Shown: in pieces, positions 1 through 45,908 of the stretch
How positions within the stretch are numbered: position 1 is the first letter of the stretch
How the letters are laid out: every line of letters begins with the position of its first letter
Source: Prasinococcaceae sp. CCMP 1430
Taxonomy: Eukaryota; Plantae; Prasinodermophyta
Reading direction: 5' to 3'
Assembly: GCA_013416795.1 (NCBI GenBank)
Contig: RQSC01001001.1
Span: 1 to 45,908, forward strand
DNA length: 45,908 nucleotides
Position numbers and translations under genes: made by a program
The notes under the pieces: generated by a model
What the model was told of the DNA's origin: nothing
Databases searched by the model: none
The model's input: the letters and a program-made list of their open reading frames with translations, nothing else

Positions 1-14
1 CCGTCCGCGCCCAT
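1..14 (-). CDS. Possible start of a gene running off the left edge (ATG GGC GCG GAC...)
   Basis: ATG at 14 on the minus strand in a gcgATGG context. Upstream on that strand are (CCCT)n/(GCT)n 5'UTR-like simple repeats and an AT-richer promoter-like stretch with telo-box motifs (about 180-370). Only 4 codons are visible. Confidence 0.3.
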
Positions 15-56
15 CGCGTGCGCGCACGCCAAGGGGCGCGGCGCGGCGCGGCGTAG

Positions 57-160
57 GAGGGAGGGAGGGAGGGAGGGAGGGAGGGAGGGAGGCGTCGTGG
101 CGCGCGCTCTGGCAGTTGCAGCGGCAGCAGCAGCAGCAGCGGCAGCGGCAGCGGCAGCGC
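57..160. repeat. (GGAG)n and (GCA/GCG)n simple repeats
   Basis: Directly visible tandem tetranucleotide and trinucleotide runs. Confidence 0.85.
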
Positions 161-359
161 GCTGCCGCTGCCCGCACCCTCCAAATCCACACATTCAGGA
201 TGACATTTCCGTAAAACATCGCCAACCGTAGCCCAAAAAGCACTCACAATTTCGCGCTTTTTTCGCGGCGAAAATGCGCGCGGCCGGCGCGCGGCTGTTG
301 CGCGCGGAACTTCGAACGGTTTAGGTTTGAGGGGGATTCGATGCCGACGCAGACAATTG

Positions 360-367
360 TTTAGGGT
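360..367 (-). promoter_or_regulatory. Telo-box-like motif (TTTAGGG = rc of CCCTAAA)
   Basis: TTTAGGGT at 360-367 and a degenerate TTTAGGTTT at 320-328 in an intergenic AT-richer stretch. Telo-boxes are established promoter elements in green plants. Confidence 0.45.
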
Positions 368-462
368 GAGAAGGTGGGAATCAGGGTTCGGAATGGAAGG
401 AGGGAGCAGAGCTCAAGAGGGGGGGACTATGAGCGGTGCTGCGCTGCTCGTGTCAGAGGGAC

Positions 463-475
463 GTGTGTGTGTGTG

Positions 476-506
<31 letters not shown>

Positions 507-545
507 TGTTGTGTGTAGTTGTGTGTGTGTGTAGTTGTGTGTGTG

Positions 546-614
<69 letters not shown>

Positions 615-634
615 TGTGTGTGTGTGTGCGTGTG
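463..634. repeat. Imperfect (GT)n microsatellite
   Basis: About 170 nt of GT dinucleotide repeat with a few interruptions. It explains the spurious VCVC/THTH ORFs. Confidence 0.97.
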
Positions 635-659
635 CGTCCACATCCGCCCTTCTCGCGAG

Positions 660-724
660 CTAGTCGTCCGCGTCGACCGCCAGCAGCGCCTCGGGCGAGA
701 GCTGGAGCAGCTTGAGCCAGCCGC
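660..724 (-). other. Orphan terminal-exon-like fragment (GGWLKLLQLSPEALLAVDADD*)
   Basis: cgcgcag acceptor at 726-725 followed by 21 codons with strongly GC3-biased, gene-like codon use and TAG at 662-660. No upstream exons could be confidently linked. Confidence 0.4.
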
Positions 725-838
725 CTGCGCGTGGCACGCGCGAGCGGCGCGTGTGGTGGTCAGAGCGCACGCACGCGCCAACGCGCGCGCAGCAGTACAC
801 GCGCGGGCGCGCACGCACACGTGCACAGACGCGCAATA

Positions 839-977
839 ACACACACACACACGCACACACACACAGACACACAGACACACAGACAACACACACACACACA
901 CACACACACATACACACACACAAACACACGCACACACACACACACACATACACACACACAGCCACACACACACGCAC

Positions 978-1009
<32 letters not shown>

Positions 1010-1113
1010 GTACGCACGCACACACACACGCACACACACACGTACGCACGCACACGCGCGCGTGCGCACCCACCTTCAGGGGCGTACACACACACACACA
1101 CATCACACACACA
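839..1113. repeat. Imperfect (CA)n microsatellite
   Basis: About 275 nt of CA repeat with interruptions, in inverted orientation to the 463-634 GT tract. Confidence 0.97.
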
Positions 1114-1588
1114 GGATGGCATCCCGAGCGTGCATACAGTGCCATATTCCGCGTCATGCCACTCAACACCAACGCATGACTCGCATGCGCGCACGCCATT
1201 TGACATGCACACGTACAGTCCCATCGTGGATGGTGCGCACGACGACCTTGACCTTGCATGCCCCTGCATGCCATCAGATTGGTATTGCTGTACAGTATGA
1301 ACACGCAGCAATTGGCGTCAGCGAATGTGTTTGGCGCTGCCGCGAACAATGGCACGCTCGGCGCCACAGCGCGGGTCCGCAGCGACGGGGGCGGGTGTTG
1401 CGGGCGCCTTCCCCACACAGATTGCCCTGCCACCTCGAGGTTTGCTGCCCGGGCCGGGGCGGCCGGGCGGCCCCTTAATATACCGAGCTCGTCGGCGCCG
1501 CCGCAGGCATGGCGCCGAAGCGCGGCGGCGGCGCCGCCGGCGCCGCGTCCGCACCTGCGAGGCGCTGCTGGCGCGCGAGCCCGCCACG

Positions 1589-3619
1589 ATGGCCGCGGCG
1601 CTGGCCACGGCGGCCACCGGCCCGCAGCGCGACGGCGTGGCGCTGTGGCAGGAGCGCCTCGACCCGAAGACCCTCAAGCCGCTCCCCGGCTCGTCGCCGC
1701 GCACGTGGACGTGGCGCGAGTACCACGAGGCCGCGCGCGCGTGCGCTCGCTCGCTGCTGGCCCTGGGCCTCGAGGAGTCCGAGTCGGTGGCCATCCTGGG
1801 CTTCAACTCCCCCGAGTGGGCCATCGCCGACCTCGGCGCCATCCTCGCGGGCGGCCTGGCGTGCGGCGTGTACACCACCAACGAGCCGGAGGCCGTGCGG
1901 TACATCGTGGGGCACGCGCGCGCGCGCGTGGCCGTCTGCGATGGCGCCAAGCAGCTGAAGAAGTTCCTGGACGTGCTCCTCAAGAAGGACGGCCGCGACG
2001 GGGAGGAGACCACGACGACCCTCGATGCGATCGTGTGCTACGACTCGACCGGAGGCGAGGCGCGCGCCAGGGAGGCGGTGGCGGACTTCAGCTTCGCGCT
2101 CGAGGAGGCCAACGGCAAGAGGGTTCCCCTGCCCAGCGTGTACACCTGGGACGAGTTCATGCAGGTGGGAGAGAGCGCGGACTCCGCGGAGGTCCCCGGG
2201 CTCGACGCGCTGCTCGAGCAGCGGCTGCGCGCGCTGAGGCCAGAGGCGTGCGCGACACTCATATACACGTCGGGCACCACCGGCCCGCCCAAGGGCGTGA
2301 TGATCTCGCACGACAACGCCCTGTGGACGTGCGAGTCGGGCTTGGCGCACCACCCCGAGCTGGCCGACGAGGGCATCCACTGCCGCATGGTGAGCTTTCT
2401 GCCGCTCAGCCACATCGCCGCCCAGGTCACGGACATCTTCTCGCCGGTGTTCTACGCCGCCAAGACGGGGCTGCCGTCATGCACGTACTTCGCGCGTCCC
2501 GACGCGCTCAAGGGCAGCCTCAGGGACACCATGCTGCTCGTCCGCCCCACGCTCTTTTTTGGGGTGCCGAGGGTGTGGACGAAGTTCGAAGAGGGCATGC
2601 GAAAGGTCGGCGCCAAGCTGCCCGCCCCGATCTCGTGGCTCTCCAGGTGGGCCAAGGCGGTGGGGGCGCGCGACTTTCAGGCGCGCTGCGACGGCGGCAA
2701 CCCGCGGCGCGGCTGCGCCTGGCTGATCGCCGACAGGCTGGTCTTCTCGCAGACGCGCAAGGCACTCGGGCTCGACCAGTGCCACGCGCTCGTGTCGGGC
2801 GCGGCGCCCGTGCCGGTCGACACGCTGCGCTACTTCGGCAGCATTGGCATGCACGTGCTGGAGGTGTACGGCATGAGCGAAAACACGGGCCCCGCGCTCT
2901 TCGGCCGCAACTACATGTACAAGCCGGGCTCGGTGGGCACGCCCATCCCCGCCACCGAGGTGCGCATCGACCACGTGCCTGGCCGCGACCCGCCCGGCGA
3001 GGGGGAGGTCCTCCTGCGCGGCCGTCACGTCATGCTGGGCTACCTGCGCGACGAGGCCAAGACGCGCCAGGCGATCGACGAGGAGGGCTATCTCCACACG
3101 GGCGACGTCGGGCGCGTTGACGCTGAGACGGGCGCGTACTACATCACGGGCCGCATCAAGGAGCTGCTCATCACGGAGGGCGGCGAGAACGTCGCGCCGG
3201 TGCCGATCGAGGCGGCGATCCGGGAGCAGCTCCCCGCGCTCTCCCAGGTGGTGGTGGTGGGCGACAGACGCAAGTACCTCACCTGCCTCGTCACCCTCCA
3301 GCAGCAGGGCTCGGAGCTCGAGGGCTTCAGCGACGAGCTCGTGGGAGAGAGCAGGCGCCTGGTTGAGGAAGTGAGCACGGGCAAGGACGCGGTGCGCAAC
3401 ACGTCGTGGGGGGACTACATCGCCGCTGGGATCCGGCGCTACAACACCTCCGATGCCGTCGTGTCCAACGCAGCGCGCGTGCAGAAGTTCGCGCTGCTTC
3501 CGCTCGACTTCTCCGTGCCCGGCGGGGAGCTCACTCCGACGCTCAAGCTCGTGCGCCCGACCATACTCAAGAAGTACAGCAACATCATCGACGCCATGTA
3601 CGAAGGCGCGCGCAAGTGA
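1589..3619 (+). CDS. ACSBG: Long-chain fatty acyl-CoA synthetase, bubblegum (ACSBG)-type, 676 aa, intronless
   Basis: AMP-binding motif YTSGTTGPPKGVMISHDN, SFLPLSHIAAQ, YGMSE, YLHTGDVG, ACSBG-like GRIKELLITEGGENVAPVPIE and C-terminal GGELTPTLKL. ATG 1589 is in a gccacgATGG context, with a TATA-like TTAATATA at about 1476-1483. Confidence 0.92.
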   Translation: MAAALATAATGPQRDGVALWQERLDPKTLKPLPGSSPRTWTWREYHEAARACARSLLALGLEESESVAILGFNSPEWAIADLGAILAGGLACGVYTTNEPEAVRYIVGHARARVAVCDGAKQLKKFLDVLLKKDGRDGEETTTTLDAIVCYDSTGGEARAREAVADFSFALEEANGKRVPLPSVYTWDEFMQVGESADSAEVPGLDALLEQRLRALRPEACATLIYTSGTTGPPKGVMISHDNALWTCESGLAHHPELADEGIHCRMVSFLPLSHIAAQVTDIFSPVFYAAKTGLPSCTYFARPDALKGSLRDTMLLVRPTLFFGVPRVWTKFEEGMRKVGAKLPAPISWLSRWAKAVGARDFQARCDGGNPRRGCAWLIADRLVFSQTRKALGLDQCHALVSGAAPVPVDTLRYFGSIGMHVLEVYGMSENTGPALFGRNYMYKPGSVGTPIPATEVRIDHVPGRDPPGEGEVLLRGRHVMLGYLRDEAKTRQAIDEEGYLHTGDVGRVDAETGAYYITGRIKELLITEGGENVAPVPIEAAIREQLPALSQVVVVGDRRKYLTCLVTLQQQGSELEGFSDELVGESRRLVEEVSTGKDAVRNTSWGDYIAAGIRRYNTSDAVVSNAARVQKFALLPLDFSVPGGELTPTLKLVRPTILKKYSNIIDAMYEGARK

Positions 3620-3900
3620 GCCTCGCGGGCGCGGCCGTGGCCCCCCACGCGCGCTGCGTCGCGGAGGGCACACCCAGTATACAAACGGGACCGGAATATA
3701 TGTTTCGCTCAGCTGCACGCTCGCGCGTAAGAGTGTGTGCGGCGTGCGGCCGCTGGCTGGGTCCGGACTCCGGATGCGCTCCTTTACATCTCAGTTGCAT
3801 CGTAGTTGCTTGAGCTTGGCCTCCATTCATGGCGCCCGTGGCGCCGGCCTATATGCGAGCGTGCGCGCAGGGCACGCTCGTACGCGCGCGGCGCCACCTA

Positions 3901-6018
3901 CTACGGGGTGCTGCCACCGTTGCCGTTGTTGGAAACGACGAGCGACGCAAGCGCAACGACGTCCTCGGTGGTGATCGAGCCGTCACCGGTCATGTCACCG
4001 GCAGACGTGATGCATGGCGACTCCACGATGCCGCTGATGACCGCGTTCTGCAGCACCGTGAGGTCGGCGACGTTCACGTTGCCGTCGTTGTTGACGTCGC
4101 CGGAGCCGTCTGCCGCGCACGCGTCCGCCTGGACCGCGGAGCAAATCTCGTCCGCCTGAGGACAGCAGTCGCCGACGATCGCGCACACGACGGCGTCGCA
4201 GCCGCAGCCGTTGGAGGTGTACGCGCCGCAGTCGGCAGCCTCGCACGCGGGCGGGTCGGCGGGGCACTCATTGACATCCGCCAGCGCCGGCGAGGTCTTG
4301 TACATGTCGCAGCTGGCAGGGTCGGTGGCGGTGTTGCACGAGCCGTCGCCGTCCCTCTCGGTGGCCGCGTCCCCGACCTTGTACATCGAGGTGGAGCCCG
4401 TGATGGCGTTGGCGACGATGAGCATGTCGGCGCAGATGGGCGAGACGGCGGCCGGCACGAAGACCATGCTCTCGGGACCCACGTCCAGCGAGTTCAACGT
4501 GAAGTTGTTCGCCTCGACCTGATCGGCGATGTTCGTGTCGCCGAAGTTCCGGCGGTTGATGAAGTCGTTGAAGACGGGCGCCGTCGGGTCGGTCATGTCG
4601 TACGTCATGATGCCGCTCACGCGCTCGAGGGCAATGAAGACGACGGTCTTGCCGCTGGAGAGCTTGCCGACGGTCGCGGCTTCGGGCTCGGGCCCCTTGT
4701 CGTCGGAGCGGTCGTCGAAGTTGTTCTCGTCGTCGTTGGAGTTGAAGAACTCCGAGTTCACCGAGGCGGTCTTCTCCTCGAAGGCCGACCCGCTGTCGTA
4801 CACGAGCTCGAGGCCGTCGGGGTTGGCCTGGAAGACGGAGAAGGAGCGGCTGCCGAACGCGGTGATGGTGGAGCACTCCAGGTTGCCGCTGTCGTCGAAC
4901 TCCGCAGGGTACGCGTTGGTCACTGCGAGGCGGCCGAGCTTCGCGTTGTCGCGGATCAGCGCGTCCGTCGGGCAGTTGGTGGTCAGATCGCCCAGCCTCA
5001 CCTCCTCGCTGAAATCGTCCTCGTCGCGCGAGCTTCCCTCGTTGGCCGTGATGATGTAGTCCACGCCGTTGAGCGAGAGGAACGCCACGCCGTCGGGCTG
5101 GTTCATGAGCGTCACGTTGACGCCGTCCCAGCTCCCAGCGATGTTGATGCCGCCGTCCTCGTCGGACGGGTCCATGACAGCGGTCGGGTACGCGAGCCCG
5201 TCGACGTAGGTGAAGGTGCGCGACGCCATGTCGAAGGCAGCGCCGGCGTTGTTGTCCTGCAGGACGATGTAGAGGGTCTGGCCGTCGTCGGAGAACGCGC
5301 TGCCCTCAGGCTCGAGGTCCGCGGACGGGTTGTTGGCGTTGGGTCCGAAGAGGCGCACGCCCCGGGCGAGGAGCTCCTCCGTGGTGAATCCGTCGAAGGT
5401 GTAGGTCTCGGCGGCGATCACGTTCACCGAGGCCACTGGCTCGGTGGTGATCTCCACGTCGACGATGGTCACGCCGCCCACGGGATCCTCGTTGTTCGGG
5501 TTGAAGTCGAAGGAACCTTCGTTGACGCACGCCACCGCGGTCTTGTTGCCGTTGATGCTGATGGCCTCCGGATGCGAGCCGGCGTCGGCCGAGGCGAGGA
5601 GGAGGCCCGTGATGGGGTCGATGAACGCGAGCTTGCCATCAGCCTGGACCGGGTCGGCCCGGACGGCGGCGACGATGACGCCATCGGCGGCGACGACGCC
5701 CTGCACGCTCTCGCCGGTGAAGCCGGGATCGGCCGCCTGAACGAGCGAGATGACGTCGATGGACCGGACCTTTTGCGGGTTGGTGGGATCGACGAGCGTG
5801 ATCACGTCCACGAGCCCGCTGTTCGCGTTCGTCACGTACGCGTTGCGCGTCGCGGTGTCGTACGCGACCTGCTCGGCGGCATCCTCGTCGTACACGCCGC
5901 TCTCGTAGGTGCCGATCCACTGCAGCTGCGTGAATTGCGCGGCGGCGACGCTGGCCGCCGCCGCGAGCGCCGCCGCGACGAGCATCGACGCGCTCGCCGC
6001 GCGCGAGCGCGCCGCCAT
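3901..6018 (-). CDS. Secreted choice-of-anchor I (alkaline-phosphatase-associated/msp130-like beta-propeller) protein with a somatomedin-B-like Cys module and a C-terminal type I dockerin-like domain, 705 aa
   Basis: Signal peptide MAARSRAASASMLVAAALAAAASVAAA|Q. Family motifs LEPEG, NQPDGVAF, ITANEG, FGSRSFSVF, FDDRSDDKGPEPE, FIALERVSGIM and DVGPES. Cys module CGAYTSNGCGCDAVVCAIVGDCC. Duplicated Ca-binding repeats GDVNNDGNVNVADL and GDMTGDGSITTEDV. Confidence 0.88.
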   Translation of the reverse strand: MAARSRAASASMLVAAALAAAASVAAAQFTQLQWIGTYESGVYDEDAAEQVAYDTATRNAYVTNANSGLVDVITLVDPTNPQKVRSIDVISLVQAADPGFTGESVQGVVAADGVIVAAVRADPVQADGKLAFIDPITGLLLASADAGSHPEAISINGNKTAVACVNEGSFDFNPNNEDPVGGVTIVDVEITTEPVASVNVIAAETYTFDGFTTEELLARGVRLFGPNANNPSADLEPEGSAFSDDGQTLYIVLQDNNAGAAFDMASRTFTYVDGLAYPTAVMDPSDEDGGINIAGSWDGVNVTLMNQPDGVAFLSLNGVDYIITANEGSSRDEDDFSEEVRLGDLTTNCPTDALIRDNAKLGRLAVTNAYPAEFDDSGNLECSTITAFGSRSFSVFQANPDGLELVYDSGSAFEEKTASVNSEFFNSNDDENNFDDRSDDKGPEPEAATVGKLSSGKTVVFIALERVSGIMTYDMTDPTAPVFNDFINRRNFGDTNIADQVEANNFTLNSLDVGPESMVFVPAAVSPICADMLIVANAITGSTSMYKVGDAATERDGDGSCNTATDPASCDMYKTSPALADVNECPADPPACEAADCGAYTSNGCGCDAVVCAIVGDCCPQADEICSAVQADACAADGSGDVNNDGNVNVADLTVLQNAVISGIVESPCITSAGDMTGDGSITTEDVVALASLVVSNNGNGGSTP

Positions 6019-6879
6019 CGCGATCGATCGACCCCGGGCGTACATTCGCCGCTCGCTCTGTGGCGCCGCCCCTGCGCGCGCCGCGCGTGCGCGCTCGATC
6101 CGGCAGCGGCATCGGATCCACGTGCACACTTTTCGTTGCCAGACGTGGCATTTGATGGCGCACGATCGCAGTGGCGGCCCCAAAAATCGGTTGCCGCGTG
6201 GCGCGAATGAGGGCATCTTTGAGCATCTGCCCGCATGCCGTGTGAACGCCCCCAGGCGCAGCAAGTGCCAGAAGACACGCTTCGTATCTGGCGCGAGCAG
6301 GAGCTTCCATCACAAGGCGCTACGATGTGATAGAGTACTCACGAGGTGCACCAACGTTGAAAGGGTGACAGGTAGAGTCTAACATGGCACCGCCAGGCGC
6401 TGGCTCCAGCTCATTGTCCGTGCTTCCGAGGGAGGACCACCCGAGCGCAGGGTGCTCCTCCGTCCTCGGAGTGCTCCGAGTAGGTGCGTCTCACGCGCTG
6501 TGCGGGGCCGCCCGTCCGTGCCGCCGGGCGTGGCCTCACCACGCGTGCCGAGCGTGGTCACCACGCTCGCCAAGCATCTGGGAGGGCTGAGGACCGCGCC
6601 GACCTCCTCGGCGAACCCTCGACGCCGGCGGTCGTGATTTGACCGGGTTCGGGTCAGACGTCAGGGTGTGTTGGAATGTGAATGTGCACGTGTTCAATGC
6701 ATCGCGTTGTAAAATGTCGGAAAAGATCACATGTAACCACGGGATACTCATGTAAGGCGTTCGGTAGCGCATCATCAAAACGAAAGCAAACGGGGGAAAG
6801 ACAAAGAAGGCGTTGCCGCTGGCAGGTGCCACAGCGTGCGCACGCGGCGAGGGGTGCGCCCCCCCCCCTTTGCTTCCCC

Positions 6880-6880
6880 N
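6880..6880. other. Single ambiguous base (possible collapsed gap)
   Basis: n at 6880 next to C homopolymers. Confidence 0.95.
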
Positions 6881-9220
6881 GAGCGCATGCCTGGTGGAGC
6901 CTCGCGCTCCCCCGCCCGGCGCGCCCGACCTCCCGTGGGAATTGCCCGCCGCGGTCGCCGTCGCGGCCGCCGCGCTCGAGGCGACCGAGGCTGACGCGGA
7001 CGCGGACGACGTGCGTACGGTGCGCGAGCGGTCGATCGTTGCGCTCGCGCGCTGCGTGACTGATGTTGCTTCCTCGGTGCGCGCGGACGCCGCGGACGCG
7101 CTGCGGCCGCGCCTCGGCGACGCTGCTGCGACGGTGCGCTCGGCAGCGCTGCGGGGACTGCGCGCCGCCGCGGAGGACGGTGTGGCACTCGAGGAGGTCG
7201 ACGGCGCCGTGGACTCGCTCGAGGCGGTCAACGGCCTCGCGGAGCTGCGCGCCCCCGTCCCCGACACCGCAGCGCGCGAGCTGCTCGCCGCGACGTTCGG
7301 CGCGGTGCTCTTCGCGCAGCAGCCGTACATGCCGCGCTCGGCGGAAACCTCGTGGGCGTCGCTGCGGCTCGTCGCTCGGCTCGCGCCGCCCGACGTGAGC
7401 ATGCATGCGCTGGCCGACTTGTGCCAGGCGGAGGGTGAGCGGGAGGAAGAGAGGGCGACGGCGCTCGAGCTCATCAACAAGGTGCTGGACGAGGTCGTGG
7501 AGGGCTCCAAGGCCCCGGACGCGCAGGCGGCGACGCCGGAGCGCTTCCAGGAGGCCAGCGCGCGCCTGCTCGACGCGCTCTCCTCGCCGATCGCGCTCAG
7601 CGCCGAGGTGCACGGGCCTCTCGTGCACGCGTGGGAGGAGCGCGCGGACGGCAAGCGCGCCGGGCCCGTCGAGGCGGCGGGCGGCCTCCCCGCGGAGGCG
7701 CTCGCGCGCCTAGCGCGGAGGTGCTTCGCGTGCGGCATGGTGGCAAGGCTGTCCATCCAGACCCAGGCGGCCCTGCGCGGCGAGGACGTGCGGCGCACAG
7801 CGAATCGCATGGTGCCCTACGTCGTCGAGGTGATACGCGCCGCGACGTCGTCGCGAGCTCTCGCGCGTGCGCGCCGGGCACCGCGGCGCTCGCTGGCTGA
7901 CTCGCTCCCTCTCTCGCGCGCGCTCGCGCGCGCGCAGGTGTACAGAGGGCTGCCGCCGTGGTCGAGCGTCGACGTGCGCACGAACGCCACGGCCACGCTG
8001 ACCCTGCTCGAGCAGGCGGTGGCCAAGCGCACGGCCGAGCGCGGAGAGAAACAGTCCGCGGAGCCCAAGGCCGAGCTGTGGGCGCCGGCCACGGCAAAGG
8101 AGGCCCACCACATCATTCGCCCGCAGCAGTCCGCCGGCACCGGTGCCGATGGCGGCTCGCGGGCCGTGGCGCCCGCGCTCGGCCAGGTGGTCGATGCCAT
8201 CGCCGCGGCGCAGCGCCTGATGTGGCTCGCGTGCAACATAGAGAGCTCGTCGCTGCCGTCCTCCATCCCGCTGCTGCTGCCGCCCACGCTGGCGGCGATC
8301 GACCACTGGTGCGTGTCCGTGAAGACGTGCGGCCTCAACGCGCTGTGCATGCTGGCGGAGAAGGACGAGCGCGCGGCGGTCGAGCTGCGCGCCCACTCGG
8401 CGCTCCTGCGCGACGCCGTGACGCACGCGCTGTGCGGCTGCCGCGAGGCAGCTTGGCCCGCGGCCACCATGGCGGCGATGAGCCTGAGCCTCGTCCTCGG
8501 CGAGGACGACCGAGCGTGGTACATGGCCATTCTCGAGGTGCGGGCGCGTGCGCGAGCGCGCCGGAATGGGACAGAGGGAGGTTGTGTGTGTGGGGGGGGG
8601 GGGGGGCTGCAGAGGCGGCGAGCGCCTCAATTGCGCACGAGCTCGTCAGGCTGACACCCTCGCCCGGCGCGCTCGCTTCGCCGCCGCACCCACGCGGTGC
8701 CGCACACGCGCGGCAGGCGTACGTCGCCGACGCGGAGATGCACCCGCACAATGTCGAGCGCAACCTCACCTGGCTGAAAACAGCCCCGTACATCCTCGAG
8801 GCGTGCGGCCTGCCACTCGTGAAGCTTCTCGGTCGCATCGTGCCGCTGCTCACGGGCTTCCTGCGGCAGTGCGCGGCGAGCGGTCGCGACAATGCAGGCG
8901 CCAGAAACGGAGTCGACGCAACCACCTACGCGATGGTTTCAAACGTCTCGCAGTGCGTGGAGGCCATGTGCAAATCCGCGTGGCCGCGCATGCACGCGCA
9001 CGCGCGCGCGCTGGATGAGGAGCTCCACGACTGCCAGCGGCTATTCTTGGAGCGCGAAGACGCGCCCACGCTGAGGCAAGACATGGCGACGGCGCGTGCC
9101 ATTGGCGGGGCGAGGCAGGCGCTGTCGGCGGTCATGGAAAGCGCGGCGCAGGCGGAGGCGAACGTCGCCGCGATGGGACGCAGCACGCTCGACGACGCGC
9201 GCGCGCGGGAGCGCGTGTGA
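6881..9220 (+). CDS. TTI2: TELO2-interacting protein 2 (Tti2)-like HEAT/ARM protein; 3 exons (about 6881-7829, 7938-8537, 8717-9220), start obscured by N at 6880
   Basis: Tti2-like segments LLLPPTLAAIDHWCVSVKTCGLNAL, ILEACGLPLVKLLGRIVPLL and CKSAWPRMHAH. GT..AG introns 7830-7937 and 8538-8716 join the two ORFs in frame. Confidence 0.7.
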
Positions 9221-9421
9221 GCAGGACGGTGCAGTCTACAGTACGTAGTGTAATAATGCGGCTGGCGCTTTCGCAGCGCGCGCCCGTGGTGCGACCAGTC
9301 TGTCAGTGGTGCCGTGCACGTGCGCCGTCCCCCGTTCGGGGCCCGAGCATTCCAATCCCCTGAGCGCCGATGAGCTCGCGCCCTGCACAAACCGGGGCCG
9401 TCTCCGCCGTCGGTTCCGGCC

Positions 9422-10231
9422 TCACTTCCCGCGGCCGTAGGCGAAGTAGTGGATGCAGACGACGAACACCGCGGCGCCCAGGGTGTTGCCGATGGTCACG
9501 GGGATGATGTTGTTGAACAGCATCTGCGGCACGCTGACGGGCGCGCCGGCGAGCATGCCCTGCGGGATGAGGAGCATGTTGGCGACGCTGTGCTCGAAGC
9601 CGAGCGCCACGAACGCACTGACCGGCAGCGTGACGGCGAGCATCTTGCCCGTGACGGTCTGCGAGGCGGTCGCGCCCCACACAGCGAGGCACACCAGCCA
9701 GTTGCCCAGCACTCCCTTGGCCACGGCCGCCGCGAATGGCGCCGACACCTTGGCGACTGCCACGCCGGCCGCCGCGGCGGACACCGCGGGCGACGCCGTC
9801 GCCTGCGCCACGCACGCCAGCCACGCCAGGAGGAGCGCGCCCACGAAGTTGCCCGCGTAGGAAGCGCACCAGCTGCGCACGAGCGCCGCCTTATCGACCG
9901 CGCCCGTCAGCAGGCCGCTGAGCATCACCATGACGTTGCCGGTGTAGAGCTCCGCCCCCGTGAGCACCACCAGGCTCAGGCCGGTGGGCAAGCCCACGAG
10001 GCCCTTGAGGATGTCGGTGAGCCCTGGGTTGGCGGCGGCGAGCGCCGGGCTGGCACCGCCCACCTTGACCATGAGCGCGCCGCCCATGCCGATCAGCATG
10101 CCCGCCGAGATGCCGAGCACGAAGGTCTTGGCGATGCTGTACGAGGCCTTGGCCTTGCTCGCACCCACCAGCGCGTTGAAGACCGCCGGCGGCGGCAGCG
10201 CGAGGCCGGGCGCGGGCGCAAGGCTGGGCAC
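9422..10231 (-). CDS. NAR1: Formate/nitrite transporter (NAR1-like); 5' end unresolved
   Basis: FNT motifs LGISAGMLIGMG, GLSLVVLTGAELYTGN, SYAGNFVGA, KGVLGNWLVCLAVW, FVALGFEHSVANM and NIIPVTIGNTLGA. No in-frame ATG lies upstream of the conserved region. Confidence 0.9.
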   Translation of the reverse strand: MPSLAPAPGLALPPPAVFNALVGASKAKASYSIAKTFVLGISAGMLIGMGGALMVKVGGASPALAAANPGLTDILKGLVGLPTGLSLVVLTGAELYTGNVMVMLSGLLTGAVDKAALVRSWCASYAGNFVGALLLAWLACVAQATASPAVSAAAAGVAVAKVSAPFAAAVAKGVLGNWLVCLAVWGATASQTVTGKMLAVTLPVSAFVALGFEHSVANMLLIPQGMLAGAPVSVPQMLFNNIIPVTIGNTLGAAVFVVCIHYFAYGRGK

Positions 10232-10310
10232 GGGCTCGGGCGCAGAGCGCGGGCGATACGCGCACGCGCGGCATGCGCCGCTGCCGCGTCACCTCCGCGT
10301 GAGTCCCGTG

Positions 10311-11541
10311 ATGATGGCAACGCTGGCCGATGCATACGCCCCCGCAGAACGCCGCGCGGCGCGGCGAATCGTGCTTGTCGATGCGTCGCCCGTGCTGTAT
10401 CGCTCGTTCCACTCCAAAGGACTCGCCGGGCTGCGCACGACGAGCGGCGTGCCGACATCGGCTGTGTACGGGCTGTGCGCTCACGTGCTCGCCCTGCTCG
10501 AATCCAACCCGCACGCTGCGGCTGTGGTCTTCGACGCGCCAGGCGGCAGCGAGGCCCGCCGCGAAATCCACGACGGCTACAAGGCCGGCCGCCCCCCGAT
10601 GCCCGATGAGCTGCGCGCACAGCTTCCGCTCGCTCAGGAGATGGTCGAGCTCATGGGTGTGCGCGCGCTCAGAGTAGAGGGCGTGGAGGCGGACGACACG
10701 ATCGCCACGATCGCGAAACGCCTGTCTGGAGATGACACGCTCGTGCAGATCGTCTCCTCAGACAAGGACTTTTTCCAGCTGCTTGAGACGGGGCGGGTGG
10801 AGATGCTGCGGCCCGTGGCGGCGGGCACGTCCGAACCATACACGGAGGGGGACTTCCGCGAGGACTGGGGCCTCGAGCCAGCGCAATTTTTGGACGTCCT
10901 TGCACTCATGGGGGACTCGGCGGACAACATTCCTGGTCTGAAGGTACGCCAGCGCGCGCGCGATGGATCGCGCGCGTGCCGATGCACGCTGCCCGACGGA
11001 AAGGGTCTGCTCGTGCGCGTGGGCGTGCATCGCCATGTGCTGACGTGACCCTTGCTCTCTGTGCGCTGCGGTGTGCGCGCAGGGCGTTGGCAAGAAGACC
11101 GCCATGAAGCTGCTCGCACAGTTTGGCGATCTCGAAAGCGCGATCGCCAACGCGGAGCAGGTGAAGGGCAAGCTGGCGCGCGAGGGGCTCATGCACAACG
11201 CGGATCAGGCGCGATTGAGCCGCGTCCTTGCTGCCCCCAGGTTCGACGTCGATGTGGGTGCAGCCTTGGGGGTCAACACCGATGAGGATGTCGCGCGCGC
11301 GCTGGCCGTCGACTTGGCAGGCGTTGACGTCGACGCCACGCACGCCGCCATGGACGCGCTGCAGCTGAAGCGATTTCGGCCGCGCTGGGACGAGCTCGTC
11401 GAGGCCGCGCGCATCGTCGCCGCGCAGCCATGGGCCGTGGACGCTGGCAGCGGCGGCGGTGGCGGCGGCGCGCCCGCGGGCCGCGCGCACGTGGACGGTG
11501 ACTTCCTCCGATCCGCCGACGAGGAGCAGCTGCCGTTCTGA
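10311..11541 (+). CDS. PolI-like 5'-3' exonuclease (organellar OEX-type), 363 aa; exons 10311-10943, 11083-11541
   Basis: VLVDASPVLYRSFH, VVFDAPGG, YKAGR, GVEADDTIAT, IVSSDKDFFQL and LMGDSADNIPGLK|GVGKKTA (H3TH motif rebuilt across a GTACGC..CGCAG intron). No polymerase domain. Confidence 0.9.
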
Positions 11542-12431
11542 GCGCGAGCTCGGGCCCGCCCCGCGCCCCGCGCGCGCCGCATGCGTGCTCACAGCCGCCA
11601 GGGCTGAGCGCGTGACCGCGGAGCCCAGCCCGGTGAGGACGCGGCGCGCCCGCCATAAGTCCCCCACCCGCCCACACACACGCTCGCTGCGGCCGCGCGG
11701 CGCGCCGCGAGCGGAGGGGCGCGCGCGCGATCGACCACGTTCGTTGTCTCAATTAAACCAATGTCACATGTACCCACGGGCGATCTCCCATGTGGTGCGC
11801 GCCTTTTGACCCTCTCGATTTGATGGGGTGGTGGGGGGGGGGGCGCTCTGCGTGCCTCCCCGCGTCGGTTGCCGCCGCGGCCCATTTCCCGCCCGCCGCC
11901 GCTCGGAAAAAAAAAAAAAAAAGAGCGCGTCATTACGACTATCGCTCCATCATCGCTGTGCTCATCACTCATCGCCGCGACCGCGGACGCCGCCTCCGCA
12001 TCCGCCTCCGACCTCAATCGACCGCGGCATCGTTCGTCGCGCCGCCCCGTCCGCCCGGCCCTGCCCATCATTCATGGGAGGTGCGACCCGATGACGCGGC
12101 GGCGTGACGAGGTACGCGCCGCGGCACTTTGGCCTGGGCTTGGGCTTTGGCCTGGGTTCGTTGGCGCGGGAGCGCGCGCGCGGCGTACTGCGGCGGCGGG
12201 AACCCCAACACACACACAGTGCAGAAAAGAGAAGTGTGTTTGTGTTTTTTTTTTTTACGCGGCCTGGTTTTTTTTTCGCGCCGCGGTGCGTTTTGGCGTA
12301 GGATGGCGGGTGGGGCGCGGGCCTCGGATCGACGGGAGCGGCGCGGCGAAAGTGGGTCCGGCCGGAGGGTGTTCAGGTGCGGAAGGGGGCGGACGCGCGA
12401 TGGCCCCGTACGGCCAGGAGCGAAGGATTGA

Positions 12432-13784
12432 GCGTCGGGCTCGGGGCGGGCGGCGGAGGGCGCGGGGGCCACGACGAGCCAAACGCTCACGAGCCTCAAG
12501 ACCGGCACGCACGTCTACACCATCAAGGGCTACTCGCTGCTCGTCAACCGAGGCGTCGGCGAGGCCGTCTCGAGCGAGCAGTTCGAGGCGGGCGGCCACA
12601 GCTGGACGGTGCACTTCTATCCAGGTGAGTGCAACGCGCTGGCGCTCCTGGGCTGCGCGCCGCGAGAGCGCAGGGGCTGCCACGCGCCTCGCGGCGGCCG
12701 CTGCGTGGCCTCTGACGCGTGCGCGCGACGCTGCGCGTGGATCCTGGCGCAACCGCGCGCGCCGCATCCCGAACGCACTTCGCCTGCGCGCCTCACGCAA
12801 TTTGTCCTCCTTCGCGCGCTCCCGCGCGCAGGTGGATACAACGACGAAGGGAGCAATGCGGAGTACGTGGCGCTCTCGCTCACGCTGGCGTCGGAGGCGA
12901 CCAACCTGTGGGCGCTGTACACGTTCACGATGGTCGACCAAAGCGGCAAGGGCGAGGACAAGTCCATGGGACGCTCCGTCGCGCGCGGTCCGTGCAAGTT
13001 CGAGAGCATCAATTTCCGGCGCGGCAAGCCAAGGTTCATCAAGCGCGCTGAGCTCCAGAGCAGTGGCCTGCTGATGAACGACACTGTGGTGGTGCGCTGC
13101 GAGGTCAGCGTGGTCGTCACCGAGACGACGGTGCCTTCCGAGGGCCCGTACATCCACGTGCCGCCCGCGCGCGTCGGGGAGGATCTTGCCAAGCTCATGC
13201 ATGACGAGAGCAGCTGCGACGTGACGTTCATAGTGGGCGAGGAGCGCGAGCGCATCAGGGCACACAAGCTCATCCTCGGAGCGCGCTCGGACGTGTTTTT
13301 GACGATGTTCAACTCGCCCATGCGGCAAGGGCAGGAGGAAGGCATGGAGGTCGTGCAGGACACGCAACCCGAAGTCTTCAGAGCGCTGCTCCATTTTGTC
13401 TACACGGGTGAGCTGCGCGCGCGCGACGACACACCGGAGATGAGCCAGCACCTTTTGCGCGCGGCGGATTTCTTCAGACTCGACAGGCTGCGCCTGATGT
13501 GCGAGAGGCGGCTCTGCGAGAAGGTCGACGCCTCCAACGTGTCGACTACTCTCGTGCTGGCGGACATGCACAACGCCCAGCAGCTCAAGCAAGTGTGCCT
13601 CGACTACGCCGCGGCCAACCTGCAGGGGGTGATGTCATCGGACGGTTTCGGGACCCTCATGCAATACGACAGGTCGCTGCACCTTGAGGTGCTCGAGGCA
13701 GCCGCTAATCTCATTGAGAGCGACAGGAAGCACCTGGACGAGGATGGCAACGCGCGCGGCGCCAAGCGACGGCGCACGCGATGA
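12432..13784 (+). CDS. BPM: BTB/POZ-MATH protein (plant BPM/SPOP-like CUL3 adaptor); exons about 12432-12624 and 12832-13784; start unresolved
   Basis: MATH: HVYTIKGYS, FEAGGHSWTVHFYP|GGY, YVALSLTL, FIKRAELQSSGLLMNDTVVVRCEV. BTB: DVTFIVG, AHKLILGARSDVF, FRALLHFVYT, LLRAADFF, LRLMCE. BACK: LKQVCLDY. The intron 12625-12831 (GTGAGT..GCAG) joins the frames. Confidence 0.9.
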   Translation, partial: ASGSGRAAEGAGATTSQTLTSLKTGTHVYTIKGYSLLVNRGVGEAVSSEQFEAGGHSWTVHFYPGECNALALLGCAPRERRGCHAPRGGRCVASDACARRCAWILAQPRAPHPERTSPARLTQFVLLRALPRAGGYNDEGSNAEYVALSLTLASEATNLWALYTFTMVDQSGKGEDKSMGRSVARGPCKFESINFRRGKPRFIKRAELQSSGLLMNDTVVVRCEVSVVVTETTVPSEGPYIHVPPARVGEDLAKLMHDESSCDVTFIVGEERERIRAHKLILGARSDVFLTMFNSPMRQGQEEGMEVVQDTQPEVFRALLHFVYTGELRARDDTPEMSQHLLRAADFFRLDRLRLMCERRLCEKVDASNVSTTLVLADMHNAQQLKQVCLDYAAANLQGVMSSDGFGTLMQYDRSLHLEVLEAAANLIESDRKHLDEDGNARGAKRRRTR

Positions 13785-14435
13785 GCGCGAGGCGGAGGAA
13801 CCCAGATCCTACGCACCCCTTCTAGACGTCTTAAGCAGACCCAAGCGCAAGCTCGCCGATAGGAACGCAACAGCGCCGTAAGATTTTCGGCCACTCGTTC
13901 TTTGAACTCGTACTGCACATCCGTCTTGAGCGCTCGTGTGCGGTCGCGGGCGCTGGACCCTCCTCCGTTGTGATTCTCATACTGTGCGTGCGGGAATCTT
14001 GACTTACGGAGCGCGCGCCTGCGAGCAGCGCCTCACGCCGGCGGGAGCTTGGTAGCCTAAGGCGCTGCCACCTCGTCATGCTCCCAGGACAGGCCCTCCT
14101 GTACATTGATTGGACAAGAAATCACGCTCGAGCAGGCTCATTGCGAGGACCGGCTTGTCACCTTCGGACTGGTCCGAGGCACGCCGTCAACCCGCCCGTG
14201 CCCTCGCACGCCTGCGCGAGCATACTGATGCCGTGGAGGGGAGCGAGGAGGCGGGGGAGCGCAAATGCTTGCGATCTCTTACTGTACGTAGTACTACTGT
14301 GTTGCTTGCTTTGCGAGAGCCGCCCTCCCCGCGTCTTCAGAGGTCTGCATGCAGAGCCCACGCACCCACGCAGGCGAGCCCGCGCACGAGACGAGTTTTC
14401 GTGCGCGTGCCGATGTGCCCGCGTGCATGCGCTCT

Positions 14436-14480
14436 TTCGAGCAGCGGCCCCCATGTGTGGGTTTCGGCTACTGCTGTCAT
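14436..14480 (-). promoter_or_regulatory. Eukaryotic type II SECIS element (core and apical part; helix I extends about 10 nt each side)
   Basis: Minus strand reads ATGAC AGCAGTAGCC GAAA CCCA CACA TGGG GGCCGCTGCT CGAA. It has the AUGA/GA quartet, a 10-bp helix II with one A-C mismatch and one U-G pair, unpaired AAA 12 nt after AUGA and an apical CCCA/UGGG mini-stem. It lies about 140 nt downstream of the TAG of a gene with an in-frame TGA. Confidence 0.88.
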
Positions 14481-14619
14481 GTGCGTGCTCCGCCGGGATG
14501 AGACAGGGTCGAGAGAAGGGGAGGGTGGACTCGCGCGCAGCAGCTCACACATCCGAATGCGCATGGACACATCCGCACCCTGCGCGTGCGCACAACCGCG
14601 CTCGCAGCACTCCCGTCGC

Positions 14620-15479
14620 CTAGAGCAGCGCAGCGGCGGCGGTTGCAGCGAGCGCGCCGACCGCGGACGCGCGCACGCGAACGAGCATGCGCCCGGCGCC
14701 GCTGCTGGCTCCATCCGTGTCATCACTGCCATCATCGCCTTCGGCGCGCGCGGGCGCGTCCGATGAAGGTGGGGTCGCATCATCCTGTGCCGGCGGAGGG
14801 GGACTGGCGCTGCCAACACCAGCCAGTGCGGCCTCGATTGCCTGCACCGGCGCGTGCGCGCATGTGTGAGTACGCACGCGCGCGTGCAGGTCTGCCAACA
14901 CACGCTGGCGCTTGCGAGGGTCCGTGCGAGCGAACTCACCTCGTCGAGCAGGCCCGGCGTCGTTTCAGACCTGAATTTCGTGACGATTTCCTCGACCTCA
15001 CCGGCAGGTGTAATCACGACGAAGCGTGGGCGGCTCGATGTGAACCACGTCGAGCCCAGGTTCTCGGTGTCGCGGAGCGTGGCGATGGCGGTGTTGGCCC
15101 CGCCAGAGTATGTGGGCCATGCGTCGCAATCGCTGCTGCTCGTTGTCCAGAGGAGCGTCGCAAAGCGCACGCGGTCGCCGTACTTGGTTTTGGCGTCGCT
15201 GGCATACTCGTCGAAAAGTGGCGCTGCGGCCCTGCACGAACCTCAGTTTACGAAGCTCTTGTCAAGCACGAGCACGTTGCCGTCGCCGAGCAGGCTCTCA
15301 ATGGATGCCTCATCAGCGCCGCCCGCGGCTGCGGCGCCGTCGCACACGGAGAAGCTGCGAACGAGCACGTCCTGCGTGAGCGCGTCGCCGGCGCCGAACG
15401 GTGCCTGCGCGCGCGCGGCCGGCGCGAGCGCGAGCGCCAGGGTGGCGGCGAGCGCACTCGCCACGGTGCGGCGCCTCAT
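14620..15479 (-). CDS. Predicted secreted, GPI-anchored thioredoxin-fold (TlpA/redoxin-like) selenoprotein with a UGSC motif, 253 aa; exons 15479-14940 and 14841-14620; Sec codon TGA at 15245-15243
   Basis: Reading through the TGA gives GDGNVLVLDKSFVN-U-GSC-RAAAPLFDEYASDAKTKYGDRVRFATLL ... RPRFVVITPAGEV, which has the Trx beta1-UxxC-alpha, beta2 and cis-Pro/beta3-beta4 pattern. Signal peptide ...ALALAPAARA|Q. Intron 14939-14842 is GTGAGT..GTGCAG. The C-terminus is DGASSGAGRMLVRVRASAVGALAATAAAALL*. A SECIS lies in the 3'UTR. Confidence 0.87.
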
Positions 15480-16216
15480 CCCGCGCGACGAGGAAGCCCG
15501 CCGCTCTCGGGGTGGGTACGCGCGGCGTCTGCCGCCCGCGCGGGCAGGCGCGCGCGCGCCGCGCCTAGAAGCCACATGGATGCCACGTCACCCGCCGATT
15601 GCCAAGCATCCTCGTACGAAGACCTCGCACACCGCCCAGATGGTGCGCGTCACAGCGCGTGCCCAGCACGCGCGCGCGCGCACGCGCGCTCGGGGAACGA
15701 ACCGGCGCATCCAATGGCGGAGAGACATCCGTGGTCGTGCTCCCGGTCTTTTGGGGGGGCGATCCCCGACTGTTCGGGTGTCCTCCCTATTTACCCGGGA
15801 TCGACTCCCGCTCGCAGACTCGATCGCGATTTTCATTTCATTTCCATTATTTCCCCTCATCTCATCCTCATCAGAGCGAGTGCAGTGCGCCACCCTGGTC
15901 ACCACACACCTAGCAGGCCCGCACGCGGCGCGCGCGGATTTTGAATCGGCACAGCGCGCACGCGCGACGGCCGCAGGCTCGCCCCACCCCTCTCTCTCCG
16001 TCCGGACACCCGCCAGCAAGCTCGCCCTGCCGGCACGTCCCACTGCCAGTGGTACTGCGCAGGCCGCGCGCCCCGCGAGAGTCGCGCCCGCCCGCGTTGA
16101 GCAAGCCGCGCCCGCCGCCATCAGCCTGAGGGTGCGCGGCCCGTCCGGAGCGCGGCGCCAACGCCTTCGGCGGCGACCATTCTGGTTGCTACCTCGCCAG
16201 GCAGCAACAGCAGCGG

Positions 16217-18069
16217 ATGCCCTCCACCGCAGCACTGCTGCGACTGGTGGTGGTGAGCGTGGGGACCGTGCGCGCGCCAGACGCACAGAAGGCGCAGGCG
16301 GACGTGTGGCGCAACGCCGAGCAGTCGGGGGCGTTGCGTGCCGGCGGCGGGGTCGAATTGGTAGCGTTCGCGCCCTTCAATGAGAGCGTGCAGGGCCTGC
16401 AAGCGGCGAGCGCGTCCCTCAGCGAAAGCGCCGCCGAGGGTCCGCGAGGGGGAAGGGCGCTTCCCCTGATCGCAGATGACGCAAGCCCTTGCGGGAGGCC
16501 GTCGGCGGCATGTTGGAGGGCTCATGACAATCACAGCGCCGACAGCGGTCATCACGTCGGACAAGCTTTTCGCCAAAAGTCGGCGGGGTGGTGGTGCGCG
16601 CAGCAGCGCCCGCTGGCAGCTCTGAACGTGGTCAAGAGAGCCTACCCCCCGCGCACCGCTGAGAATTCTGCCGGTGTCGACTACTACCTCGTGCTGGATG
16701 ACGACACGTGCGTAGACGGTAGACGCGCCAGCGAAACGCCAGCCGCACGACTGTCCGTCCGTCAGTGGATCTTGCGAACGCCGCCATTCGATCAGCGCAG
16801 CCGCGTGACCTGCTCCACCTCACATGCTGACTCTTGCACTTCGTCTGCACATTGCATGACAGGTACGTTGACGTGCCACGATTCGCGGCCCTCCTTCCAT
16901 TGCTCCGCCACATGAACGCGGACGTGATAGGCATAGTCTTTTATGGTGTAGGATTGATGGGCGGCGCCGGCTATGTGCTCAGTGGCAAAGCACTGTCGTG
17001 CATGGACATGGCAGCATGTGCTGCGCGAGCTCGTGGCGCCCGGGAGTGGTGCTATTGGCATTCGGACTGGCAGGTCACAGAATGCGTGCGTCGTTCGGTG
17101 GGAGGGGGGTGCGGGCATGAATTGCGGTACGTGAACGCACGGACTCTTTTCAGCCAAGTGTGCAGAGACGGAGACATCGGTCAAAGTGCAGCACTAACAG
17201 GGCCCCTGCGAGTAAGCCGGCTGGACAAAGACTTCACGCGCATGTCCACGCGGTTTGGTCTTCACATCGAATCAACTGGTTTGTCCCATTTGGACCATCG
17301 GGCTCGTTCCTACGTTGGCGACGAGCCGCCTGCTCCACACGAACCACGTCGCTCAAGCACATGGGTGACGTGCCATAACGTCTCTCCGCAACGCATGCTC
17401 TCTCTGTCCGCAGCCGATATACCCAGCGGAGTGGACAGCACGTCGAGGCACGCCCTACACACAGAGCTCCTGCGGTCGCTCGCTCCGAAATTTCGCCAGG
17501 ATTGGTGCACCAAAGCCCAGGTTGGGGCTGTCCAGCATGCGGCAACCGCGGCGTGTGTGCGTGACATCGATCGCCTCGCGGAGCTCCACGCTAGTGGCGG
17601 AGCCGCGGCTGTGGCGGCAATTTTTGAGCAGCGACTCCTCCTCAAGCCCGCTGGGCAGCCTGCTCTGCAGCTATTCAATGAGCTCATAGCTCGACGTGTT
17701 GCTCGCCTACCTGGCGCTCCCGAAGATGTTCTTCGAAGAGCGAGCGAGATGCCAATCTTTGCTGAGATGAAAGACTTACAAGACAGCACTGCCGTTCAAC
17801 GCAACAAGGAGCTGTGTGAGAAGCGTGTCCGACGAGGCATGTTTGGGCGCTACGGGTCAAGCCTGAAATGGTTTCGCAACACCACGCTCGCACTCGATGA
17901 TCCCCTCGTGTCCAGCGTTCTCACACGGCCGCTGTGCTCTATCGACGGCTTCGTGCAGGTCGTGCGCGAGATCGAGCCACAGGCGACCCCGGACGCCTGC
18001 GGCTTGGCGTCTGTGCACGCGCCTTCCTCGCAGCAGGCTCCTCTACTCACACCAACATGCCCCGTCTGA
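16217..18069 (+). CDS. Fringe-like/GT31 beta-1,3-glycosyltransferase, about 565 aa; exons 16217-16707, 16863-18069
   Basis: Splicing the intron 16708-16862 rebuilds DYYLVLDDDT-YVDVPRFAALL (DxD motif). Also LMGGAGYVLS and WHSDWQVTEC, which are typical of GT31/Fringe proteins. Confidence 0.75.
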
Positions 18070-18207
18070 CTACTAAACTTAATACGCACGCAGGAGCTAC
18101 TGCTGGCGCTGGGCGCGTGCTAGCGAGGATATGGAGGGAGTAGTCCCATCCCAGTGGAAGTGTACAAAATTTTACAAAGCTCGACAGCGCGCGTTGGATG
18201 GAACTCG

Positions 18208-19382
18208 TCACCGTGCGTTAATCTCGAAGACGACACGCGTCCCACCGACACTGGGCACCGGCGAGGGTATGATCTCATTGTCTCTCGCATACGCATTGAA
18301 GGCGTCCTGCATGGCCAGCAATATGTCGTTGCTGCTGTCTCCACTAGCCTTGCTGCCACCCTTGCCCACACCCTTGCCCTGCCGCGTCCAAGCGATGCAT
18401 CGGATGTCGCGCCAGGAGCATGTCAGTTTCGTCAACTTTCAATTTCAGCGCATGCGCGCCGAAGGTCCGCACGGACCCCCTCTCCCTCTTTTCGCGCGCG
18501 CACCTTCCCGCCGCCCCCGCGCTGCCACATGACCGTCTCTGTGAGCATGTACGCCTGGAATTCGTTGGCCACCAGCTCCTCGTTGCTGACGTCGTAGTTG
18601 AGACCACCCAGGAAATCAAGCCACGTTTGCCGCTGTGTGACATCGAGGCGGTCGGCATAGTAGCACTCGCACAGCGAGCGAAAGCCATCGCACACGTACC
18701 ACAGCCCATGCATGGCCTCGTGCAGGAGCGCCTCGCGCACCTCCGAACGCTCGGCACCTGCGGCGATCGCAAGCAGCGCGCACTTCTTGCCCGCGGCCTC
18801 GACCCCGCTGGGCGCGTGGCGGCTCGCGCGCAACAGTCCCTCTGCTAGCAGGGCACCCCTGAGTGCCTCCTCGGCGCTCGTGAGCCCGCCAGCTGCGACT
18901 GCTGCCGCATCGAGGAATGCGCAGAACTCCGAAGCACGCATGTTGTGGCCCGAGTAGAGCGCGGCGCCGCCCATGCGGCCCACATCGAGGCGCTCTACGA
19001 CGGTACCAGCGCGCGCGGCGTCCTCCAGAAACGTGGAAGCGCGCGCCAGCGCGTCGCGCTGCGCGCCCATTGACGCAAAGCGCACGAGCGCCACCTCAGG
19101 GTGCGCGTCCCAGCGCGCGAGCTCGAAAGGCGCAGCGCGCTCGCCGCAGCTGCCGACCGCTTCGTTTCCCGTGCCCTTGCCTGCACGCTTGTTCGCGCCA
19201 ATGCCGCTCTTCTTACCCTTCTTGCCACCCCCGCCGGCGGCGAGCTCGCCACTGTCGGTGCCCTTCCCCCGGGCCGCGCACAACGCTGTGCCGTCCAGCA
19301 GGCTCCGCGCGAGCGTCTCGAGCGACGCACGCGGCGCCGTGCCGCCGCCGCCCCCGCCGCCCCCGCTGCCCTTGTATGGCAT
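18208..19382 (-). CDS. Conserved hypothetical protein with an HEXXH (HEAMH) zinc-binding motif, 349 aa; exons 19382-18504, 18378-18208
   Basis: Globular, gene-like segment YSGHNMRASEF...LLHEAMHGLWY...LNYDVSNEELVANEFQAYM. A GTGCGC..GGCAG intron joins the last exon in frame. Confidence 0.72.
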
Positions 19383-19731
19383 CGTGCGAGGCGAGGGGGC
19401 GGGGGGGCGGGGAGGGGGGGGGGGGCACGGCGGGCTGACGTGGGCAAGAGACCCACGCCGCCTGCCGTGCCTTCCCTGCCGTGACAGTGGGCACGCGCGG
19501 TCTGGCGCCGGCCGCCGGCCGCCTCGGAAACCGGCGGCTGACGCCACCCGGTGCCACGGCAGGCCAGCAGAAAAGCTGGCCTCGGAAACGAACCCACAAC
19601 AGGACAGGAAGACAGGAGCAGGCACTGGGATGCGCCACAGCACACGCCCTGCCCCACCCCACCCCACCCCACCCCACCCCACCCTCCGGGGCGGCGGGGC
19701 GCAGCGCGCGGTTGCTGAGCGCGCGCACGCC

Positions 19732-21861
19732 ATGTTGCCGCTCGCCAGCGCCGAGGAGGAGGGCGTGGGCGTGTCCGGCGGCAACTGTGGGAGGGGCGGC
19801 GGCGGAGGACACGACGGTGCGGGCGATGCCCTGCTCAGCACAGGCGCGCGGCCGGGCCGCGAGCGGGGTGCCCGCCCCGGCGGCGACCGTCGCGCCCTGG
19901 CGCGCGGAACGGACCGTCCCGGCGCGCTGGCCGCGGCTGTACGCTTTGTGTCCGGCTGGTTGGCCGGCCTTCTCAACGCTGTGTTGCAGATGCTCGCGCT
20001 GGTGCCGCACGCAGTGTTTGCGGCGTTTGCGCTCTTGCAGGCTGTGCTGTACCCGTTGATCGAGGTCGTGCCGCCGCACGTGTGGTCAGCGATAGGTCAA
20101 GCGTTATTCAGGGTGGGCTACTTGGTGTACTTGACGCGCGTGGGCCAGTGGCTCCATGATTTCGGCGTGTGGCGCTGGCGGAGGCGGCCAGAGCAGCGGA
20201 AGAAGATGCATTCCGTCGCGGTCGTGCCAAATGCGCTCGCAACGTGCGACGTGGTTGTGGTGCCTATGCTCTCAGACAACTACTGCTACGTCGTGATCGA
20301 CCGTGCGACGCGCCAGGCGGCCCTTGTGGACGCGTCAGTGCCGTATGACGCACTGAAGGTCGCCACCACACGAGGCGCCGACGTGACCATGCAGCTGGTG
20401 ACGCACCGACACTGGGACCACGCGGGCGGCGTGCGACGCGTACGTGCCAAAGTTGGAACCGCCGCTCGGGTGGTCGCACCGCGCGGGGAGTGCGTCCCGC
20501 TGGCCGACACGCTGCTCGTGCATGGCGACAGGGTATCGCTCGGTGCAACGACGCTTGTGTGCATCGAGACGCCATGCCACACCCCGCATCACTGTGTGTA
20601 CGCAATCGTGCCGGCACCAGATGCGCCGCTCAGCGCAGCCGAATGCGTGTTCACGGGCGACGCACTCTTCTCCGGCGGCGTGGGCGCCTTCTTTCACGGC
20701 ACTGCGGCGGATTGCTATGCGTATACGCACGGTAAGCTCGACGTCCTGCCGGGCTCGTGCAAAGTCTTCTGCGGCCACGAATACACGCTCACGAATGCCC
20801 GCTTCGCGACGTGGCTCGAGACTACCAATGCGAGCGCCTCGGGGTGTTCGGCGCTGGGCATTCAAGAGAACCCGAGCAGTGCCCTTGGGGGCGGCGCGCT
20901 TGGTGTGAATGGTGCGGGCATCAACGGCGTACACGGGTGCGTCGCAAGTGGCGGCAGCAGCGGCAGCGGCTGCGGCAGCGGCGAGGCGAGCGAGGCAATG
21001 GCTTCAAATGACGCGGGCGGCGCTCAGGAGGCGTCTCAAGGCGCTCAGAAGGCTACAACCGGCGCGCAAGCTGCGCTGCGCCAGCCGGGCGGCATGATGG
21101 CCCAGCCTCGCCGGATGCTTCTGCGCGGCGGCGACAGGGCACCCGGTTCGAGCGTGCTCGTCGGTGATGATTCCAGCCCAGTCGCGAAGCGGCTCTCTTG
21201 GGTGGTGCGCCGGCGTGCGCTTGGGCTGACGACCATGCCCAGCACCATGCAAATCGAACGCGACACAAACCCCTTCCTGCGCGCGGATGACATGGACTTT
21301 CGTTCCATGGTAGCCGAGCGCCTCCAGAGTCTGCGCGAGGACTGGGCGGGCATCGACAGGGCTGTGGCCCGTGCCCGCCGCGAGTGCGAGCGCTGCGTGG
21401 AAGCTGGCAGTGCAGAGGGCGACAAGGCCACGTCTGCGGAATTGAGCCCCTTCCTCGCCCGCTCTGGCGTTGAGCTCACGCGGCAGCTGACGCTTTTGCT
21501 GTCCATCTACCGCAGCAGCCCGGAGTTTGCGGCGGCGCCCAAGGCGTGTTGCGAGGCGGGCGTGTGCGTGCGCCATCGCTCGTGTGCTGGCGTCGTGTGG
21601 TCACCCGACCGCCTGGCGGCGGCGATCGCGCAAACGCGGCAGGTGATGTTCAATGTGCAGATCCAACTGGCGCCGACGATGGCGGTCACCAACGGCATGC
21701 GTGCGAATGGCACTGGCGCCAGCGCTCGGGGCAGAGACGCGGGCGTGGCACAAGCGGTCATGGACGCGACGCGCAGCCCGCTCACTCCTCCGTTCGACCA
21801 CAGCGAGGAGCTGCCCCCGGAAGCTGTTGTGGTCGAGGTCGAAACAAATCACAGGTGTTGA
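19732..21861 (+). CDS. PNKD/glyoxalase II-like metallo-beta-lactamase hydrolase (hydroxyacylglutathione hydrolase family), 709 aa
   Basis: MLSDNYCYVV, THRHWDHAGG, TPCHTPHH, FTGDALFSGGVG, VFCGHEYT and PSTMQIERDTNPFLR. A hydrophobic N-terminal segment and LFRVGYLVYLTRVG resemble PNKD-type members. Confidence 0.85.
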   Translation: MLPLASAEEEGVGVSGGNCGRGGGGGHDGAGDALLSTGARPGRERGARPGGDRRALARGTDRPGALAAAVRFVSGWLAGLLNAVLQMLALVPHAVFAAFALLQAVLYPLIEVVPPHVWSAIGQALFRVGYLVYLTRVGQWLHDFGVWRWRRRPEQRKKMHSVAVVPNALATCDVVVVPMLSDNYCYVVIDRATRQAALVDASVPYDALKVATTRGADVTMQLVTHRHWDHAGGVRRVRAKVGTAARVVAPRGECVPLADTLLVHGDRVSLGATTLVCIETPCHTPHHCVYAIVPAPDAPLSAAECVFTGDALFSGGVGAFFHGTAADCYAYTHGKLDVLPGSCKVFCGHEYTLTNARFATWLETTNASASGCSALGIQENPSSALGGGALGVNGAGINGVHGCVASGGSSGSGCGSGEASEAMASNDAGGAQEASQGAQKATTGAQAALRQPGGMMAQPRRMLLRGGDRAPGSSVLVGDDSSPVAKRLSWVVRRRALGLTTMPSTMQIERDTNPFLRADDMDFRSMVAERLQSLREDWAGIDRAVARARRECERCVEAGSAEGDKATSAELSPFLARSGVELTRQLTLLLSIYRSSPEFAAAPKACCEAGVCVRHRSCAGVVWSPDRLAAAIAQTRQVMFNVQIQLAPTMAVTNGMRANGTGASARGRDAGVAQAVMDATRSPLTPPFDHSEELPPEAVVVEVETNHRC

Positions 21862-21945
21862 CACTACGTGGGTCACACGGCCTCGTCCACCATCATAATA
21901 CCAATACACCACTGAAAGACTTCATTACACGTCCTCGTGTGGATC

Positions 21946-22869
21946 TCATGCGAGCCGCGAGTAGGCATCGTCCTCGATACCGCCGTCCCTAAGTACCGCG
22001 AGCGCGAGCGCGAGCCCCGCCGCGGCGAGCGCCGCCAATGCTCCGCCAGCAGCAGCCGACGCCCCAGCCAGCCATGCGGCCAATCCTCCACCCGCAGCAA
22101 GGCATGCCATGCCCAGAAGCGAGCGCCGCTCGCCCTGCGCTGGCGGCAGCTCGTCAGCGCGCGCGCGGGGTGGCGCGTCGCGCGTGAAGACGAAGCGCGA
22201 GCCGCGCGAGCCCAGGCCGAGGCGAACTCTGGAGTCGCAGTACGGTGTGTAGAGCTCCACTTCACTCTCGGGGCCGAAGCGCAGCGAGAGCGGCCCCAGG
22301 CGCAGCCGTGGCCGCTCAAAGCGCACACGCACGCCATCGCGTGCGTACAGCGCGCCGTCGGCACTCGCGCGCAGCGCCGCGGACGCGGCGACCGCCGCAA
22401 ATGTGCCCTGCAGCGACACGAAGCCGCGCATCACGCCGAAGAGCGAAAACTCGACCTTGTTCGAGCACTCGGCGTCCCCCGGACCAATGCACTGAAACAG
22501 CCCGCGCGTGCGGAACAGCGCACGTCCGAGGCGGCCGGTGAAGCGCCCGCCCGCGGGGCTGCCCTTCTGCGCTCCCCCGACGCTCTGGTAGGCCACCGTG
22601 TAATCACCAAACACAGAGTCGCCCTGCGACCGCCCGCGTGCGAGCGTGCTCTCAGGCGCGCCCGCGCCGGCCGCCTCAAGCTGGTCTATGAGTGCGTCGG
22701 CTTCGGCCTTGCGCTCGGCGCTGAGGGTCCTGCCGCAGTCTGAGTCACGAACGATGGCGAGCAGCCTGTCGACGAGCTCCGCCGTGTCCACGGCCTCGGC
22801 GGAGGAGGCGCCGCCTCCGCCCTCGGCCGCCCCCGCCGCCGCCGCCGGCCCGCCCGCACAGCGACACGC
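21946..22869 (-). CDS. PAP/fibrillin-domain plastid protein with C-terminal hydrophobic helices; 5' end unresolved
   Basis: LLAIVRDSDCGRTLSAERKAEADALIDQLEA (fibrillin N-terminal helix pattern), YTVAY, VEFSLFG, LYTPYCDSRVRLGLGSRGSRFVF. A GTGCAG acceptor-like site precedes 22869. Confidence 0.72.
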   Translation of the reverse strand, partial: ACRCAGGPAAAAGAAEGGGGASSAEAVDTAELVDRLLAIVRDSDCGRTLSAERKAEADALIDQLEAAGAGAPESTLARGRSQGDSVFGDYTVAYQSVGGAQKGSPAGGRFTGRLGRALFRTRGLFQCIGPGDAECSNKVEFSLFGVMRGFVSLQGTFAAVAASAALRASADGALYARDGVRVRFERPRLRLGPLSLRFGPESEVELYTPYCDSRVRLGLGSRGSRFVFTRDAPPRARADELPPAQGERRSLLGMACLAAGGGLAAWLAGASAAAGGALAALAAAGLALALAVLRDGGIEDDAYSRLA

Positions 22870-23325
22870 CTGCACCAGCGTGCATCATCCCGCCCCACCC
22901 CCCTGTCCCCGGCGTCGCCCGCAGCACCGAGCGCGCTCCCGCGTGCGCTCTGTGGGGCGAGCACACGCCCCCTTGCCCCGCCTCCTTATCCGTTCAGGAG
23001 GACTAGAGAGAGACTACAAAGTACTGCTTGCGAGATCCGCGCTCGCGTGCCTTGGGATGCATGGTGATTTTTGATGAGGGACTGTGGTGGAGTTGCGCAT
23101 GCACGTGCCATGCCTGCTCCCGCGACCGACTCGAATGCCCATCGGTCGAGAGCGGGTGCATTATTGGATTGCGAGCGCGCCGGAACATCGCGCCGCGTAC
23201 GCGCCGCGCCGCCCAGTCCTTTCGGGGGTGTCGCGCGCCTGCGCGTCGCCGTCGCCCGCGCGGGAATCGCGGACGCCACCAACCCAACAGGACGAGGACG
23301 ACAAAAAAAGTTGGCTGCGCGGCTG

Positions 23326-24705
23326 CTACTGCACCTCCACGCGCACCTCCTTGGCGGCCGCCTCATCAATGTCGTCCATGTGGCCGCCCGCCGTGACGTA
23401 TTTGCCAGCGGTGCCCGCCGCTGTGACGACTTCTGGTGGCTTCGTCGCGTCCTCCGGTGGCGTGCGGCTGGCGTCTGCGAGATCGAGCTCCAAACGGAGG
23501 CTCCGACGCGCGCCCGAGGTCCGGCGTGCGCCCGACGACGTGCTGTCGTCGTCAGCCTGGCTGCCGTCGTCGGCCTGGACATCCGCATGCTGCGATTTGG
23601 CGATGCCACACGCTCGCCGTACCCGGTCGCAGCAATCAAAGAGTACGAGAGGGCCACAACAGATCAGAGTGGCGCATGTAGCCCACAGTTCGCTCAAACT
23701 CCAGTCGTTGCAGGCTGCTATCGCACCCAAGACGGCCAGGCCCCAGAGGATGAGGAAACATCCACCGCACGCATAGAAGCTGCGAGCGGCGTGCTCGTAG
23801 GACGCCTTCGAGCGGCCGAAGTGGAAGGCACAATCCGTCGAGTTGCCCGCCTGGTAGACCGGGTCGTCCACCGATCTGACCGTCACGTTGAGCGAGACGT
23901 CGAATGGCGGAACCATGTTTTCGCAATGTCTGTCGGCATCGCTCGGCTTGCTCTTGACTGAAGACGCCTGGACGAAGCGCGAGTTGCAGATGTCCACCAT
24001 CAGCGAGAGTATCTCCCCGCCTGGACTCACGCGCGCAGCCAGCGCGAGTTCCGTCAGAAAGCCACCGTTCGACAGGAACTTTGGAACCTGGCAGTCCGAC
24101 TTCCACAGCCTGCCCCAGACGCCGCACTCAGAGAAGACGGTTTCGGTGTCGCACAACGTAAAGGGCGCCGAGACCTTCTGTCCGCCCAGGGTCGCATTCA
24201 CGAAGCTTGAAGCCCCTCGAACCGCCGTCCTCACACCCAGCTTGTGCGCCTTGGGCAGCGCGCCCTCCGGAGACGCGAGCGCCGCACCTCGTCGCATGGG
24301 CGGTGGCACATCATCTCTCTCGTCCCGGTCGCAGCAGCGTTCGGTACCCCTTGCGGCAGCGCTCTCCGGTGGCAGCCAGGCGAGTGGCAGCGTCACATCC
24401 CGGGCAGTGGGCTCGGGTCCCGGAAGCTGTAGCGCGACGCTCTCGCCTTCCGGCCAGGACAGCTCGAAGCGCGCCGCACCCTGCCCGCCGAAATCATCCC
24501 AGTCCAACAGCGCGGCGCTGTATGTGCCCAGCGCGGTACTGCGCGAGTCCTCCGTGGCGAGCTGTGCACGGCGTCCGCCGGTGATGATCGCAAAGACGGC
24601 GCCGATTGGCACGCCCACATACACCGCGATCACGAGCGGCACGAGCGGATTGTGAGAGCAGAGCATGGACCCGGCGCAACACTCCATCACCTCTAGTGCC
24701 CCCAT
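23326..24705 (-). CDS. Unknown membrane protein with two main TM segments flanking a Cys-containing ectodomain, 459 aa, intronless
   Basis: gccATGG start. TM1 LVPLVIAVYVGVPIGAVFAIITG and TM2 FYACGGCFLILWGLAVLGAIAAC, followed by a Cys-rich juxtamembrane segment and an acidic/low-complexity tail. No family recognised. Confidence 0.68.
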   Translation of the reverse strand: MGALEVMECCAGSMLCSHNPLVPLVIAVYVGVPIGAVFAIITGGRRAQLATEDSRSTALGTYSAALLDWDDFGGQGAARFELSWPEGESVALQLPGPEPTARDVTLPLAWLPPESAAARGTERCCDRDERDDVPPPMRRGAALASPEGALPKAHKLGVRTAVRGASSFVNATLGGQKVSAPFTLCDTETVFSECGVWGRLWKSDCQVPKFLSNGGFLTELALAARVSPGGEILSLMVDICNSRFVQASSVKSKPSDADRHCENMVPPFDVSLNVTVRSVDDPVYQAGNSTDCAFHFGRSKASYEHAARSFYACGGCFLILWGLAVLGAIAACNDWSLSELWATCATLICCGPLVLFDCCDRVRRACGIAKSQHADVQADDGSQADDDSTSSGARRTSGARRSLRLELDLADASRTPPEDATKPPEVVTAAGTAGKYVTAGGHMDDIDEAAAKEVRVEVQ

Positions 24706-25650
24706 GGCTGCTCTCGAGGATGCGAGCTCCTGAACGCCCCTCTAATGGCGAGCCGCAGTCAGTGCCTGCAGCACGGGAGCGCGCGCGCGCGCTTCTTGCG
24801 CGGATCACGGCCGCTTGGCGGTGCACGGGGCCCAGTTCCCCCCCTCCCCTCCTCCCCGCGCGCGCGCGCGGCGGTCAAGCGCCCTGGCGCACCCGCCGCT
24901 GCGCCTGCGCTCCCCTCCCCGGCCCCGGCCGCTCCGCTCCTGGCGCACCGCTCAGCTCCTGGCGCGCTGCCGGCGCGCCGCTGTCGCACCGCGCAGCGCA
25001 GAGCTGCGCCGCCGCTGCGCCGCCGCTGCGCCGCGCTGCGGCAGTGGCCTGCTCCACTGCGTCGCCGCCCCTCGGTGGGGGAACCGGCCCAACCGCCTCC
25101 TGCGCTGCTCTCTTGCTTGAGAGGCCAGCCGCAAGCCTCCAATGGGGTTCGGGATTTTGCACCTCAATCAAAGGCTCCAACCTAACGGGTTCGAGGTGGA
25201 GGCGGTGCCAATTCGGTGGTGCACATCGGACGCGTCCCCCGCGCGCGCGCGGGGGCGCGCGCCCGTTCGGACGAGCAAGCAAATCTAAGTCGACGAGTGC
25301 GGGTTCATCTGAGCGTGTGGGCGCGGCAGGGGAGGGGATGGGGGGCGTGCGGGGGGCCGGAGCGGCGGAGCGGCGACGGCGGGGAGGTGGGGAGTGGTGG
25401 GCGAGGCGTGTCGCACCTGTTGGCAGCGCGCGCGCCACACGGCCCGCGGGCCCTCGCGCGCCTTGCACGTGAGCGTGAGGGCCAGCGCCCGCGCGTGGCG
25501 GCGCCTCGCGCACCCGGCACCATCCGTGCGGCGAGGCCCGCAGAGGCGCCGGTGCGCCCCCCGTGAACGGGCCCACGAAGGTGTGCCCCGCGCGGGCTCT
25601 CCGTCGGGGACTCGCCAGCCAGCACGGAGTCTGGGGCGCCAGCGGCGCAT

Positions 25651-27063
25651 ATGCACTCCTCGCGCTCGGATGGCCACCCGCTGAATCATGCCAGCGCGCC
25701 CTGCGCCGCGAACGCGGCGGCGGCCGGCGCGTCCTCACCGCCGGCGCGCTTCGACGCTGATGCCTACCGAGAGGTGAACGCGCTTTCGAGTTGCCCCAAG
25801 GGCCGCGTGTATACCGCCGTGCGCGTGGGTGAGCATGCGGGCGTGAGGAAGGAGCAGCTCGTGGTGGTAAAGGTGTACTACAAAGCGCACGCCGCCACGG
25901 ACGAGGCGCGCTTGGCAGTCCTGCGCGAAATCGCGTGCATGCGCAAGGCCACCGACGCGGGCGTACCCAACGTGCTAAGGCTCATCGACGCCGGTGAAGA
26001 CTCCCACAACTGGTACATCGTCACAAATTACACGCCGTGCCCTGAGGGCGACCTCTATGGATACCTCCACAACATGGGCTCGACCCCGTGGGCCGCGGAG
26101 GACGTCGTGGACGTTGTGCTCAGACCATTGCTCGCAGCGCTCGACGGCCTGCACAAACTTCACATCTGCCACAGGGACATCAAGGTGTGCATGAGCACGC
26201 GCTAGCGCAGGTGACCGTGCGCAAGATATTTCCGCGCTGACGAATTACGCCCGTACTACACACGCGCGTGCGCACGCGCCTTTACTTGCCAGCCCGAGAA
26301 CATCCTGCTCGCACCGCGACCATTGGACGAAGCAGCGCGCGCGCACCGAGGAAGCAGAGCAAGCGCGTTGAGCTCGCCGCTCGGCGCGGCAGCTGAGACA
26401 CACCATGCGGAGACGCACCACGCGCGCGCGCCGCGCGCCAGTCTCGAGGGGAACCTGTCGACGCGGCTCGACATCTGCGGTTTACTGGGGCTCGGAAAGG
26501 CACTGTCCGCTCACGGAGGCCCGTGGGTGCCCCGCGGGAGACAGGCTGCGTCCGTTGCGCTCAGTCTGGAGAAAAGCACCGAGGCCGGCACAAAAAGCGA
26601 GGCAGGCACATTTCCGCTGCATGTCCCGCGACGACGACGCAGTACGGAGTCGGATGCGCCCAGTCTGCGCTTCCGCAGGGCATTGCTCGCCGATCTCGGC
26701 ATGGCGATCGACGCGGATCGAGAGCCCGATGCATCGATTGGACGAGCAGGTACCCTGGAGTATCAGGCCCCTGAGGTGCTGGCTGGCGCAGAGATCGCAA
26801 GGCCTGGTGCACTCGACGTGTGGGCGTTGGGCGTCCTCGCATTCGAGCTCCTCGCGGGCGTGACCCCATTCGAGTCCACCAACGAGCCGCGCACCATGGG
26901 CAAGATTGCTTTCGTCGACTGCTTCGAGGACGCGTCACGCCGTGCGCGCATTCCCAAGGGGTCGTACGCGGAGGACTTCATCCAGAAGGCGCTGGCCAAA
27001 GACCCTGAGCAGCGGCCTACAGTGGCGGAGCTCCTAGCGCACCCATTTGTGGCACAGACGTAA
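25651..27063 (+). CDS. Ser/Thr protein kinase (Aurora-like/CAMK-related); exons 25651-26184, 26293-27063
   Basis: VVVKVY, LREIACM, GDLY, HRDIK|PENILL across a GTGTGC..GCCAG intron, ADLG, GTLEYQAPEV, DVWALGVLAFELLAGVTPF and RPTVAELLAHPF. Confidence 0.88.
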
Positions 27064-27345
27064 TTTGTTCATGTACACTAGTTCCATTGCGCAACCGAGG
27101 CAGGTCGCCACGCGCGGCAGCTTTATTCGCGATGCTGCAGCACGCCGCACATAGACGGAGGACGGGGCGAGGCGGTGCCCCGAGCCCTGCACGCGTGTGC
27201 AGTGGTAAGCCACCGTGACCCGGTCCTGATCACTTTCCAAGAGACTTGAAGCGGTCGAACGTTCCAGCGCGTCTTCCTTTCCAAAAACAAAAAAATAACG
27301 CACATCAAATTGAATGAATTTCTTGGTGCATGACGCAGCATCAAA

Positions 27346-27357
27346 CAAAATGGCGGC
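27346..27357 (+). promoter_or_regulatory. YY1-consensus-like motif CAAAATGGCGGC / strong upstream ATG
   Basis: Exact match to the YY1-type consensus in the AT-richer region upstream of HEI10. Its ATG (27350) may also be a short first coding exon. Confidence 0.4.
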
Positions 27358-27719
27358 GGCGTGCGCGCATTTTGTTCACGCCGCCGCGTGCGACTGCCAC
27401 TCCGCACGCGCCAAGCCCCGCCCGTGCATGCCACCCTGTGCGCGCAGTGTGCAGCGCGCACTGCACAGAACGGGCGGCGCGTGCCGTGTGGCGGAAGTGC
27501 GGGACGGGCGGGCTGCAGGCAGCGCCGGCGATCGCTGCTGGCGCAAGAAACGCCTGTCGCTCCTTTCTTTTTTTTGCCAGAGAAAGAGCACGCACTCGGT
27601 CGGTGGTGGCCTACCAGTGCAGGGCTGCGTGATATCGCCACCAGTGCGTCTGCGCACCCGTGCGCGGAAGACAGTGGGCTTTCAGGAGGCTCCTTGGGAG
27701 TTGTGCCCCGCGCGGGGTC

Positions 27720-28838
27720 ATGAAGTGCAACATTTGCCAAGCGATCATGGAGGTCGAGGCGGTGGTTGTTGACTGCGGACACGCGTTCTGTCGCAATTGC
27801 TTCAGCAAGACCATGGCGGACAGCTGCCCTGTCTGTCCCCATTGTGACACGCCGCTAGGTGATGACAACTACCACATGCGCCAGGTCATGCCCGATACGG
27901 CCGCCCTGCGCGGCGTCCGACCCGAGCGCGCCATTGCCATGTTCGGCGAAGCTTTGACTTTTTGGGACAATCAGCGCGGCCTCGAGGACCAGATGTCGGA
28001 GCGCAAGCACATGAAGACCGTCGAGGCGTACAAGGCGCGCGAGCAGCAGTACAAGGGGCGCCTTAAGCAGTACAAGGATGGCTTGCAGGATGCCAAGAAG
28101 GAGATACAACAAGCCACTCATCTCAACGAACAGCTCAAAGAGGACAACCAAGAGCTTCAAGCGCGCTTTGCCGAAGTGAATAAGCGCGCCGTGCGGCTCG
28201 AGGAGAGGCTTCGCCTCATTGAGCAGGGAGACCGCAGAGGCGCGCCCGACCACGGCGCAATGATCATGCGCGAGGAAATGCAGCAGGCTCGCCACAGACA
28301 GCCTCAGCACCAGCGTATCATGGGGGCGCATCACGAGATACATTTCAGCCCTTCCACCACCCTAGACGCGCCCGTCGGTGGTGGCCCGCAGCTCATGCTT
28401 GCATCTCGCGAGGCGCATCGCAGGGGCATCATCAGCGACGGTCCCCTCACACTTGCCCCGAACACGACCACGCCTGCGCAGAAGCAGCGCCTTCTTCTCA
28501 CCACCGAGGCCTACACGCCCGTGCGCGCGGCTCGCTCCTCGCCAGGAGGCAGGTTGCAGTATGCCCCAGGCAGTGCCGCGCACAGCGGCTTGTCTGCGGG
28601 CCACGTAGGATACGACAATTCACCGATGGCCCCTAGGGGCAATCTTCGCGGCACGGGCTCCCTCAACAATGGCGGGAACCGCTTCAAGTCACACGCGCAC
28701 ACGGGGGGCCGCTCATCGAGTGGCGGTTTCGGGCTTGCGCGCACGACGGCCCAGGGAGTGCCAACTCTCCGCTCGCCAGCGAGGGCAGCGCCGCGCAGAT
28801 CAATCGATGTGAGCTACAAGGCCCCGCGCTACAGCTGA
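27720..28838 (+). CDS. HEI10: HEI10/CCNB1IP1 meiotic RING E3 ligase, 372 aa
   Basis: N-terminal RING MKCNIC..VVVDCGHAFCRNC..CPVCPHCDTPL, then ALRGVRPERAIAMFGEALTFWDNQ, a coiled coil (LKEDNQELQARFAEV) and a disordered Ser/Pro/Gly tail, which is the HEI10 architecture. Confidence 0.82.
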   Translation: MKCNICQAIMEVEAVVVDCGHAFCRNCFSKTMADSCPVCPHCDTPLGDDNYHMRQVMPDTAALRGVRPERAIAMFGEALTFWDNQRGLEDQMSERKHMKTVEAYKAREQQYKGRLKQYKDGLQDAKKEIQQATHLNEQLKEDNQELQARFAEVNKRAVRLEERLRLIEQGDRRGAPDHGAMIMREEMQQARHRQPQHQRIMGAHHEIHFSPSTTLDAPVGGGPQLMLASREAHRRGIISDGPLTLAPNTTTPAQKQRLLLTTEAYTPVRAARSSPGGRLQYAPGSAAHSGLSAGHVGYDNSPMAPRGNLRGTGSLNNGGNRFKSHAHTGGRSSSGGFGLARTTAQGVPTLRSPARAAPRRSIDVSYKAPRYS

Positions 28839-29302
28839 CGGAACTACCGAGCACGGGACTGTCGCCTCGCGGCTAGCGCCCTCAGCACATGCGTGCGTGT
28901 ACACTGCAGTGCACTCATGCGCACTCCTTCTGTGTCAGCGGGCTGACACGCAAAGTCGCAGGCACACATAGCTCGTACTTGCAAGCGAACTCGCGAATGG
29001 CGATTTTCAACCGGACTGACACCGCATTCACGGCCACAGCAACGCCCATGACATGGAGCAGCATCTACACTGTATTTCGTATCCCCTCTATTTCTATCCT
29101 GCATGCAATCTTCCAGTCACCCCAAGAACGAATGCAGCCGATCGATGTTTGCCACAGCTAGACTTGGGGCATGCACAGTAACATCTTCATTGTATGTACA
29201 CGGCGCTTGCCCTTGCGCATATCTTAGGCCAACTCGCGCTCAGCAGCGAGCACAGCGCAGCCACGCAAAACAAGCGAACGAAACGCAACAACGGGCATCT
29301 GC

Positions 29303-31348
29303 TCATCTGAGACCAAAACTGTGGTGCCCAGCCACCTCGAGTTCCTCGAGGCCATGCCCGTTCACAAACCTCTCCGTGATCTGGCGGCAGCCCCACACCG
29401 CCAGGCGGCGCAGGCGTGGACAGGCCTCAGTGAGCAGCCCCAGTGCGTCCTCGGAGAACTCACGGCACCAGCTCAAATCAAGTGACAGCAGACTGGCGCC
29501 GCATACGTTGCCAAGCGCCTGCAGCGTGGCGTCATCCACCGCTGGAATGGCGTTGAGGCTCAGCTTGCGCAGGTCAGTGAGCTCTCCCAGTGCCCTGCAG
29601 ATGGCGGGCGCGCTCATGTGGCGGCAGCGCGCCAGCGAGAGTTCCTGTAGCCGCTTGCAGCCCGAGGCCACGGCGCGCACGGACTTGTCTGTGAGCTTCT
29701 CGCCGCCATCGAGAGACAGAAATTCGAGGTTGGTACAGCTTGAGCAGACCTTGGCCACCGCAGCGTCCGTGAGCGCCGCGTGGCAGTCTGACACGTCAAG
29801 GGATGTGAGCTGCGTGCCCTTCGCCACCGCAATGTCCATCAGCAGCTTGGCTGTGAGGTTCTCGAGCCCCGCAAGGTTGAGCCTCTCGAGCGCGGGCAGG
29901 CCGTCGATCAGCCCACCGCGCACATCCGCATCCTTGAGCTGGTTGGAATGCGAGAGATCTAGCGAGGTGAGGCTCTCACCCACGCCTGCACAAATCGTGT
30001 CTACACCGTGCCCAGTGAGACGGCACACTGCATTGAGCGCCAACGTGCGCAGACGCGGCGCCGCAGACAGAAGCGAGGCCACGCCGTCGTCCGACATGCG
30101 GTAGGCACCACCGAGCCGGACGGTGTGCAACAGCGGTAGCCCGCCGTGCGCCGCGTACGTCGAGGCGAACGTGGCAGCGACCGAGTCGCTCAGGCCGCGC
30201 CCGCAGTGCTGCAGCTCGAGGCACTCTAGGCGGTCCGCGTCAAGCGCGCACAGCACCTCGCGTAGCTCCGCCTCCTCTATCTGTGCGCAGTCGGGTGCGA
30301 CGAGCTCGCCAGTGTGTGCGCCCCCAAGGAGCGCAAACACTTCAGAGGAGAGCTTGCGGCGCTCGGCCAGTGCTTCCGCGTACCGCCGCCGCACGCTGTC
30401 GGGCACCCCCACGAGGCTGACCACGCAGTCCGCGTGCTTGACGAGCAGCCCCATTGAGATATCAAAGAGCGAGCGAGGGCACGAGCGCGGACGCGCGCGG
30501 TCGGCGGGGGTGCGCGCAGGCGTCCACCGATGCGTTGCAGGAGGCTCCGTGCCGCCAAACTGAGGTGGACCAGAACACAACCACGAGCACAGGAGAGGCG
30601 CGCGCGCTCGCACGAGTGTCAGAGGACTTGCGCGGTGCGGAGCGCCCATGCTCGCACGGAAGCGCGCGGCTCGTACCTTCGCACGCCGCGCGTCCATGCG
30701 TATCTCCTCCTCTCGCGCTTCCTTTCGTGCCTCCTGGTCGGCGGCGATGGCCATCGCTGTGCTCCACGGGCCAGGCCAGTGATGCGGGGCGCCCTGCTCG
30801 CCACCGTCTACCAGATCGCCGTCCGCAGGGTCATCGTCGCCTCCGCTGCCGTCACTGCCCCCTCCATAATTCGCAAAGTGCGCTGCTCTGCTGCGAGCGA
30901 TGTTCAGTGCCTGCCTCCTGCCGCGCGTCGGGGCGCTGGCACCCGCAGCGCCACTGGCCTCGCCGGCGCTTCGGCCCGCACCCCTGCCAGTCCCTGCTTC
31001 CCCGCTCGCGCCTGCGTCTCCGGGGGCCCCGGCGTTGCTAGCCATCATCGCCGAGGCCACTGCGCGGCGCGTCCGCCGCGCTGTCGTCGTTACCGCAGCC
31101 GCCTGCCCAGCCTGTTCAGCTGCGGGCGCGGTCCGTGTCGCGGCATTGGCTTCAGCCTTGAACTCTGCCTCAGTGTCGGCCGGGGCCTCATCGGATGCGT
31201 GCGCGCCCACGCCACCGCGAGCTCGTGTCGACCGTGCTCCGGGTGCGCCAGTCGCTTTCACATTCGCTCGCCGGCTTCCTCGTGTCCGGGTGCCTGCGCG
31301 GTCGCCGTCGCCATCGACCTCCAGGTCCGTATAGTCCGCGTAGCTCAC
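29303..31348 (-). CDS. RAD7: RAD7-like LRR (AMN1/F-box-type repeats) nucleotide excision repair protein; intron 30676-30560; 5' end unresolved (frame open into the poly-G at about 31420-31437)
   Basis: RSRAAHFA and HWPGPWSTA (RAD7-like), PRSLFDISMGLL..SLVGVPDSVRRR, LQHCGR, multiple LxxLxLxxCxxLTD repeats and LDLSWCREFSEDALG..WGCRQIT. Confidence 0.8.
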   Translation of the reverse strand: MSYADYTDLEVDGDGDRAGTRTRGSRRANVKATGAPGARSTRARGGVGAHASDEAPADTEAEFKAEANAATRTAPAAEQAGQAAAVTTTARRTRRAVASAMMASNAGAPGDAGASGEAGTGRGAGRSAGEASGAAGASAPTRGRRQALNIARSRAAHFANYGGGSDGSGGDDDPADGDLVDGGEQGAPHHWPGPWSTAMAIAADQEARKEAREEEIRMDARRAKVRAARFRASMGAPHRASPLTLVRARAPLLCSWLCSGPPQFGGTEPPATHRWTPARTPADRARPRSCPRSLFDISMGLLVKHADCVVSLVGVPDSVRRRYAEALAERRKLSSEVFALLGGAHTGELVAPDCAQIEEAELREVLCALDADRLECLELQHCGRGLSDSVAATFASTYAAHGGLPLLHTVRLGGAYRMSDDGVASLLSAAPRLRTLALNAVCRLTGHGVDTICAGVGESLTSLDLSHSNQLKDADVRGGLIDGLPALERLNLAGLENLTAKLLMDIAVAKGTQLTSLDVSDCHAALTDAAVAKVCSSCTNLEFLSLDGGEKLTDKSVRAVASGCKRLQELSLARCRHMSAPAICRALGELTDLRKLSLNAIPAVDDATLQALGNVCGASLLSLDLSWCREFSEDALGLLTEACPRLRRLAVWGCRQITERFVNGHGLEELEVAGHHSFGLR

Positions 31349-31566
31349 GCGTGCTCGCGTGCTGCGCCGCGGCCGGCCGCTGGCGCTCGGCGGCTCGCCG
31401 CCGCCCCGGTCGTCACCGACCCCCCCCCCCCCCCCCCTTCGCGTGGGCGCTCCCGCCCCCCGCCCCGCGTGTGGTCGCTCCCGCGCGCTTTCGCGCGTGC
31501 GCGCGGGGGTTCCCGGCGGGCTCTCGTGGCGGGCCGAGCCTCGATATAGCGATATCGATCCATAAG

Positions 31567-31589
31567 AACCCTACATATATTACCCTAAA
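31567..31589 (+). promoter_or_regulatory. Telo-box-like pair (AACCCTA, ACCCTAAA) with TATA-like element in a bidirectional RAD7/COQ8 promoter
   Basis: AT-rich island 31540-31600 between divergent genes containing AACCCTAcatatattACCCTAAA. Confidence 0.5.
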
Positions 31590-31654
31590 TACAACCCAAA
31601 GCCGAAGCGCGCCGAGGGGGACGCGCGGCTGCTTGGTGCGGCTGGTGCTGGCGG

Positions 31655-33614
31655 GTGCGCCACACGCCGCGCGCGGAAGCGCGCGGGCGCGGGCGTGGGC
31701 AGGGGGAAAGGTGTGGTGGTGGTGCTGGTGGTGGTGGCACCGCGCTGCGTGCGCCGTGCGACGGCGGTGACCGACCCGCAGAGCGCGCGTCGCGAAGAGG
31801 GCAACCGCCGCCGCCCGAACGGCCATCCGCTGAGGGCGCCGAGGGCGGCGCAACCCGCCCGCCCGCCAACGTCCCAAGCTCGCGTGGCGACAATAGCGGG
31901 GACACATTGGTCATACCAGCATCCGTGCCCGCGTCGGCGTCGGCGTCCGCGTCGACGTCCGATGGAGATGAGCGCTCGCGCCCAACGAAAAGCAGCAGTG
32001 CCGGCGCGGCAGCAGGGCACGGCGCTGCGCCCGCCACGGGCTTCGCTCCCCGCGAGGCGCGCGTGCCCTCCACGCAGATCGGGCGAGCGTTGGGCTTCGC
32101 GCGCCTGGGGCTGGGGCTGATGGGGACTGTCGCCGCCCACACCGCCACCCGTGCGTGGAACGGCCCCTCTGACGAAGAGCGCGCCGCGGCGGAGGCCCAG
32201 AGCGCTGCCACCTCTCCCCCGCCGCCGCCTCTGATCGACTCCGCCTACCTGAGCGAGGCGAGCGCTGAGGCGCTTGCGGCGGGCCTATGCCGCATGCGTG
32301 GCTCGGCGCTCAAGCTCGGGCAGATGCTCAGCATGCAGGGCGACGAGGTCTTACCACCGCAGGTGGCGCGCGCGCTCGCGCGCGTGCGGGCGGGCGCGGA
32401 CACCATGCCGGCCCACCAGCTCCGTGCGCAGCTCGACGCACAGCTGGGCGAGGACTGGCAAGAACGCCTTGTTGATTTCCAAGACAAGCCGATGGCGGCT
32501 GCGTCCATCGGCCAGGTCCACCGCGCGCGCCTGCCACCACCTCTCGCGGAGCGCTATGGATTCGAGGATGTCGCACTGAAGGTGCGTACGCGCGCGCGTG
32601 TGCAGAGGGAGGGAGTGGGGGTGTGGGGTAGGTGGCCTGCGTCTTGTACGTGCGCGTTTGCCTACATGCGCACCTCAGTGCATCTTGTGCGCGGACCTGA
32701 CGCCATTCGCGCCCGAGCAGGTGCAATACCCGGGAGTGGCCGAGAGTATCGACTCAGATGTTGATAATCTGCTCAGACTGGTTCGCATGGCGGCCGTACT
32801 CCCGAAGGGCCTCTACGTTGAGGACGCAGTGACGGTCGCAAAGCGCGAGCTGCGCGAGGAGTGCGACTACACACGCGAGCTATCCTATCAGCTGAAGTTC
32901 CGGGAGATGCTGGCAGCGCGCCCTGTTTCGGGCGTGTCTGTGCCTGCCGCCGTGCCCGAGCTTAGCGCGGGCCAGGTGATTGCCACGCAGCTCGTGCCGG
33001 GCGTGGCACTCGACCGCGTGGCCGAGCTGCCGCGCGCTACGCGCGACAGAGTGGGCGAGCGCATTCTGGAGCTGGCGCTCGCCTCGCTCTTCGAGCTGCG
33101 TACCCTACAGTCGGATCCAAACTGGGGGAACTTCCTGTACGACGATGAGAGCGATACGCTGCACATGATTGACTTCGGCGCGAGCAAGGAGTACGATCAG
33201 ACCTTCGTCGAGGACTACCTTCGGATGGTCTACGCGTGCGCGGAGCGGGACGCGGATGCCGTGCGTGAGCTCTCTATCTCGCTCGGCTTCCTGACGGGCG
33301 ACGAGAGCGCAGCGATGATTCGGACTCACTGCGAGGCCGGCTTCGTCGTCGGCGAGCCCTTCGCGCATGAGGGCATCTACGACTTCGGATCCAGCGATCG
33401 GATGACTACGCGCGTGGCCTCGCTTGGCAAGGGCATGCTGGAGCACCGCCTCACACCGCCCCCAGAGGCCGCCTACTCTCTTCACCGTTCGTTGTCCGGC
33501 GCGTTCCTCGCGTGCATGAAGCTCGGCGCGCGCGTGCCAGCCAGGCGCATGCTGCTCGACACGTACGAGCGCGTGCTTGGCGGCGACGGGAATCGCCTGC
33601 GCGCGACCGCCTGA
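31655..33614 (+). CDS. COQ8: ABC1/COQ8 (UbiB-family atypical kinase, coenzyme Q biosynthesis); exons ..-32581 and 32721-33614; start unresolved
   Basis: ARVPSTQIGR, LCRMRGSALKLGQMLS, PMAAASIGQVH, VALK|VQYPGVAESIDSD, ELREECDY, QSDPNWGNF, IDFGA and PPPEAAYSLHRSLSGAFL. Confidence 0.92.
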
Positions 33615-34170
33615 GAGCGGGCATGCGGGACCATCTGCGCCTGTCGGCTCCGTAGTGTACCACGATGTGACATAGCGATTTGATCAGAGAGAGGCCACTG
33701 GCGGGCGCTGTCTGTCACGCCCGCAGCGCTCTCGCCCCTCGCTCACGGCGCTCGCGTACCCTCGCCGCCGGTCGCCCCGCCCCGGGCGCGACGACGTCCA
33801 CTGCTCCTCGCCTCGCATCTCCTCACCGCCCCAATGCGATTTGATATGTCAGCGCAGGTGGGCGCGACCGCGCGCATGCGATTTGATGGCGCTGCGATTC
33901 GGTGGCGAAAGTCGCGCGCGCGTGCGCCGCGCGCCACTCGTCGCGCCGCCGTGGTCACCACCGCGACCGTGTCGGGGGAGAGTGTGTGTGGTTGGGTGTG
34001 TGTGTGGGGGGAGGCGGGCTGCCGGCCAAGGCGGCGCACGAGGTGGGGAGCGATCGAGGCGCCGCAGCTGAAGGGGGGAGGGACGCCCGACCCGCGGTGC
34101 GGCGCGGCGCACTGCGGCGCGGTCCGGCGCGCTGCGGCGCGGCGGCGGCGGCAGCGCCCTCCGGGCAGCC

Positions 34171-35661
34171 ATGGTGCGCACGGCGCCGCTGCGGAGGCTG
34201 TTGTCGTCTGCCGCCGAGGCGGGCCTCGCCACGACGGAGGGCGCCTCGAATGTCACCCACGGGGCATCGCGCGGCGGTCTCGCTGCGCTGCGCGCAAGGC
34301 TCGCTTCCGAGGACGCCAGCCTTGACGAATTCGTCGGCGGCGGGTCCGAGTACGCACAAAAGGCTCCCAAGCTGCGCGAGCGCCGGCGTGTGAAGATGCC
34401 GGAGTGGCTCAAGCAGGACATCGTGCCCGGCGGCGACGAGTACGTGGGTATCAAGAAGAAGCTGCGCTCTCTCGGCTTGTCGACGGTCTGCGAGGAAGCC
34501 AAGTGCCCCAACATTGGCGAGTGCTGGGGCGGCAAGGGCGGGGCAGCCGCGACGGCGACCATCATGCTCATGGGAGACACTTGCACGCGCGGGTGCCGCT
34601 TCTGCGCGGTAAAGACGTCCAACGCGCCGCCGCCGCTGGACCCTCTCGAGCCAAAGAAGACAGCTGAGGCGGTCGCAGAGTGGGGCATAGGTTATGTCGT
34701 GCTCACGAGCGTCGACCGCGATGACCTGCCCGACCACGGCGCGGGCCACATCGCCGAGACCGTGCGCGAGCTCAAGCGCGCAGCGCCAGAGCTGCTCGTG
34801 GAGGTGCTCGCCCCGGACTTCGGCGGCGACTTAGGGCGCGTCGCACAGGTACGGGGCCGCCGCTGTCTTGGGCTGGCAGTGCACTCGCGCGTGCGTGCCG
34901 ACCGAAATTGCATGCGAGGTGCTTGCAGGAGCTGACCGCGCTGCTCCGTCCCTCTCTTGCCGCCCAAGGTGGCCACCTCTGGCCTCGACGTGCACGCGCA
35001 CAACGTCGAGACTGTCGAGCGCCTTACGCCCGGCGTGCGTGACCGCCGCGCGGGCTACGCACAGACGATGCGCGTGCTCGAGCACGCCAAGGCCGCCGGC
35101 GCGCGTATCACCAAGACATCGATCATGCTCGGCCTCGGCGAGCGACCAGAGGAGATCGAACAAACGCTGCACGACCTGCGCGACGTCGGCTGCGACGTCG
35201 TCACGTTCGGGCAGTACATGCGCCCCACCAAGGTGAGCTTGCGCACCCGCAGCTGCTGCCGTGCGCCCTTGTGCGCCGCTCCCGCGCGTGATCGCGAGAG
35301 GCGCAGCCAGGACGCTGTGACGCGCGACGCATGCTTTCAACCGCGCAGCGGTAGCGCCGGTGCCAGGTTTTCACCCTAACTGTTCCGCACCCCTCCCCGC
35401 GCTTGCTTCCTTGCTTGCTTGTGCGCGCGGCATTTTCTGCCATGTCTCGCGCTCTCTCGCGTGCAGGGCCACCTGCCTGTCGTCGAGTACGTGACGCCTG
35501 AGGCGTTCAACATGTGGACCAAGCTCGCAGAGGATCTAGGCTTCCTGTACGCCGCGGGCGGCCCAATGGTGCGGTCATCGTACCGCGCGGGCGAGTTCTA
35601 CTTGGAGAACCTCCTGAAACGCCAAAAGGAGGCTCAGCAGGCGCTGCGGGTAGGCCAGTGA
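34171..35661 (+). CDS. LIP1: Mitochondrial lipoyl synthase (radical SAM), 378 aa; exons 34171-34848, 34969-35232, 35467-35661
   Basis: [54 protein letters not shown] and GPMVRSSY. N-terminal mitochondrial-like presequence [13 protein letters not shown]. Confidence 0.96.
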
Positions 35662-35907
35662 GGCGCCGTCACAGTCGAGCTGCGCGGCGATGCTCAGCAC
35701 GACACGCGATTCTTAATTTTGGGCCTCATCAGACATGTTGAGGTGTCATGCACATGCGCACCCGTGGTCCCGCGCGGTGTCGCGCGCGAGCGCGTGGTCG
35801 CGCAGGCGCGGTCGTGCTTCGAGGCAGGTGCGCACGGTCCCAAATTGAGAGATCACTTACGTGTCACGACCCCACCGCATTGCCATCCTACGCGCCACCC
35901 CATGCCC

Positions 35908-36495
35908 TCACTTATCCCGGAAGTCGACCGGCGGCAGGTGCTCGAAGCCCGTCCAGTCCTTGGGCACGTCTAGGCCGGTATCTTCCTGCAGGCACTCAAG
36001 GATGGTGGAGGCGGGCAGCATGCCCTCCGTGCGTGTGCTCGCACGGTACTTGTCGGGAGGGACGAAGACCACTGTTGGTAGCTCATCGATCTCCAGGTCG
36101 TCGGCGAGGCGTTTCTCCTCCTCGACGTTCACCTTGACGAAAGTGGTCGCCTTGCCGAGAGCGATTGCCATGCGCTCGACGGTGCGGCCGAGCACCTTGC
36201 ATGGTCCACACCAGTCGGCATAGAAGACGATGACGAGCGGCACCCCTTCTGGCGCGTGCGCGGCCAGGATGGCGGCTTCGAGCTCTTTGGTGTTCACCTT
36301 GGCGACGCGCGCCGAGGGATCGGGGGTAAAGTGTGGCGCGCGCGCAGTGCTGTCGGCGGCGCCGGCCTGCAACGTGCGGCCGGGGGTGGGGCGGCAAGAG
36401 TCGCGCGCACGTCAGCGGCGCGCCCGCGCGCGAATGTGCACGCGCGCGCACATGTGCGCGCGCACACGCACCGTGTTGGCCGCCTTGCGCGCCAT
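35908..36495 (-). CDS. TRXZ: Thioredoxin z (CITRX)-like; exons 36495-36472, 36366-35908
   Basis: PLVIVFYADWCGPC, VKVNVEEE and LPTVVFVPPDKYRASTRTEGMLP, where the RTEG(L/M)xP tail is characteristic of TRX z. Short first exon MARKAANT|GTGCGT. Confidence 0.8.
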
Positions 36496-36723
36496 GCGCG
36501 CGGCTGTCCGCAGCCCGCGCCCGCGCCCGCGCTGCCCGTGCGAGGCCGCCGCCGCCTCCCCTCCGCCGCCGGCGGCGAGGGTTTCAGGAGGGGGCGCGGC
36601 GATGATCAAAATGCACTGAGCGCGCACGGAGCAGACCGCCTGCGGGCGACCGCATGGCAAAGTGCAGTGCGCAAATCGCGCGACGGCGCGACGATGATCA
36701 GAAACAACCCTTTTCAGCGAAGG

Positions 36724-36737
36724 AAAACCCTAAAACC
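36724..36737 (+). promoter_or_regulatory. Telomere-repeat-like motif AAAACCCTAAAACC (telo-box)
   Basis: About 1.75 copies of CCCTAAAA, about 230 nt upstream of the TRX z ATG. Confidence 0.55.
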
Positions 36738-37447
36738 TGGAGTAAGGTAGAACCGAAACCACGTGCGGGCGCCTGCGCGCGAACTGGCCAGTGTGCGCAG
36801 GCACGGGCGGGCTAGTGGGTGCTGCGGAGCTGAATGCTGCGTAGCTCTAGCTAGCGAGAGCGCACTGGCACGACCTCTGCCTTGGCTCGCGGGGCAGCAG
36901 AGGCAATTTCAGGCAAAAAGGACGCAGTCCTAGAGCCTGCAACCTCAGTCGCGGCTCATTGGCCTGCTGCCACTGGTAGTGATTGGATGCTGTGAGCTGT
37001 GCGCGGCATTCGCCTCCCTCTGTGCCGGAGACAGAGTAGCGCCGCAGGCAGCCAGCGGCCCTCGCATAGGATGGTTTCCAAAGTAGTAGCGCTTCGTAAC
37101 ACTAGCCGTATTAAACTGAAAGCAAATCCTTTGTCCCGTCCTTGCACTGCGCACTGCGCACATCACGCGCGCACACCCTCCTCCTGGGCTCGCACTAGCC
37201 AGCCACACTGCGTGCTAAGCTCCCTCGAGTTCGAAAGCGTCCGCAGGGCGACGCTTGGGCACGACGGTAAAACGTGAAGCTTACCCGAGGAAGCCGTAGC
37301 CCTTCAGGGCAATAGCCGTCGGCAGGGACGCGAAGACAGCAGCGAACGGGATGATGAACTAGTGCAGGGGTAAAATTGCGAGGTGTGGGGTAAGAGAGTG
37401 AACCCAAAGGAGGCATCACGGTCGGTAGCAGCGCGCGCGGGTCAGTT

Positions 37448-38324
37448 TCATGCCGCAGCGTGCGCCGGTCCTTCTAACGCCATCTGCCAGTGGTCGCAGT
37501 GAAGAGGATCAGGGCAGCCCTCGCGCGCATGCAGCACGCCGCACTGTACCTTGACGAAGGCTTCGTCGGACATGCCAGTGATGATATCATCACCGAACGC
37601 CTCCGGGTTGTAGATCGGAGCGTACGTGTCAATGTTGCCCTGGTACTTGTCACGGAAGCGGTACACGCCGATGCCCTTGCCCTCGCGACCAGAGGCATCG
37701 ACGGTGCCCTTCTTGTTGAACGGAGACTTGGCAACGTCCTGCAAATACCCCAGGTATCGTGTTCGTCAGCGTGCGCGCATGCGTCGTGCGTACACGTGCA
37801 CATTCACGGGGCGCATCCGCGTGTCAGCTTGCGCATGCGCATGCGCGCTCGCCCGCGCGCATATGTGCATGTGCGCGCGCGCGCGCGCGAGGAGATCCAG
37901 GTGCGCGTTCGCGCGCGGGCGAACGTGTGCACGTCCGCGCGCGCGTGCGCGCGCACTACAACGTGCACATGCTGCTATCCTTGAGGCTCAACCCGAGTCA
38001 CTGTCGAACCACAGCGAAAGATAGCCGCTCTATCGCCGTCAACAGCACGTGTCGACGCGCGAGTGGCATGGCACAAGGGGTTGCACGCACCTGGGTGGAG
38101 AGGTACTTGCTCGGGTCACGGTTGGCACGCGCGACCTTGTTGTCCTGCTTGCCGAAGCCCGGCAGGAGCGGCTCATCTGCGGTACCGATGGGGGCCGGCT
38201 CATCCTTCTTGCCGATGCGCTTCGTCGCCATCGCCACTGGCTGAGCGCGGCGCGTGCGCGCGGCGCCACCGGCGCGCGCTGCGCGGGCGGGCAGCGCGGG
38301 CGCTGAGATCATGAGCGACGCCAT
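37448..38324 (-). CDS. psbR: Photosystem II 10 kDa subunit PsbR precursor; exons 38324-38091 and 37738-(37474/37448), with an apparent frame break near the C-terminal TM helix
   Basis: Transit peptide [20 protein letters not shown]...AMA. PsbR core [34 protein letters not shown]. Intron 38090-37739 is GTGCGT..TTGCAG. Confidence 0.85.
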
Positions 38325-38985
38325 CTCCAGCGGCAGGGCGCTGGCTGTGCCTGCTATGGCGCGACTGCGTCCCGCAGCGGCATACGCTGGGATCCTGCAC
38401 CCACTGGGGCGCGCACAGAAGATCACGCTCGCGCCCCTTATCCCAGTGGCGCGCGTGCCACAGGAGTGCGTGTGCCCGTACGTGTCGTGTGTCCCATGGT
38501 CCGGGCGCATGCGTGCGCGCGCCCGGCGCGCGCCCCCCGCGCCGCGGTCCCATGGGGCGCGCGCACCGCAGTGAATTTGATGGTGGCACGTGCCCCTTCG
38601 TTGGCGTGTGCACGCCGCGCGCCTGCTCGTCCTTGCTTTTGGCATGTCGGGGGCACCCTGCTGCGGCACGCGTGTGCCCTTTCATTCGCTGGCGTGTGCG
38701 GGACACGTGGAATATCAAATCTAAAGCGCGTCGCGAGGAGGGCCGCCCGAATCCGGGATCTCGCCGCCGGAACGCGCCAAATCTGCTGTCGCTCTCGCTT
38801 TCGCCTCGGTGCGGCGGCCGGCGCACCCGCCAGTAGTGACTGCCCGGCGTGTGGCCGACAGGCGCGCGCCAAGCGCGTGCCCCCGGTGCGACAAGCTTGA
38901 CGGGGGAGGGGGGCAAGGAGGCCGCGCGGCCAGCGGGCGCGCCATAGCTCGCGCGCGTCGCGGCACGTCGTGGAAGTGGCGCTCA

Positions 38986-39356
38986 TGACGCCCTCAATGA
39001 GCGCACTGCGGCCGCAGCGCACTGCGCGCTCCAGCGGCGCCGCCTTTGCTCGGGGTGCTGCGCGCGCGCCGCGAGGAGCTCCGCCGGCGCGCCGCACGCC
39101 TGCAGTGGCAGCGACAGCACAAGGCACGCGCAAGGGAGTCAAGAGGGGCACCGCGGCGGCGGGGGGCGTCAAGAGGGGCACGTCCCGCGGCCCGCCGCCT
39201 GCGTCGGCTGCGTCGGTTGTGGCGTCGGCGGCAGCAGGCGGGCGGGCAGAGGAGCAAACGGGCGGGCAGGTGGCACAGGCGCCCGTCGACTATGCTGAGG
39301 GTGCGATGGCACTCTTCATCGGTGCTTTCGCGTGCATGCAGTGCACCCATTGGTAG
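38986..39356 (+). CDS. Small probable plastid-targeted protein with a C-terminal hydrophobic segment
   Basis: Arg/Ala/Ser-rich acid-free N-terminus (MTPSMSALRPQRTARSSGAAFARGAARAPR...) and hydrophobic YAEGAMALFIGAFAC. Divergent from psbR. A possible extra exon follows TG|GTAGGC at 39352. Confidence 0.5.
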
Positions 39357-39607
39357 GCAATGGCAGCGCGTCGGGCATTGGCACATGGGACCCCCCAAAG
39401 CCGGCGACACCGCGCTCTTTTTTGTTGGTGGCAGGCCGCCCTTCCAGCTAGAGGGGCCTTCTGGCCTGAAGAGGTGCTGTGCACCGCACCCACCCCATCT
39501 TGTTTAGGCAGAGGAAGGCGCCACATCGTATGTAACAGTTGTAATTATAATAGCGTTGCGTGACTTGCCGCAGCGTGATGGACCCCCTGGACGTGCCCTG
39601 GAGCGCG

Positions 39608-42600
39608 CTACCGACCCTCGAGCGTGGACGCGTCCTTCAGCTGGAGCTTGGGCACGACGTTCATCGACGTGAGCTCCTGAAAGAGCAGTTTGCACGCGTA
39701 CGGCAGCTTCAGGCTCGCAACGCCCTCCTTCGAGCGGCAGCTCGCGCACACGCCCGCCTTGAGGTCGTGGCTGAAGTAGCCGAGCATGCCACACTTGGTG
39801 CACACGTGCGCTTCGAATTCGTCGCTCGAGATCATGAGGCGCTCAAGGATCATGTGAGACGCGCCGTACGCGACAAGGCTGCGCGGGCGCGAGCGCAGCG
39901 AGCGCCGATGGCGCCAGCGCGCGTGTCAGCAGCCATAGTAGGAGTCAACGCCGGGGCGCGGGTGTGCACTGGGATCTCGCCCGGTGAAAGGCCACCTCGG
40001 GCAACGGTACTGTGCCAGGGTGGTGAGTAGTGGGCTGCTCGTTCGTCGCGCGTACTTCGTGCCGCGCAACGCACCAATCGCGTTCCATCTCTCCCAGGCG
40101 TAGGCCGCCGTCCCTGCTGCGGCCCTCGGTTGGCTGGCGCGTCAACACCACGCGCGGGCCGCGCGCGCGCGCGTGCATCTTGTCGAGCACCATGTGCTTG
40201 AGCTTCTGGTAGTATACGGGACCCATGAATATGTACGCAGGTATGGGCTCACCGGTGATGCCACTGGTCAGCACGTCCTTGCCCTCGTAGTTGAAGCCGC
40301 GGTCGATGAGTGTCTGCGTCATCGCTTCGATCGGGTCCCCGCCGAAGGCCGTGCCATCGCGGAAGTGCCCATCGAGCACGCCCGCCTTGCCACCGAGGAG
40401 CTCGATCATCTTGGCGACTGTCATGCGACTGGGGAATCCGTGAGGGTTCATGATGAGGTCGGGCGAGATGCCGCGGGTGCTGAAGGGCAAGTCCTCCTGG
40501 CGTACAATGGTGCCCACCACGCCCTTCTGACCGTGGCGCGAGCTGAACTTGTCGCCGATCTCGGGCCTGCGCGTGTGTCGCACGAGGGCCTTAATCATCA
40601 TGTAGTTCTCATCGTTAGCTGTGACGAGGACCTTGTCAACGACAGCTGACTCGGTGCTGCTCGCGTCCATGCTCGGCCCCTTGTACACGCTCGGCGCGCG
40701 GCGGTAGTGATTCGGGTTGTTGACGTCGAGCGGCTCGGGTGCCAGGTCACGCGTGTTCCGCGGTGACATCTTGTTGACGAACATCTGCCCGTTAGCGATG
40801 GGCTCGCCCACGCCCGCGACGCCCTCCTCATCGAGCGCTCGCTCGCGCATGGGCGGCCTGTCTTTGCCGGCCTCTTTGTTAGGCGGCAGGATCTTATCAC
40901 TCTCGCGGTTGCCGTACTTCTTGATGCTGCTGGCGTAGCGCCGCATGACCGTGCAACGCCCGAAGCCGCGATCGAGAGATGCCTTGCACATGACGATGGC
41001 GTCCTCGATGTCGTAGCCCGAGTACGACATGACCGCAACGATGGCGTTCTGGCCCGCCCCGAGCTTGTCGAACCCGATCAGCCCAATCGTCTTGGTCTGC
41101 ACCAGCGGCCGCATGGGGTACACGAGCAAGTACAGAAGCGTGTCCATGCGCGTCTGCTGGTTGTACGCAACATTGCCCATGGCCTGCTTCCCCATCGCGC
41201 ACTGATACGTATTTCTAGGAGACTGGTTGTGGTGCGGGTATGGGATCAGCCCAGCGACGACGCCCAAGATGGTGAAGGGCTCGATCTCGAGGTGCGTCGT
41301 CTCGGCGATGCAGTCGTGCGGATAGAGCGCAACCAGGCTGTCGTTCTCCTCGTTGACGTCAAGGTACTCAACCTGCCCATAGTGTAGGAAGTCGTCGAAG
41401 GTGCGCAGGCCATCCTTCAGGTCGGCCAGATCCTCGTCAGTGACGCGCGGCACTCCGTTGTCGCAGATGATGAGCGGCCTGCACACGCGCCCACCGTCGG
41501 TGGCAATGTACACCGCGCGCTGCGCACTGTGCATGAAGATGGAGACGAACTCGCCAAGCCGCCCGGCGCGACGAAGGGCGCGCATCGACTCCATGAACGC
41601 CAGCGGCCGCCGATGCCTACCGAGGATCGAGCCGTTGAGAAAGACTAGCGCGGATCCCTCGCGATGCAACTCCTCGCCCCCTACCACGCTGAGGTCCTCG
41701 ACGCCGAGCGAAAGGCAGAGCGACGCGACCGGCCGCCCGTCGTCGTCGGTGGTCACGTGTGTCATGAGCGCAAGATTTTTGACGAGCCCACACGCCTCGC
41801 CCTCCGGCGTGTCTGAGGGGCACAGCATGCCCCATTGCGAGGGCTGCAGCGCGCGCGGCCCCGACACCTTTCGCGTCTTTTCGAACTGCGAAGTGATTCG
41901 CGTCATCATTCCAAGGGCGGCGATGAACGACAGGCGCGACAGCACCTGCGTGACGCCCTTGCGCTCCATGCGGAAGCGCTTGATGGTCCAATTGCCGCTC
42001 GAGATGGCGTGCTCCAGCCCGTTGGTGATGGTGTCGGGGCGGATGCATTTGAGCACGTCGAAGGGTGCTGCGCGGTTCTGCTTGCTCAGCGTGATGTCCG
42101 CCTGGCGCTTGAGGTCGCTGTTGAGGCGCTTGAACAGGTCCTCGAATAGCAGCGCAAGCAGTTGGCCGCCCAGCTCGAGGCGCTTGTTGCCGTAGTAGTC
42201 CTTGTCGTCAACTTGCGAGGGGTCGCGCACGGCCGCAAGCATGCGGCGTATCATGACGCCCATGTATACAGCCTTCTGCTTGAAGTCAAACTTGTGCACA
42301 GGCACGTGCGCGAGCACGACCGAGGCAAGCACGTCACGTGCCTCGTCAGCGCGGTTGCGCTTGACCTTCACCCAGTTCTGCCGGCTCGACTTGGCCTTGC
42401 TGCCCAGCCAGTCGAGCGCCTGGTTCTGCGTGAAGACGCCAAGCCGCGAGCACTCGCCCACACTCTGTGCAAGCGCCTCGGCCACCTCTGCCTCCGATCC
42501 AACGAGCTGAATGCACTCCTGATCGCTCTCGATGCCCATCGCCTTAAGCACCACCATGGCGGGCACATCATCCGTGAACGTGTTGTGCCGCAGCAGCACC

Positions 42601-43400
42601 TTGCCAGCCTTGTACACCATCGTGGTCTTAGACTTGCGCTCATGCGTCGACGACGTCACCGATGCGTTCATGTTGCCCTGTGGGTCCACGTCGATGATGA
42701 TGCGGTTCTTGCTCAGCTGCTCCTGGATGAGGATGACCTTCTCTACGCCCTTGACAACGAAGTAGCCGCCGGGGTCCAGGGGGCACTCGCCAAGCTCGGC
42801 CAGCGCCTTCTCGTCCTTTCCTGAGAGCACGCAGCGATTGCACCGCAGCATGAGCGGCATGCGGCCGATGAGCACTGCGCCGACGCCCTTCTTCTCCCCC
42901 TTCCTCTCAACGAGCTCCTTGCCACGCGTGTACTCCACGTCGACAGTTATCGGCGCGCTGTACGTCATGTCGCGCAGGCGGCACTCGTGCGGCGTGATGT
43001 TTTTGCGCACGAAGTCCTCGCTCACCACGGGCTGGCCGACGTAGATGTTCGTGTACTTGAGGTAGAACGAGGGATCGCTGTCGCAGCGCACAATCCGATT
43101 CGCCTTGGCCTGCACGATCTTCTTGATCTCAGTCTCGAGGAAGTAGTTGAAGGAGTCGATGTGCTGCTTCACGAGGCCGCGCACCTGCAGGAAGGCAGGC
43201 AGCAGCTCCTCTTTGTCCTTGAGCGACGATATAGGCCTCGTGAGCTTCGCCGGCTCCGCGCGCAGCAGCGCGAGCGCCTCGTCCGCCCCGCCCGCGGCCG
43301 CTGGCGTCTGCGCGCTCGGGCCGCCCGGCATGTCTGCGGGGTCCTCCTTCTTCACCACCGTCTCCTTGCCCTTGCGCGGGGCGCGCCGCGCCGACGGCAT
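39608..43400 (-). CDS. RPC2: RNA polymerase III second-largest subunit, about 1198 aa; exons 43400-40075, 39878-39608
   Basis: [122 protein letters not shown]|CL and the terminal zinc ribbon. The residues match RPC2 rather than RPB2. Confidence 0.97.
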
Positions 43401-43553
43401 GGCTGCAGCCCTCACTCCTCAACCTGACTGAGCTCACCTCACCTCACCTCAGCCACCCACTCGCCCACCCGCCCACGACCTTCTGTCGCGTCGGCCGCCT
43501 CCGCCGGGGCCGCCGGCTGGCCGCCGGCGGCAGAGAGGGCGGCGGCGGTGGTG

Positions 43554-43856
43554 NNNNNNNNNNNNNNNNNNNNNNNNNNNNNNNNNNNNNNNNNNNNNNN
43601 NNNNNNNNNNNNNNNNNNNNNNNNNNNNNNNNNNNNNNNNNNNNNNNNNNNNNNNNNNNNNNNNNNNNNNNNNNNNNNNNNNNNNNNNNNNNNNNNNNNN
43701 NNNNNNNNNNNNNNNNNNNNNNNNNNNNNNNNNNNNNNNNNNNNNNNNNNNNNNNNNNNNNNNNNNNNNNNNNNNNNNNNNNNNNNNNNNNNNNNNNNNN
43801 NNNNNNNNNNNNNNNNNNNNNNNNNNNNNNNNNNNNNNNNNNNNNNNNNNNNNNNN
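43554..43856. other. Assembly gap (run of N)
   Basis: About 303 N between the divergent RPC2 and SDR genes. Confidence 0.99.
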
Positions 43857-44270
43857 GCGCGGGCGCGGGCGCGCGCGGGAGGGCGCCTGGCCGCGCGGCG
43901 GTCCACCGCTGCAGCCGAGTGGTTGCAGAGCCGGGGGGTGGGGGAGGGGGTGGGGGTCGAGGGGTCAAGGGCGACAGAGCCGCCGGGGTGGTGCCAGAGC
44001 GCGCGGCGGAGCACACCTCGGCGGTGTGCCGCGCAAATCGCCTTGCCGCGCGAAGGAGCGCCCCTGTCGCTGCGCAGCGCAGCCGCCGGACGCGGCCGCG
44101 AGGCGCGGGGCGCGGCTGCGCGGCGCGTAACGGGTCGACGCGCCAGCTCAGCGCGGGCAGCTCAGCGGACGCTCGGGCGGCCACAGCGCACACACGGGCC
44201 CAGCGAGCAGCGCGCGCAGGCGCAGGTGCACACAGGCATAGGCACGCGCTCGCTCGCTCACGGGGTGCGC

Positions 44271-45230
44271 ATGGCTGCCGGAAACGACAGAAGCGAGGCC
44301 GCGCGGCGGCGCGTGGCCTCCGTCTCGAGGGCAGTGTGCGCCGGCGGCGCGCCGCAGCAGGTGCGGCAGGAACTGTGGACGCAGCAGGCGCATGGGGCCG
44401 CGCCCGTGTACAAGGTGAAGCGCCGCTTTAGCGAGATCGTTAGGGACGCATCAGATGATGCAGGGCAGGGAAGGGGCAGCGACGACGACGACGCTGGCGG
44501 CACAGGTCCGGAGAGGCGGCCGCCCGTGGCTGTCGTCGTCGGCGCAGGCGTGGCGATAGGCGCCGCGCTATGCCGAGCGCTCGCCGAGCGCGGCTATGTG
44601 GTGTTCGCAGCGCGGAGACGTTTCCCGCAGGACGAGGCGGACGACAACCTGGGCATACTACCGAACGTTGTTCGCGTCCCGTGCGATGCGCGCGACGAAG
44701 CCTCGGTGGCGTCGCTGTTCGCCGCAGCCGAGGCCGCCGGCGAGATCGAGTTCGTGTGTCACAACATCGGCGGCAACGTCCAATTCAGCGCGCTCGACAC
44801 GACCGAGCGCGTCTTCCGCAAAGTGTGGGAGCTCTGCGCGCTTTCTGCCCTGCACGTGGGTAAGGCCGCCGCACGAGCGATGCTGCGCCACGGCCGCGGC
44901 GGCACTATCGGCTTCACGGGCGCCACTGCGTCTCGTCGCGGCAACCCTGGCTTTGCCGCCTTCGCTGCAGCGATGCACGCAAAGCGCGCCTTCGCGCAGT
45001 CGCTCTCGCGAGAGTTGGGGCCGAAAGGTATACACGTGTGCCACCTGCTCATCGACGCGCCGGTGGACACCCCTTGGGTGCGCAAAAACTTCGTCGCCGC
45101 CGACCCAGCGCTCGCTTCCCGCCTGGTGCCACCCTCAGGCATTGCGGAGGCATACCTTGCGCTGCATTCGCAGAAGCCCTCCGCGTGGGCTTTCGAGATG
45201 GACCTGCGCACGCAACACGAGCCCAGTTAA
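44271..45230 (+). CDS. Short-chain dehydrogenase/reductase (bacterial-like atypical subfamily), 319 aa
   Basis: Rossmann motif VVVGAGVAIGAALCRAL, CDARDEASV, HNIGGN, FTGATASRRG, FAAFAAAMHAKRAFAQSLSRELGPKGIHVCHLLID and WAFEMDLR. Confidence 0.87.
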   Translation: MAAGNDRSEAARRRVASVSRAVCAGGAPQQVRQELWTQQAHGAAPVYKVKRRFSEIVRDASDDAGQGRGSDDDDAGGTGPERRPPVAVVVGAGVAIGAALCRALAERGYVVFAARRRFPQDEADDNLGILPNVVRVPCDARDEASVASLFAAAEAAGEIEFVCHNIGGNVQFSALDTTERVFRKVWELCALSALHVGKAAARAMLRHGRGGTIGFTGATASRRGNPGFAAFAAAMHAKRAFAQSLSRELGPKGIHVCHLLIDAPVDTPWVRKNFVAADPALASRLVPPSGIAEAYLALHSQKPSAWAFEMDLRTQHEPS

Positions 45231-45268
45231 ATCGAAAGCTCCTTCCAAGCGATGCCAAACGCGCGCGC

Positions 45269-45908
45269 TCACTCGCGACCTGCCAACCCTGCGGCGGCAG
45301 TCGCTCGATCGACGCTCGCGCGCAATCCGCCCTCCGCGCCCTCCACGAGCGCGACGAGTCCGGGCGTGCCATCCTCGCAGCCCCCAATCGACTTGCCTCC
45401 TATGAAGAGGTTGGGCATCGAGGTGCGCCCAGTGAGCGTGCCCAACGCCGCCTGCAGTGCTGGACCACGCGGCGCGCCTTGCTCATCCACCTCAATTGTC
45501 ACGTATTGGACCTCGGCATCGTCCAGCAGCTTCTTCGCCTTCACACACCAAGGACATGCGGTGAAGGAATACAGCACCACGGCGTTGGATGCCACGGTCG
45601 CGTTGATGTCTTGCCGCGCCTCGGCGATGTCTTTCGCGGGCGCGCGCTCCTGGCACTTGCGCACCTTGTACTCGCCCAGCGCATCCAGCTCCCATTGCGT
45701 CACCGAGTTCACCCACTTGCCGACGGCCGTCTCAAGGAACTCGAGCTTCTTTTCGTCGCCCATGCCACCGACTGGACTTCGCTTGATGACACTGTATAGA
45801 CCGTAGACCCCTGCATCGCCGCTGCTGCCCGCCCGCTTGTCTTCAGCGCCCTGCTGTGTGCACGCGCGCGCGGCCGCGCGGCGGGGCGCGCGCACCCATG
45901 GCCGCAGG
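45269..45908 (-). CDS. Dithiol glutaredoxin (CPWC), probably plastid-targeted; 5' end outside the window
   Basis: VVLYSFTACPWCVKAKKLL and GRTSMPNLFIGGKSIGGCED. The frame is open to the window edge. Confidence 0.88.
   Translation of the reverse strand, partial: LRPWVRAPRRAAARACTQQGAEDKRAGSSGDAGVYGLYSVIKRSPVGGMGDEKKLEFLETAVGKWVNSVTQWELDALGEYKVRKCQERAPAKDIAEARQDINATVASNAVVLYSFTACPWCVKAKKLLDDAEVQYVTIEVDEQGAPRGPALQAALGTLTGRTSMPNLFIGGKSIGGCEDGTPGLVALVEGAEGGLRASVDRATAAAGLAGRE

Follow-up and report, generated by a model that had tools for sequence, protein, structure and literature searches.

[quoted passage not shown]

We report that a hairpin on the minus strand of the window (the whole 45,908-nt stretch of DNA that was analysed), at positions 14425–14488, is very probably a functional type II eukaryotic SECIS element. 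It would serve the insertion of Sec at an in-frame UGA of the gene in whose 3' UTR it lies. The features of the gene and of the hairpin are listed in Table 1.

Table 1. Coordinates of the TGA-containing gene and of the parts of its 3' UTR hairpin, in transcript order
Feature	Position	Strand	Basis
Coding exon 1 (180 codons with the UGA counted), N-terminus resembling a signal peptide	14940–15479	-	exon end confirmed by spliced contig L002
In-frame TGA, codon 79, FVN-U-GSC, predicted to be read as Sec	15243–15245	-	translation; conservation
Intron, 98 nt, GTGAGT...GCAG	14842–14939	-	exactly absent from L002, present in L007
Coding exon 2, ending with TAG 14621–14619	14619–14841	-	P0001 is the spliced product
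3' UTR, minimum extent	14305–14618	-	L002 covers 15409 to 14305
Putative SECIS element, type II, whole	14425–14488	-	fold, pattern scan, Rfam SECIS_1
Helix I 5' arm, GCACGC	14488–14483	-	sequence and fold
AC, unpaired, 5' of the core	14482–14481	-	sequence
5' core AUGA, expected SBP2-binding quartet side	14477–14480	-	sequence; aligned to SECIS_1 consensus AUGA
C directly 3' of AUGA	14476	-	sequence
Helix II 5' arm, AGCAGUAGCC	14466–14475	-	pairs with 14449–14440
G between helix II 5' arm and AAA	14465	-	sequence
Apical-bulge AAA, unpaired	14462–14464	-	starts 12 nt after AUGA
Mini-stem (helix III), CCCA / loop CACA / UGGG, 4 bp	14450–14461	-	fold
Helix II 3' arm, GGCCGCUGCU	14440–14449	-	pairs with 14475–14466
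3' core C-GA: C 14439, GA 14438–14437	14437–14439	-	sequence; aligned to UGA of consensus CUGAU
AAGA between helix II side and helix I 3' arm	14436–14433	-	sequence
Helix I 3' arm: GCG, CA bulge, UGC	14432–14425	-	sequence and fold

An earlier note on this DNA had paired the hairpin by hand, and sequence and RNAfold agreed with its layout base for base, including the spacing of the AAA from the AUGA and the 4-bp mini-stem. RNAfold, the check that the note had proposed, returned the SECIS form as the minimum-free-energy structure (-23.2 kcal/mol for 71 nt), with the helices unchanged when the element was folded within 96 nt. In this structure an internal loop of 7/7 nt, which contains the AUGA and the GA, is closed below by helix I, and helix II has the ten positions claimed, nine of them standard or wobble pairs and one an A x C. 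In the core, AUGAC (14480–14476) lies opposite CGAA (14439–14436). Compared with the SECISearch3 consensus core of UGAN/KGAW (PMC3753652), UGAN and GAW are present and the K position is a C. The unusual C next to the quartet had been pointed out before, and C14439 does face C14476. The GA at 14438–14437, opposite the GA of the AUGA, would be expected to form tandem sheared G.A pairs with it.

The element thus shares with eukaryotic type II SECIS elements the site in the 3' UTR, the quartet within an AUGA/GA internal loop, a helix II of approximately 10 bp, the AAA 12 nt from the core, helix I and the apical mini-stem (helix III). It differs from them in that the AAA bulge lacks unpaired bases on its 3' side, as well as in its 3' core and in the covariance-model score described below. 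Type II SECIS elements with an apical mini-stem, and large selenoproteomes, are known from Ostreococcus and Chlamydomonas (Lobanov et al. 2007, PMC2375036). In nearly all Ostreococcus elements the quartet is preceded by a G and the mini-stem is long (PMC2375036), whereas the present element has an A before the quartet and a mini-stem of 4 bp (3 bp in the second species described below), and is nearer to the general eukaryotic form.

Both strands of the window (92 kb of strand) were scanned for an ATGA followed 9–13 nt later by AA, with a GA opposite the core and eight or more helix pairs, and 14425–14488 was the sole match. A hairpin of this kind might still be a coincidence of GC-rich DNA, in which case the TGA would be a true stop, giving a 78-residue product or marking a decaying gene. 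First-order Markov simulations gave a chance expectation of 0.27 such sites per window, and the stability of the fold is not unusual for its composition (z = -0.69 against shuffled sequences; the DNA is 68% GC). However, the sole match fell inside the 834-nt downstream stretch in which a SECIS element has to lie, where the same simulations gave approximately 0.0025 sites.

The Rfam SECIS_1 model (RF00031) aligned end to end (model positions 1–64) with 14487–14426 at 16.7 bits, which was the sole SECIS_1 match near the selenoprotein gene. Calculated over the full set of 4227 families, the E-value was 5 with a 1-kb query and 0.61 with a 121-nt query; linear rescaling gave approximately 5e-4 for SECIS_1 alone on the 3' intergenic strand and approximately 0.055 over the window as a whole. 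The match falls short of the curated Rfam gathering score of 35, which counts in favour of a chance hairpin, and at the gathering threshold Rfam found nothing in the 45.9-kb window. Detection is reported to be hardest for non-metazoan SECIS elements, and those of the Ostreococcus type were excluded from the SECISearch3 consensus model (PMC3753652). Of the earlier description of the hairpin as a 'canonical' type II SECIS, the type II form stood, and the word canonical was slightly generous, given a 3' core of CGAA rather than KGAW and a score of 16.7 rather than at least 35. Weak overlapping matches to IRES_L-myc and to miRNA families, seen in Rfam's E-value mode, were rejected as noise from GC-rich palindromes.

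The gene starts with the ATG at 15479. With the 101 residues that follow the TGA as query, its product was recovered from the representative library in a spliced (P0001) and an unspliced (P0002) version, and the database copies of both begin after the UGA. P0001 is encoded by L002, a 1007-nt Logan contig of run ERR1719217, from which exactly the 98-nt intron is missing and which spans the TGA, the TAG and the full hairpin in one molecule. The intron is retained in L007, a scaffold from a Tara metagenome that belongs to the window's species. Runs ERR1719164 and ERR1719224, with numbers on either side of ERR1719217, are Tara Oceans metatranscriptomes (PMC9983209). Since L002 is without the intron, L007 has it and the neighbouring runs are metatranscriptomic, we take L002 to be derived from mRNA, which places the hairpin inside the mRNA. 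The location in the 3' UTR of the TGA gene, as proposed in the earlier note, was thus borne out by the spliced contig. Polyadenylation between 14620 and 14480, which the note had named as the finding that would speak against it, is contradicted by the continuation of L002 to 14305. In the spliced mRNA the UGA is 665 nt upstream of the AUGA. The hairpin begins 131 nt downstream of the stop codon, and the AUGA lies 139 nt downstream of it. As a separate observation, half of the intron (14842–14891, minus strand) is a near-perfect GC-rich palindrome of approximately 50 nt with weak miRNA-family Rfam matches.

The extent of the transcript also bears on the suggestion that the functional SECIS element lies elsewhere, further downstream or in an unusual form, with the hairpin at 14425–14488 being a non-functional look-alike. 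Algal SECIS elements may carry lineage-specific features that evade standard models (PMC3753652, PMC2375036), and the suggestion draws on this. We consider it most improbable, as relaxed scans of the whole 3' intergenic stretch, allowing N[U/G]GA cores and bulges, found no site besides 14425–14488, and there is little room for another element with L002 ending at 14305 and the convergent BTB/MATH gene at 13784. The latter gene (12609–13784, plus strand) encodes a MATH-BTB-BACK (SPOP-like) protein and is 834–835 nt from the selenoprotein stop. One extra match to the relaxed pattern (UGGA core, 1-nt bulge) at 16514–16561 on the plus strand is without supporting context and is probably due to chance.

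An orthologue approximately 61% identical to the window protein was found in a second species, a sister of the window's species and hereafter species B, which is known from contigs L001, L003–L006 and L008 of several Tara and ENA metagenomes. The orthologue has a TGA at the equivalent site, within DKSFVN-U-GSCRAAAP, with coding similarity on both flanks. In Pyramimonas parkeae, the 267-residue protein P0007 reads YVN-C-AGC, with Cys92 at the Sec position. The occurrence of Sec and Cys at one position of a UxxC/CxxC motif is a classic selenoprotein signature. Species B and P. parkeae were the only sources of homologues among 1.84 billion representative sequences. Homologue searches with P0001 and P0007 gave self or near-identical matches only, and peptide-pattern scans of JGI metagenomes found no relative. 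A DNA pattern across the Sec codon, searched in the JGI data, found only another species B contig, which ends just after the TGA. Three long repeat proteins that the representative search also returned (P0003, P0004 and P0006) were rejected as spurious matches (Calx-beta and integrase repeats).

The intron positions differ between the two genes. The 98-nt intron of the window gene follows ...LLDE, and that of species B is 330 nt long (L001 2322–2651) and follows ...SGGK; species B has no intron at the window's intron site. This difference suggests that an intron was recently gained or lost in the lineage, and it shows that the two genes are independent genomic copies rather than the result of contamination.

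Downstream of the stop codon of species B there is one SECIS-like candidate, at L001 3131–3195, 45–110 nt past the stop. Its layout and its place in the UTR match those of the window element: helix I has 6 bp, CAC-A precedes the core, the AAA is 12 nt from the core, the mini-stem has 3 bp, and there is a GA on the 3' side with 4 nt back to helix I. From the window to species B, helix II changes from A-U to G.U, from A-U to G-C, from U.G to C-G and from A x C to A-U, and its 3' arm has an extra AA bulge in species B. Pairing is preserved by one double-compensatory change (A-U to G-C) and three one-sided changes, including the repair of the A x C, in a comparison of two species only. With the core relaxed to N[U/G]GA, an equally well-paired match was expected in 0.0005–0.004 of simulated UTRs. 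In place of the near-invariant AUGA, the core of the species B hairpin is AGGA in each of five independent contigs (L001, L003, L004, L005 and L006). At the outer quartet pair, where U faces A in the window, species B has G facing U. Rfam SECIS_1 gave no match to the species B element. In a local alignment of the two UTRs the best segment was the SECIS 5' arm, with a score that is non-significant alone (reached in 76 of 300 shuffles). Another AUGA further along the species B UTR (L001 ~3229) was rejected, as it does not adopt a SECIS fold (z +1.46) and fails the pattern scan. Covariation in an orthologous UTR, a check proposed in the earlier note, was found, with the geometry and pairing-preserving changes of species B in its favour, and the AGGA core and the small number of species against it.

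Coding conservation on both sides of the TGA in species B, the Cys in the homologue and the matching hairpin in species B all argue against a chance hairpin and a true stop, a reading that we regard as highly improbable. The conserved TGA, the Cys homologue and the matching hairpin also support, at the level of sequence, the earlier claim that the TGA is recoded rather than the stop of a pseudogene.

Conservation of the hairpin could also reflect a different function. Tandem sheared G.A pairs between a canonical and a non-canonical stem are shared with the kink-turns bound by the L7Ae family and are a generic kink-turn feature, and the species B core AGGA is off the SECIS consensus. The hairpin might then be an L7Ae-type kink-turn for mRNA stability or localization, or a structure for 3'-end processing, with the UGA being recoded in some other way. 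However, the AAA at 12 nt in both species, the geometry of helix I and the internal loop, and the mini-stem are specific to SECIS elements; generic kink-turns have neither an AAA bulge at a fixed distance nor an upstream in-frame UGA. Moreover, no other SECIS candidate was found downstream of either gene, though both genes need one. We judge a different role to be very unlikely, and a SECIS element remains the preferred reading of the window hairpin.

A G in place of the U of the AUGA has a parallel outside the algae. Novoselov and co-workers reportedly described, in 2007, a GGGA-type SECIS in Toxoplasma and Neospora that is said to have been shown to work in Toxoplasma. Species B likewise has G for U with the G.A tandem kept, but it reads AGGA and is a green alga, not an apicomplexan; the window element has the standard AUGA. 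On balance we lean slightly towards the view that the AGGA hairpin of species B is also a functional SECIS, and that the two elements would serve a new, lineage-restricted UxxC family with Sec in the Prasinoderma-like algae and Cys in Pyramimonas.

Within the species of the window, differences among the window sequence, L002 and L007 occur at 14584, 14580, 14557 and 14499, as well as at several positions below 14320. The sole strain change inside the element is in L007 (~1020), which has one A fewer in the A-run 14437–14435, so that the loop after the GA shortens from 4 to 3 nt; the core, the helices and the AAA are without substitution. This intraspecific variation agrees with constraint on the element, in numbers too small for a test.

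As for the host, the RNA polymerase III second-largest subunit encoded in the window (39948–43415, minus strand, intron-free) shares 80% identity with a cluster that includes Prasinoderma singulare, 71% with Prasinococcus capsulatus and approximately 70% with streptophyte and chlorophyte algae. By this sequence comparison the host is a marine green alga of the Prasinoderma type (Prasinodermophyta). The genome of P. coloniale, with a GC content of 69.8%, is reported to be rich in selenoproteins (PMC7455551), which indicates that the lineage uses Sec and speaks indirectly for the SECIS reading. No genes for the Sec machinery (tRNA-Sec, SBP2, eEFSec, SPS and SecS) were found in the 45.9-kb window, and a tRNA search there found none.

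The product of the gene is predicted to be a small secreted redox protein with a U-G-S-C motif. Pfam gave no match for either of the two protein pieces or for the Cys homologue. An AlphaFold2 model of the Cys homologue, built from a five-row alignment, had a pLDDT of 39, too poor for a fold search; its order of strand, CxxC, helix and strands is suggestive of a thioredoxin-like fold. The best PDB profile match was likewise a thioredoxin, with a non-significant E-value of 0.41. The C-termini of the window protein, P0005 and P0007 consist of a linker rich in Pro, Ser and Asp and, after it, a short hydrophobic tail of Ala and Leu, an arrangement that fits a GPI-anchor signal or a tail anchor. Judged by family listing, the gene is not obviously among the families of the algal selenoproteome surveys PMC6627142 and PMC7539508. 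Having no Pfam family and almost no homologues, it seems to be an undescribed selenoprotein gene.

By analogy with known eukaryotic SECIS elements, we infer SBP2-type binding and Sec insertion for 14425–14488. The AUGA/GA internal loop would fold into a kink-turn-like quartet that contains tandem sheared G.A pairs and to which an SBP2-family SECIS-binding protein would bind, and helix II would set the unpaired AAA at a fixed distance from the quartet. The resulting complex would bring eEFSec and Sec-tRNA(Sec) to ribosomes paused at the UGA far upstream in the same mRNA. This UGA (15245–15243) would then be read as Sec to give the redox motif, with termination at the TAG.

The SECIS element itself is of an ordinary kind and will not surprise a specialist; what is less ordinary is the orphan-like gene that it serves and the AGGA core of its counterpart in species B. 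With the hairpin, an apparent stop becomes firm evidence of a selenoprotein that gene callers split or truncate. Profile-based selenoproteome surveys would miss the gene, because its homologues are confined to species B and P. parkeae. The analysis provides an annotated gene model, with Sec codon, intron, stop and SECIS, for the deep-branching green lineage Prasinodermophyta, and contributes a SECIS element whose 3' core carries C where the consensus has K. The AGGA core of species B offers a natural variant for mapping the tolerance of SBP2-type proteins. If the AGGA element is functional, the U of the core would be dispensable in a green-lineage alga, and the outer quartet pair would have changed from U.A to G.U within one genus.

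Follow-up and report, generated by a model that had tools for sequence, protein, structure and literature searches.

Does the TGA triplet that interrupts a minus-strand reading frame of the marine green picoalga Prasinococcaceae sp. CCMP 1430 (Prasinodermophyta) close the frame of a short peptide, or is it read as selenocysteine (Sec) in the active site of a redox protein, and if so, does that protein belong to a family already described? The frame lies on contig RQSC01001001.1 (assembly GCA_013416795.1), of which the whole stretch analysed, positions 1 to 45,908, is referred to here as the window. The evidence brought together below indicates that the locus is very probably a functional nuclear gene for a secreted, thioredoxin-like selenoprotein of 253 residues, with the UGA recoded by means of a type-II SECIS element in the 3'UTR. 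The GC content of the window is 56-72% per 2-kb block, mostly 63-71%, and no tRNA gene was found in the 45.9 kb.

A preliminary description of this DNA had placed a two-exon gene on the minus strand, and its coordinates all proved correct when re-read from the sequence; the open reading frame (ORF) fragments into which it said the gene was split (15243-15575, 14337-15170 and 14620-14901) are all three present in the ORF list. The gene is made up of the following parts.

14940..15479, minus strand: exon 1, codons 1-180, with the ATG at 15479-15477; transcript L001 covers it from 15409 downstream
15243..15245, minus strand: in-frame TGA, codon 79, with the proposed reading selenocysteine; kept in contigs L001, L007, L008, L002 and L006, and equivalent to Cys92 of the homologue P0007
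15234..15245, minus strand: predicted U-G-S-C redox motif, aligned with the PDI and thioredoxin active sites CGHC/CPYC
14842..14939, minus strand: intron, GTGAGT..GCAG, 98 nt, phase 0, absent from transcript L001 and protein P0001
14620..14841, minus strand: exon 2, codons 181-253 followed by TAG at 14622-14620, as given by the sequence, P0001 and L001
14305..14619, minus strand: 3'UTR, minimum extent, the L001 alignment reaching 14305

The codons that follow the TGA are GGT TCG TGC, giving N-U-G-S-C-R-A-A-A-P in the local context LDKSFVN-U-GSC-RAAAP, and the frame continues past the TGA without stops to the GAG at 14942-14940. The frame is thus open but for a single in-frame TGA, both sides of which are conserved in-frame in two other lineages. 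A precursor translated from all 253 codons has a computed mass of ~25.6 kDa, in line with the ~25 kDa that had been predicted.

A search of representative proteins recovered the spliced product (P0001, in which ...LLDE is joined directly to AIEA...), whose only contig is L001, a 1,007-nt Logan assembly from run ERR1719217 of the Tara Oceans metatranscriptome. This transcript is 99.4-99.6% identical to the window, misses the intron exactly at the junction of 14940 and 14841, retains the TGA, and runs through the candidate SECIS element down to 14305; it documents expression of the gene in Tara Oceans samples. The TGA is likewise kept in two metagenome contigs from the same species, L007 (a Tara scaffold) and L008, whose identity to the window is 98%. 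Their single-nucleotide differences fall at a third codon position and in the intron, tail and UTRs, with none at the TGA or inside the SECIS candidate. Two clusters of N-terminal fragments, P0013 (7 member sequences) and P0015 (17 member sequences), have representatives that both end in ...KSFVN. Together, the transcript, the two metagenome contigs and the fragment clusters exclude both a sequencing error and removal of the TGA by splicing. The preliminary description had looked to RNA for the presence of the TGA, which the spliced metatranscriptome contig keeps, and had raised TGC and TGG as alternative readings, neither of which stands at this site in L001, L007 or L008.

Selenoproteins are missed by standard annotation pipelines, and here all database gene calls are truncated at the TGA. 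That gene callers end the ORF at this codon nonetheless speaks for taking the TGA as a genuine stop, in which case the locus would yield a 78-residue secreted peptide or be a pseudogene, with the downstream frame left untranslated. TGA is also the commonest codon closing long stop-to-stop frames in the window, which is only weak evidence for a stop since many such frames are spurious, and the Rfam score of the SECIS candidate is sub-threshold. Against this reading, the mRNA keeps exon 2 and the SECIS candidate, and further evidence comes from a second species, represented by contigs L002-L006 (ENA and Tara metagenomes). Its orthologue reads ...VVVDKSFVN-TGA-GSC-RAAAPRF..., the TGA being seen in contigs L002 and L006. 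The orthologue has a phase-1 intron before VRFATLLW and no intron at the site where the window gene has one, and these differing intron positions identify it as an independent gene copy in another genome and not as contamination. No synteny between the window and the orthologue contig was detectable beyond the gene itself.

Comparison of the window gene with this orthologue by the Nei-Gojobori method gives a dS of 1.07-1.32, which is saturated, and a dN/dS of 0.50 upstream of the TGA (48 codons) and 0.33 downstream (100 codons). Since both flanks of the TGA are under purifying selection at saturated dS, translation must go on in-frame past it. A genuine stop is difficult to reconcile with purifying selection on the downstream frame (dN/dS 0.33 at dS ~1.25), with conservation of the TGA itself over saturated synonymous divergence, or with the content of that frame, which codes for the remainder of the domain and for both stalk and tail and is colinear with a full-length Cys homologue; it is regarded here as very improbable. 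A chance ORF is ruled out as well, because the intron is spliced as predicted in an environmental transcript and both flanks of the TGA are conserved in-frame in the second species and in Pyramimonas.

The full-length Cys homologue is P0007 of Pyramimonas parkeae (MMETSP0058/EukProt), a protein of 267 aa and the sole more distant relative found. Its motif is ...EKSYVN-C-AGC-KQAAP..., and the two pieces of the window protein can be aligned with P0007 in colinear order. Alignment of the N-terminal piece stops at N91 and that of the post-Sec piece begins at C95 (equivalent to Cys82 of the window protein), so that the TGA falls on Cys92. Sec at the position of a redox-active Cys is a hallmark of Sec/Cys pairs, and, judged from the alignment, the window gene and P0007 form a classical pair of this kind. 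The preliminary description had anticipated either Cys or TGA at position 79 of any homologues, and both occur, Cys92 in P0007 and TGA in L002 and L006. A three-way alignment of the homologues, for which conservation statistics are thin with three known lineages only, shows as invariant C46, U/C79, C82, A-A-P, ATLLW and C118-x-x-W, and also L-x-D-x-x-N-x-G-x-x-W-F, S-R-P and P-x-G-x-V. Short fragments were trimmed before the family alignments (A5 and A7) were made.

Decoding of UGA as Sec in eukaryotes would call for a SECIS element in the 3'UTR, and a candidate is present there.

14426..14487, minus strand: candidate SECIS element, type II shape, with core ATGA at 14480-14477, unpaired AAA at 14464-14462 and 3' GA at 14438-14437

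The candidate lies ~140 nt 3' of the stop codon. In the RNAfold MFE structure of 14415-14500(-) it comprises helix I, an AUGA/GA internal loop, helix II, an unpaired GAAA and a mini-stem, the GAAA being placed exactly 12 nt past the AUGA core. A SECISearch-style pattern (ATGA, 9-13 nt, AA and 3' GA, with <=3 mismatches in helix II and >=6/8 pairs in helix I) has one match in both strands of the 45.9-kb window, which is this element; in 100 dinucleotide-preserving shuffles the pattern matched 0.3 times per window, corresponding to ~0.0013 matches expected per 400-nt UTR on the correct strand. The Rfam model SECIS_1 (RF00031), in a search of 121 nt, aligns with the element over its full length and with AUGA, AAA and GA in register, at 16.7 bits, which falls far short of the gathering score of 35; no SECIS was detected when 3.5 kb were scanned with Rfam by E-value. 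The element is invariant in L001, L007 and L008. The consensus of the SECIS core is UGAN/KGAW (PMC3753652), and the 3' core in the window is C-GA-A, with C where the consensus has K. SECIS elements with lineage-specific characteristics are found in Ostreococcus-type organisms (PMC3753652).

The 3'UTR of the orthologue contains no AUGA-type SECIS within 240 nt and gave no Rfam match. It does contain a stem-loop that is evidently homologous to the window element, with which it shares the ...AGCCGAAA... apex and the 12-nt spacing; AGGA replaces AUGA in 5/5 contigs, and the same overall shape results if the quartet is held open in folding. RNAalifold applied to the two SECIS candidates, a comparison hampered by the MAFFT alignment, revealed no both-sided changes. 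The AGGA variant of the sister species constitutes a natural test of how much variation of the SECIS core is tolerated in this lineage. The missing canonical AUGA SECIS in the orthologue might also be taken to favour readthrough of the UGA by a near-cognate tRNA (Cys, Trp or Arg) in place of Sec-tRNA, with the consequence that no selenoprotein is made. Such readthrough would leave unaccounted for a SECIS-shaped element at the expected place, invariant in wild populations, and a TGA codon exactly at the position of the redox-active Cys, and it is hardly credible as an explanation. Codon 79 almost certainly encodes selenocysteine in the active site, given that the SECIS-shaped element, transcript L001, contigs L007 and L008, the TGA of the orthologue and the Cys of P0007 point the same way.

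Beyond the redox motif, the precursor would be composed of a signal peptide, a thioredoxin-like domain of ~150 residues, an acidic Pro/Ser/Ala-rich stalk and a terminal hydrophobic segment, as follows.

15408..15479, minus strand: predicted signal peptide, codons 1-24 (basic RRR, hydrophobic core, cleavage between ARA and Q), from hydropathy window 5-22
14940..15389, minus strand: putative thioredoxin-like domain, codons ~31-180, with conserved C46, U79, C82 and C118, from the three-way alignment, the PDB profile and Foldseek
14671..14841, minus strand: acidic Ala/Pro/Ser/Asp-rich stalk, from composition and a net charge of ~-8
14623..14670, minus strand: C-terminal hydrophobic tail, resembling a GPI-attachment signal or a tail anchor, from hydropathy window 238-253

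The same signal-peptide architecture is found in the L002 orthologue and in P0007, and the signal peptide would be cleaved after ARA. All three homologues have the acidic Ala/Pro/Ser-rich linker, with a net charge of -6 to -8, and in all three a hydrophobic stretch preceded by small residues ends the protein. Small residues followed by a terminal hydrophobic stretch are typical of GPI-attachment signals; the tail of the window protein is Ala-rich and only moderately hydrophobic. GPI anchoring, or membrane attachment by some other means, is the most likely role of the tail. From these features we infer entry of the protein into the secretory pathway and its tethering to a membrane, with the outer face of the plasma membrane as the likeliest location.

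The fold of the domain is less readily recognized from sequence. Pfam, searched with E up to 10, yielded no match, whether with the three pieces or with P0007 and P0008 in full length, and none of its thioredoxin-clan models matches even the full-length Cys homologue. A family profile (A5) run against all PDB sequences gave 27 weak matches (E 0.056-3.9), every one of them a thioredoxin-fold protein; these include PDI, which is the best, thioredoxins, QSOX, TXNDC5 and YkuV. In the profile alignments the C/U-x-x-C of the family coincides with the CGHC/CPYC active site, and helix 1 falls on its counterpart, in agreement with the earlier claim that the TGA occupies the first-Cys position of a thioredoxin-type CxxC. 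A profile of the C-terminal half found no thioredoxin fold in the PDB, its sole match being an irrelevant sulfotransferase at E 0.93.

Two AF2 models, built from an alignment of three lineages only, are of low confidence (pLDDT 37.6 and 47.0). The second is predicted to run in the order strand, CxxC, helix, strand, ..., strand, strand, helix, and the S-R-P that is invariant in the three homologues stands just ahead of predicted strand 3, in a model of pLDDT <50. Foldseek with the first model returned peroxiredoxins, ResA, DsbE and related proteins only, among the best 50 matches; with the second it returned mostly DsbE (TM 0.52/0.51) and thioredoxins (TM up to 0.57 by target). Other rows for the second model, among the matches listed, are a Puf60-thioredoxin, PieE, RubL, a beta1-adrenoceptor construct and an arabinanase; these fusion constructs and larger enzymes presumably carry a thioredoxin or thioredoxin-like domain, on which their PDB titles are mostly silent. 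The check by AlphaFold and Foldseek suggested in the preliminary description comes out in favour of the predicted fold, the matches listed being thioredoxin-fold proteins or taken as such, on models of low confidence. Confidence that the window protein has a thioredoxin fold is moderate, because Foldseek E-values are only ~2e-3 and the models themselves are of low confidence; the best TM-score is 0.52. Within these low-confidence models, TlpA, ResA and DsbE are the best structural analogues. The protein had earlier been described as of the TlpA/redoxin type, and a resemblance at the level of the fold is retained, but membership of that family is not, as no Pfam HMM matches.

A mechanism can be proposed from the position of the two redox residues. 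A eukaryotic type-II SECIS stem-loop in the 3'UTR would drive the insertion of selenocysteine at UGA codon 79, and Sec79 would then take the place of the N-terminal, attacking Cys of the CxxC at the start of helix 1. The selenolate of Sec79 would attack a substrate disulfide or an oxidised species, and Cys82 would resolve the intermediate, producing a selenenylsulfide. Attack by Sec79 with resolution by Cys82 would make the protein a thiol-disulfide oxidoreductase, either a reductase or an isomerase, with a probable role in the secretory pathway or at the cell surface; peroxidase activity is less likely. A structural disulfide may link the conserved C46 and C118. We infer localisation, GPI anchoring, the substrate and the direction of electron flow from the predicted architecture.

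Searches for further relatives leave the family small. A phmmer search of 1.84 billion representatives with the post-Sec piece as query brought up no relatives from bacteria, Ostreococcus, Aureococcus or other algae. P0003, P0004 and P0006, also returned by phmmer, are repeat proteins matched spuriously. All that word-indexed protein searches contributed was fragments from the three lineages already known, and a scan of JGI metagenomes with the family alignment produced 115 pattern matches, 0 of which were confirmed by tblastn. In NCBIfam release 20, with E up to 10, neither the pieces nor the full-length Cys homologue had a match, in a library presumed to include NF041046 and with HMMER filters that drop very weak matches.

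The last of these searches bears on the reading in which the protein is a true selenoprotein but a divergent member of a described family, be it UGSC or an algal PDI-like or TlpA-like subfamily. The 'UGSC-containing protein' is an abundant bacterial selenoprotein family of ocean metagenomes, without a Pfam domain and described as 'likely Trx-like' (Zhang and Gladyshev 2008, PMC2398784), which is now NCBIfam NF041046 (PMC13188914). Jiang et al. (2020, PMC7539508) list both UGSC and TlpA among algal selenoprotein families, UGSC being rarely distributed. The identical U-G-S-C tetrapeptide, the shared want of a Pfam domain, the listing of UGSC and TlpA for algae, and a helix 1 (C-x-x-C-R/K-x-A-A-P-x-F/W-x-E/A-F/Y-A) that resembles the signature of PDI a-domains all favour such a membership. 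A match of a tetrapeptide alone is weak evidence, however, and NCBIfam and Pfam gave no match, and phmmer no bacterial or other algal relatives. Because it has neither an NCBIfam match nor bacterial or other algal phmmer relatives among the 1.84 billion representatives, the window protein is not filed under the bacterial UGSC family, and membership of any described family is considered unlikely. The label 'UGSC' that the preliminary description gave to the motif is already the name of that bacterial family (PMC2398784), which no HMM match links to this protein. The same description's suggestion of a possible new family holds as far as tested, with no Pfam or NCBIfam match and three lineages only.

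The window protein is almost certainly a genuine selenoprotein, founding a small orphan family of probable thioredoxin fold with a very narrow known distribution. A bolder version would see in it a new eukaryotic family of GPI-anchored, cell-surface selenoenzymes of thioredoxin fold confined to early-diverging green algae, with Sec in a Prasinoderma-like lineage and its sister species, Cys in Pyramimonas, and a non-canonical, AGGA-core SECIS in the sister; taken as a whole, this is conceivable but rather doubtful. An orphan family is added to the algal selenoproteome, and its clean Sec/Cys pair is useful for asking why picoplankton spend selenium. If the surface or GPI location holds, selenium redox chemistry would take place outside the phytoplankton cell, which would be relevant to the chemistry of peroxides and disulfides at the cell boundary and to the demand for selenium in oligotrophic oceans, and a GPI-anchored surface protein would be the first lipid-anchored extracellular selenoprotein.

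Among known systems, the bacterial UGSC family shares with the window protein a U-G-S-C motif with Sec first in UxxC, the absence of a Pfam domain, a presumed thioredoxin-like fold and abundance in aquatic microbes. The window gene differs from it in being eukaryotic, with an intron and a candidate 3'UTR SECIS, and in encoding a predicted signal peptide, a stalk and a hydrophobic tail. The TlpA/ResA/DsbE/CcmG proteins (Pfam Redoxin, AhpC-TSA and Thioredoxin_8) are extracytoplasmic, as the window protein is predicted to be, and resemble it in the position of the CxxC after strand 1, in a long insertion between strand 2 and a Pro-preceded strand 3, and in the ~72 residues from the active site to a conserved R-P; DsbE and ResA are among its top Foldseek matches and YkuV is a match of the sequence profile. 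In contrast to these proteins, the window protein has no Pfam match, no Trp before the active site (N-U, not W-C) and Sec in place of Cys. PDI a-domains, together with algal PDI_a to PDI_e (PMC7539508), are secretory, as the window protein is predicted to be, and have in common with it the helix-1 signature C-x-x-C-K/R-x-x-A-P-x-aromatic-x-E-x-A; the window protein, unlike PDI, is single-domain, has neither a match to Pfam Thioredoxin nor an ER-retention signal, and ends instead in a hydrophobic tail. Sep15 (SELENOF) and SELENOM likewise combine a signal peptide with a small thioredoxin-like domain that has Sec in its redox motif, but they carry CxU or CxxU, with the Sec C-terminal, show no sequence similarity to the window protein and have no stalk or anchor. 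The way the UGA is decoded and the proposed redox chemistry are both familiar in kind; the family, and possibly its surface anchoring, are new.

The diverged orthologue of the selenoprotein gene, carried by five metagenome contigs of the sister species (L002-L006), has in its UTR a counterpart to the type-II-shaped SECIS of the window:

L002:3131-3196, and also in L003, L004, L005 and L006: stem-loop homologous to the window SECIS

AGGA replaces AUGA in this stem-loop in all five contigs, and the pair next to the G.A tandem, U-A in the window, would become G.U in the orthologue. Neither a canonical SECIS nor an Rfam match was found in the orthologue UTR (L002).

The intron sites of the two genes also differ:

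L002:2322-2651: sister-species intron, 330 nt, phase 1, 5' of VRFATLLW

The window gene is interrupted at 14842-14939 and has no intron at the site before VRFATLLW, while the sister-species orthologue lacks one at the window site. The 3' end of the window intron lies in a further feature:

14839-14892: GC-rich imperfect palindrome covering the intron 3' end and splice acceptor

This palindrome is the source of a mir-466 match (18.9 bits, E 4.5), rejected as spurious, and is probably mere low-complexity CG/CA sequence. Three ENA metagenome proteins (P0003, P0004 and P0006) were likewise rejected as homologues of the part of the window protein C-terminal to Sec79, despite phmmer E-values of 1e-11 to 3e-5; these are large repeat proteins with at least 10 repeats of about 125 aa, and their E-values are misleadingly low because weak per-repeat matches were summed.

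Downstream of the selenoprotein gene lies a convergent neighbor, its 3' end towards the selenoprotein 3'UTR:

12609-13784, plus strand: gene for a MATH-BTB-BACK (SPOP/BPM-like) protein (Pfam BTB, 2.4e-25; BACK_BPM_SPOP; MATH_2)

The sister-species contigs form two groups, L003 and L005 versus L002, L004 and L006, which diverge completely ~210 nt past the stop codon, downstream of ...GCAATGT (L002 about 3296); possible explanations for this split are structural polymorphism, the presence of two haplotypes, and chimeric assembly. Within the window's own species, two contigs from ocean populations (L007 and L008) are 18 nt longer than the window at 15519, owing to an insertion in the 5' leader just 5' of the start codon, and have SNPs nearby; the coding region and SECIS are nearly invariant.

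What the first reader, a model, noticed from the sequence alone, without database searches (positions are those of the whole stretch)
14620..14841. The selenoprotein looks GPI-anchored on the cell surface
Exon 2 encodes a Pro/Asp/Ser/Gly-rich stalk (SASPPPPAQDDATPPSSDAPARAEGDDGSDDTDG). Small residues follow (ASSGAG, candidate omega site), then a short basic spacer and a hydrophobic terminus with no cytosolic tail (ASAVGALAATAAAALL*). With the N-terminal signal peptide this is the standard GPI-anchored architecture. Characterised selenoproteins are mostly cytosolic, ER-resident or soluble secreted (e.g. SELENOP, which also has an N-terminal UxxC Trx-like domain). An exofacial GPI-tethered Sec oxidoreductase in an alga would be unusual. 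Roles in cell-surface thiol/ROS chemistry or metal reduction are inference only.
Basis: partly seen in the sequence, partly recalled or inferred. Interest (0 to 1): 0.75.

Follow-up and report, generated by a model that had tools for sequence, protein, structure and literature searches.

The report
Surface-anchor tail on algal selenoprotein
A small selenium-containing redox protein of a marine green picoalga carries a signal peptide, a proline-rich stalk and a C-terminal tail that fits the rule-of-thumb pattern of a GPI lipid-anchor signal. The tail is used in ocean transcripts and recurs in the only two relatives found, so this is a credible but unproven candidate for a first surface-tethered selenoprotein.

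Summary
Window 14620-14841 (minus strand) is the last exon of a two-exon gene: exon 1 is 15479-14940, with an in-frame TGA at 15245-15243 giving U-G-S-C. The exon encodes exactly the quoted stalk, small-residue cluster, Arg-containing spacer and 16-residue hydrophobic end.

Contigs of three marine metatranscriptome runs from two studies skip the 98-nt intron precisely. A DNA run of the organism is collinear, so the tail exon is used.

An exhaustive protein search found only two relatives. One is a Sec form on a metagenome contig (L002). The other is a full-length Cys form from Pyramimonas parkeae. Both have the same layout: N-terminal hydrophobic leader, CxxC/UxxC core, Pro/Ser/Thr-rich stalk, small residues and a hydrophobic C-terminus with nothing after it.

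The tail meets every element of the published GPI-signal pattern. Only 2 of 257 six-frame ORF ends in the window pass the same rule.

Not done:
- no dedicated GPI or signal-peptide predictor was available;
- the GPI machinery of this genome was not checked;
- there is no biochemistry.

A GPI anchor is the best reading at about 0.55. An uncleaved C-terminal membrane anchor is the main rival.

No paper in the searched library describes a GPI-anchored selenoprotein. The scan had already noted this gene and its SECIS in this same window, and first-reader notes on GPI-like tails exist for other pieces of the same genome.

The parts
14940..15479 (-). Exon 1: start codon at 15479, signal-peptide-like leader, and the thioredoxin-like core up to residue 180
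   Evidence: Translation. Transcript contigs cover 15409-14939. The first 70 nt, including the ATG, are not covered by any RNA contig.
15408..15479 (-). Signal-peptide-like leader, residues 1-24: MRRR, then a 17-residue uncharged Ala/Leu run, then A-R-A before Gln25
   Evidence: strongest hydropathy peak, starting at residues 5-8. The same layout is in L002 and P0007. This is a rule-based reading; no SignalP was available.
15234..15245 (-). Redox motif U-G-S-C, with the Sec codon TGA at 15245-15243 (codon 79)
   Evidence: The flanks D-K-S-F-V-N / G-S-C-R-A-A-A-P are identical around a TGA in L002. Cys aligns at this position in the Pyramimonas homologue P0007.
14842..14939 (-). 98-nt GT..AG intron between the core and the stalk/tail exon
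   Evidence: Skipped in contigs of RNA runs X1, X2 and X3; present in DNA run X10. blastn of L001 against the window agrees.
14620..14841 (-). Exon 2 (the finding): linker, stalk, candidate GPI signal and the TAG stop (14622-14620)
14710..14811 (-). Acidic Pro/Ser/Gly/Asp-rich stalk, residues 191-224, containing S-P-P-P-P (the Ser-Pro4 motif of hydroxyproline-rich glycoproteins)
   Evidence: 89% P+S+T+A+G+D+E. L002 has a triple SPPPP-like run and P0007 an SP/TP-rich stretch in the same place.
14692..14709 (-). Small-residue cluster A225-S-S-G-A-G230, holding the candidate omega sites (the best-fitting are S226, S227 and G228)
   Evidence: Rule-based scan
14671..14691 (-). Spacer R231-M-L-V-R-V-R237
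14623..14670 (-). Hydrophobic C-terminal segment, residues 238-253: 16 aa, no charged residue, mean Kyte-Doolittle 1.87, nothing after it
14424..14492 (-). Type-2 SECIS-like hairpin in the 3' UTR: AUGA at 14480-14477, apical AAA at 14464-14462, 3' GA at 14438-14437
   Evidence: Fold. It lies inside the transcript contigs, which end at about 14276-14305. No Rfam hit.

Best explanation
The gene encodes a 253-residue secretory-pathway selenoprotein. The proposed sequence of events is below, with each step marked shown or inferred.
1. A cleavable N-terminal signal peptide takes the protein into the ER (inferred).
2. UGA-79 is read as selenocysteine with the help of the 3'-UTR SECIS. This gives a U-x-x-C redox centre in a divergent thioredoxin-like domain. 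The in-frame TGA, its conservation and its Cys counterpart are shown. The fold is inferred.
3. The last exon adds an acidic, Ser-Pro4-containing stalk, probably O-glycosylated (inferred).
4. It also adds a C-terminal GPI attachment signal. The GPI transamidase would cut at one of S226, S227 or G228 and replace the last 25-27 residues with a GPI lipid (inferred).
5. [quoted passage not shown]
6. There it would carry out thiol/selenol-based redox chemistry on extracellular substrates. The substrate is unknown. Disulfide exchange or peroxide reduction are guesses.

For: - **Splice and tail in mRNA.** P0001/L001. The 98-nt skip is seen in three RNA runs of two studies and not in the DNA run.
- **Fit to the GPI-signal pattern.** The pattern as stated in PMC10491789 is: a small omega residue, omega+1 not Pro, a small omega+2, a spacer of 8-12 residues, a hydrophobic stretch of 15-20 residues, and a polar linker at omega-10 to omega-1. 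With omega = S227 the window protein gives S-G-A, an 8-residue spacer, a 16-residue hydrophobic end and an upstream linker rich in Asp, Gly, Ser and Thr.
- **Hydrophobic segments.** There are only two, at the extreme N- and C-termini, with none internal. This is the criterion used by FT-GPI (PMC9876418).
- **Marginal hydrophobicity.** The tail is only marginally hydrophobic and only 16 residues long, which suits a GPI signal better than a stable membrane span. This leans on Galian et al. 2012, known to me only from its title in a reference list; I did not read the paper.
- **Positive residues.** They lie before the hydrophobic run, not after it.
- **Conservation of architecture despite sequence drift.**
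  - L002 (Sec form, 53% identical over 150 aa) ends in a triple SPPPP-like run, an acidic patch, A-G-S-A-T-S, one Arg and 19 uncharged residues.
  - P0007 (Pyramimonas parkeae, Cys form, about 30% identical) ends in an SP/TP-rich stretch, S-T-G-A-A-G-S and about 20 strongly hydrophobic residues.
  - Neither has anything after the hydrophobic run.
  - In L002 the tail lies in the same exon as the domain, so it is not a splicing accident.
- **Chance control.** 2 of 257 ORF ends pass the rule.
- **Secretory-type cysteines.** Two further conserved cysteines (C46 and C117) are compatible with a structural disulfide. This is inference.
- **GPI pathway in green algae.** PIG-A, PIG-M, PIG-V and the last mannosyltransferase are reported in the prasinophytes Ostreococcus and Micromonas and in land plants (PMC3797821).
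Against: - No trained predictor (NetGPI, PredGPI, big-PI, SignalP) could be run. My test is a rule of thumb.
- The window's tail is Ala-rich with only four strongly hydrophobic residues. The 'hydrophilic' spacer is half hydrophobic and carries three Arg, so it may score as borderline.
- GPI transamidase and PIG genes were not looked for in this genome. The same paper reports a truncated pathway in Chlamydomonas and Volvox and none in red algae, so presence cannot be assumed.
- The 5' end of the mRNA, and so the start codon and signal peptide, is not covered by RNA contigs.
- With only three sequences, conservation of a low-complexity hydrophobic end is suggestive, not statistical.
- The thioredoxin-fold assignment is weak:
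  - no Pfam hit;
  - PDB profile E = 0.41;
  - hhalign against E. coli CcmG, E = 0.03-0.04 with probability under 2%;
  - AlphaFold pLDDT 38.
Confidence: 0.55

Rival explanations
1. The hydrophobic end is not cleaved. It acts as a C-terminal membrane span of a type-I-like protein with no cytosolic tail. The redox domain is still luminal or exofacial but is held by a peptide anchor, not by GPI.
For: - The hydrophobic ends are 16, 19 and about 20 residues long. The Pyramimonas one is hydrophobic enough for a real span (mean Kyte-Doolittle 2.2-2.4).
- No GPI predictor or GPI-machinery check was possible.
- Counting from M232, the window has a 22-residue stretch, if two arginines are tolerated.
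Against: - All three proteins end inside the hydrophobic run, with no stop-transfer basic residues after it.
- In the window and in L002 the only basic residues lie on the luminal side, against the positive-inside rule.
- The window's 16 Ala-rich residues are short and weak for a stable span.
- A cluster of small residues 7-12 positions upstream is kept in all three. A plain span has no need for it.
Confidence: 0.2
2. The protein is secreted or built into the cell wall as a soluble hydroxyproline-rich glycoprotein chimera. The tail is either a transient GPI anchor lost on transfer to the wall or a poorly functional remnant.
For: - Ser-Pro4 motifs are typical of wall glycoproteins of green algae and plants (the motif's meaning is from established knowledge).
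- The host alga is described as thick-walled (PMC7455551).
- The window tail has marginal hydrophobicity.
Against: The tail is kept across lineages that differ by about 70% in the domain, which argues that it has a function. A purely soluble protein needs no hydrophobic end.
Confidence: 0.13
3. The protein is not at the surface at all. It would be an ER/Golgi resident, or the N-terminal Ala/Arg-rich leader is an organelle transit peptide and the C-terminal segment anchors the protein in an internal membrane.
For: - Ala/Arg-rich N-termini are also typical of green-algal transit peptides.
- The start codon is not confirmed by RNA.
- Many thioredoxin-like selenoproteins are ER residents (established knowledge).
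Against: - The leader has a 17-residue uncharged hydrophobic core and A-x-A before residue 25, like a signal peptide.
- There is no KDEL/HDEL-type end.
- The stalk-plus-tail layout matches secretory surface proteins.
- The Pyramimonas leader is not Ala/Arg-rich but is still hydrophobic.
Confidence: 0.1

Closest known systems
Plant chimeric GPI-anchored hydroxyproline-rich/arabinogalactan proteins (for example phytocyanin-like ENODL proteins and fasciclin-like AGPs)
   Same: The same order of parts: signal peptide, one small globular domain, a Pro/Ser/Thr/Ala-rich glycomodule region, and a C-terminal GPI signal made of small residues, a spacer and a hydrophobic end. The lineage is green plants.
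   Different: The globular domain here is a thioredoxin-like U-x-x-C/C-x-x-C redox domain with selenocysteine, which to my knowledge is not reported for such chimeras. The stalk is short, acidic and extensin-like (SPPPP) rather than AGP-like in the two Sec forms. Hydroxylation and glycosylation are untested.
SELENOP (selenoprotein P), N-terminal domain
   Same: An extracellular selenoprotein with a signal peptide and an N-terminal thioredoxin-like U-x-x-C motif (established knowledge).
   Different: The protein has no Sec-rich or His-rich C-terminal domain and only a single Sec. It gives no Pfam hit of any kind, so none to the SelP families. It has a membrane-anchor-like tail where SELENOP is a soluble plasma protein. 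It is not a member.
Bacterial membrane-tethered periplasmic thioredoxin-like reductases (CcmG/DsbE, TlpA, ResA; AhpC-TSA/Redoxin clan)
   Same: These are extracytoplasmic, membrane-tethered C-x-x-C thioredoxin-fold domains. The pairwise profile alignment to E. coli CcmG is in register from the strand before C-x-x-C through the cis-Pro loop. Language-model look-alikes all fall in this clan.
   Different: The similarity is statistically weak and there is no Pfam hit. The tether is at the C-terminus (GPI-like) rather than an N-terminal membrane helix. The protein is eukaryotic and uses Sec. No known electron donor exists outside a eukaryotic cell.
AhpC_b, the U-x-x-C algal selenoprotein family of Thalassiosira oceanica (PMC7539508)
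   Same: An algal selenoprotein with a U-x-x-C motif in a thioredoxin-fold domain.
   Different: AhpC_b has a recognisable AhpC_TSA domain, and all of its homologues found were prokaryotic. The present family has neither, and no tail is described for AhpC_b.

Membership tests
GPI-anchored protein (C-terminal GPI attachment signal) | N-terminal ER signal peptide | tested here: inconclusive
   The rule-based reading is positive: MRRR, a 17-residue hydrophobic core and A-R-A before Gln25. It is conserved in type in L002 and P0007. No SignalP was available, and the ATG is not covered by RNA contigs.
GPI-anchored protein (C-terminal GPI attachment signal) | Small omega residue (G/A/S/N/D/C), omega+1 not Pro, small omega+2 | tested here: met
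   Six candidate triplets lie in D223-G230, for example S227-G-A. Equivalent clusters are present in L002 (A-G-S-A-T-S) and P0007 (S-T-G-A-A-G-S).
GPI-anchored protein (C-terminal GPI attachment signal) | Generally hydrophilic spacer of about 8-12 residues | tested here: inconclusive
   The length fits (7-12 depending on omega). The composition is mixed: three Arg plus Met, Leu and two Val.
GPI-anchored protein (C-terminal GPI attachment signal) | Hydrophobic stretch of about 15-20 residues at the very C-terminus, with no cytosolic tail | tested here: met
   16 uncharged residues, mean Kyte-Doolittle 1.87, then the stop. L002 has 19 residues (1.97) and P0007 about 20 (2.2).
GPI-anchored protein (C-terminal GPI attachment signal) | Polar unstructured linker upstream of omega | tested here: met
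   The residues upstream of the candidate omega sites (roughly G215 to A225/S226) are Asp, Gly, Ser, Thr and Ala only. The stalk is 89% P/S/T/A/G/D/E.
GPI-anchored protein (C-terminal GPI attachment signal) | Positive call by a trained predictor (NetGPI, PredGPI, big-PI) | not testable with these tools
   None is installed. The full-length model read through the TGA was not sent to any tool.
GPI-anchored protein (C-terminal GPI attachment signal) | Host has GPI transamidase and the PIG biosynthesis genes | not testable with these tools
   Only this window of the genome is at hand. The literature reports the pathway in Ostreococcus, Micromonas and land plants, and a truncated one in Chlamydomonas and Volvox (PMC3797821). 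The genome paper's held supplements contain none of the search terms GPI, PIG, GT22, GT50 or GT76.
GPI-anchored protein (C-terminal GPI attachment signal) | Lipid anchor shown biochemically (PI-PLC release, C-terminal peptide removed) | not testable with these tools
   This needs an experiment.
Eukaryotic selenoprotein | In-frame UGA conserved in relatives or aligned with Cys, with conserved coding sequence on both sides | tested here: met
   The TGA has identical flanks in L002, and Cys is at the same column in P0007. Transcript contigs run through the TGA.
Eukaryotic selenoprotein | SECIS element in the 3' UTR | tested here: met
   The minimum-free-energy fold shows helix I, an AUGA/GA internal loop, a 12-pair helix II, an apical AAA and a mini-stem, inside the transcribed 3' UTR. 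Caveats: there is no Rfam hit even at E up to 10, and the fold energy z-score is only -1.1.
Thioredoxin-fold oxidoreductase (thioredoxin / TlpA / AhpC-TSA clan) | Recognisable by family profile or by fold | tested here: inconclusive
   - No Pfam hit for any piece or homologue.
- The best PDB profile hit is a thioredoxin, in register at the second Cys, but with E = 0.41.
- hhalign against E. coli CcmG is in register over 93 columns, E = 0.03-0.04, probability under 2%.
- Atlas look-alikes score 0.94-0.96 and all fall in this clan.
- The AlphaFold models are too poor to search (pLDDT 38), though their secondary-structure order matches the fold.
SELENOP | SelP N-terminal domain plus a multi-Sec C-terminal domain | tested here: not met
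   The protein has a single Sec, no Pfam match and no Sec-rich or His-rich region.

The most novel reading that the evidence does not exclude
This would be the first GPI-anchored selenoprotein. It would be the founding member of a small green-algal family (Sec in Prasinoderma-like algae, Cys in Pyramimonas) of thioredoxin-like oxidoreductases. [quoted passage not shown]
Probability: 0.45. Interest if true: 0.7.

Novelty: new variant of a known kind. Interest (0 to 1): 0.58.

Why it matters
The selenoproteins I know of are cytosolic, organellar, ER-resident, integral-membrane or soluble secreted. I found no lipid-anchored exofacial one in the searched literature.

If the anchor is real, an alga places its most reactive redox residue on the cell surface. 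That opens questions about extracellular electron donors, peroxide or metal chemistry at the surface of picoplankton, and why Sec is kept there.

The gene also appears to be missed by gene calling, because the TGA splits it. Public protein sets hold only fragments of it. The family is expressed in the open ocean, so it can be studied in existing metatranscriptomes.

Tried and rejected
- **Rfam.** A scan of 13700-15700 at E up to 10 gave no SECIS family hit, only chance matches.
- **Pfam.** The three pieces of the protein and the proteins P0001, P0005 and P0007 gave nothing meaningful.
- **Word-index protein searches.** Queries with the post-Sec piece, with P0007 and with profile A2 returned only self and fragments.
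- **Exhaustive phmmer.** The three multi-stretch hits P0003, P0004 and P0006 are long tandem-repeat proteins that score through many weak repeats. I rejected them as relatives.
- **Metagenome locus scan.** Profile A3 matched 104 patterns, but none was confirmed.
- **PDB sequence and profile searches.** Nothing significant.
- **AlphaFold.** Two runs on the Cys homologue, full-length and domain only, with 5-6 row alignments both gave pLDDT 38. I did no fold search on them.
- **AhpC_b of Thalassiosira.** Considered and rejected as the same family.
- **Bacterial/archaeal-type C-terminal sorting signals (LPXTG, PGF-CTERM, PEP-CTERM).** Considered because the genome paper mentions archaeal-type glycosylation genes. 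Rejected by eye: the motifs are absent and there is no terminal basic cluster.
- **Tail-anchored protein.** Rejected because of the N-terminal leader.
- The full-length model, with exons joined and the TGA read through, was used only inside a local script for hydropathy and rule checks. It was sent to no search or fold tool. The pieces were searched by reference, and the natural spliced fragment P0001 served for the junction. So no full-length fold or search of the window's own protein was done.

Full report
**What is there**

On the minus strand the window holds a two-exon gene.
- Exon 1 (15479-14940) starts at an ATG.
- It encodes a leader with MRRR, a 17-residue Ala/Leu core and A-R-A before Gln25.
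- It runs through an in-frame TGA at 15245-15243 (codon 79), giving N-U-G-S-C.
- It ends at a GT donor.
That is a short linker, an acidic Pro/Ser/Gly/Asp-rich stretch with S-P-P-P-P, the small-residue cluster A-S-S-G-A-G, the spacer R-M-L-V-R-V-R, and 16 uncharged residues running into TAG.
- The coordinates given in the finding are the exon's exact borders.

**Is the tail exon used?**

Yes.
- The word search with the post-Sec piece returned one protein, P0001. It comes from a 1007-nt Logan contig of a marine metatranscriptome run (L001).
- Its sequence runs from the domain straight into the stalk and tail.
- blastn of L001 on the window gives two blocks, 15409-14939 and 14843-14305, at 99.5% identity. 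The intron is removed as predicted, the TGA is retained in frame, and the 3' UTR is attached.
- Read laying on 13800-15900 showed the same 98-nt skip in contigs of three RNA runs from two studies. A DNA run of the organism covers the stretch collinearly.
- Transcript contigs end at about 14276-14305, so the 3' UTR is about 320-345 nt. It contains the hairpin at 14492-14424.
- That hairpin folds as a type-2 SECIS, with an AUGA/GA internal loop, a 12-pair helix II, an apical AAA and a mini-stem. Rfam gave no hit.
- No RNA contig reaches the ATG. The start codon therefore rests on sequence and on the homologues.

**Relatives and their tails**

Pfam finds nothing in any piece. The exhaustive phmmer search of 1.84 billion representatives with the 101-residue post-Sec piece found seven hits.
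- Two are the gene itself: the spliced form P0001, and P0002, an unspliced read-through from DNA assemblies.
- Three are tandem-repeat proteins that score through many weak stretches. I discard them.
- Two are real relatives.

*P0005.* It lies on an ENA metagenome contig (L002).
- The full gene there has an MRRS leader with an Ala/Leu core.
- The flanks D-K-S-F-V-N / G-S-C-R-A-A-A-P around a TGA are identical to the window's.
- An intron sits at a different place, inside the domain, and there is none before the tail.
- Its C-terminus has a triple SPPPP-like run, an acidic patch, A-G-S-A-T-S, one Arg and 19 uncharged residues up to the stop.

*P0007.* It is a complete 267-residue transcript product of Pyramimonas parkeae (MMETSP/EukProt label).
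- Cys stands where the window has Sec (V-N-C-A-G-C).
- It has a hydrophobic leader.
- It ends in an SP/TP-rich stretch, S-T-G-A-A-G-S, and about 20 strongly hydrophobic residues.

The N-terminal and core parts align well across the three, with two further conserved cysteines.

Further searches added no member. So the family is tiny, and every member has the same four-part layout. Meanwhile the stalk and tail sequences have drifted: 53% and about 30% identity overall.

**Does the tail look like a GPI signal?**

I had no trained predictor, so I tested the published pattern (PMC10491789). The pattern is:
- a small omega residue;
- omega+1 not Pro;
- a small omega+2;
- a spacer of 8-12 residues;
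- 15-20 hydrophobic residues;
- a polar linker at omega-10 to omega-1.

With omega at S227 the window protein gives S-G-A, an 8-residue spacer and a 16-residue hydrophobic end. The linker upstream consists only of Asp, Gly, Ser, Thr and Ala. Neighbouring omega choices (residues 223-228) also fit.

The protein has only two hydrophobic segments, at its two ends. That is the criterion of the feature-based predictor FT-GPI (PMC9876418).

As a composition control, only 2 of 257 six-frame ORF ends of at least 100 aa in this window pass my rule. One is this exon and the other is a Cys-Val repeat artefact.

Weak points:
- the tail is Ala-rich (mean Kyte-Doolittle 1.87);
- the spacer mixes three Arg with Met, Leu and Val.

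Marginal hydrophobicity is said to favour GPI addition over stable membrane insertion. My only source for that is the title of Galian et al. 2012 as listed, which I did not read. Even so, a predictor might call the tail borderline.

**What the domain is**

The evidence for a thioredoxin-like fold is consistent but weak.
- The U/C-x-x-C follows a hydrophobic strand-like run.
- An R-P followed by a hydrophobic strand, a turn and a second strand resembles the cis-Pro loop.
- The best PDB profile hit is a thioredoxin, aligned at the second Cys, but E = 0.41.
- hhalign against E. coli CcmG aligns 93 columns in register from the pre-CxxC strand to the cis-Pro loop, but E = 0.03-0.04 and the probability is under 2%.
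- Atlas language-model look-alikes (0.94-0.96) are all AhpC-TSA/Redoxin/Thioredoxin clusters.
- Two AlphaFold runs gave pLDDT 38. Their secondary-structure order matches the fold, but they were not searched.

**Most likely mechanism**

The protein enters the ER by its signal peptide. It receives Sec at UGA-79 through the SECIS. It is probably hydroxylated and O-glycosylated on the Ser-Pro4 stalk, by analogy with green-lineage wall glycoproteins. [quoted passage not shown]

- Shown: the gene structure, splicing, the in-frame TGA with its Cys counterpart, the transcribed SECIS-like hairpin, and the conserved architecture.
- Inferred: signal-peptide cleavage, GPI addition, glycosylation, location and chemistry.

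I put the GPI anchor at about 0.55. Within that, actual plasma-membrane surface residence of the mature protein is about 0.45. The remainder is shared by an uncleaved C-terminal span (0.2), a soluble or wall-bound fate (0.13) and an internal compartment (0.1).

**Host and pathway**

Notes of other agents in this scan name the genome Prasinoderma coloniale. I did not verify this. The composition (62-71% G+C over most of the window) and the green-algal homologue are compatible with it.

The genome paper reports many selenoproteins and thick cell walls. Its text does not mention GPI, and its held supplements contain none of the search terms GPI, PIG, GT22, GT50 or GT76.

A survey of algal glycosyltransferases finds the full GPI core pathway in Ostreococcus and Micromonas but a truncated one in Chlamydomonas and Volvox (PMC3797821). 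So the pathway must be checked in this genome.

**Comparison and novelty**

In layout, the closest known things are plant chimeric GPI-anchored hydroxyproline-rich/arabinogalactan proteins. In chemistry and topology they are SELENOP's N-terminal U-x-x-C domain and the bacterial membrane-tethered periplasmic thioredoxin-like reductases. The protein is a member of none of these by the tests I could run.

The algal selenoproteome survey (PMC7539508) describes a U-x-x-C family, AhpC_b. That family is in a diatom, has a Pfam domain and has prokaryotic kin, so it differs from this one.

Full-text searches combining GPI terms with selenoprotein terms returned no GPI-anchored selenoprotein.

I rate this as a new variant of a known kind. 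The parts are familiar, while the combination and the family are undescribed.

**Limits**

- The pieces were searched by reference.

Noticed in passing
L002:3130-3190: In the 3' UTR of the metagenomic Sec homologue, the hairpin that matches the window's SECIS in shape (helix I GCGAAU/AUUCGC, apical GAAA) carries A-G-G-A where the window has A-U-G-A. This could be a non-canonical SECIS core, or the true element lies elsewhere.
   Followed up: partly
window 14842-14939 versus L002:2322-2651: Intron positions differ between the two Sec genes. The window has one intron between the domain and the stalk. L002 has one intron inside the domain, after S-G-G-K, and none before the stalk.
   Followed up: partly
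window 15476-15577 (minus strand): An upstream ATG at 15577 opens a 33-codon ORF in another frame. That ORF ends at 15476, overlapping the main start codon. It would be an upstream ORF if the 5' UTR reaches that far, but no RNA contig covers this region.
   Followed up: no
window 15517-15518: The DNA run of the organism (X10) carries 18 extra bases here relative to the window, about 40 nt upstream of the start codon. This is a strain or assembly difference in a very GC-rich stretch.
   Followed up: no
window 12609-13784 (+): The convergent neighbour encodes a MATH-BTB-BACK (SPOP/BPM-type) protein, with Pfam BTB at E = 2e-25. Its 3' end faces the selenoprotein's 3' UTR across about 500 nt.
   Followed up: partly
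window 15243-15245 and 14939: The Sec codon lies about 300 nt upstream of the only exon junction. In animals this position makes selenoprotein mRNAs sensitive to nonsense-mediated decay when selenium is scarce. Whether that applies in this alga is unknown.
   Followed up: no
window 14620-15479: Public protein collections hold only fragments of this gene that start after the TGA: P0001, and the unspliced read-throughs P0002 and P0013. No full-length model surfaced in any search, so the gene seems to be missed or mis-called by automatic annotation.
   Followed up: partly
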